This document shows, piece by piece, positions 1 to 25,360 of a stretch of DNA of 25,360 nt. Under the pieces are notes generated by a model. It was not told the origin of the DNA. It saw only the letters and a program-made list of their open reading frames with translations, and did not search any database. The translations under genes were made by a program, and so were the position numbers. Source of the stretch: a virus. Lineage: Duplodnaviria > Heunggongvirae > Uroviricota > Caudoviricetes. Location: IMG/VR virus record IMGVR_UViG_2529292905_000020. One strand, given 5' to 3'. Positions within the stretch are counted from its first letter, which is position 1. Every line of letters starts with the position of its first letter.

Positions 1-1284
1 TCAGTGTGGTACATGGATATCGATACCACGGCTAAGTATAAATCTGGTGTTACTACCGTGAAAGACTCGGTACGACTGGATCCGTGGGTGTTTATGTTCT
101 CCGCAGGATATCGTTTTTAATTTTCTCTGCAAAACCTCTGCAAAACTGGTCATCAAATGACCAGTTTTTTTCCATTCCTTACCGCGTGCGTCGTTGTAAA
201 TATCGGTCATTTTTTGATTCGAATGGCCTAGCAAAATTTTGGTATCAACCCCCTGCTCTCTGAACAATCGCTCTGATAAAGATCTCTGCTCATGGAAAGA
301 GGGTGGGGTGCCATTAGCACGCCAGTTGTAATCCACAGAATCCCGGGCTTTTTTAAATGCAACGGTTAATGTTGCTGGCTTAACCATCCCGCCGCGCTTA
401 GCTGTCCCTTTCGCGTGATGGTGGTGCAATAGCCACGGACTAAGAACGCAATCGCGGCAGGATGACACCACATCATCTAGGGTGAGATTTAATTTATCGC
501 AACGCAGAGCCAGAGGGATGGCAATCCGGGTTCCTGTTTTTTGCTGTTCGACATGACGATAACCATCCCGGATATCCGAAAATTGCATTTTGCAAATATC
601 TGAAAGGCGCTGGCCTGTCATCAGTGCCAGCAGCATACCGCGCTGTAAAAAGTAACCATCCTTTTCCGCTGCGTTATAAATCATCATCCACTCATCAAAA
701 GTCAGTCGCTGTCTTGATATCCGCACCTGCGGTTTTTTTGCAGATTCTGCAGGGTTAAAGCCTGGCGGGACATCGCCCGTTTGCTGAGCTTCCCGGAAAA
801 CATCGATCAGTACTTTCCTGAAAATTTGTCCCATTCTGTTATGTCCTCTGGCCTTGTACTCTTCCAGTACTGATACCACATCTTTTACGGTTATGGCATC
901 TAACGGTCTGGTGCCAAAACGTTCATCAAATACCCTGAGAGGGGCCGCTTTCTGTTTCAGCGTGTTGAGTTTGATTTCGCCGTTTTCATATCTTTCCTGT
1001 TGAATTTTTCTGTAATTATTCAGAAAAATGGTAACGGTTGATGAACCGCCGGTATCACTAATAATTTTCTCCTGCAGACTGAGCATTTGTTCCATTTGCT
1101 GCCGGGCAAGACGGCTGTTCGCTTCTGCTGCAATAGTTTCTGCCAGTTTCTGGTCAATACTGCCGAGACCGTGATTTTTGCCTGTTATGGGATGCCTGTA
1201 ACGCCAGTAAACTTTGTTATTTCTTTTGTCAAAATACGGAGATAATCCCGGAACATCGGTTTTATATTTTCGCGGGCGCGCCAT
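1..1284 (-). CDS. int: Phage integrase, tyrosine recombinase (lambda Int family)
   Basis: 427-aa ORF. C-terminal region resembles the lambda Int catalytic segment (...FHEQRSLSERLF...LLGHSNQKMTDIYNDARGKEWKK). Start overlaps the xis ORF as in lambda. Stop codon lies at window positions 1-3. About 60 aa extend beyond the Int-like homology. Confidence 0.9.
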   Translation of the reverse strand: MARPRKYKTDVPGLSPYFDKRNNKVYWRYRHPITGKNHGLGSIDQKLAETIAAEANSRLARQQMEQMLSLQEKIISDTGGSSTVTIFLNNYRKIQQERYENGEIKLNTLKQKAAPLRVFDERFGTRPLDAITVKDVVSVLEEYKARGHNRMGQIFRKVLIDVFREAQQTGDVPPGFNPAESAKKPQVRISRQRLTFDEWMMIYNAAEKDGYFLQRGMLLALMTGQRLSDICKMQFSDIRDGYRHVEQQKTGTRIAIPLALRCDKLNLTLDDVVSSCRDCVLSPWLLHHHHAKGTAKRGGMVKPATLTVAFKKARDSVDYNWRANGTPPSFHEQRSLSERLFREQGVDTKILLGHSNQKMTDIYNDARGKEWKKTGHLMTSFAEVLQRKLKTISCGEHKHPRIQSYRVFHGSNTRFILSRGIDIHVPH

Positions 1285-1510
1285 CTTCCAGTATCCTCTT
1301 CAAAGCAGGGTGATCTGTGGCGATCACCTCCGGCTTGTTTACCATTCCGACAAAGCGAGCTTGCGGATCCACTCGCCAGCGTCTTCCAACTTTTTTGGGG
1401 AGAGGAAATATCATTCCGGCTTTAGCGTATTTACTTAACGTACTCGGAGTAGGGACCGGTTCACTGAATTCCTCTTTTGCCCACTCAGTGAGCAGAATAA
1501 GTCTTGCCAT
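1262..1510 (-). CDS. xis: Excisionase (lambda Xis-like)
   Basis: 82-aa ORF immediately upstream of and overlapping int. Pattern L.EW...(basic)...IFPLPKKVGRRWRV resembles lambda Xis (LQEW...IFPPPVKDGREY). Confidence 0.75.
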   Translation of the reverse strand: MARLILLTEWAKEEFSEPVPTPSTLSKYAKAGMIFPLPKKVGRRWRVDPQARFVGMVNKPEVIATDHPALKRILEDGAPAKI

Positions 1511-1574
1511 GAGCGTCGTTCGCTAATCATGGTCGCCGCCACTATAGCTGGTGGGCAACGACCGGGGTTGAACA

Positions 1575-4046
1575 TTAAAAATCAGCCTGATTCGGGAGCA
1601 GTTTTTGCCAGATAGTTGAAACGTATTTTGCCTGGTAACGGGCATCATCCAGCGCATTGTGGCGCTCACCTTCGAATGGGATAGCAGTTCTGGCATCGAA
1701 GTCTACGGCTTTCCCCAGCTCAACGATTGTGCGTACATCGCGATCGTTGCAGTAGCGCCACGGGCAGGGGATACCCTGTCGTTCGTATGAACGGCGCAAA
1801 ATAGTGTTGTCGAAGTTGGCCCCATTACCCCAGACCTGAACAAAAAACTCACCGGAGTTTTCGTCGATAAATTCCCGCAATTGCAGTAGTGCATCATCTA
1901 ACGGGATTTCATCGGTCATAATGGCAGACTGCGCTTCACGTGATTGCTTCAGCCACCATTTAATGACGTCACGATCAATGACTCCGCCAGCAGTATCCAG
2001 ATCGATGGTCTTGCTAAATTCTGGTCCCATATCTCCGGTTTGCGGATCGAAAAATATTGCGCCTATTGAGATAATCGGGGCATCGGGATTTTTTCCCATG
2101 GTTTCAAGGTCGATCATCAGATGAATCCCCGCTCTGCTGGTGGATGTGAGATTATGATGACTGTTCGCCTTAATTAAGGGATCTGACGCCTCGCCAGTTT
2201 CACTATCGCTGGCATGATGCTGATTGCCGCCAGTGTTCTCCTTGTGCTGATGTGCAGTACCTTCCATTTCCTCCGGATCATTTTCCTGAACTTCAGGCTG
2301 ATTCTCTTCATCGAATATTTCCTGGTATGTTGCGTCGCCCATCACCGCGCCACAATCAGGGCAGTTGCCGCCGCCGGTCTGACCGCAGGCGGTGCAGACT
2401 TTTTCCACTTCCTGTTGCGCCACTGGTTCAGGCTGTTTCGTTTCTGGCTCGTTTTGTAACGCATTTGGGCTGTTTTGTTCCGCTTTCTGGTCGTTCTGTT
2501 CCGTTTCTTGCTGGTTCTGGTTCACAGAATCGCGGGTTTCAATCCCCTTCACCCATTTCGGATCATTCGGGTCGCTAATCCCTGCAACAAATTCACCACG
2601 TGATGCGGCGAGCAACTGATTGGCGTCAGGCTGGCTGATATTGGCTGCCTGCATAATTTTCTTTACTTCGTCAGCGGTAACTTTTACCGGTTCTGGTTGT
2701 TCAGAATTTTGTGCGGTATTTGCATTTTGCGGTAAGCCTGTGTATGTGCCATTTTTTCGGGCAAAATATTCTTCTTTTGTGATTTCAGTAGCCCCGGCAG
2801 CCAGCGCCTTATCCAGACCAGAAAGTTTGTTTGCGCGACCGTATTTTTCGCAATCCTTGTCGGTGAAGAGGAAGTAGAACGGCCCCTCACGCTCTACAGA
2901 TGGTTCGACTTCCACTTTGCATTCGGTTTTTTCGTTGTCCGGAATTGCCGTTTCCACTGCATCAGTTTCTGGTACTGGCGACGAGAGAGTATCAGTTGCG
3001 CTCTGATTTCTTCCTTCATCTTCAAACACGCCCTTTGTAGTCAGGTATTCAGTAATGTATTTGTTCAGTGCCACAGGGTCTTTGTGAATGTCGATCGGAC
3101 GTTCACGGATAAGGCCAAAAATAGTCTGGCGGTCGTAGCGAAGGGCATCAGGCTGTTTGCGCATTGATGCCGAGATACGCTTCCAGTCTTCGCGGTCGTT
3201 GTCGATAACTTCATTTTTTGCCCAGCGATGGATGCTGCCGTCAATGTTTCCGGCATCCACATCACCAGGCCAGAGAGCGTAGGCCAGTTCGTCATCCAGT
3301 GTTTTCCATGTCTGCTTGTATTCGCGATGAATGGCAGCAATGACCGGGTTGATTTTTCCTGTTGAATTTTCAGTGTGCTGTTGATTGGCTCTGGCGCGGG
3401 CGAGATCAACAACAGACGTGTATTTTCCGGCTTCCTTGCGTTCACCTTCGCGACGTTTTTTCCAGATGCGCATCTCTGCCTGAATTTCGGGCCATTTGGC
3501 ACCAGGCTTACATTTATGCTTAACCCACCCGATGGCATGCAGCTTAAGCTCCGGATACATAGCGTTAACTTCTGGCATTTTCATCAACGCTTCAACGATA
3601 TGGCCGTCGAATGTTGCCATGTCTTCCTGCAACAATTCCTGTGCGCTAATCACCATATCAACAGTGATGTTTTCACATGTGTCGAACTTAACCATGACAG
3701 CGTTCTGTACTTCAGGGGCCAGCTTGTCAAAAGCGACGTTCATCGGATCTGATTCAGTCTCAACCGGGACAAAGGAAGCAGCCCCCTCATCCCAGCGGTT
3801 TTCCTGCATATATTCAGCATCCCAGGAATCGAGGGCAGGGCGGGGTATACCGGGTTTATCCTCGCAAACAAGAAATTTATAAGCGCAGTCCTGAGCAGCC
3901 GGATAATGCTCCAGGAATTGCCAGTGAAATTTTGCGCGGGCGCGACGTTCATCACCGGCTTCAATGGCAGTGGCTACAGCGACTGCACCTTCTTCCTTTA
4001 TTGCCTGTTCGTCCGGAATGGCGGCGCAAATAAAGACTTTACTCAT
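1575..4046 (-). CDS. Prophage exonuclease with C-terminal DnaQ-like (DEDDh) 3'-5' exonuclease domain
   Basis: 823-aa ORF. C-terminal ~180 aa carry Exo I/II/III-like motifs (MIDLETMG, WGNGANFD, HNALDDARY). Central CTACGQTGGGNCPDCG looks like a zinc ribbon, flanked by Q/E/N-rich linkers. N-terminal ~500 aa have no motif I recognise. Sits at the lambda exo position. Confidence 0.8.
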   Translation of the reverse strand: MSKVFICAAIPDEQAIKEEGAVAVATAIEAGDERRARAKFHWQFLEHYPAAQDCAYKFLVCEDKPGIPRPALDSWDAEYMQENRWDEGAASFVPVETESDPMNVAFDKLAPEVQNAVMVKFDTCENITVDMVISAQELLQEDMATFDGHIVEALMKMPEVNAMYPELKLHAIGWVKHKCKPGAKWPEIQAEMRIWKKRREGERKEAGKYTSVVDLARARANQQHTENSTGKINPVIAAIHREYKQTWKTLDDELAYALWPGDVDAGNIDGSIHRWAKNEVIDNDREDWKRISASMRKQPDALRYDRQTIFGLIRERPIDIHKDPVALNKYITEYLTTKGVFEDEGRNQSATDTLSSPVPETDAVETAIPDNEKTECKVEVEPSVEREGPFYFLFTDKDCEKYGRANKLSGLDKALAAGATEITKEEYFARKNGTYTGLPQNANTAQNSEQPEPVKVTADEVKKIMQAANISQPDANQLLAASRGEFVAGISDPNDPKWVKGIETRDSVNQNQQETEQNDQKAEQNSPNALQNEPETKQPEPVAQQEVEKVCTACGQTGGGNCPDCGAVMGDATYQEIFDEENQPEVQENDPEEMEGTAHQHKENTGGNQHHASDSETGEASDPLIKANSHHNLTSTSRAGIHLMIDLETMGKNPDAPIISIGAIFFDPQTGDMGPEFSKTIDLDTAGGVIDRDVIKWWLKQSREAQSAIMTDEIPLDDALLQLREFIDENSGEFFVQVWGNGANFDNTILRRSYERQGIPCPWRYCNDRDVRTIVELGKAVDFDARTAIPFEGERHNALDDARYQAKYVSTIWQKLLPNQADF

Positions 4047-4138
4047 TTTGTTTTACCTCATTACAGATTTAAGGGTGAACAAATCCCTGCCATTGCTGGC
4101 ATATAAGAATGAAATCGGATGTTTATTACGGAACTGTT

Positions 4139-4330
4139 TTAAAGACCTGCCGGGATTTCGTTATTATCCTGGTGAATAACTTTATCGACCGGGTAACAGT
4201 TACCGGGAATTTTCTGTTCGGTTGCTGCAGTCACACACTCCTGCATTGTCCTGTGAACACTGACTGCAATATCAACTGGCTCTCCGGAAACAAGAAAAAC
4301 TGTCAGAACAAGTGCAAATGCTGTATTCAT
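4139..4330 (-). CDS. ydfD: YdfD-like small protein (63 aa)
   Basis: Start chosen at internal ATG 4330 (MNTAFALVLTVFLVSG..., hydrophobic N-terminus), with AGGA 8 nt upstream. ATGA start/stop overlap with dicB. Sequence matches my recollection of Qin-prophage YdfD. Confidence 0.7.
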   Translation of the reverse strand: MNTAFALVLTVFLVSGEPVDIAVSVHRTMQECVTAATEQKIPGNCYPVDKVIHQDNNEIPAGL

Positions 4331-4515
4331 TGCCAGCATCCTTTTTGTATCGGACGTAAACGGGCCAGCATTGAAAGAATGCATATTTTATTTAATAACT
4401 CCCGTTCGTGTTTTCTCTTGTTAATGGCATCTTCAGTAAATACAGGGTTACTGATAGTGACACCAATTTCAAAACAACCTTCAGACGTATTAACGTTTGG
4501 TAATAACGTTTCCAT
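4327..4515 (-). CDS. dicB: DicB cell-division inhibitor (62 aa)
   Basis: METLLPNVNTSEGCFEIGVTISNPVFTEDAINKRKHERELLNKICILSMLARL... matches remembered DicB. GAGGA 7 nt upstream of ATG 4515. The ORF-track start at 4620 is probably an upstream extension. Confidence 0.85.
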   Translation of the reverse strand: METLLPNVNTSEGCFEIGVTISNPVFTEDAINKRKHERELLNKICILSMLARLRPIQKGCWQ

Positions 4516-4684
4516 TATCGCGTCCTCAACAATGAATTTTGTGATGCGGTGCCTGGTGCCTCCAGGTGACGTTAACCAGTTAACAATTAACGCCGGATAC
4601 AGTGAATCCCCCCATAACACTGTTTTTAGCTTTAACTGTTCCGCGTGCGCTTAGCCGCATTCACTGCATCACAAAATTCACTTT

Positions 4685-4740
4685 AAAAAGGGCGGACATC
4701 AGTTCATGGGCAAACAGATGCCGCCAAACGTCACCAGAAA
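4685..4740 (-). ncRNA. dicF: DicF-like small RNA
   Basis: Minus strand reads UUUCUGGUGACGUUUGGCGG (matches the DicF 5' region as I recall it), then a GGCGGCAUC...GAUGUCCGCC stem and CUUUUU. Lies just upstream of dicB as in Qin. Exact 5' and 3' ends are inferred. Confidence 0.75.
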
Positions 4741-5073
4741 ATTGATAACAGAGGGCGTTGCAGCGGGGTTGTCACTTAAGCGTATGGTCAACCTGACAAC
4801 CCGGTGTCCTCAACGGGGAAGGAATAACCCCGCCATACTTACCGCTGCGCCATTTCGCGGAGTGCCACAACCGGAAGCGCACGGTCGACGAAAATTTAAC
4901 GACAGGCTATCTATGAACCAGCAACCTCGCCGTGCGCTTTCGCGTTATGCTCTGACTTTTCAGAGAAATATCCTTTCAGTAAACTGTCAGTGCCGGATGT
5001 TCACCCGTGTCCGGCGCACGCACTCCACTTCACCCGTGGAGAACTCCTTAATTACCAACCCTCAGGAGGGTGA

Positions 5074-5307
5074 ATGTTAAAATCAACTCTTATTGCTAAA
5101 TGCCTTTATCAAAATCGCATGGTAAGCAGCATTTCAATAGGCGAGTCTGCAGTTAAAAGTATTTTCGAAGAGTACTTTCCCGGGCATGATTTTAATAAAT
5201 GGAATACCAAATTACCGCCAGCAGTTTCAACGCGTATTCTGAAAGCAACCGAAAGAGCAAGTACAATTCGCGTTAACTATTTCATTAAAGATTTGTGGGA
5301 TCTTTGA
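5074..5307 (+). CDS. Hypothetical protein (77 aa), antisense to the dicB operon
   Basis: ORF with AGGAGG 4 nt upstream of ATG 5074. AT-rich. 3' end overlaps the convergent 135-aa ORF by 23 nt. No recognised family. Confidence 0.3.
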   Translation: MLKSTLIAKCLYQNRMVSSISIGESAVKSIFEEYFPGHDFNKWNTKLPPAVSTRILKATERASTIRVNYFIKDLWDL

Positions 5308-5692
5308 TATCCACAGAGCCTAAAGTATGTGCATATGGATGTGCTATTATGCGCCCTCGCAGATTTGCATCATTTTCTAAATTCACTGAACGAAACAGGG
5401 CATCAACAAGGCTCTGTACAATGCAAAGGCAATCGAAGACTGTCGCCGTTTCTGTTTTGATTGATGAAAGAACATGGCCATTCACGCAAACAGAAATTAC
5501 CCGTTTATTAACATCGCTTTCCTGCTTTTGATTATCAGAACCATATAGCCCAGAAAAAGCATTGCGCACATTACGAACCATATTATCGATGGTTTCTTTT
5601 TCTGCGGTACTAAGGTCAAGAGTAGCCAGTTGTGAACGAACTATATTCGATGCCATTTCCTGTAATGGCGTTGGTAAATCTTTAAATTCCAT
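5285..5692 (-). CDS. Hypothetical protein (135 aa), AT-rich insert in the dicB operon
   Basis: ORF starts 20 nt downstream of ydfC with GAGG about 8 nt upstream of ATG 5692. AT-rich relative to neighbours. No recognised motif. Confidence 0.55.
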   Translation of the reverse strand: MEFKDLPTPLQEMASNIVRSQLATLDLSTAEKETIDNMVRNVRNAFSGLYGSDNQKQESDVNKRVISVCVNGHVLSSIKTETATVFDCLCIVQSLVDALFRSVNLENDANLRGRIIAHPYAHTLGSVDIKDPTNL

Positions 5693-5714
5693 TATTAGCC
5701 TCGTTGGTTAGCTA

Positions 5715-5933
5715 TTAACGTGGGTATGTAATCATTCTGGCAATGCTTAATGCCGCTGCTTTTTCCAGATTGGTGATATCCTGCTCCAGAGCGGACAGAT
5801 TTTCAGCCTGCTTAGCCCTGGCTTCATTGGCCCATTTCAGGTCCTGCACCGCCTTAATTTTCTGGTGCATCCACTCATAAAGTTCATCATCGGTATAGTC
5901 TGGCGCGATGATGACGGGGGCTCGTTTCTGCAT
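5715..5933 (-). CDS. ydfC: YdfC-like protein (72 aa)
   Basis: MQKRAPVIIAPDYTDDELYEWM...LSIARMITYPR matches my recollection of Qin YdfC. Same operon position. Confidence 0.7.
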   Translation of the reverse strand: MQKRAPVIIAPDYTDDELYEWMHQKIKAVQDLKWANEARAKQAENLSALEQDITNLEKAAALSIARMITYPR

Positions 5934-6005
5934 GTCGGCTCCTTGTGGTTAGCGTTGCCTGCTTTTTAACCACGTCAGGCGAGGTGGTATCCTCTGAGGG
6001 GTCTG

Positions 6006-6362
6006 TTACTCGAGAGGAAATTGGTTATGAATACAATCAAGTTTTCTTGCCCAGAATGTGGTGGCTAAGTCTTTGACACATCCTTTAAGCCGCAGGGCTC
6101 TGACAGTTTCGCGGGAGCCATCTGCAAAAATTGTGGTCACCTTGTAACTGAAGATGAGTCCTCGCAGTTCGATGACGAAATCGTTGACAATATCTTCGGT
6201 GCACTCACCAGAGACTTTCTGAAGTAAAGGCGCATACCGCTTAGTTACCGCTCTGATAACTCTTACCTGTCCGGCAATGGCGCTGATATCAATATAAAGC
6301 GCCATCGCTGTTTCTTTGCTGATCCCTGGACGCCTTCCATTCTGATGTTTGACTTCGCCCAC
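6006..6362 (-). CDS. Hypothetical protein (118 aa), first gene of the dicB-type operon
   Basis: GTG start at 6362 with GAGGA about 8 nt upstream. Possibly corresponds to the ydfA/ydfB region of K-12 Qin as a single ORF. Confidence 0.55.
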   Translation of the reverse strand: MGEVKHQNGRRPGISKETAMALYIDISAIAGQVRVIRAVTKRYAPLLQKVSGECTEDIVNDFVIELRGLIFSYKVTTIFADGSRETVRALRLKGCVKDLATTFWARKLDCIHNQFPLE

Positions 6363-6568
6363 TGAGAAATCCTCTGCTTCCCCTTAACGCCGGGTAGCGG
6401 AACTGTTTGCTGAGAACACCGTGCGGTGTCTTGATGAGTAGAATTTAGAATAGCCTAAGAGTTATGGTCGAGCTTTTGTGTAGAAAAACCTAAGCTTCTT
6501 GATGTAAAAAACACAAGTATTTGAAAGTTTGTGCTTTTTATTACAGAGAGTTGCGAAAAAAAGGGGGG

Positions 6569-6976
6569 TTATTTATTTGCGCTTCTTTTGCGAGCTTTGA
6601 GTAGTTCTTCAAAAAGTTTGTTGAAATTCTCAACTCGAGCACGCATCTCTGACAACAGAGCCTTTTGCTCTGACTCAGGCAGTGCGTCGAACAGTTGAAG
6701 CAACTCTTTTTGATCTTCTGTCAGATTGACTGGCTGATTATCTGGGATCGGTTCGCCTGGTTGCTTATCTTCATCTCCAAAAAGAAGCCAAGTCGGCGAG
6801 CACTGAAGCGCCTGGCTCAGTGCGAATAATCTCTTCCCCGCTGGCTGTGTTTCATCTCTTTCCCATTGAGAAATTGTTACGTGAGCCACTTTGACCAGCT
6901 TACCTAATGCGGCCTGAGACAGTTTTAATTTTTTTCGCCTGTATAAGAGGCGAGCACCGAAGGTTTCGTTTTTCAT
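6569..6976 (-). CDS. dicA: DicA repressor (HTH XRE family, cI-like)
   Basis: 135-aa ORF MKNETFGARLLYRRKKLKLSQAALGKLVKVAHVTISQWERDETQP... with a clear HTH motif. Divergent from dicC. Confidence 0.9.
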   Translation of the reverse strand: MKNETFGARLLYRRKKLKLSQAALGKLVKVAHVTISQWERDETQPAGKRLFALSQALQCSPTWLLFGDEDKQPGEPIPDNQPVNLTEDQKELLQLFDALPESEQKALLSEMRARVENFNKLFEELLKARKRSANK

Positions 6977-7052
6977 ATTAGGTAATTCTAATTTTTCTTG
7001 ACTTAGGTTTCTCTACGATCTAGTTTCCTTAGGAAAATCTAAGGGGTTCGAT
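6977..7052. promoter_or_regulatory. Divergent dicA/dicC promoter-operator region
   Basis: 76-bp intergenic region with three TTAGG-containing sites (6978-6991, 7013-7026, 7027-7044). The last is a perfect palindrome CCTTAG-GAAAAT-CTAAGG. TTGACT -35-like hexamer at 7006-7011. Confidence 0.5.
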
Positions 7053-7280
7053 ATGTTGAAAATTGATGCTATAGCGTTTTTTGGCAGCAAAACAAAGCTT
7101 GCCAATGTCGCAGGAGTTAGGCTGGCAAGCGTTGCTGCATGGGGGGAACTGGTTCCTGAAGGTCGCGCGATGCGCCTGCAAGAGGCATCCGGCGGGGAAC
7201 TTCAGTACGACCCCAAAGTTTATGACGAATATCGTAAGGCAAAGCGGGCGGGGCGGTTGAACAATGAAAATCACCACTGA
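7053..7280 (+). CDS. dicC: DicC (Cro-like regulator)
   Basis: 75-aa ORF MLKIDAIAFFGSKTKLANVAGV... divergent from dicA. AGGGG 6 nt upstream of ATG. Confidence 0.85.
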   Translation: MLKIDAIAFFGSKTKLANVAGVRLASVAAWGELVPEGRAMRLQEASGGELQYDPKVYDEYRKAKRAGRLNNENHH

Positions 7281-7815
7281 ACAGGTTTGTGAGGCTCTGG
7301 ATACCTGGGTATGCCGACCAGGAATGACACAGGAGCAGGCGACGATATTAATCACGGAAGCATTCTGGGCTCTGAAAGAACGCCCGAACATCGATGTTCA
7401 ACGCGTCACGTTTAATGATGGCGAGGTTGATCAACGGGCGCTGGGCGTTAACCGGGTGAAGATATTCGAACGCTGGAAAGCTATCGACACCAGAGATAAG
7501 CGTGACAAATTCACGGCGCTGATTCCGGCAATTATGGAGGCTATCCGGATCAGCGATTTCAGATTGTATTGTGAAATTACTGACGGAAAAAGCATTACGT
7601 ACATGATCGCCGGGTTAAACAAAGAATATGGCGATGTGGTGGAGTCCGGGCTGCTTTTTGCGGATCCAGTTGTTGTGGAACGTGAGACTGACGAGCTTAT
7701 AGAAAAAGCTATTGCTTTCAAGCACGCGTATCGTCAGCAATACCAATATTACTTTGCAGATAAACAAATGTCTGCCAGGGGTTCGTATGAGTATCGATGC
7801 ACTACGATGGGCTAA
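7264..7815 (+). CDS. YdaT-like protein (CII-position gene)
   Basis: 183-aa ORF right after the cro-like gene. Segment KFTALIPAIMEAIR resembles the YdaT family of Rac-type prophages; assignment is by recollection. Confidence 0.55.
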   Translation: MKITTEQVCEALDTWVCRPGMTQEQATILITEAFWALKERPNIDVQRVTFNDGEVDQRALGVNRVKIFERWKAIDTRDKRDKFTALIPAIMEAIRISDFRLYCEITDGKSITYMIAGLNKEYGDVVESGLLFADPVVVERETDELIEKAIAFKHAYRQQYQYYFADKQMSARGSYEYRCTTMG

Positions 7816-8827
7816 AAAGGTGAAAACCGGCAGTTCATCCAGTAAGTCAGTATTGACCTGGCTTGCTGATATGTGCGGTGCCGATTTGTGTGCATACCCG
7901 TCTGTATCTGCACTGGCAGAAGTAACGGAACTGAACAAAAAGACTGTGCAGGACAGCTTACGACACCTGATGGAGATTGGGTTAATTGTTGATACCGGTG
8001 AGAGAAAAGGCAGAACAAAGCAAATTGTGGTGTACCGACTTATCGGTGTAGAAGAAAGTGTTGCCGAGCCTGAATACACCCAAAAACGGGAGTCTTTAAA
8101 GGTGGGTAAAATTGGTGCTGTTAATAAAAACAGTACCGAAAATGGTTATGTTTCAGCACAAAACAGACCCAAAAACAGAACTCTTAGCTGCATGGAAAAT
8201 AACCAAAGACACCCAAATTTTCCATCAAAGACACCCAAAAACGGATCACGGAACCCAAAGGAACCCAAAGATCTAAACCCCACACATAACGCACGCGAGA
8301 GTGCTCCGACCAGTGAGCAGGAAGTTTTGTCGTTACAGGCAGCCCCCCCTGTATTCCTGTATGGCCTGAGCGAACCCATCGGAAAATTCCCGATGAGCGA
8401 TAGCTGGTATCCGTCACGGGATTTTCGACGACGGGCTGCGTTGTGGGGGATGGCTTTGCCGGAGACAGAATTTACACCTGCTGAACTTGCCGCCTTCCGG
8501 GACTACTGGGCAGCGGAGGGGAAAGTGTTTACGCAGATTCAGTGGGAGCAGAAATTCGCCCGTCACGTAAATCACGTCAGGGCGCAGGTTAAACCAGTCA
8601 GCAAAGGGGTAAACCATGCAGCAGCACCAGGTGGCACCGCATCACGGGCAGTTCAGGAAATTCGGGCAGCACGTGAGCAGTGGGAACGTGAAAACGGATT
8701 TATCAGCGACGGAAACGGCCTGGAAGCTGTGGGAACTCATGGGGGTGGTTTATTCGAACCGCTGGATCCAGAAGAACGGGGCCGCACCTTCGAAGCTCTG
8801 GATTGCACAGATTGGCGCGATGACTGA
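7787..8827 (+). CDS. Replication initiation protein (O-like: N-terminal HTH, C-terminal DnaT-like segment)
   Basis: Start at ATG 7787 (MSIDALRWAKKV...) with AGGGG upstream. C-terminal SDSWYPSRDFRRRAALWG...FRDYWAAEGKVFTQIQWEQKF resembles the DnaT-like domain of lambdoid initiators. Contains iteron-like repeats. 3' end overlaps the P-like ORF out of frame. Confidence 0.75.
   Translation: MSIDALRWAKKVKTGSSSSKSVLTWLADMCGADLCAYPSVSALAEVTELNKKTVQDSLRHLMEIGLIVDTGERKGRTKQIVVYRLIGVEESVAEPEYTQKRESLKVGKIGAVNKNSTENGYVSAQNRPKNRTLSCMENNQRHPNFPSKTPKNGSRNPKEPKDLNPTHNARESAPTSEQEVLSLQAAPPVFLYGLSEPIGKFPMSDSWYPSRDFRRRAALWGMALPETEFTPAELAAFRDYWAAEGKVFTQIQWEQKFARHVNHVRAQVKPVSKGVNHAAAPGGTASRAVQEIRAAREQWERENGFISDGNGLEAVGTHGGGLFEPLDPEERGRTFEALDCTDWRDD
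8201..8271. repeat. Iteron-like direct repeats inside the O-like gene (putative ori)
   Basis: ACACCCAAA at 8209-8217 and 8231-8239; AACCCAAAG at 8253-8261 and 8263-8271. Falls in a low-complexity linker of the protein, as lambda ori lies within O. Confidence 0.45.
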
Positions 8828-9281
8828 GCAGCAAATCCGGCAGGTCTGCCGCCAGTGCATGGACCGCTGCCGGGCGGGTGAAACATGGCCTCCGGACCTG
8901 GCTGAGTTTGTGGCACTGATTTCGAAAAGCGGAGCCAATCCATTCGGTCTGACGGTGGATGCTGTGATGGAGGAGTACCGCCGCTGGCGCAATGAGTCCT
9001 GGCGATACAACGGAAGTGATAAGTACCCGTGGTCTCAGCCTGTGCTGTATCACATTTGCCTCGAGATGCGTTCAAAGGGGATTGAGCGCCAGATGACCGA
9101 AGGGGAATTAAAACGGCTTGCAGAACGGCAACTGACGAAATGGGCAAAGCATGTTAGTAACGGCCTGAGCGTTCCGCCAGTCCGGCGACAACTGGCGGCC
9201 CCCAAACGCCCGTCGGGGCCAACGCCAATTGAGTTGCTGAAACAGGAATATGAACGCCGGAAAGCGGCTGGTTTTGTTTGA
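8616..9281 (+). CDS. Replication protein P-like (helicase loader)
   Basis: 221-aa ORF. C-terminal half resembles lambda P (SDKYPWSQPVLYHICLEMRSKG vs ESYPWKSNAHYWLVTNLYQN). AAAGGGG 7 nt upstream of ATG 8616. The start is uncertain because of a 212-nt overlap with the O-like ORF. Confidence 0.7.
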   Translation: MQQHQVAPHHGQFRKFGQHVSSGNVKTDLSATETAWKLWELMGVVYSNRWIQKNGAAPSKLWIAQIGAMTEQQIRQVCRQCMDRCRAGETWPPDLAEFVALISKSGANPFGLTVDAVMEEYRRWRNESWRYNGSDKYPWSQPVLYHICLEMRSKGIERQMTEGELKRLAERQLTKWAKHVSNGLSVPPVRRQLAAPKRPSGPTPIELLKQEYERRKAAGFV

Positions 9282-9314
9282 GTTGAGAAGTGATTTTTTA
9301 CCGGGAGGAAATTT

Positions 9315-10049
9315 ATGGAGACTGTTTTTGACGCACTGAAAGCGATGGGAAAAGCCACGTCGGTAGAGCTGGCTGCGCGACTTGATATCAGTCGTGAAGA
9401 AGTACTGAACGAGCTGTGGGAACTGAAAAAGGCTGGCTTCGTTGATAAAAGCGTATACACCTGGCGTGTGGCTGATAACAACGTTCAGCAGGAACAGCCA
9501 GCGCCAGAAGAAACCACCACGGCAACAGAAGCGAAAATCTCAGAGTGCGATTTAACCGCGACGATTGAACAACGCGGACCACAAACGGCGGATGAACTGG
9601 CTACGCTGTTCGGTACAACATCCCGCAAAGTTGCTTCAACGCTGGCAATGGCAATCAGCAAAGGTCGTCTGATTCGCGTAAACCAGAACGGTAAAATTCG
9701 TTACTGCATACCAGGTGATAATTTACCAGCAGAGCCGAAAGTTGAATCGGTAGCGGAAACCGATGGTAAAGCCTTTCCTCAGCCAGCCGGTGTTGCGTTA
9801 CCGGTACAGAAAGATGCAACACAGGAAGATATTAAAACAGAAACTGTGGCGGACATTGTGCAGTCGCTGCCATCGTTTACTGCAACGCGAGAAGATGATT
9901 TGATTTTGCCATCGCTGCATATGGCAAATCGCGAACTGCGTAGGGCGAAGAATCATGTCCAGAAGTGGGAGCGAGTCTGCGCCGCGCTGCGGGAGCTGAA
10001 CAAGCACCGGGATATGGTTGCCGGGATTTGTCGGAAGTCCGGGCAATGA
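9315..10049 (+). CDS. Hypothetical protein with two winged-helix-like N-terminal repeats
   Basis: 244-aa ORF with GGGAGG upstream. Two similar segments ([30 protein letters not shown] and [33 protein letters not shown]). Confidence 0.55.
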
Positions 10050-10178
10050 GCGGATGGTGCAGGCCTGAAATCATGATACTAACAATGAAGGTAAAATGCA
10101 TCGGCAGTCTGATTGGTCGTAGTGAGGCGGCGGTCAGGATGAAAGCCCAGGTTAAGGGAATAAGCCTGATTCTGCGGG

Positions 10179-10490
10179 GTGATTTTCACCAGTCAACAAA
10201 ATATCCGTAGCGCGATAACGGTCAAAAATTATGGTGCTGACACTTTTGTGCCACTGGAGATGACTGTACCTAAGTTCAGGGGAGAAGAACACGTCCGGTG
10301 GGATGGTCGGGCCAGATTTAAAGGGCAGGTCATGGCTCCAGCCTGTACGCTGGCAATGGAGGCTGCCTGGCGGGAAATTGATATGGGAACCACGCCACTC
10401 AGGGATTTACTGCCGGTCCAGAGAATAAATTCCTGTTACGGTTACACCACTGTGATCTTGCAAGTGCAGGAAAGTAGGTCTACACGGTAA
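10179..10490 (+). other. Possible gene remnant (fimbrial-subunit-like segment)
   Basis: 103-aa ORF with no signal peptide. Segment RFKGQVMAPACTLAMEAAW weakly resembles the N-terminal strand of mature type 1 fimbrial subunits (FKGEVVNAACAV). Could be a fragment or spurious. Confidence 0.2.
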
Positions 10491-10716
10491 CGCGAGTGCG
10501 TGTAACTTTTGATGTCATTCCCGTAGAAACACCGGACAAATTTTCGCTGACAGGTCATGCAGAAGGTATAAATCTGCAGATTATGGACAATTACGGATAT
10601 CCGGCAAGAGCCGGAAAAAGCATGCCGCCTCTAATTCTCAGTGGAAGATGGACTTGATTATACTCATTGCATTGTCAGAAATAGTTATCCATTAAAGGCT
10701 GGCTATTCCAAACAGG

Positions 10717-10744
10717 ATGTTGATTACAAAAATGTAATCAACAT
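10717..10744. promoter_or_regulatory. 12-bp perfect inverted repeat (candidate operator)
   Basis: ATGTTGATTACA-AAAA-TGTAATCAACAT, about 165 bp upstream of the binding-protein gene, in AT-rich DNA. Confidence 0.4.
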
Positions 10745-10908
10745 GTAAGGTTTATACTCTTCAATATGCGTATAATTTTCCTTATTTTGTTGACTTTAAA
10801 TAACAAGCTATGCACGAGGTAAAGTCGGATAAGTTTATCTGGATGTAATATATATTATTTGTAGTGTTTATAACTTTATTTCATGATAACCAATAAAAGG
10901 AGTTTTTT

Positions 10909-11667
10909 ATGAGGAACATAATGGCAGGTTTTTTAATATTCCTGTCTTCTGCTGCTTATGCTGATATCAATCTGTATGGTCCTGGTGGCCCGCATACAGC
11001 CTTGCTTGATGCAGCCAAACTTTATGCCGAAAAAACAGGTATTATAGTGAACGTTCATTACGGCCCACAGAACAAATGGAATGAAGATGCCAAAAAAAAT
11101 GCAGATATCTTGTTTGGCGCATCAGAACAATCTGCTCTGGCTATCATTCGGGACCATAAAGACAGCTTCAGTGAAAAAGATATTCAGCCTCTTTATCTGC
11201 GAAAAAGTATTTTACTGGTAAAGAAAGGTAATCCTAAAAATATCCGGAGTATTGACGACCTGACCAGACCTGGGATTGGCGTAATTGTTAATGATGGTGG
11301 TGGTACCAGTAATACATCAGGCACTGGCGTCTGGGAAGATATTGCCGGACGTAAAGGGAATATAGAAACTGTCGCCGCAATCCGAAAAAATATTATTTTA
11401 TATGCGCCCAATAGCGGAACTGCACGTAAGGCTCTTGAGAATCAGCCTGGAGCAGATGTCTGGATAACCTGGGCTGACTGGGCAGCCAGTAATCCAGAAA
11501 TTGGTGATGTCGTGGAAATAGCGCCAGACTACGTGATATGGCGTGATATGAACATTACAGTACGTCAGGATGCAAATGATGAAACCCGTCGATTTGCAGA
11601 ATGGCTACAAACCGATGAAGCGGCGCCTGCATTCAAAAAATATGGCTGGACCAGGAAAGGCACTTGA
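10909..11667 (+). CDS. Periplasmic substrate-binding protein, ModA/TupA-like type II fold, with Sec signal peptide
   Basis: 252-aa ORF, AAGGAG upstream. N-terminal signal peptide (MRNIMAGFLIFLSSAAYA then D). Colinear resemblance to E. coli ModA over the whole length (C-terminal FAEWLQTDEAAPAFKKYGW vs FYDYLKGPQAAEIFKRYGF). AT-rich codon usage. No adjacent ABC permease or ATPase gene. Confidence 0.8.
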   Translation: MRNIMAGFLIFLSSAAYADINLYGPGGPHTALLDAAKLYAEKTGIIVNVHYGPQNKWNEDAKKNADILFGASEQSALAIIRDHKDSFSEKDIQPLYLRKSILLVKKGNPKNIRSIDDLTRPGIGVIVNDGGGTSNTSGTGVWEDIAGRKGNIETVAAIRKNIILYAPNSGTARKALENQPGADVWITWADWAASNPEIGDVVEIAPDYVIWRDMNITVRQDANDETRRFAEWLQTDEAAPAFKKYGWTRKGT

Positions 11668-12002
11668 CATCCTCGTCCTTCAGGACGTGGATTCTTTTTC
11701 CGGATGCCGCGCCAGCGGCATGTAGGGGCAGCTCACAAAACGGAAAAAATTGTACGCTAAGCCTCGCCAGGTGAACTGAATTCATTCCGATATGGGAATT
11801 CCCATATCGGGCGAAAACGGTTTGCTGTAACGGCAGAGTTAAGTAGGATTGCTGCGGGTGCTTGAGGCTATCTGCCTCGGGCATGAACACCAACGGCAGA
11901 TAGATAAAAGCCCCACCCGACTATAAATCGAAGTGAGGCCCCTATATGCTCGTCACATATAGATTGCCTCTTACGGACCGAAAGGTCAAGGAGAAGCAGG
12001 CT

Positions 12003-12158
12003 ATGAAGCAGCAAAAGGCGATGTTAATCGCCCTGATCGTCATCTGTTTAACCGTCATAGTGACGGCACTGGTAACGAGGAAAGACCTCTGCGAGGTACG
12101 AATCCGAACCGGCCAGACGGAGGTCGCTGTCTTCACAGCTTACGAACCTGAGGAGTAA
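12003..12158 (+). CDS. hokD: Hok/Gef-family membrane toxin (51 aa)
   Basis: MKQQKAMLIALIVICLTVIVTALVTRKDLCEVRIRTGQTEVAVFTAYEPEE is a Hok-family sequence, matching my recollection of HokD/RelF. Structured leader and 3' fold-back complement present. Confidence 0.85.
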   Translation: MKQQKAMLIALIVICLTVIVTALVTRKDLCEVRIRTGQTEVAVFTAYEPEE

Positions 12159-12228
12159 GAGACCAGGCGGGGGAGAAATCCCTCGCCACCTCTGATGTGT
12201 CAGGCATCCTCAACGCACCCGCACTTAA

Positions 12229-12254
12229 CCCGCTTCGGCGGGTTTTTGTTTTTA
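12229..12254 (+). terminator. Intrinsic terminator after hokD
   Basis: CCCGC-TTCG-GCGGG stem-loop followed by TTTTTGTTTTT. Confidence 0.6.
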
Positions 12255-12386
12255 TTTTCAACGCGTTTGAAGTTCCGGACGGCGCCGGAATAGAATCAAA
12301 AATACTTAAGTAGCGCGCAGGGAGAAGAGGGATGGACCCCGAACTGAACCGCCCCGGTTTTCCTGGAGAGTGTTTTATCTGTGAAC

Positions 12387-13274
12387 TCAGGCTGCCAGAT
12401 CATCGTTTCTGATGGAAGCATAATAAGCTTTTTCTGCTTCTGCCGGAGGGATATGACCCAGCCTTCCCAGCAATCGTCGATTGTTATACCAGTCCACCCA
12501 CGTGAGTGTGGCCAGTTCCACTTCTGCACGGTTTTTCCAGCTCTTACGGTGTATTACCTCCGCTTTGTAAAGACCATTGATGCTCTCCGCCATCGCGTTG
12601 TCATACGAGTCACCTGTACTCCCTGTTGATGCCAGCAGTTTTGCTTCTTTTAGTCGCTCCGTATAGGCCAGTGATACATACTGAGAACCTTTATCACTGT
12701 GATGGACTGTGCCGGACGGCCGACGGGCCCACAACGCCTGCTCCAGTGCATCCAGCACGAATGTCGTTTCCATAGACGATGAGACTCGCCACCCCACGAT
12801 GCATCCGGCAAACACATCAATGATGAACGCCACATAGACGAAGCCCTGCCATGTGCTGACGTAAGTAAAATCAGCCACCCACAGCTGGTCAGGACGTTCT
12901 GCCACGAACTGACGGTTTACGCGGTCGCCTGCGGAAACGGCTTTCCGGCTGACGGTAGTACGGACCTTTTTACCCCGGAGAACACCGGCAAGTCCCATAA
13001 CCGCCATGAGGCGCGCCACTGTACATCTGGCCACCCTGATACCTTCGCGTAACAACTGGCGCCAGACTTTACGCACACCGTACACCTGATGATTTTCATC
13101 GTATACGCGCTGTATCTCTCTCTTCAGCCAGTCATCGCGCTGCGCACGGGCACTGCGTTTATCAGGATGATGTCGCTGTTGCTGACAGTGGTAATACGTT
13201 GACGGGGCAATATGCAGTTCACTGCATACCGGTCCGACCCCGTACTGCTCACGCAGCTTATCCAGCAGTGGCAT
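12387..13274 (-). CDS. IS629 transposase OrfB (DDE catalytic domain)
   Basis: 295-aa ORF with the IS3-family OrfB C-terminus (...LGHIPPAEAEKAYYASIRNDDLAA). Confidence 0.9.
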   Translation of the reverse strand: MPLLDKLREQYGVGPVCSELHIAPSTYYHCQQQRHHPDKRSARAQRDDWLKREIQRVYDENHQVYGVRKVWRQLLREGIRVARCTVARLMAVMGLAGVLRGKKVRTTVSRKAVSAGDRVNRQFVAERPDQLWVADFTYVSTWQGFVYVAFIIDVFAGCIVGWRVSSSMETTFVLDALEQALWARRPSGTVHHSDKGSQYVSLAYTERLKEAKLLASTGSTGDSYDNAMAESINGLYKAEVIHRKSWKNRAEVELATLTWVDWYNNRRLLGRLGHIPPAEAEKAYYASIRNDDLAA

Positions 13275-13600
13275 TATTTTTTCCAGAGGCGGTCGAACTC
13301 CGCCTTCGCAAAATAAGCGGAAGCCTGGCGAAGGATATCGTTACTGCGGCGCAGTTCACGATTTTCACGTTCCAGCTCTTTCAGACGCTGACGTTCAGCG
13401 GTGGTGAATCCACCATCACCACTCCCGGTATCCCGCTCATGCTGACGAACCCACACACGCAGAGTCTCTGGCGTACAGCCAATCTTTGGGGCAATGGAAC
13501 AAATTGCCGCCCATTGTGAGTCATATTCGCCCTGACTTTCCAGAACCATACGAACTGCCCGTTGACGGACCTCGGGGGAAAAACGTGTATTTTTAGTCAT
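13274..13600 (-). CDS. IS629 transposase OrfA (HTH)
   Basis: 108-aa [22 protein letters not shown]... matching remembered IS629 OrfA. Its stop overlaps the OrfB ATG (TAATG) beside an A6 run. Confidence 0.9.
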
Positions 13601-13692
13601 CCTGTTTACCTCTTTCTCAGGGAGTTTAGTCTCCAGGATTCCCGGGGCGGTTCAAACAGGGGGAGTGCTATTTATCTGGAAGGATTCTGTTG

Positions 13693-13950
13693 ATGAAAAT
13701 CGAAGAATTACGTGAAATTTTTAGTGAAGATGGCCTCTATACTGTGCGCGTTGAGAATGGCGCTATTGTCAGCCACTGCCGTATTAAATGTTTACAGTCT
13801 CTACATAGGAAGAGTGGAGCTGCGTTAATTTACTTTGTGGATGGGCTTGTGACGGATGGTTTTATTTTGCGTGCAAATGAATTTGTCACATCGTTGCCGT
13901 CTCTGAAAGAAGCTGGGATTAAGGCTGGTTTTTCTGCTTTTGAAGATTAG
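13693..13950 (+). CDS. Hypothetical protein (85 aa)
   Basis: ORF starting at ATG 13693 (the ORF-track position 13690 is TTG). GGAAGGA upstream. Directly downstream of the IS629 right end. No recognised family. Confidence 0.45.
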   Translation: MKIEELREIFSEDGLYTVRVENGAIVSHCRIKCLQSLHRKSGAALIYFVDGLVTDGFILRANEFVTSLPSLKEAGIKAGFSAFED

Positions 13951-14019
13951 TGAATTCATCTACAATTCAGCGCAGGGCTGAACCCCTGTTGAGTAACACT
14001 GTGCCACCGGAGAAAGCCG

Positions 14020-14298
14020 ATGGCGCAAAATTCCAGACTACACAATTCTGATAATTCAGCCGTCTTTGCCAGCAGGCACGGGCGGCGTTCTCATGCATTC
14101 AAATCTGACTGGTTCCGGCACGCCCCATGCACTGAAGAACAGGCCGAATGGCTGATTCAGAACTACCGCAGACGTGGGTATGAGTTTAGGAAAGCCCTCA
14201 GCCTCGATTATCGTCACTGGATAATCTACGTCAGGCTGCCGTACTCCGAGCGCCTACCGCGTCCGTCCCGCACATTCCAGCAACGCATCTGGAGGTAA
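14020..14298 (+). CDS. Hypothetical basic protein (92 aa)
   Basis: ORF with GGAG upstream. Its stop is immediately followed by the GGAGG site and GTG start of the next gene. Confidence 0.4.
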   Translation: MAQNSRLHNSDNSAVFASRHGRRSHAFKSDWFRHAPCTEEQAEWLIQNYRRRGYEFRKALSLDYRHWIIYVRLPYSERLPRPSRTFQQRIWR

Positions 14299-14299
14299 C

Positions 14300-15355
14300 G
14301 TGCGGGTATTACTTCGACCTGTTCCGGTACCGGAACTTGGGTTGGTGGTCCTTAAACCAGGCCGTGAATCCATGCAGGTATTCCATAACCCTCGAGTGCT
14401 TGTGGAGCCGGAACCGAAAAGCATGCGCGGTCTGCCGTCCGGCATCGTCCCTGCCGTTCGCCAGCCGCTGGCGGAGGATAAATCATTACTGCCGTTTTTC
14501 AGCAATGAGCGTGTGATTCGTGCTGTTGGTGGCGCTGGTGCACTGTCTGACTGGCTGTTGCGTCATGTCAAATCCTGCCAGTGGCCTCATGGTGACTATC
14601 ATCACAGTGAAACCGTTATTCACCGTTATGGTACCGGCGCAATGGTGTTGTGCTGGCACTGCGACAACCAGCTGCGTGACCAGACATCCGAATCACTCGA
14701 GCAACTTGCTCATCAAAACCTGTCAGCATGGATGATTGACGTCATCGGTCACGCAATAAGCGGTACGCAGGAGCGTGAATTATCTCTGGCTGAATTATCC
14801 TGGTGGGCGGTCCGCAATCAGGTGGCGGACGCGCTACCGGAAGCGGTATTACGTCGTTCGCTGGGGTTGCGTGCGGAAAAAATCCGCTCAATGTACCGTG
14901 AAAGCGACATCGTACCGGGAGAGCAGACCGCCACCATCATACTGAAGCAGCGCACAAAAAATCTTGCGCCGCTGCCTCACGCCCACCAGCAAAACCCGCC
15001 ACAGGAAAAGACGGTGGTCAGCATTGCCGTTGATCCGGAGTCACCGGCTCAGTATCTCCAGCGCCAGAAACCACAACGGGAAGAGATGCCTGTATACACG
15101 CGCTGGGTAAAAACGCAGAAATGCATGACGTGCGGTAATCAGGCAGATGATCCGCATCACATCATTGGTCATGGACTGGGAGGGATGGGAACAAAGGCTG
15201 ATGATTTGTTTGTTATTCCGCTGTGCCGTAAATGTCATAACGAACTGCACGCTGGGGTAAAAGATTTTGAAGAAAAACACGGCAGCCAGCTGTTGTTGCT
15301 GATTCGTTTTTTAATGCACGCGAGAAATTCGGGTGTCCTGAAGTGGAAAGCATGA
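14300..15355 (+). CDS. ydfU: YdfU-like DUF968 protein with C-terminal Cys/His HNH-like motif
   Basis: 351-aa ORF, GTG start with GGAGG upstream. C-terminus CMTCGNQADDPHHIIGHGLGG...PLCRKCHNELH is typical of the lambdoid nin-region DUF968 family. Confidence 0.75.
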   Translation: MRVLLRPVPVPELGLVVLKPGRESMQVFHNPRVLVEPEPKSMRGLPSGIVPAVRQPLAEDKSLLPFFSNERVIRAVGGAGALSDWLLRHVKSCQWPHGDYHHSETVIHRYGTGAMVLCWHCDNQLRDQTSESLEQLAHQNLSAWMIDVIGHAISGTQERELSLAELSWWAVRNQVADALPEAVLRRSLGLRAEKIRSMYRESDIVPGEQTATIILKQRTKNLAPLPHAHQQNPPQEKTVVSIAVDPESPAQYLQRQKPQREEMPVYTRWVKTQKCMTCGNQADDPHHIIGHGLGGMGTKADDLFVIPLCRKCHNELHAGVKDFEEKHGSQLLLLIRFLMHARNSGVLKWKA

Positions 15356-15721
15356 ATGACTGAACGGATAGAATTTGTTTTGCCTTACCCGCCGACGGTG
15401 AATACCTACTGGCGACGTCATGGCAATACGTATTTCATCTCGGAAGCCGGAAAGCGTTATCGCCGTGATGTGGCGCTAATTGTTCGCCAGCAGCGGCTGA
15501 AATTAAACCTGTCCGGAAGGCTGGTGATAAAGATTATTGCAGAGCCACCGGATAAGCGCCGTCGTGACCTGGACAATATCCTGAAAGCACCACTGGATGT
15601 GCTGACGCATGCCGGACTTCTCATAGACGACGAGCAGTTTGATGAAATCAATATTGTGCGCGGTCAGCTCGTTCCTGGTGGGCGGCTGGGGATAAAAATC
15701 ACAGAACTGGAGTGCGCATGA
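15356..15721 (+). CDS. rusA: RusA Holliday-junction resolvase
   Basis: 121-aa ORF with RusA hallmarks (YPPTVNTYWRRHGN..., RRRDLDNILKAPLDVLTHAGLLIDDEQ). Confidence 0.9.
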   Translation: MTERIEFVLPYPPTVNTYWRRHGNTYFISEAGKRYRRDVALIVRQQRLKLNLSGRLVIKIIAEPPDKRRRDLDNILKAPLDVLTHAGLLIDDEQFDEINIVRGQLVPGGRLGIKITELECA

Positions 15722-15876
15722 ATAACCACTATTTACAGTTTGTGCGTGAGCAGCTCATTATCGCCACCGCTGATTTGAGTGGGGCAACAAAAGGTCAGCT
15801 TGAAGCCTGGCAGGAGAATGCCATGTTCGATACAGGGCGTTACAGGCGAAAAAAATCCGGTACCGCGATGAAGTGA
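15718..15876 (+). CDS. Small hypothetical protein (52 aa)
   Basis: Below the ORF-track size cutoff. ATG overlaps the rusA stop (ATGA); its stop overlaps the GTG of the next gene. Position matches the small gene between rusA and Q in DLP12-type prophages. Confidence 0.3.
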   Translation: MNNHYLQFVREQLIIATADLSGATKGQLEAWQENAMFDTGRYRRKKSGTAMK

Positions 15877-16406
15877 CTGGAAAAATGATAACGCGGGATA
15901 ATCCACCAATCCCGGGAAAGCAATCGCTGGCGAAGGTGACGTCAATTCCTCTGGTCAGTCCGGTTGAGTTTTCGACATCATCGTGGCGGCGGGCTGTTCT
16001 GTCTCTTGAAGAACATCATAAAGCCTGGTTGTTGTGGTGTTACAGCGGGAGTATTTGTTGGGAATATCAGATCGCGATAACACAGTGGGCGTGGAATGAA
16101 TTTAATACTCAATCCGGTACCAGAAAAATTGCTGGGAAAACGCAGGAACGCCTGAAAAAATTAATCTGGCTGGCGGCGCAGGCAGTAAAAGCAGAACTTT
16201 TTGGTGGGGAAGGTTATGAATATCAGGAGCTGGCATTACTGGCGGGAGTGACAACTAAAAACTGGTCCAAAACATTTACTCGTCACTGGGTTGCAATGAA
16301 ACACATTTTTCACCGACTGGATAGTGAGGCTTTATTATTTGTAATGAGAACACGTTCAAAACAAAAGGCGGCATTTTCAAAGCAAAGTGTTGCAAAAGTA
16401 GATTGA
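15873..16406 (+). CDS. Putative late-gene antiterminator (Q-like)
   Basis: 177-aa ORF between rusA and the late promoter/tRNA cluster. Assignment is mainly positional; the family is not confidently recognised. Confidence 0.5.
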   Translation: MTGKMITRDNPPIPGKQSLAKVTSIPLVSPVEFSTSSWRRAVLSLEEHHKAWLLWCYSGSICWEYQIAITQWAWNEFNTQSGTRKIAGKTQERLKKLIWLAAQAVKAELFGGEGYEYQELALLAGVTTKNWSKTFTRHWVAMKHIFHRLDSEALLFVMRTRSKQKAAFSKQSVAKVD

Positions 16407-16473
16407 AAGGCATATATTTCATGCAAATCTGATATTTTGCCGATTTTGTACGTGATGGCAAAAGCAAACAAAA

Positions 16474-16497
16474 CCCGCCCACAAGCGGGTTTTGTTG
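16474..16497 (+). terminator. Intrinsic terminator downstream of the Q-like gene
   Basis: CCCGC-CCACAA-GCGGG stem-loop followed by TTTTGTTGTG. Confidence 0.55.
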
Positions 16498-16563
16498 TGC
16501 CACTTATCTCGGATAGACATGGTGAATGCGCTGGTGGAGGAGATAAGGGTGATTTTTGTATGC

Positions 16564-16592
16564 TTGCAACATTGATTTCGTAACGTTATTAT
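16564..16592 (+). promoter_or_regulatory. Sigma70-type promoter (candidate late promoter pR') upstream of the tRNA cluster
   Basis: TTGCAA, 17-nt spacer, TATTAT; the -10 ends about 9 nt before the first tRNA. Confidence 0.5.
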
Positions 16593-16601
16593 CCTGCGCC
16601 C

Positions 16602-16677
16602 GGCCCTTTAGCTCAGTGGTGAGAGCGAGCGACTCATAATCGCCAGGTCGCTGGTTCAAATCCAGCAAGGGCCACCA
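16602..16677 (+). tRNA. ileZ: tRNA-Ile2 (anticodon CAU, lysidine type)
   Basis: 76-nt cloverleaf. Acceptor GGCCCTT/AAGGGCC, anticodon loop CUCAUAA, T-loop TTCAAAT, encoded CCA. Closely resembles E. coli ileX. Confidence 0.9.
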
Positions 16678-16680
16678 ACC

Positions 16681-16754
16681 GCCACCAGCCATCAGGAAAG
16701 AGCGTCAACCCTTTAAGTTGAGTGTGCGAGGTTCGAGTCCCCGGTGGTGGTCCA
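16681..16754 (+). tRNA. Atypical tRNA-like sequence (degenerate argN-like?)
   Basis: Acceptor and T-arm can be drawn (T-loop TTCGAGT). Anticodon stem TCAAC/GTTGA with loop CCTTTAA (C at position 33, anticodon UUU by position). No canonical D-stem. Identity uncertain. Confidence 0.35.
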
Positions 16755-16767
16755 TTATCGGTATTCT

Positions 16768-16841
16768 GCGTTGTTAGCTCAGCAGGACAGAGCAATTGCC
16801 TTCTAAGCAATCGGTCACTGGTTCGACTCCAGTACAACGCG
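16768..16841 (+). tRNA. argO: tRNA-Arg (anticodon UCU)
   Basis: 74-nt cloverleaf. Acceptor GCGTTGT/ACAACGC, D-stem GCTC/GAGC, anticodon stem ATTGC/GCAAT with loop CTTCTAA, T-arm ACTGG-TTCGACT-CCAGT. 3' CCA not encoded. The argO name is positional (third tRNA of the Stx-phage-type trio). Confidence 0.85.
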
Positions 16842-17013
16842 CTACACTTATTTTCCCGGCTCGCTTTTGCGGGCCTTTTTTGTATCTGCGCCACGCCCGG
16901 CGCATACCAACCACAGAGCCTTTCGGGGGGGAGCTTACGGAGTGGTCAGTGTGACTTTCTCTGTGGGCAGATCGCTCCCGGGCGTTGGCTCACCCACCCA
17001 AAGGAACGTCACG

Positions 17014-17446
17014 ATGTTTGGTATTTTTGGTAAAAAAAGCCCGCAGAGCGGCAACGGAAATTAAAAAGTTTGAAAAACGCGATCTGGCACAGGTGGTGAT
17101 TAACGCCGCATACCTGGTGGCCTATGCAGATGGTGAATGTGAGGCTTCCTAGAAAGCGAAGATCGAACAGGTACTGCGTAATCAGCCTGCGCTGTCCGCG
17201 TTTACGTCAGAAATTAATGCGATTAGCGCAACCATTATCGGTCAGCTGGATACGAACTTTAAAACTGGTCGTCGTGCGGCGTTACGTGAGATCGAGGATG
17301 TGAAACACGATACGCGTGAAGCGGAAGATGTGCTGGATGTGGCGGTGGCCATTGCGGAGGCAGACGGCGAAATTGAGCCGGAAGAGCGCAAGGTGCTGGA
17401 AGAGATTGCCGGTGTTCTGGGTCTTCGTCTGGAGAATTACCTGTGA
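17014..17446 (+). pseudogene. TerB-like domain gene, disrupted (frameshift plus in-frame amber)
   Basis: ATG 17014 with AAAGGAA upstream encodes MFGIFGKKSPQSGNGN then stop. The +1 frame continues IKKFEKRDLAQVVINAAYLVAYADGECEAS, TAG at 17150-17152, then KAKIEQVL...AIAEADGEIEPEERKVLEEIAGVLGL ending at 17446. The ADG-containing repeats suggest a TerB-like fold. Confidence 0.5.
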
Positions 17447-17610
17447 CGGTAAAACTGCGCCTGACTGTGGCTGCACTCCTGCTGTTTCTGGTGGTGATGG
17501 TGGATTTCACCAGCAGAATCATGTCGGTGCTGGCGGATGGGGGGCTGGTCTGCGGCATTATGGTATTGCTGTGGCCGGTGATAAAAAGAAACAGCCTGCA
17601 TAATGCTTGA
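17443..17610 (+). CDS. Small hydrophobic protein (55 aa)
   Basis: GTG start overlapping the TerB-like stop (GTGA). MTVKLRLTVAALLLFLVVMVDFTSRIMSVLADGGLVCGIMVLLWPVIKRNSLHNA has two hydrophobic segments. Below the ORF-track cutoff. Confidence 0.3.
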   Translation: MTVKLRLTVAALLLFLVVMVDFTSRIMSVLADGGLVCGIMVLLWPVIKRNSLHNA

Positions 17611-17811
17611 TTTTTTTGTTTGCTGTTTATTAAAAACACTTCTGCATGGTGAATCCCCCTGTGCGGTGGGGCAATCAGCAAGAAGGAATATGGGGTAATC
17701 GCGGATTCAGGTGCTGATACTGAATTCACCGGGAGGCACCCGGCACCATGCTTTGCCACAAAAGTGTTATTTCTGTTTTTCTCAAACTATCATCGTTATC
17801 CCTTTATTTTC

Positions 17812-17838
17812 GGCTGCGCATGGCGCGGCCTTTTTTTT
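17812..17838 (+). terminator. Intrinsic terminator upstream of the esterase gene
   Basis: GGCTGCGC-ATG-GCGCGGCC stem (one G-U pair) followed by T8. Confidence 0.55.
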
Positions 17839-17924
17839 ACGACCAGCCACTGGCAGATGGTCATCCTGTGATTTGATTCCGCTTCCGGCTTTTTAACTCT
17901 GTTCCTCTACACGGGAGAAATTCG

Positions 17925-19775
17925 ATGTCGATTAAACATTACGATGTTATCAGGGCGGCGTCGCCGTCAGACCTTGCGGAAAAGCTGACACACAAACTGA
18001 AAGAGGGCTGGCAGCCATACGGCGGACCGGTTGCCATTACGCCGTACACACTGATGCAGGCGGTGGCTATTGAAGGAGAGCCACAGGTCGGCCCTTCATC
18101 TGAGCCGGATTGGTACTACGTCATCGTACTGGCCGGGCAGTCCAATGCAATGGCTTACGGTGAAGGGCTTCCGCTGCCGGATTCATACGATGCTCCGGAT
18201 CCGCGCATTAAACAGCTGGCGCGCCGCAGTACAGTGACGCCGGGTGGGGCTGCCTGCAGATATAACGATATTATTCCGGCTGACCACTGTCTGCATGATG
18301 TGCAGGATATGAGTACGCTGAATCATCCGAGGGCTGACCTGAGCAAAGGGCAGTACGGCTGTGTCGGTCAGGGTTTACATATTGCCAAAAAACTGCTCCC
18401 GTATATCCCGAATAACGCGGGGATCCTGCTGGTACCATGCTGTCGTGGTGGTTCGGCATTTACCCAGGGCGCGGAGGGGACATTCAGCGAGTCCACGGGG
18501 GCCAGTCAGGATTCGGCACGCTGGGGGGTGGGCAAGCCGTTATATCAGGATCTGATTTCCCGCACAAAAGCGGCATTGCAGAAAAATCCCAAAAACGTTC
18601 TGCTGGCCGTCTGCTGGATGCAGGGTGAGTTTGACATGAGCGCCGCCACCCACGCACAGCAACCTGCGCTGTTTACAGCCATGCTGACACAGTTTCGTGC
18701 TGACCTCTCCGTGTTTAACGCGCAGTGCCATGGTGGCAGTGCTGCAGATGTGCCGTGGGTTTGTGGTGACACGACGTATTACTGGAAAAATACATACGCT
18801 ACCCAGTACGACACCGTGTACGGCGGGTATAAAAACAGGGAGAGTGAGGGCGTTTATTTTGTGCCCTTCATGACAGATGGTAACGGCGTCAATACCGCCA
18901 CTAACGCGCCGGCAGAAGATCCGGATATTCCGGCATCAGGATATTACGGTGCGGCATCGAGAACGAATGGAAACCAGGTATCATCAAACCGCCCGACACA
19001 TTTCAGTTCATGGGCGCGCAGGAGCATTATTCCGGATCGTCTGGCAACCGCTATTCTGAACGCAGCCGGGCGCACCTCAGCCTTCATCAGTGGTAAGGCA
19101 CCGGAAATCAAACCCTCGCCCGGCGGCAACACGCCATCGGGTCCGTCTGCAGATACGTCCGTTCGCACAATCTCCCTGCTGCCGGCAGCCGGAGAGGCTG
19201 CTGCGCAGGGCTGGAGCATTAAGGATGGCGGAATTCAGTTGTCAGATGGTGTATTTAAGATCACCAAGCAGAGCAATAAAACCTGGTCCCTGACGCATCC
19301 GGTGGATGACGCAATTACCCTGCTGACACAGGGCGGCAGACTGACCTGTAAGTTCCGCCTGTCAGGCGCACTGACCAACAATCAGTTCGGGCTGGGGATT
19401 TATCTGTATACGGATGCTCCCGTTCCTGATGGTGTGGCGATGACGGGTACCGGTAATCCGTTCCTGATGTCGTACTTCACTCAGACCACTGACGGCAGAG
19501 TGAATCTGATGCATCACAGGAAAGCCGGAAACACGAAGCTGGGGGAGTTCGGCGATTACGGTAACGACTGGCAGACGCTGGAGCTGGTGTTCACCGCCGG
19601 CAGTGCCACGGTTACTCCGAAACTGAATGGAGTGGCTGGCCCGGCATTCCAGGTTATAAAAGACAGTCTGACACTGGGACTGAATGCGCTGACGCTGACG
19701 GATGTTACAAAAAATGCAGCGTATGGCGTTGAGATAGAAAGTCTGATGCTGGAGATAAATGCACCGGCAGCATAA
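17925..19775 (+). CDS. nanS: NanS-p-like sialate O-acetylesterase (N-terminal DUF1737-like segment plus SGNH/SASA esterase domain)
   Basis: 616-aa ORF with GGGAGAAA upstream. VIVLAGQSNAMAYGEG matches the GQSN block of sialate O-acetylesterases. Sits where Stx prophages carry nanS-p next to stx. Confidence 0.8.
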   Translation: MSIKHYDVIRAASPSDLAEKLTHKLKEGWQPYGGPVAITPYTLMQAVAIEGEPQVGPSSEPDWYYVIVLAGQSNAMAYGEGLPLPDSYDAPDPRIKQLARRSTVTPGGAACRYNDIIPADHCLHDVQDMSTLNHPRADLSKGQYGCVGQGLHIAKKLLPYIPNNAGILLVPCCRGGSAFTQGAEGTFSESTGASQDSARWGVGKPLYQDLISRTKAALQKNPKNVLLAVCWMQGEFDMSAATHAQQPALFTAMLTQFRADLSVFNAQCHGGSAADVPWVCGDTTYYWKNTYATQYDTVYGGYKNRESEGVYFVPFMTDGNGVNTATNAPAEDPDIPASGYYGAASRTNGNQVSSNRPTHFSSWARRSIIPDRLATAILNAAGRTSAFISGKAPEIKPSPGGNTPSGPSADTSVRTISLLPAAGEAAAQGWSIKDGGIQLSDGVFKITKQSNKTWSLTHPVDDAITLLTQGGRLTCKFRLSGALTNNQFGLGIYLYTDAPVPDGVAMTGTGNPFLMSYFTQTTDGRVNLMHHRKAGNTKLGEFGDYGNDWQTLELVFTAGSATVTPKLNGVAGPAFQVIKDSLTLGLNALTLTDVTKNAAYGVEIESLMLEINAPAA

Positions 19776-19776
19776 T

Positions 19777-20072
19777 AAAAAAAGCCAGCGACTGACCTGA
19801 AAAAGAAGACGCTGGCTAAAAGGCCTTATATGTTTGTAGAGACTTATTTTTCACAGACAGCAATGATGCCTGTCAATATATTATCAATATGCGGATTGTT
19901 TCAGTTACAGATGCCTTATTAAGGAAAAAAACAGCCAGCACTGACTTTCGGTGGAGAGGTGCTGGCTCAAAAGGATAGATGTACTTCACATGTTGCTTCT
20001 ATATGGCAGTACATTTTCTGACAGACAGTGACGGATGTTGTCAAGATATTGTGTCATTTATAACCTGAATCA
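19777..20072. repeat. Two diverged copies of a ~130-bp element, each starting with an A-run and a GCCAGC...GCTGGC hairpin
   Basis: Copy 1 19777-19905 (hairpin 19784-19816); copy 2 19925-20072 (hairpin 19934-19966). Shared blocks AAAAGG, TTTTC(A/T)CAGACAG, TGTCAA(T/G)ATATT. Read on the minus strand each hairpin is followed by a U-run. Confidence 0.5.
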
Positions 20073-20141
20073 GGGGAGGCCGGAATGTTATCTGGCATTT
20101 TTAGCAGAGCCTGAATGCCATAATCACGGCTCCCGGCGTTG

Positions 20142-20178
20142 GCCGTCAGTGGGTGACACTGGCGGCTTTTTTGTTTTT
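20142..20178 (+). terminator. Strong intrinsic terminator 45 nt upstream of the holin gene
   Basis: GCCGTCAGTG-GGTGA-CACTGGCGGC (10-bp stem, one G-U) followed by TTTTTTGTTTTT. Confidence 0.6.
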
Positions 20179-20222
20179 CTTTACTTTCATTTTCTGTCGG
20201 CGGTGACGGAGACATACATCAG

Positions 20223-20429
20223 ATGGAAAAAATCACAACAGGTGTGTCATACACCACGTCAGCGGTGGGGACGGGATACTGGTTACTGCAGCTGCTGGAC
20301 AAAGTCTCTCCGTCCCAGTGGGTGGCAATAGGTGTGCTGGGAAGTCTGCTGTTTGGCCTGCTGACGTATCTGACAAATCTTTATTTCAAGATTAAAGAAG
20401 ATAAGCGTAAGGCTGCGAGAGGTGAATAA
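20223..20429 (+). CDS. Holin (phage 21 S-type pinholin)
   Basis: 68-aa [71 protein letters not shown] closely resembles remembered S21. Confidence 0.9.
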
Positions 20430-20926
20430 TGTCGCCGTCATTACGCAAGGCTGTTGCAGCTGCTATTGGTGGTGGGGCTGTTGCCATAGCGTCTGTGCTC
20501 ATCACTGGTCCAGGTGGTAACGATGGTCTGGAAGGTGTCAGCTACATACCATACAAAGATATCGTTGGCGTATGGACTGTATGTCACGGACACACCGGAA
20601 AAGACATCATGCCCGGTAAAACGTATACCGAAGCAGAATGCAAAGCCCTCCTGAATAAAGACCTTGCCACGGTCGCCAGACAAATTAACCCGTACATCAA
20701 CGTCGATATACCGGAAACAACGCGCGGCGCTCTTTACTCGTTCGTTTACAACGTGGGCGCTGGCAATTTCAGAACATCGACGCTTCTTCGCAAAATAAAC
20801 CAGGGCGATATCAAAGGCGCATGTGATCAGCTACGGCGCTGGACATACGCTGGCGGTAAGCAATGGAAAGGGCTGATGACTCGCCGCGAGATTGAGCGTG
20901 AAGTCTGTTTGTGGGGGCAACAATGA
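20429..20926 (+). CDS. SAR endolysin (lysozyme, phage 21 R-type)
   Basis: 165-aa ORF. N-terminal Gly/Ala-rich signal-anchor segment ([20 protein letters not shown]) then a T4-lysozyme-like domain. TAATG overlap with the holin gene. Confidence 0.9.
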
Positions 20927-21390
20927 GCAGGGTAACCGTTATTATCTCCGCTCTGGTTATCTGCATTATCGCCTGCCTGTCATGGGCTGTTAATCATTAC
21001 CGCGATAACGCCATTACCTACAAAGCGCAACGCGATAAAAAAGCCAGTGAGCTGAAGCTGGCGAACGTGACAATTACTGATATGCAGGTACGCCAGCGTG
21101 ATGTCGCTGCACTTGATGCCAGATACTCGAGGGAATTAGCCGATGCGAGAGCTGAAAATGAAACTCTGCGTGCTGATGTTGCCGCTGGTCGTAAGCGCCT
21201 GCGCATCAACGCCAACTGTCCAGGCTCCTTGCGTAAAGCCCCCATCACCTCCGGCGTGGGTAATGCAACCGGTCCCCGACTGGCAGAAGCCGCTGAACGG
21301 GATTATTTCATCCTCAGAGAACGGCTGATGGCAATGCAGAAGCAACTGGAAGGAGCACAGGAATATATCCGTACCCAGTGTATACCGTGA
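20923..21390 (+). CDS. Rz (inner-membrane spanin)
   Basis: Start at ATG 20923 overlapping the endolysin stop (ATGA). N-terminal TM segment, coiled-coil-like body. Contains an embedded +1-frame lipoprotein ORF. Confidence 0.85.
21158..21328 (+). CDS. Rz1 (outer-membrane lipoprotein spanin), embedded in Rz
   Basis: [15 protein letters not shown]: lipobox VSAC followed by a Pro-rich mature region ([22 protein letters not shown]), entirely inside Rz in another frame. Confidence 0.7.
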
Positions 21391-21854
21391 TGTTTTGTTA
21401 TGAAGATGTTACTGGTAACATTAAGGTAATTTAACAAAGAGTCAGTTCCGGACTTTATAGTGTGCTCAGTTCATGGCCAAAAACGATTTCTGTGATAAAT
21501 ATTTTGAATATTATTTACAGGTAAATGGAGTGGGGCGCATGGATAGAAATATTACAATAGAGTATGAAGTATATGCCCGTATTGTATGGGCAGAGAAGGC
21601 AAAAACACGGTAAATCCGTGTGTTGCCATGATACCTGATTGGCAGAATAGTTGTTTGGTTTTGAGTATATAGTCAGCGTTTTTTGTTCAGTAATTGCCCC
21701 CTCAAAAAATAATAAAATAAGGTGATTATTTTTGTTTATTATTTAGTTTTTTTGTGTGTTATTTTATTGTTTTTGCGTGGTTTGTTTTTTATTGTTATTT
21801 CATTAAGGGAAGGTAAATTCAGGATGGCAGTCTGTAGATAATCGGAGGTCACTT

Positions 21855-22169
21855 ATGCTACATGATCACGTGGCAGAATGTCTAGAGAAAAAAGGACTGT
21901 ACCGGAGAGCAGCTGAACGATGGGCAAAAGTGATGGTACAGCTAAGTGATGACCAGAAAAGAAAAGTGGCGGCACAGAAACGAGCAGAGTGTTTGCGTAA
22001 GGCGCGCCGGACTCCGGTTTCACCGGTGAACCTGACCGAAATAAAACAAGCGGTCAACAGACTACATTCTGAGTTGGGAATGGGATTTGAAGAGCGGCGG
22101 GTATTCCGACGATATAAAGGGACAGGAGAACAGAATACGTCCGGAAACGCGCGGTCAAAAAAATGCTAA
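21855..22169 (+). CDS. PerC-family transcriptional regulator (Pch-like)
   Basis: 104-aa ORF with GGAGG upstream. N-terminal VAECLEKKGLYRRAAERWAKVM resembles the conserved PerC/Pch N-terminus. AT-rich, preceded by a T-rich tract. Confidence 0.55.
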   Translation: MLHDHVAECLEKKGLYRRAAERWAKVMVQLSDDQKRKVAAQKRAECLRKARRTPVSPVNLTEIKQAVNRLHSELGMGFEERRVFRRYKGTGEQNTSGNARSKKC

Positions 22170-22250
22170 AAAATATCTGAGAGAGTTATTGCCTGTTACC
22201 ATAAGAAAAAGCGACTTTAGTGGTCGCTTTTTGTGTCATATATAAGTCGT

Positions 22251-22475
22251 TTAAGTAAACCTGTCTGAACAGGTGCTCTGGTCGTGTTTGTCTTTGTTGG
22301 GTACAAATTGAGAATATTTTTCATTAATTAATCTTCTTCTGCAGGCTTCAATAACCCACGCTGAAAAATTACCTGAACCTTTCTGGTCAAGAGCGATGTT
22401 AATTTGTTCAATCATCTGGTTTGGAAATCGGATGTTGCGGGTTGTTGTTCTGCGGGTCCGGTTTTTCGGTGACAT
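22251..22475 (-). CDS. Putative ribbon-helix-helix DNA-binding protein
   Basis: 74-aa ORF with GAGGAAAG upstream. RNIRFPNQMIEQINIALDQKGSGNFSAWVIEACRRRL fits a beta-strand then helix-helix RHH pattern. Confidence 0.45.
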   Translation of the reverse strand: MSPKNRTRRTTTRNIRFPNQMIEQINIALDQKGSGNFSAWVIEACRRRLINEKYSQFVPNKDKHDQSTCSDRFT

Positions 22476-22516
22476 TTTCTTTCCTCTGGTAACAAGCTAT
22501 ATGGCGAGGATTTTAC

Positions 22517-22978
22517 ATGGCCGTGCTTCGTACGTTACCGGGCAGAATCAAAACTCTGAATACCCGGCGGGTGAATGTCCTGAAGGGTGAACAGCGTCGG
22601 GTCAGTGGCAGTGCCCGGGTTTCCCTCAAGCGTCGTATCTGGCTGAGGGATGCCGGACAGTGCTGTCTCTGTGGGCGTGTGGTTGACCTTTGTGACAGTG
22701 AACTCGATCACCGCATTGCACTTCAGTTCGGTGGTGGTAATGAGGAGACGAATCTCTGGACGCTCTGTACCGAATGCCATCGCCAGAAGTCAGTCAGTGA
22801 AACGGCGAGTGGTATGCCGGACCCGACGCTGCCGGAGGTCATGGCAGGGCAGACGATATCATCGGACTGTGACCCGCCCCGGGGGGGGATCATCCGGCGA
22901 AAAAAACGATCGTCCCGGACACCGCCCCCCGTCTCACGCAGAGAAAAAATTCCCGTTTCAGGGCTGTTAACATGTTAA
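22517..22978 (+). CDS. HNH endonuclease (terminase-associated)
   Basis: 153-aa ORF with GAGGA upstream. Motif CCLCGR...DHRIALQFGG...NLWTLCTECHRQK. Directly upstream of the terminase genes. The 3' end runs through homopolymer tracts, so its exact end is uncertain. Confidence 0.8.
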   Translation: MAVLRTLPGRIKTLNTRRVNVLKGEQRRVSGSARVSLKRRIWLRDAGQCCLCGRVVDLCDSELDHRIALQFGGGNEETNLWTLCTECHRQKSVSETASGMPDPTLPEVMAGQTISSDCDPPRGGIIRRKKRSSRTPPPVSRREKIPVSGLLTC

Positions 22979-23089
22979 CTGGCTGTCCGGGCATTTTTGC
23001 GGTTTTTATCTTTATTATTCAGTTTGTTGCGTGGAAAAAATGTTAACAGGCTTTTTCAGCAAATGTTAACCAGGCAGCAGTTAACATTT
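22965..23089. repeat. Cluster of five GTTAAC-containing motifs (candidate terminase-binding / cos-proximal sites)
   Basis: GTTAAC at 22966, 22974, 23042, 23065, 23080. Includes the palindrome GTTAACATGTTAAC (22966-22979) and inverted pair AAATGTTAAC / GTTAACATTT (23061-23070 / 23080-23089). Confidence 0.45.
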
Positions 23090-23161
23090 GCGGCATGAGA
23101 CGCCGGGAAAAATGGGCTGAACCATACCCGGCTGAGTGCGTTATGGACCCGGGAGGAGGCT

Positions 23162-23725
23162 GTGCTGACAACGCAAAAACGAAAATTTGCGCTGGCGCTC
23201 ATGTCCGGGAAAAACAAAACAGCGTCAGCCCTTGCCGCCGGTTATTCGGCGAAGACCGCCAGGGTTAAAGGCTCGCAGCTGGCAAAAGATCCGGAGGTGC
23301 TTGCGTTTATAGCCCGTAAACAGTGCGAAACGGTGGAGGTGGATGAGGTTCCTGTTTACCGGCAGAAAAAATCAGAGCAGGAGGATAAACCCCGTCGCCG
23401 TGAGGTGGCTGCAATACCACAGCCGGACGAAAAAAATCCGGAGATGCCTCCGCCCGCGGTGATATCTCATGGTATTGAATATATGGAGGATGGTCTTCCC
23501 GATCCGGTGAAAGCTATGGGGCAGATCCTGGTGGAAAACCTGATAATTGACCCGAAACTGGCACTGGATGCGGCCTGGCGACTGGCGCAGTTCACACACC
23601 ATAAAAAAGGCGATGCCGGTAAAAAATCGGCAAAAGGTGATGCCGCGAAAAAAGCGGCTAACCGTTTTTCGGTGCCACCATCTCCCCGACTGGTGGTGAA
23701 TAACCAGAATGAGGAAAGCGGATGA
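23162..23725 (+). CDS. Terminase small subunit
   Basis: 187-aa ORF, GTG start with GGAGGAGG upstream. N-terminal KRKFALALMSGKNKTASALAAGYSAKTARVKGSQLAKDPEV resembles small-terminase DNA-binding domains. ATGA overlap with the large subunit. Confidence 0.8.
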   Translation: MLTTQKRKFALALMSGKNKTASALAAGYSAKTARVKGSQLAKDPEVLAFIARKQCETVEVDEVPVYRQKKSEQEDKPRRREVAAIPQPDEKNPEMPPPAVISHGIEYMEDGLPDPVKAMGQILVENLIIDPKLALDAAWRLAQFTHHKKGDAGKKSAKGDAAKKAANRFSVPPSPRLVVNNQNEESG

Positions 23726-25176
23726 TACCTGTATGGAGCACGGCATGTCCGGACTGGGCAGAGCGCCTGAAAAAGGGACTGTCGATTATTCCGGCTCCGA
23801 TTTATCCGGACCAGGCTGCACATGCACTGGCGATTTTTAAACAACTGCGGATTGTGGATGCACCGGGTAGCCCGACGTTCGGGGAGTCCTGCGCACAGTG
23901 GGTGTTTGACCTGGTGGCGGCCCTGTTTGGCTCCTATGATGCGCAGACCGGTGTACGCCATATCAAGGAAGTTTTTATCCTTATCCCCAAGAAAAACAGT
24001 AAGTCCACGCTGGCCGCGGGGATCATGATGACGGCGCTGTTACTGAACTGGCGGCAGGCGGCGGGCTACACCATTCTGGCCCCGACCGTGGAGGTGGCGG
24101 CTAACGCCTTCAACCCTGCCAGGGATATGGTACGACGGGACGATGATCTGGATGACCTCTGTCAGGTGCAGACACATATCCGGACCATCACCCATCGGGT
24201 GACGGACACCACCCTGAAGGTGGTGGCAGCCGATCCGAATACGGTGTCCGGTATCAAGTCCGTGGGGACACTGATTGATGAACTGTGGCTGTTTGGCAAG
24301 CAGTACAAAGCGGAAGACATGCTACGTGAAGCCATCGGCGGGCTTGCCTCCCGTCCGGAAGGATTTGTGGTGTACACAACCACCCAGTCGAATGAACCGC
24401 CTGCCGGGGTGTTCAGACAGAAACTGCAGTACGCCCGGGATGTCCGTGACGGCAAAATTCATGATCCGCACTTTCTGCCGGTGATTTTTGAGCATCCTCC
24501 TGAAATGGTGGAAAGCGGGGCTCACCTGCTGATGGAAAACCTCGCCATGGTTAACCCGAATCTCGGTTATTCGGTGGATGAGGCTTTTCTGTACCGGGAG
24601 TACCGTAAAGCCCGGGAGGCTGGTGAGGAAGCATTTCGTGGCTTCATGTCAAAACACGCCAATGTGGAAATCGGTCTTGCCCTGCGTTCTGACCGCTGGG
24701 CGGGCGCGGATTTCTGGGAGCAGCAGGGCAGGCGCGTCAGCCTGGACGATATCCTGCAGCGCGCTGATGTGGTGACGGTGGGGATTGACGGCGGGGGCCT
24801 GGATGATCTGCTGGGAATGTACGTGATTGGCCGTGACAGGGAAACCCGCGAATGGCTGGGCTGGGGCCATGCCTGGGTGCATGAAACCGCGGTGGTCAGA
24901 CGGAAGAGTGAGGCATCCCGGTTTCAGGATTTTGTGGCCTGTGGAGACATGACGATTGTCCGTCGGGTCGGGGATGACACGGCGGAAGTGGCGGAGTATG
25001 TGCGTCGTATTCATGAGGCTGAGTTACTGGATCATATCGGTATTGACCCGTCAGGTGTGGGGCAGATTCTGGATTCACTGGCGGAAGCCGGGATCCCCGA
25101 TGAGAGTGTGGTGGGGATAAGCCAGGGCTGGAAGCTGGGCGGGGCCATCAAAAACCACCGAGCGCAAACTGGCTGA
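23722..25176 (+). CDS. Terminase large subunit, reading frame interrupted near its 3' end
   Basis: 484-aa ORF with P-loop-like LIPKKNSKST. Ends ...GGAIKNHRAQTG-stop; homology clearly continues in the +1 frame from about 25157. Apparent 1-bp insertion in the A5 run at 25150-25154. Confidence 0.85.
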   Translation: MIPVWSTACPDWAERLKKGLSIIPAPIYPDQAAHALAIFKQLRIVDAPGSPTFGESCAQWVFDLVAALFGSYDAQTGVRHIKEVFILIPKKNSKSTLAAGIMMTALLLNWRQAAGYTILAPTVEVAANAFNPARDMVRRDDDLDDLCQVQTHIRTITHRVTDTTLKVVAADPNTVSGIKSVGTLIDELWLFGKQYKAEDMLREAIGGLASRPEGFVVYTTTQSNEPPAGVFRQKLQYARDVRDGKIHDPHFLPVIFEHPPEMVESGAHLLMENLAMVNPNLGYSVDEAFLYREYRKAREAGEEAFRGFMSKHANVEIGLALRSDRWAGADFWEQQGRRVSLDDILQRADVVTVGIDGGGLDDLLGMYVIGRDRETREWLGWGHAWVHETAVVRRKSEASRFQDFVACGDMTIVRRVGDDTAEVAEYVRRIHEAELLDHIGIDPSGVGQILDSLAEAGIPDESVVGISQGWKLGGAIKNHRAQTG

Positions 25177-25360
25177 GGGAGTGCTGGTGCATGGTGGTCA
25201 GCCACTGATGGCCTGGTGCGTTGGCAATGCCCGGGTGGAGCCTAAAGGTAACGCCATTCTTATCACCAAACAGGCCAGCGGACGGGGAAAAATTGACCCG
25301 CTGATGGCGCTGTTCAATGCGGTCTCCCTGATGTCCCTTAACCCGGAACCGAAAAAGAAA
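25157..25360 (+). other. Out-of-frame continuation of the large terminase coding sequence (partial, runs off the window)
   Basis: +1 frame reads TERKLAEGVLVHGGQPLMAWCVGNARVEPKGNAILITKQASGRGKIDPLMALFNAVSLMS... with no stop to the window end. Confidence 0.6.

Follow-up and report, generated by a model that had tools for sequence, protein, structure and literature searches.

What is the small gene that stands between the lysis and packaging genes of this prophage, and what is the extremely T-rich DNA just upstream of it? We addressed both questions within the whole stretch of DNA analysed, 25,360 nucleotides long (hereafter the window), by combining profile searches, comparison with other copies of the locus, structural predictions for DNA and RNA, and the published literature.

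A pchA-type gene in its usual prophage position

The window is a lambdoid prophage whose integration site adjoins ompW. It is 99.7–99.8% identical to prophages of O55:H7 strains and, over its full length, 99.2% identical to prophages from several cattle and human isolates. The genes follow the order int, xis, exo, dicB, repressor/cro, replication genes, paa, hok/sok, an IS3-family insertion, Q, two tRNAs, an esterase, the lysis genes, pch and the packaging genes. The features around pch are these:

20223..21390, + strand: lysis cassette (holin, lysozyme, Rz and embedded Rz1), directly upstream of pch
20223-20429, + strand: P21-type holin (Pfam Phage_holin_2_1)
20429-20926, + strand: phage lysozyme (Pfam Phage_lysozyme)
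20911-21390, + strand: Rz (Pfam Phage_lysis)
21143-21328, + strand: Rz1, embedded in Rz (Pfam Rz1)
21844-21848, + strand: Shine-Dalgarno sequence GGAGG of pch
21855..22169, + strand: pch gene, pchA-type allele of group-1 pchABC (ATG start, 104 aa)
22204..22237, no strand assigned: terminator-like hairpin with an A-run on one side and a T-run on the other, in the gap that separates the convergent genes pch and ylcI/ynfO

The encoded protein matches the Pfam PerC family (PF06069) with an E-value of 3.8e-44 and 149.3 bits, against a gathering cutoff of 22.6, and residues 1–89 align to model positions 1–89 of 90. It is identical at 104 of 104 positions to PchA (ECs_1091) of E. coli O157:H7 Sakai. 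The same exact protein sequence occurs on at least 1000 public contigs, and its UniRef name is PchABC family regulator. The profile search thus bears out the identification as a PerC/Pch-like regulator that a sequence-only reading of this DNA had proposed. The same reading had placed the gene downstream of a lysis cassette, and holin, lysozyme and Rz/Rz1 indeed lie directly 5' of it according to both Pfam and RefSeq, our calls agreeing with the RefSeq annotation of the 99.7%-identical O55:H7 prophage. On the 3' side we found a YlcI/YnfO gene on the opposite strand, an HNH endonuclease, and TerS and TerL. This slot, with lysis genes upstream and packaging genes downstream, is the one described for group-1 Pch. 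The hairpin at 22204–22237 (predicted fold of -14.7 kcal/mol, with an 11-bp stem and a U-tail) is conserved together with the pch block in the alignment with Sakai pchA and pchB.

The AT-rich upstream region (~460 bp), the gene and the downstream hairpin terminator form one block, which is usually present in several prophages per genome. The 632-bp block at 21614–22245 was found in 672 of 5426 complete E. coli genomes (~12%), in one to five copies per genome (median 3). The best copy was at least 99% identical in 656 of 688 records, and a few copies were plasmid-borne. Viral contigs contributed 80 loci carrying the pch block, with 99–100% protein identity. A scan of species-representative genomes yielded two relatives only, one in E. 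albertii and one in an Escherichia sp., and a word-indexed protein search returned close relatives and nothing more distant. No relative of solved structure was found in the PDB at E-values up to 10, and the single-sequence AlphaFold model of PchA (pLDDT 51) was too weak for a fold search. We consider it highly probable that this is a group-1 pch "moron" of the standard kind, an additional gene carried as a self-contained unit by a lambdoid prophage, in its pchA-type allele. The gene is already known, has been characterised by experiment and sits where prophages usually carry it.

Much is established about such genes. E. coli O157:H7 carries five perC homologues that fall into three groups (PMC6265319). 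The LEE1 promoter (ler) is a target of activation by PchA, PchB and PchC, without which LEE expression and adherence fall short of their full level (PMC6265319, PMC4764244). The three proteins act by lifting silencing at LEE1: activation is seen only while the promoter is repressed by H-NS, StpA, Hha and YdgT, and Pch reduces H-NS occupancy at LEE1 (PMC4764244). Since the window protein is identical to the experimentally characterised Sakai PchA, the connection between prophage carriage and LEE regulation drawn in the sequence-only reading is established biology (PMC6265319, PMC4764244, PMC4456613). Activation of LEE1/ler and promotion of adherence, established in the literature for the identical protein (PMC6265319, PMC4764244), would thus be expected of the window copy as well.

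Transcription of pchA responds to LrhA, to Lrp with butyrate and to LeuO (PMC4456613), to sigma-S/NtrC (PMC10714755), and to ppGpp and the stringent response, as well as indirectly to Fur (PMC4090186, PMC6094958). In addition, SOS and prophage induction raise the expression of group-1 pch genes (PMC6265319). Given the location of pch within the late operon, Q-antiterminated transcripts of that operon are expected to run through it as well, and such read-through would fit the reported SOS induction. In practical terms, annotation of the window can name a pchA-type gene, carried by a lambdoid prophage that is integrated beside ompW and harbours paa and a copy of dicF too. If the host is LEE-positive, this pch would represent an extra dose of a master activator of attaching-and-effacing virulence, and its level should rise upon prophage induction. 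Current understanding is unchanged by this copy.

A T-rich tract conserved in composition

The intergenic DNA between Rz and pch comprises the following elements:

21391..21720, + strand: AT-rich non-coding region from the Rz stop codon to the tract, 97–100% conserved among copies
21595-21625, + strand: imperfect hairpin within that region
21701-21720, + strand: A-rich block preceding the tract
21721..21805, + strand: T-rich tract, at -134 to -50 from the pch start codon
21806..21854, + strand: conserved proximal block with the Shine-Dalgarno GGAGG and a -10-like TAAATT (21814-21819)

The 85 nucleotides of the tract comprise 57 T, 15 G, 11 A and 2 C, which corresponds to 67% T, 85% T+G and 80% A+T. 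Among all 85-nt stretches on both strands of the 25.4-kb window it has the highest T count, the next peak reaching 43. The mean T count across the window is 21.6 (sd 6.1), which places the tract ~5.8 sd above it. It is also the T+G maximum of the window and lies inside its strongest A+T peak. The extreme T-richness described in the sequence-only reading is therefore real, although "almost entirely T and G" overstated the composition, with 13% of the bases being A.

We compared the block in a sample of 54 distinct copies. The flanks (from the end of Rz to 21613, and 21806–21854) are generally well conserved. The proximal block is 100% identical in most copies and 90–92% identical in the pchB-type allele, and the coding sequence is 98–100% identical among prophage copies, falling to 82.5% in the E. 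albertii copy only. The tract, together with ~25 bp 5' of it, is 72–77% identical in the copies of a second allele family, which takes in the pchB type and related prophage alleles; in two outlier copies the tract drops to 40% and 54%, the latter being that of E. albertii. Homopolymer lengths within it also differ, for example T7 versus T8. Alignment with Sakai pchA and pchB assigns the window to the pchA-type allele, and the divergence between the two lies almost wholly in a sharply bounded patch of ~115 bp (~21697–21812) that covers the tract. T-richness of the sense strand, on the other hand, is kept at the same distance from the start codon in every stand-alone copy compared: T accounts for 58 of 85 positions in the allele of the pchB type and for 53 of 85 in a further one, and its share is 52% in E. 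albertii and 54% on plasmid pDEC5B-4. No T-rich tract precedes the operon-embedded perC of EPEC pMAR2 or E. albertii perABC, and none of this kind was found with the perC genes of Salmonella, Klebsiella and Pantoea plasmids or of phage Pollock. Since T-richness is kept in stand-alone copies despite sequence divergence, and is absent from operon-embedded perC, the tract is a genuine, compositionally conserved part of the prophage-borne pch cassette. Judged by alignment, it is also the main point at which the putative regulatory regions of the pchA and pchB types differ.

The same variation bears on whether the tract is selected at all. It could be functionless filler of odd composition at the edge of a mobile cassette, hitch-hiking with pch. 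The tract is the least conserved part of the block (72–77%, with the outliers at 40% and 54%, versus 98–99% for the coding sequence in prophage copies), and the homopolymer length differences are what such filler would show. Against this, T-richness persists at equal distance from the start codon even in the E. albertii and pDEC5B-4 alleles, and the divergent patch is sharply bordered within near-identical DNA, resembling the allelic replacement of a functional unit. We thus hold filler to be improbable.

Coding potential and small RNA candidates

A second explanation of the composition would be that the tract encodes a small hydrophobic protein. The window does contain an open frame of 39 aa with a GTG start (21722–21841), whose T-rich codons would specify a peptide rich in Phe, Leu, Val and Ile. 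This frame is however broken in 43 of the 54 distinct copies, mostly by homopolymer length changes and including that of Sakai pchA, and the peptide has no family match. The frame-breaking variants refute the tract as a gene, and we attach practically no credence to this explanation.

Other candidates in the region were rejected as well. An ORF of 46 aa at 21473–21613 is intact in 50 of 54 copies, yet its substitutions at codon positions 1, 2 and 3 number 9, 13 and 5. Since they fall mostly at positions 1 and 2, this ORF is probably not coding; it also has no family match. A minus-strand small RNA was considered from a promoter-like site at 21738–21709 and a terminator-like hairpin at 21621–21605, but such elements are no commoner here than in shuffled sequence. 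The fold z-score of the candidate is -1.9, and the pchB-allele substitution preserves the hairpin (21621–21605) in plus-strand RNA only. An Rfam scan of 21350–22550 gave nothing with an E-value below 1. The small RNA Esr41 was ruled out at the pch locus, as it adjoins iha.

AT-richness, curvature and H-NS

The sequence-only reading had taken the tract for curved AT-rich DNA of the kind bound by H-NS. In its full form, this explanation holds that intrinsically curved, AT-rich DNA nucleates H-NS, with pch staying silent until a counter-silencer acts. The AT-rich part stands. A+T reaches 80% over the 85-bp tract and 67% over the 464-bp intergenic region 21391–21854, and both are AT-rich relative to their surroundings; GC is 33–39% over 21300–21900 versus ~50% around it, the deepest GC trough of that part of the window. 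Predicted curvature also shows a peak of ~19 degrees per turn near 21703, at the junction between the A-block and the T-tract, which ranks seventh in the window.

The curvature of the tract itself is another matter. Runs of at least four T follow one another at distances of 19, 13.5, 8.5 and 15.5 bp, without the 10–11 bp phasing of the helix, and spectral power at 10–11.5 bp is 0.54 versus a shuffle mean of 0.68, with 54% of shuffles as high. By a wedge-model estimate, curvature within the tract is only moderately high and stays at or below 15 degrees per turn (97.5th percentile of the window). The high-affinity H-NS motif TCGATAAATT has no match with two or fewer mismatches in 21614–21854, and TCGATAAATT-like matches across the window are at chance level (21 observed versus 25 expected). 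Moreover, AT-richness alone leaves unexplained why alleles with no more than 54–77% identity keep their T bias on the sense strand.

The literature adds one indirect observation. A synthetic butyrate sensor built as PpchA-pchA-PLEE1 worked only in an hns deletion strain (PMC7279287). As the construct also holds the H-NS-silenced LEE1 promoter, it cannot separate silencing of pch from that of LEE1 (PMC7279287). In the full-text papers and supplements examined we found no report of H-NS occupancy at pch promoters or of their hns-dependent expression. The idea of curved H-NS-binding DNA is accordingly supported in part: binding of H-NS at the tract is plausible on general grounds because the region is AT-rich, whereas curvature finds no support in unphased T-runs, and the high-affinity motif is absent. 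As an account of the tract, nucleation of H-NS on curved DNA is a credible possibility that we rate somewhat below the probable.

A promoter zone or a transcribed leader

Our preferred reading is that the tract forms part of the pch promoter and regulatory region, where it would serve as the -35/upstream zone of a proximal promoter with the -10-like element at 21814–21819. A TTGTTA lies 16 bp upstream of the TAAATT at 21814–21819, the pair matching 8 of 12 consensus positions, and the copies of E. albertii and pDEC5B-4 still have a TAAAT-like element. The segment 21806–21854 may represent the core promoter and a short leader. With the -10-like TAAATT in this position, the tract would span about -22 to -105, that is, the zone of the -35/upstream element and of regulator binding.

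Alternatively, the tract could be transcribed and act as a U-rich 5' leader, offering a site for Hfq, ribosomal protein S1 or RNase E and taking part in the control of pchA translation by Hfq and DicF. Conservation of T on the sense strand despite sequence divergence would suit an RNA element, and the action of DicF on pchA is reported to be Hfq-dependent (PMC7308464). In a consensus promoter scan, moreover, the sole plus-strand match (TTGCCA-17-AATAGT, 21623–21651) is upstream of the tract and implies a ~195-nt leader containing it. That scan, however, found 3 sites versus 2.8 expected in shuffled sequence, no better than chance. The leader together with the early coding sequence folds no more stably than shuffles (z -0.55), and according to reviews the cis-inhibitory element and the site of DicF pairing lie at the Shine-Dalgarno and in the coding sequence, not in an upstream leader. 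Our full-text literature search found no transcription start site for pch. On balance, both the U-rich leader and its proposed part in DicF control seem rather unlikely to us.

Returning to the promoter reading, the patch covering the tract could be a swappable unit that sets regulation of the pchA type apart from that of the pchB type. LrhA has been reported to control pchA and pchB differently, in a passage citing earlier work (PMC4456613, citing Honda 2009). If the patch is such a unit, the regulatory difference between pchA and pchB would map to one sharply bounded T-rich segment, which could be exchanged experimentally.

DicF and the pch mRNA

According to the literature, translation of pchA is blocked because its ribosome-binding site pairs with a segment of the coding region (PMC7769764, PMC7873438), and DicF together with Hfq releases this block at low oxygen (PMC7769764, PMC7873438, PMC7308464). 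Two features of the window relate to this model:

4690..4740, - strand: DicF-like small RNA gene beside dicB (Rfam DicF, match to the 5' end)
21943..21954, + strand: predicted anti-Shine-Dalgarno segment in the pch coding sequence, pairing with 21844-21855

The DicF-like gene scores 43.5 bits against the Rfam DicF model, just under the gathering score of 48 (E-value 1.3e-7), and its RNA matches 24 of 26 positions of the DicF 5' end. DicF-like copies are also found in Sakai Sp4, the pchA prophage, and Sp11, the pchB prophage; the activating small RNA and its target mRNA thus reside on the same element in three cases, namely the window prophage, Sp4 and Sp11.

In the minimum-free-energy folds of all transcripts reaching at least 22100, 21844–21855 is paired with 21943–21954. 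The predicted unpaired probability in the Shine-Dalgarno region is at or below 0.03 for four of the seven bases scored (21844, 21845, 21848 and 21849), and 21846 and 21847 are ~0.96 unpaired in full-length folds. The 5' end of the prophage DicF is predicted to pair at 21931–21960 (-21.0 kcal/mol) or at 22002–22030 (-23.4 kcal/mol), the former overlapping the predicted anti-Shine-Dalgarno segment. As equal energies are obtained with 12 of 200 shuffled seeds, this pairing is consistent with the published model and is not independent proof of it.

PerC proteins and the ANR family

How PerC and Pch act on their targets is a specialist question of its own. Complexes of PerC with DNA were undetected in vitro (PMC6094958), so that contact of PerC with its targets is still debated. 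The ANR family (Aar and its relatives) likewise consists of small helical proteins, with ties to regulation that depends on H-NS (PMC5570504, PMC4764244). Its members bind H-NS and possess no DNA-binding domain (PMC5570504), and a relationship between the two families would therefore bear on the mode of action of Pch.

We compared the families by profile. In each of nine diverse PerC-family proteins examined, the first ~50 residues match the ANR profile (NCBIfam NF033650) below its cutoff and in a constant register. PchA scores 13.6 bits, under the cutoff of 32, and the other PerC members 15.7–23 bits. In a library of 1.84 billion proteins, all 74 PerC representatives match Pfam PerC, and 56 of the 74 match ANR with E-values no higher than 0.01 (best 1.1e-7). 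PchA can be aligned without gaps to the signature published for ANR, A-x3-E-x7-A-x3-W-x14-W-x3-R-x3-C (PMC4983702), through A7, E11, A19, W23, V38, K42 and C46; the second W of the signature corresponds to V38 in PchA and is W in several other PerC members. Three routes agree on this register. ANR matches had already been noted in a 2025 paper for a PerC-like repressor encoded by a PICI (PMC11773190).

Other comparisons were negative or set the families apart. Aar itself does not match Pfam PerC, and significance was not reached when hhalign compared the PerC profile with Aar or with a small Aar cluster (E-value 0.11 for the narrow Aar cluster). ANR proteins are described as under 10 kDa with three helices, whereas PchA has 104 aa, and its model, of low confidence (pLDDT 51), shows a fourth predicted helix and a disordered tail. 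PerC proteins carry an additional ~40–55 residues at the C terminus. Functionally, ANRs are repressors that bind AraC-family activators, in contrast to Pch, which is an activator.

Taken at the level of profiles and signature, the PerC and ANR families look related, which we offer as a lead for the question of how PerC and Pch act. A bolder proposal is that the N-terminal ~50 residues of PchA and PerC constitute an ANR-type helical module and that Pch and PerC relieve H-NS silencing of LEE1 mainly through protein–protein contacts; we put this forward tentatively, and judge it less likely than not. Under such a scheme, Pch and PerC would act within the nucleoprotein complex and not as classical DNA-binding activators. 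If true, this would reconcile the undetected PerC–DNA complexes with the strict dependence of Pch on H-NS-family proteins, and would explain the repression of LEE by the PICI-encoded PerC-like protein.

Comparison with PchA, PchB and PerC

The closest known counterpart of the window locus is pchA of Sakai (ECs_1091, Sp4). In addition to the identical protein, 470 bp of upstream sequence including the tract are ~99% alike, the terminator is the same, and the gene again stands between Rz/Rz1 and the packaging genes. The differences concern mainly the setting: the window gene resides in another, ompW-adjacent prophage with paa, hok/sok and an IS3-family insertion, whereas in Sp4 the segment from the lysis genes to pchA is inverted between insertion sequences. 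Within the tract, the window has a run of T7 where Sakai pchA has T8.

PchB of Sakai (ECs_2182, Sp11) shares the slot and flanks as well, and differs from the window protein by a single residue (V6L). Upstream of the gene, however, ~21697–21812 (the A-rich block and the T-tract) is replaced in pchB by diverged, equally T-rich sequence, and two substitutions adjoin the ribosome-binding site.

PerC of EPEC, encoded by perABC on pMAR2/EAF, belongs to the same Pfam family, and like PchA it activates LEE1 (PMC4764244, PMC6094958). The two share an invariant core consisting of A7, L10, E11, R17, R18, A19, A20, R22, W23, C46 and G75, with 45% identity over aligned columns and 47% in the local tblastn match. 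EPEC PerC is shorter, at 89 aa, and lacks the C-terminal tail, and its dependence on H-NS is reported to differ (PMC6094958). Its gene is the last of the operon, 50 bp after perB, and, unlike the stand-alone pch of the prophages, has neither a T-rich tract nor a promoter of its own.

Probable regulatory DNA upstream of pch

Aligned with the region upstream of Sakai pchB (prophage Sp11, L093), the pchA-type locus in the window differs in one patch of about 115 bp with sharp borders (21697-21812), consisting of an A-rich block and the T-tract. On both sides of it, pchA-type and pchB-type loci are nearly identical for hundreds of bases. Judged from this alignment, the patch looks like the replacement of a regulatory cassette, and could be a cause of the differential control of pchA and pchB reported in PMC4456613.

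Three further features were examined between the lysis gene Rz and pch:

21473-21613, plus strand: 46-aa ORF
21595-21625: imperfect hairpin (GGCAA..ACACGG-loop-CCGTGT..TTGCC)
21709-21738, minus strand: promoter-like site within the T-tract

Read on the minus strand, the hairpin scores as an intrinsic terminator; with the promoter-like site it could delimit a predicted divergent RNA of about 100 nt. Such promoter-like and terminator-like sites were no more frequent than in shuffled sequence, and the substitution that the pchB allele carries in the hairpin keeps pairing only in plus-strand RNA. The ORF is intact in 50 of the 54 distinct copies compared. Since most substitutions fall at codon positions 1 and 2 and the product matched no family, the pattern of change suggests that this segment is probably non-coding regulatory DNA.

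Small RNA and tRNA genes

DicF has been reported as an activator sRNA for pchA mRNA (PMC7769764, PMC7873438), and a DicF-like gene accompanies pch in each of these prophages:

Window 4690-4740, minus strand: DicF-like small RNA gene, adjoining dicB
L002 5725-5784: DicF-like small RNA gene of Sakai Sp4, the pchA prophage
L093 46580-46639: DicF-like small RNA gene of Sakai Sp11, the pchB prophage

The window copy, at 43.5 bits, is just below the Rfam gathering score of 48; its 5' end is kept and its 3' half has diverged. With dicF-like genes in the pchA and pchB prophages as well, activator sRNA and target mRNA reside together on the same mobile element.

Further RNA features lie downstream of Q:

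16602-16674 and 16768-16841, plus strand: tRNA genes, Ile and Arg by the annotation of the near-identical O55:H7 record
17615-17787, plus strand: STnc100-family sRNA match, preceding an esterase gene

A second, weaker STnc100-like match adjoins the DicF-like gene (4496-4701, minus strand).

The PerC family and the ANR profile

The ANR family comprises Aar-like negative regulators of AraC. PerC-family proteins (loci L085-L092; proteins P0031-P0109) matched its profile consistently and in a single register, below the cutoff. The matching segment of PchA spans residues 1-50 (window 21855-22004), and the protein accommodates the published ANR signature residues without gaps. A profile-profile comparison between PerC and the small cluster around Aar gave no significant match. 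ANR matches of one PerC-like protein were already remarked on in 2025 (PMC11773190).

Other cargo and comparison with O55:H7

10909-11667, plus strand: adhesin gene paa
11856-12158, plus strand: hok/sok toxin-antitoxin locus
12387-13600, minus strand: IS3-family element
13203-13319: frameshift pseudoknot of this element (Rfam ALIL)
22517-22978, plus strand: HNH endonuclease ORF, preceding terminase

At 27.8 bits (cutoff 175), the HNH ORF gave a weak domain-level match to the HNH region of IscB, explained by the common HNH motif alone. The window ORF encodes 153 aa; the near-identical O55:H7 record annotates it as an incomplete pseudogene. The O55:H7 CB9615 prophage, otherwise nearly identical to the window, lacks the IS3-family element.

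Follow-up and report, generated by a model that had tools for sequence, protein, structure and literature searches.

A probable cosB-like array of small-terminase sites beside the cos core of a Stx-type lambdoid prophage

Results

Five GTTAAC copies lie between the HNH and small terminase genes

The stretch of DNA analysed here, hereafter the window (25,360 nt), is a Stx-type lambdoid E. coli prophage. An array of GTTAAC motifs lies in its HNH-terS interval (Table 1). Going towards the array, one passes Rz/Rz1, then genes of the PerC family and of DUF3950 (the latter on the minus strand), and last an HNH gene. The HNH gene is the next gene upstream of terS and terL, and terL is of the TerL_ATPase type (relatives also match TerL_nuclease), which is the gene order of an HK97-type HNH-dependent module; HNH endonucleases are the partners of HK97-type terminases. 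The HNH ORF of the window is 153 codons long, and its 3' end (22840-22978) extends across both the G-run and the predicted cohesive end; in relatives the HNH protein is 121 aa and stops just before the G-run, and the window's tail appears to result from a frame change after ...LPEV rather than to be a conserved extension. The terL frame breaks near residue 476 as compared to intact 553-aa relatives (window 25100-25360), reading GGAIKNHRAQTG and then a stop where relatives have GGAIKTTERKLAEGVLVHGG, whose continuation is found in a different frame of the window; this copy of the prophage may be packaging-defective, or else the sequence may be in error there.

Table 1. Features of the packaging region. 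Offsets count from the predicted packaged left end (+1 = 22933).
Feature	Coordinates	Strand	Remarks
HNH endonuclease gene	22517..22978	+	Pfam HNH; ORF tail crosses the cos core and ends inside site 2
G8 run, then ATCA as in HK97	22881..22888	+	Upstream part of the conserved cos core
Predicted 10-nt 3' cohesive end (cosN), CGCCCCCCGT	22923..22932	+	By homology with the Bcep176 and HK97 record ends
Conserved segment +1 to +22, CTCACGCAGAGAAAAAATTCCC, with A-tract	22933..22954	+	Identical across motif classes
Sites 1 and 2, palindrome GTTAACATGTTAAC	22966..22979	.	Sites at +34 and +40, palindrome +34 to +47; GTTAAC at 22966-22971 and 22974-22979; ancestral, family-wide part of the array
T-tract-rich spacer, site 2 to site 3	22980..23039	+	T-runs and TTATTCA kept in L168, L164, L169, L173, and L175 despite sequence divergence
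Site 3, ATGTTAAC	23040..23047	+	Offset +108; GTTAAC at 23042-23047; class-2 loci have ATGTTTAT at the same offset
Site 4, ATGTTAAC	23063..23070	+	Offset +131; GTTAAC at 23065-23070; left arm of the inverted pair; class-2 loci have ATGTTTAC
Site 5, ATGTTAAC	23080..23087	-	Offset +148; GTTAAC at 23080-23085; right arm of the inverted pair; class-2 loci have GTAAACAT
terS (Terminase_2; GTG start 23162)	23162..23725	+	Start at +230; Pfam Terminase_2, E 5.8e-8; SF6-type N-terminal helix-turn-helix
terL, HK97-like	23722..25176	+	Pfam TerL_ATPase; frameshifted in the window

Five of the 11 GTTAAC copies in the window fall in the array, which spans +34 to +155, and each is contained in an exact copy of the 8-mer ATGTTAAC. 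Copies 1 (minus strand, 22966-22973) and 2 (plus strand, 22972-22979) overlap to form a 14-bp palindrome, and copies 4 and 5 belong to a perfect 12-nt inverted repeat, GCAAATGTTAAC-n9-GTTAACATTTGC, at 23059-23091. A preliminary description of this DNA had placed five copies within 125 bp between HNH and the small terminase gene, arranged as palindromes and an inverted pair and far more numerous than chance would allow; the location and arrangement are as described, and the clustering is borne out by both shuffling and calculation. In 2000 dinucleotide-preserving shuffles of the window the most GTTAAC copies found in any 125 nt was three, which occurred once; five were reached in 0 of 20,000 shuffles of 22933-23161; and Poisson estimates from local base composition are ~4e-10 for the 6-mer GTTAAC and ~6e-14 for the 8-mer.

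The T-tract-rich spacer between sites 2 and 3 is possibly intrinsically bent. The IHF consensus WATCAANNNNTTR had no match, at up to one mismatch, in 22980-23040, and the conserved T-tracts may take the place of the IHF bend of lambda. A 24-codon hydrophobic ORF at 22972-23046 (MLTGCPGIFAVFIFIIQFVAWKKC) was rejected as a gene: its frame is open in L168 but meets a stop after 14 codons in L164 and after 5 in L169, and an A-run indel affects it within the E. coli lineage. An Rfam search of 22700-23300 at E up to 10 returned nothing but noise, no terminator was found near the array, and the search for sigma-70-like promoters gave one marginal antisense match made of the sites themselves. RefSeq E. 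coli genomes have no annotated feature under the array.

The array region is 95-99% identical to that of phages BP-4795, 1717, YYZ-2008, 2851, and many Stx1a/Stx2 phages, and the array itself matches a site in E. coli O55:H7 strain USDA5905 at 100% identity. The 141-nt array occurs in 1242 of 5426 complete E. coli genomes (23%), at up to 7 copies per genome and in 6 places on plasmids; the GTTTAY version of the array described below is present in only 11 genomes of this set. For PPompW prophages (hits H83-H89) the match starts only at base 35 of the query (~22884, within the G-run); the annotation places ISEc20, an element of the IS110 family, at this boundary, where it would presumably inactivate the PPompW cos site.

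Several other features of the prophage were noted. The PerC-family (Pch-like) activator gene and the DUF3950 gene, at 21855-22169 and 22251-22475, occupy the interval from the lysis genes to HNH, and the DUF3950 protein looks from its sequence like a ribbon-helix-helix protein. A second small motif cluster, GTTAACcaGTTAACaATTAAC, lies at 4571-4591 with the 8-nt period of sites 1 and 2, just upstream of the DicB-domain part of a minus-strand ORF (4327-4620); it could be chance, the operator of another protein, or a stray TerS site. Rfam matches elsewhere in the prophage, at 11856-12005, 12387-13600, 16602-16841, and 17615-17787, are to sok antitoxin RNA (a hok/sok-type module), the ALIL frameshift pseudoknot, two tRNA genes, and the sRNA STnc100; the ALIL pseudoknot is inside minus-strand ORFs 12387-13274 and 13274-13600.

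The array begins 34 bp inside a predicted packaged end

We compared the region with 19 relatives from other Enterobacterales genera, 11 viral contigs, Burkholderia phages, and HK97. A common architecture lies in the noncoding DNA between HNH and terS: a run of 7-8 G, ~30-35 nt, ACCGC(C/G)CCCC, and then CTCACGCRCAGAAAAAATTCCC. The G7-8 run stands ~30-35 nt before ACCGCC in HK97, in the Enterobacterales relatives, and in the E. coli relatives, and the segment from +1 to +22 hardly varies between E. coli and Burkholderia. Part of the right half of cos is present a second time, as ACGCCGGGAAAAAT, at 23100-23113.

Close relatives of the window are all prophage records, and usable genome ends came from the Burkholderia relatives and HK97 only. 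The record of Bcep176 has the same 10 nt, CGCACGTTCC, at both ends, directly before CTCACGCGCAGAAAAT, and this decamer aligns with CGCCCCCCGT of the window. The HK97 record, which begins GTTTGAATTT and ends ACCGCCGCCAAA, aligns with the window in architecture and at ACCGCC, and its last 10 nt, CGCCGCCAAA, likewise align with CGCCCCCCGT. HK97 cleavage leaves a 10-nt 3' overhang, and the HK97 TerS site, at +15 to +29, is on the array's side of the cut (PMC11331095). By homology to these two database records we predict a 10-nt 3' overhang here also, with the packaged left end (+1) at 22933. In a search for phage records ending inside the element, those of vB_E228 and vB_E184 proved to begin at other, apparently arbitrary points.

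The position of the array, beside the predicted nick, on the first-packaged side, and upstream of terS, fits a site of lambda cosB type, as does its content of several copies of a short motif that include inverted ones. Headful (pac) packaging is not supported, the module being an HNH-dependent cos module and the records of relatives starting at defined ends.

The motif is a DNA-level element in distant relatives

The preliminary description had proposed motif conservation in related phages as a check. The same offset is occupied by a motif copy in each of 19 genome and 11 viral loci, with one or two copies in distant Enterobacterales relatives. In 17 of the 19 genome relatives terS begins ATGTTAACAG, so that the motif overlaps the start codon, and upstream of it stands GTAAAC, ATAAAC, or ATTAAC, producing a near-palindrome centred on the start codon. 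The bases of ATGTTAACAG are invariant, although later terS codons vary synonymously. In Proteus and Pantoea-type relatives terS starts instead with ATGCTAACA, ATGCTGACA, or ATGCTTACA (ATGCTxACA), and one or two noncoding GTTAAC copies are found at the same distance, 16-17 nt past the A-tract. The invariance of ATGTTAACAG amid synonymous change, together with the noncoding copies where terS starts ATGCTxACA, indicates that the motif is a DNA-level element and not a by-product of codons.

The window has the ATGCTxACA-type arrangement, with the proximal palindrome where other relatives have the ancestral start codon, and a 180-bp spacer holding three further copies between this palindrome and the present GTG start. 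These further copies, sites 3-5, are restricted to the E. coli lineage and one satellite-like locus. Across 61 distinct sequences of E. coli type the motifs do not vary, but almost none of the spacer varies either, and within this lineage site-specific constraint is thus inseparable from recent common descent. In viral contigs L112-L114 the site after the A-tract is ATTAAC, and GTTAAC/GTTAAT repeats (GTTAACtgGTTAATtaccgGGTTAATtac...catGTTAAC) lie upstream of the G-run, ~170-120 nt upstream of terS and across the predicted cut from the usual site.

Motif class follows three residues of TerS

Intermediate relatives within E. coli, which we found by protein search before reading their contigs, fall into three classes by the sequence of their sites (Table 2). 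All three share the cos core, and each pairs one motif with one version of the predicted TerS recognition helix: KTARVKGS with GTTAAC, KSARCKGS with GTTTAY, and KTARVKG(W/C) with GTTACAC. Every site of the array changes at once. The class-2 sites are found at +34, +40, +106/107, +130/131, and +147/148 (L164 and L169), and the five-site layout of L164, L165, L169, and L177 stays within 2 nt of the window's offsets, as measured in L164 and L169; the L170 contig covers the last three sites only. In the GTTACAC elements L171, L173, and L174 the AAGTTACAC sites occupy the same place as the window's array, and L173 has an inverted pair and a T-rich spacer like those of the window. The sites also persist where the DNA between them has diverged, in L175 and in L168, which has kept its GTTAAC sites and has a sixth copy.

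Table 2. Motif classes among E. coli loci with the conserved cos core.
Class	TerS residues 31-40	Loci	Sites
1	KTAR(V/I)KGS(Q/R)L	L162, L166, L168	Five or six GTTAAC in the window's layout
2	KSARCKGSQL	L164, L165, L169, L170	Window's layout; every site ATGTTTAY or RTAAACAT
3	KTARVKG(W/C)QL	L171, L172, L173, L174	AAGTTACAC sites (1, 2, or 6 including variant copies) past the same cos core

The relation between motif class and TerS residues 32, 35, and 38 is without exception among full E. coli-lineage arrays and the GTTACAC elements. L169 carries a class-2 N-terminus and class-2 sites on a TerS that otherwise resembles P0015. When we predicted the motif from the TerS protein sequence alone, all three predictions were confirmed: P0012 (EKTARV) has five GTTAAC, P0004 (EKSARC) has a full GTTTAY array, and P0011 (EKSARC) has GTAAACAT at the last site, the one part of the array in its contig. 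Among distant relatives there are two exceptions, L008, whose TerS has S32/S35 but whose half-site is ATTAAC, and L112, which has ATTAAC and not GTTAAC. Because the sites and the TerS N-terminus are adjacent on the genome they would be co-inherited whatever their function, and independent class switches are few, perhaps 2-4.

The class-linked residues map to a predicted recognition helix

An AlphaFold2 model of TerS is confident over residues 1-56 (pLDDT >92), with helices at 4-14, 19-25, 33-41, and 44-56. The best Foldseek match of this N-terminal four-helix domain is 4zc3, a structure of the SF6 small-terminase DNA-binding domain (TM 0.84, rmsd 1.6 A, probability 1.00, over 56 columns), and a weak sequence match agrees with an SF6-type TerS fold (structures 4zc3/2cmp). 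Residues 32, 35, and 38 would thus be at or on the recognition helix, the third of the model. terS encodes a small terminase with an SF6-type N-terminal helix-turn-helix, and we propose, from sequence and this model, that this protein is the reader of the sites.

Other candidate readers do not track the motif classes. The DUF3950 protein is 83% identical to that of the window in both L162, which has GTTAAC, and L164, which has GTTTAY, and L165 lacks it; the identity of TerL is 96.5% in class-2 L164 and 84% in class-1 L168, which has GTTAAC; and HNH does not track motif class. A host factor is unlikely, since all three motif classes occur in E. coli. The constancy of the +1 to +22 segment across TerS classes suggests recognition by the conserved TerL/HNH, or of its shape, as the more likely case.

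Satellite-like loci carry the cos core with their own TerS and sites

Three of the class-3 loci, L171, L172 (901-1389), and L173 (901-1374), are E. coli loci that look like satellites and carry the cos core of Stx-type phages. L173 has alpA beside terS; in L171 and L172 terS is followed by a capsid gene, with no terL. In the neighbourhood read, TerS is the only neighbouring gene that these loci have in common with the phage. The C-terminus of the L173 TerS is shared with the phage TerS of L168, and only the helix (S38W) and the motif (GTTACAC) are changed. S38W in the TerS helix and AAGTTACAC sites are common to the three loci. These features suggest that L171-L173 hijack the TerL/HNH of this phage family.

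Discussion

We consider it likely that the five ATGTTAAC copies form a cosB-like array, in which each site would bind the helix-turn-helix domains of the phage's own TerS. What argues most directly for such docking sites is that, across related phages and satellites, all sites switch motif in concert, and do so together with the putative DNA-reading helix of TerS. The preliminary description had left the choice between terminase recognition sites, cosB- or pac-like, and the binding array of a regulator; the first of these has gained support from the link of the motif to the TerS helix, the HK97-type cos, and the constant offset in relatives, and the second has lost ground, DUF3950 not following the motif.

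HNH, TerS, and TerL would be made from the late operon, and a TerS oligomer would dock on the array, starting 34 bp inside the first-packaged end. Sites 1 and 2, the palindrome, would be the ancestral core; sites 3-5, beyond the T-tract spacer, would probably serve DNA bending or wrapping, so that several subunits are bound at once. Binding itself, the cleavage position (by homology), the geometry of such wrapping, and the division of labour between proximal and distal sites are the parts of this scheme that we infer; the motif statistics, the layout and its conserved position, the co-variation with the TerS helix, and the SF6-like fold are what the data show directly. The C-terminal part of TerS would then place TerL and HNH on the conserved cos core; the G-run/ACCGCC core and the +1 to +22 segment are presumably read by TerL with HNH, which would make a staggered cut leaving the 10-nt 3' overhang at ~22923-22932, and packaging would run rightwards. 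One may speculate that five or six sites in the E. coli lineage, as compared to one or two elsewhere, give higher specificity in genomes with up to 7 such prophages.

Palindromes and inverted pairs upstream of a gene are also typical of operators, and the array could be the operator of a phage transcription or translation regulator other than TerS, acting on terS/terL expression or on an antisense promoter. Candidate regulators are at hand in the DUF3950 gene, ~500 bp upstream, and the PerC-family gene close by, and the sole sigma-70-like match in 22400-23400 is made of sites 4 and 3, on the minus strand. This is, however, a single consensus match where 0.5 are expected by chance; the equal similarity of DUF3950 to the window's protein in a GTTAAC and a GTTTAY locus, and its absence from L165 with a full class-2 array, speak against it as the regulator; and L171-L173 have matching arrays while sharing only TerS with the phage in the neighbourhood read. 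We give an operator little chance of being the answer, and include in that judgement the variant in which the regulator is encoded elsewhere in the prophage. A structural role, with the inverted copies folding into a hairpin in late RNA, or into a cruciform, and the concerted change being compensatory co-variation, would accord with the predicted RNA fold of 22955-23100 (-43.5 kcal/mol, z = -3.26) and with the fact that the class-1 to class-2 change leaves every inverted pair complementary. We nonetheless regard it as highly improbable: relatives with a single site (L019, L111, L174) or with direct repeats only (L022, L108-L110, L171) have the motif at an unchanged offset, where it has nothing to pair with, the stems are A/U-rich and match no Rfam family, and structure alone leaves unexplained both the link of the motif to the TerS helix and the change of the direct copies 3 and 4.

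It could also be that the proximal palindrome alone is functional, sites 3-5 being relics of a duplicated or recombined terS 5' end (ATG TTA ACA GGC), left when the E. coli lineage acquired a new start, GTG CTG ACA, located 190 bp further downstream. In most relatives terS starts with ATGTTAAC; copies 3 and 4 run on as AGGC and CAGGCAG, like ATGTTAACAGGGCAG of L021; the spacer holds the partial second cos right half; and its uniformity within the E. coli lineage is too great to reveal constraint on the sites. Relics would not, though, adopt the class-2 motif together and with their offsets unchanged, nor persist in L168 and L175 with their diverged spacers, with a sixth copy in L168, and L173 has an analogous multi-site array of a different motif. 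An origin of sites 3-5 by duplication is plausible, but their non-functionality alone is disfavoured, and we think it improbable that they are only relics.

If the array is indeed the docking site of TerS, a broader reading becomes possible, which we hold more tentatively and would not yet call probable: that TerS helix and motif form a switchable specificity code (T32/V35/S38 for GTTAAC, S32/C35 for GTTTAY, and W/C38 for GTTACAC) on an invariant cos core, letting co-resident Stx-type prophages and TerS-encoding satellites share TerL/HNH yet package their own DNA. On this reading the TerS-encoding PICIs of E. coli, hitherto without a helper, would parasitise this family of HNH-type phages. The array and cos core offer a handle on how Shiga-toxin phages choose DNA for packaging and on cross-packaging among co-resident prophages and satellites; the array also offers one on how a helix-turn-helix TerS of SF6 type reads DNA, which is still debated, and the natural variants of motif and helix are a ready set for specificity swaps. 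The packaging module concerned is carried by 23% of complete E. coli genomes, frequently in several copies, and by many phages that convert for Stx1/Stx2. In the literature that we searched on GTTAAC with terminase or cos, and on cos sites in Stx-type or cf-PICI elements, the present sites are not described. Elements in which TerS sites adjoin cos are of a known type, and what we describe appears, from sequence comparison, to be a lambda-cosB-like array for an SF6-type TerS in an HNH-dependent cos phage.

Lambda cosB consists of the R3, R2, and R1 sites for gpNu1 with the IHF site I1, and lambda has a 12-nt 5' overhang, a winged-helix gpNu1, and no HNH partner. The array resembles it in having short TerS repeats, some inverted, between the nick site and terS at the first-packaged end, with a bend-prone segment between proximal and distal sites and with specificity that would reside in the helix-turn-helix at the TerS N-terminus (for lambda cosB see also PMC6092414). 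Unlike lambda, the window has an HK97-like cos core, a predicted 10-nt 3' overhang, an adjacent HNH gene, and an SF6-like Terminase_2 TerS; it has no IHF consensus between sites 2 and 3, and its proximal unit is an overlapping palindrome. With HK97 cos the window shares G8-ATCA, ~30 nt, and ACCGCC, followed in the window by the predicted cut, as well as homologous HNH and TerL proteins and a TerS site, putative in the window, a few turns inside the packaged left end. HK97 TerS (gp1) reads one 15-bp A-tract site, with the DNA threaded through its ring (PMC11331095); here, unlike HK97, a TerS with an SF6-type helix-turn-helix would face 1-6 short repeats at +34 to +155. The window's TerS, a Terminase_2 protein with an SF6-like helix-turn-helix, is not of the gp1 type, and HK97 is absent among its tblastn matches; gp1 presumably belongs to a different family. 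That gp1, the one relative of the system with a characterised structure, reads a single site through a central tunnel counts against our reading of the array.

The SPP1/SF6 protein G1P has the same fold of DNA-binding domain (4zc3/2cmp), and it binds several short repeated boxes (pacL/pacR) in intrinsically bent DNA; unlike the window's module, SPP1 and SF6 package by headful (pac), with no precise ends and no HNH partner, and their box sequences are unrelated. The satellite-like loci L171-L173 are like SaPI TerS systems and TerS-encoding E. coli PICIs in that each encodes a TerS DNA-binding domain of its own, matched by its sites. The targets of known SaPI TerS proteins are pac sites. Those E. 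coli PICIs that have been studied so far rely on Rpp and on cos sites of lambda/phi80 type (PMC6092414; 10.1101/2022.09.08.507074). Unlike those satellites, L171-L173 keep the cos core of Stx-type HNH phages. As far as sequence and the TerS model indicate, the closest functional counterpart of the array is lambda cosB, that of the cutting machinery and cos core is HK97, and that of the TerS DNA-binding domain is SF6/SPP1, the TerS belonging to neither the lambda nor the HK97 family.

Follow-up and report, generated by a model that had tools for sequence, protein, structure and literature searches.

An extra adenine that breaks the large terminase gene of an Escherichia coli DEC5E prophage is very probably an error of the draft assembly

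The gene for the large terminase (TerL) at the end of the analyzed stretch of DNA is interrupted by one surplus A in a short homopolymer run. We consider it highly probable that this base is not part of the organism's genome but a consensus error of the 2012 draft contig AIFU01000008.1 of E. coli DEC5E, made where paralogs were collapsed near a contig end. The stretch, which is called the window throughout, is 25,360 nucleotides long and belongs to a lambdoid prophage that is integrated at ompW. DEC5E has a second prophage, phage JLK-2012 (JQ347801.1), with a closely similar terminase gene. The run of five As was found in a single assembly, the sequence changes to alleles of JLK-2012 shortly after it, the contig then ends, and independent data for the same lineage contain an intact gene. 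How the miscall came about, by mixing of reads or by a homopolymer error of the sequencing platform, we infer from assembled sequences and not from reads. The results hold no new biology, as the terminase is a known one and its lesion is most likely not real. The features discussed below are compiled in Table 1.

Table 1. Positions of the features in the window
Feature	Position	Strand	Remarks
T4 run (relatives T5)	6474-6477		also in sister assemblies
IS629	12345-13654	-	1,310 bp; target duplication AAC (3 bp); between hokD and Rem-like gene; empty site in DEC5A
Antiterminator Q gene	15718-16406	+	split into 52 + 173 aa by the A7 run; A8 and intact (229 aa) in DEC5A, L020 and L021
A7 run (relatives A8)	15849-15855	+	splits Q
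T7 run (relatives T8)	21747-21753		homopolymer indel versus DEC5A
HNH endonuclease gene	22517-22978	+	frameshifted by the G8 run; G9 in relatives gives intact 176 aa
G8 run (relatives G9)	22881-22888	+	breaks HNH
Small terminase (TerS) gene	23162-23725	+	187 aa; V35 allele, due to the JLK-type alleles of sites 23264 and 23302
TerL ORF, deposited form	23722-25176	+	484 aa, 477 native + 7 out-of-frame residues
Stretch without differences between TerL of the ompW prophage and of JLK-2012	24915-25278		364 bases; includes the A-run; flanking discriminating sites 24914 and 25279
A5 run (A4 in all relatives examined)	25150-25154	+	surplus A shifts the frame and breaks TerL
TerL C-terminal continuation	25157-25360	+	+1 frame, 68 codons; reaches the contig end
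Premature TGA	25174-25176	+	in the shifted frame; read from sequence and ORF list
Four synonymous substitutions, JLK-2012 allele	25312-25342		25312 G, 25324 C, 25339 T, 25342 C; less than 50 bases from the contig end

The interrupted terminase gene and its product

In the ORF list of the window, the deposited TerL gene is closed by the TGA in the shifted frame, and the native part of the protein is followed by the out-of-frame tail NHRAQTG. The +1 frame downstream of the run is free of stop codons, opens with TERKLAEGVLVHGG... and translates as TERKLAEGVLVHGGQPLMAWCVGNARVEPKGNAILITKQASGRGKIDPLMALFNAVSLMSLNPEPKKK up to the window end, which falls 24 nt short of the natural TerL stop codon. Deletion of one A joined the two frames into ...GGAIKTTERKLAEGV..., and, with the last eight codons borrowed from DEC5A, resulted in a protein of 553 aa that is 100% identical to WP_001417827.1, the intact TerL of sister O55:H7 strains. 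The match of the repaired frame to the terminase is not due to chance. Over its first 1,612 bases, the terminase region differs from that of the closest complete genome, E. coli 2013C-4465, by the surplus A alone, and four substitutions were found in the final 50 bases of the window. The original prediction had described an ORF stopping at 25176, a run of five As ahead of that stop, terminase-like sequence in the +1 frame from about 25157 to the window end, and restoration of the protein upon removal of one A. All of these coordinates were found in the sequence, and the downstream frame turned out to be open and colinear with the intact homologs of 553 aa.

These alignments are also relevant for the idea of a split terminase, in which the protein would naturally end at 25176 and the downstream frame would be a separate gene with its own start. 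PGAP labels a separate “TerL domain-containing protein” and “TerL endonuclease subunit” in a few genomes, but in those genomes (H15, H47) the split is due to an insertion of the IS3 family. In addition, a start codon in context is missing from the downstream frame, whose sequence runs colinear to the 553-aa protein of all close relatives; the relatives have single proteins of this length, and a natural end at 25176 was not seen among them. A split terminase is thus regarded as extremely improbable.

The repaired protein has the properties of a large terminase of the HK97 type, that is, an ATPase domain with a P-loop, a complete RNase H-like nuclease domain, and the small terminase and head genes as neighbors. 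The ATPase domain (Pfam PF03354, TerL_ATPase) was detected at residues 65-224 with 44 bits (cutoff 23.7) in the truncated and in the repaired protein alike, and its Walker A P-loop, PKKNSKST, aligned to ARKNGKTG of the HK97 large terminase 6z6d. The latter was the only solved homolog found by sequence and could be aligned over residues 85-534. The nuclease domain (PF20441, TerL_nuclease) was detected at residues 276-535 of the repaired protein with 40 bits (cutoff 24), whereas the Pfam search did not yield a match to PF20441 for the deposited form of 484 aa, in which the ATPase domain is retained together with about three quarters of the nuclease domain. Past the frameshift lies a conserved nuclease motif, GKID, which aligned to GRID of 6z6d. 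Judging from this loss of domain sequence, a real frameshift would be expected to cost TerL its nuclease function. The gene for TerS (PF03592) overlaps the start of the TerL gene, and in relatives the TerL gene is followed by a protease-capsid fusion gene and the portal gene.

The portal gene of this phage group lies outside of the window and is labeled “frameshifted” by PGAP (L036 13875-16459, L016 35134-37706, L003 29287 onward). At the loci with both parts called (L036, L040, L044, L047, L049, L054, L055, and JLK-2012) it consists of two ORFs of about 454 and about 407 aa with a four nucleotide overlap. Instead of a pseudogene, this recurring layout may represent a pair of genes or a site of programmed frameshifting.

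Occurrence of the five-A run and independent data

The truncated protein has been deposited as EHV49251.1, “phage Terminase family protein [Escherichia coli DEC5E]”, and is encoded on one contig, AIFU01000008.1 of the draft assembly GCA_000249575.2 (2012). The window represents the final 25,360 bases of the 81,012 bases of this contig. The A-run is located about 210 bases from the assembly break, which lies inside the terminase gene. The prophage is 99.7-99.8% identical to the copy at ompW in closed O55:H7 genomes, in which TerL is annotated as intact.

For analysis of its distribution, an 81 nt query centered on the A-run was compared with 5,426 complete E. coli genomes. Homologous sequences were present at 1,258 places in 623 of these genomes, and an exact match to the five-A form was found at none of them. 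The best match was 80 of 81 over a span one base shorter, and each of the 1,258 places had this shorter form together with a single terminase annotation. The five-A form was also absent from all 93 matching phage records, which carry the shorter form without exception, and the exact string had no match in IMG/VR. In a collection of about 15 billion proteins, the 484-aa product was encoded on one contig and the repaired protein on 194 contigs. Furthermore, four As were read base by base in DEC5A, 2014C-3061, JLK-2012, and the Logan contig L046. In the genomes, phage records, IMG/VR, and the protein collection, the run of five As was thus private to one assembly, as is typical of an artefact.

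Full-length TerL could also be made from the two frames by a programmed +1 shift of the ribosome or by slippage during transcription of the A-run. A programmed frameshift had been called unlikely in the original prediction, and the distribution agrees with that judgement. It is true that a +1 slip on A-AAA-A would give exactly the ...IKTTERK... of the intact homologs. However, the two-frame layout is not conserved (0 of 1,258 places and 0 of 93 phage records), and the relatives that were read base by base have a single ORF of 553 aa. The pause signal for +1 shifts is a rare codon or, usually, a stop codon in the A site, and efficient slippage of RNA polymerase requires runs of about 8-9 or more A/T. 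In the window, the sequence is AUC AAA AAC CAC, the codon after the slip site is AAC and not a stop codon, and the run comprises only five As. Recoding at this site is hardly credible.

Two sources of independent data were available. The first is L046 (run SRR3884820), which covers window positions 22428-25360 (2.9 kb) and is identical to the window with the exception of eight positions. It contains the window-private SNP 22491A as well as 11 JLK-type sites. The eight differences are the run of four As, a run of nine Gs in the HNH gene, and the alleles of the ompW prophage at 23264, at 23302, and at the four terminal sites from 25312 to 25342. TerL of L046 is intact and has 553 aa. The second source is the closed chromosome of DEC5E, CP038383, with a size of 5,571,128 bp, which was sequenced using PacBio (244x) and Illumina (55x; PMC9413875 Table S1). 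In the protein collection, the longest contig listed for the intact TerL has exactly this size, and the same is true for the TerS of the ompW prophage type, the exonuclease allele of the window (5 contigs), and hyp2-L79 (11 contigs). Most simply, this exact match in size would mean that the ompW prophage is present with an intact TerL in the closed DEC5E genome, the location of the intact gene in that prophage being deduced. One conflict was noticed, because the 5,571,128-bp contig is listed with an HNH protein purely of the ompW prophage type, whereas the HNH protein of L046 is chimeric. In a search of the Roary table of PMC9413875 for terminase fragments unique to closed DEC5E, the matches listed belong to another, IS-disrupted terminase locus. 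Taken together, the lesion was not reproduced independently, as L046 has four As and an intact TerL, and an intact TerL is also encoded on the 5,571,128-bp contig.

The original prediction had left the choice between a sequencing error and an inactivating mutation. The first is strengthened by the privacy of the five-A run and by the four As of L046, and the second is weakened by the intact TerL in independent data.

Paralogous prophages and single-base indels of the draft

TerL of JLK-2012 is intact and differs from TerL of the ompW prophage at five residues. A three-way alignment of the window with these two genes was used to assign alleles. From 23733 to 25279, the window has the allele of the ompW prophage at 33 of 33 discriminating sites. 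About 12 differences between the two copies fall around 24600-24640, and C is the base specific to the ompW prophage at 24914 and at 25279. The A-run lies in the long stretch that does not contain any discriminating site, and because the two TerL copies are identical there, reads of both loci would be expected to co-assemble at 24915-25278. The JLK-2012 alleles further downstream mark a switch to the paralog in the final 50-80 bases of the contig. The context of the A-run is thus error-prone in several respects: it is a homopolymer, a contig end is about 210 nt away, and 364 nt are identical between the paralogs and are followed by four JLK-type sites.

We propose the following scenario for the origin of the surplus A. 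The terminase genes of the two lambdoid prophages that DEC5E carries, the ompW prophage and JLK-2012, are nearly identical, and reads from both loci would stack up over the 364 identical bases around the A-run. The assembler, to which the repeat was not separable, would drift to the alleles of the paralog and end the contig about 210 bases further on. A miscalled homopolymer length in the mixed pile-up would result in five As, the true sequence having four, and the true gene would encode an intact HK97-type large terminase of 553 aa with an ATPase and an RNase H-like nuclease.

A second JLK-type block with 13 sites was found upstream, at 22913-23302. Eleven of these sites (22913-23048) are also present in the independent contig L046, and 23264 and 23302 are private to the draft. 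Part of the block may reflect real gene conversion between the two DEC5E prophages. The private change from nine to eight Gs is situated exactly at the left edge of this block. Apart from the draft contig, the TerS allele of the window was found only on L015, an unrelated scaffold from a metagenome. That scaffold was considered as a witness for the A-run and was rejected, as it encodes the same TerS protein but differs at eight sites and ends before the A-run. Overall, the 11.7-kb right arm of the window is 92-96% identical to JLK-2012, and the allele pattern shows it to be a mosaic of two co-resident paralogs with private indels adjoining the switches.

Five single-base indels distinguish the window from closed DEC5A. 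All five are changes in homopolymer length, and a second closed genome sides with DEC5A in every case. The T4 run is a real variant of the lineage because it is common to sister assemblies. The four remaining, private indels are all located within the 11.7-kb right arm. Two sister assemblies with the rare exonuclease allele of the window did not exhibit any indel versus the draft over 20.7 and 14.4 kb, and indels were likewise absent between the draft and DEC5A over 9.8 kb and in 8.4 kb of chromosomal backbone. The view that the whole draft is full of homopolymer errors was rejected, as the left arm is clean in the comparison with the sister assemblies and the T4 variant is real. The argument for an error is thereby narrowed to the right arm shared with the paralog, and it is backed by a calibration on other drafts. 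In an alignment of 6.1 kb, the drafts AIGQ, AIGF, and AIGR, which belong to the neighboring accession series, had 3, 1, and 3 private single-base indels, respectively, and no private indels were found in the Illumina-polished closed DEC5A and in seven assemblies whose accession prefixes are different.

For DEC5A itself, comparison of the draft (AIFQ01) with the closed genome over 21.7 kb of the prophage revealed two substitutions and one T5/T6 change. This discrepancy (L041 6444 / L050 7004) alters the call of the holin from 68 to 91 aa and represents a further draft-dependent gene model in the ompW prophage.

Two additional genes of the right arm are affected by private indels, the gene for the antiterminator Q and the HNH gene. 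In the sister contigs L020 and L021, which otherwise match the window over 3.6 and 5.4 kb with the exception of one SNP, the run has eight As and the Q gene is intact. The G-run of the HNH gene comprises nine Gs in L046; its shortening is the second private homopolymer indel, at a switch from ompW-type to JLK-type sequence, and the product of the G8 form is absent from the protein collection. For TerL and HNH at least, the results point to breaks that are artefacts of a draft in which two prophages were partly merged. PGAP marks the 176-aa form of HNH in DEC5A as an incomplete pseudogene.

The 173-aa fragment of Q is encoded on 24 contigs, some of which come from unrelated assemblies and from a metagenome. 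A 177-aa version of this fragment has no record in the protein collection, in which the 173-aa version of the gene caller is present. The A-run of Q is thus a recurrent hotspot of slippage or error in a key regulator of the late genes. This recurrence of the A8-to-A7 split in unrelated assemblies is the only hint for yet another explanation, according to which A5 in TerL, A7 in Q, and G8 in HNH reflect slipped-strand heterogeneity in DEC5E cultures. If this were true, the tracts in the antiterminator, HNH, and terminase genes would flip frame and form a switch of lytic competence similar to phase variation, and different sequencing efforts would have sampled the DEC5E tracts in different states. 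We judge this to be very unlikely.

Taken at face value, the window describes a prophage that lacks its packaging enzyme, its activator of the late genes (Q), and its helper in cos cleavage (HNH). The pseudogene calls in the late region of the draft (Q, HNH, TerL) are, however, unreliable. More generally, closed genomes or reads are needed first when prophage decay or pseudogenes are called from drafts of O55:H7/O157:H7 strains.

Decay of the prophage and comparison with known systems

Some lesions of the prophage are real. The IS629 junction, at which ...CCCCGAAC is directly followed by TGAACCGCCCCGG..., was confirmed in the independent contig L025, and the contigs L012 and L021 break at the edges of IS629. 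The IS629 copy of the window is 100% identical to the copy inside JLK-2012 of the same strain, and both of its edges coincide with breaks in short-read assemblies of the lineage. The gene of the TerB family at 17018-17446 contains an internal stop codon that is annotated also in closed DEC5A and 2014C-3061; this pseudogene is accordingly real and predates the DEC5E lineage. A decaying, packaging-defective prophage had been suggested in the original prediction. The first part of this suggestion is borne out by IS629 and the TerB stop codon, which support some decay and are independent of TerL, but they do not support a defect in packaging, and the TerL break should not be counted, as TerL is intact in independent data.

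A further peculiarity of the lineage was observed in the exonuclease gene (1575-4046, minus strand), in which about 22 substitutions versus DEC5A and 2014C-3061 are clustered at 2991-3663. The cluster is common to two sister assemblies and is listed on the 5,571,128-bp contig, which is taken as closed DEC5E; therefore, it represents a lineage-specific recombination tract.

The real lesions are one reason to consider that the surplus A is genuine, i.e., that replication slippage from A4 to A5 inactivated TerL in the DEC5E stock that was sequenced in 2012. In that case the ATPase would be kept, the nuclease domain would lack its final 76 residues, and the ompW prophage could not cut and package its DNA. 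As IS629, the TerB stop codon, and a fimbrial pseudogene in closed relatives testify to decay, selection on TerL may be relaxed. Several other observations also speak for a genuine insertion and against an artefact: the draft is otherwise accurate, without indels in the comparisons over 20.7, 14.4, and 9.8 kb; the homopolymer variant at 6474-6477 is real; a short run that changes from A4 to A5 is not a classic site of homopolymer errors; and the truncated protein lacks the Pfam nuclease match and the GKID motif. Moreover, the intact TerL of closed DEC5E was deduced from the size of a contig, and L046 is matched to the draft at the level of the lineage. On the other hand, the five-A run is private to one contig in the collections searched, L046 of the same lineage has four As, and the intact protein is on a contig with the exact size of CP038383. 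In addition, the site lies in the stretch that is identical in the paralog, just ahead of the switch at the contig end, and other draft-private homopolymer changes are contradicted by sister contigs. In the light of these results, a genuine insertion is unlikely; if it were true, it would be an ordinary strain-private pseudogene without wider consequence. An error in the consensus of the draft remains our preferred explanation.

The closest known counterpart of the gene is that of WP_001417827.1, the TerL of a lambdoid prophage of the PPompW type that is integrated at ompW in E. coli O55:H7/O157:H7. After removal of the surplus A, the two proteins are identical, and they share the domains TerL_ATPase and TerL_nuclease with each other and with the HK97-type TerL 6z6d. 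The gene neighbors are also the same, namely HNH and TerS, and then the protease-capsid fusion in relatives, and so is the integration site at ompW. In contrast to the gene of WP_001417827.1, the window has five instead of four As, the frame is split at codon 478, and the final 24 nt are absent at the contig end.

Frameshift pseudogenes are known from decaying prophages, for example from cryptic prophages of the lambdoid type in O157:H7 and K-12 strains. The window resembles them by its IS629 copy, the TerB stop codon, and other pseudogenes, and a truncated TerL would abolish packaging. Unlike in these cases, however, it is the intact gene that recurs in independent sequencing, where a genuine lesion would be expected to recur. 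The window can also be compared with errors in the consensus of draft assemblies where repeats are collapsed and contigs end. The shared characteristics are a variant in one assembly only, a homopolymer, a stretch identical between paralogs, an allele switch straight after it, and an excess of private 1-bp indels in drafts of the neighboring accession series. Differences from such errors are that the run is only extended from four to five As and that the DEC5E draft is otherwise clean across 20 kb of single-copy sequence.
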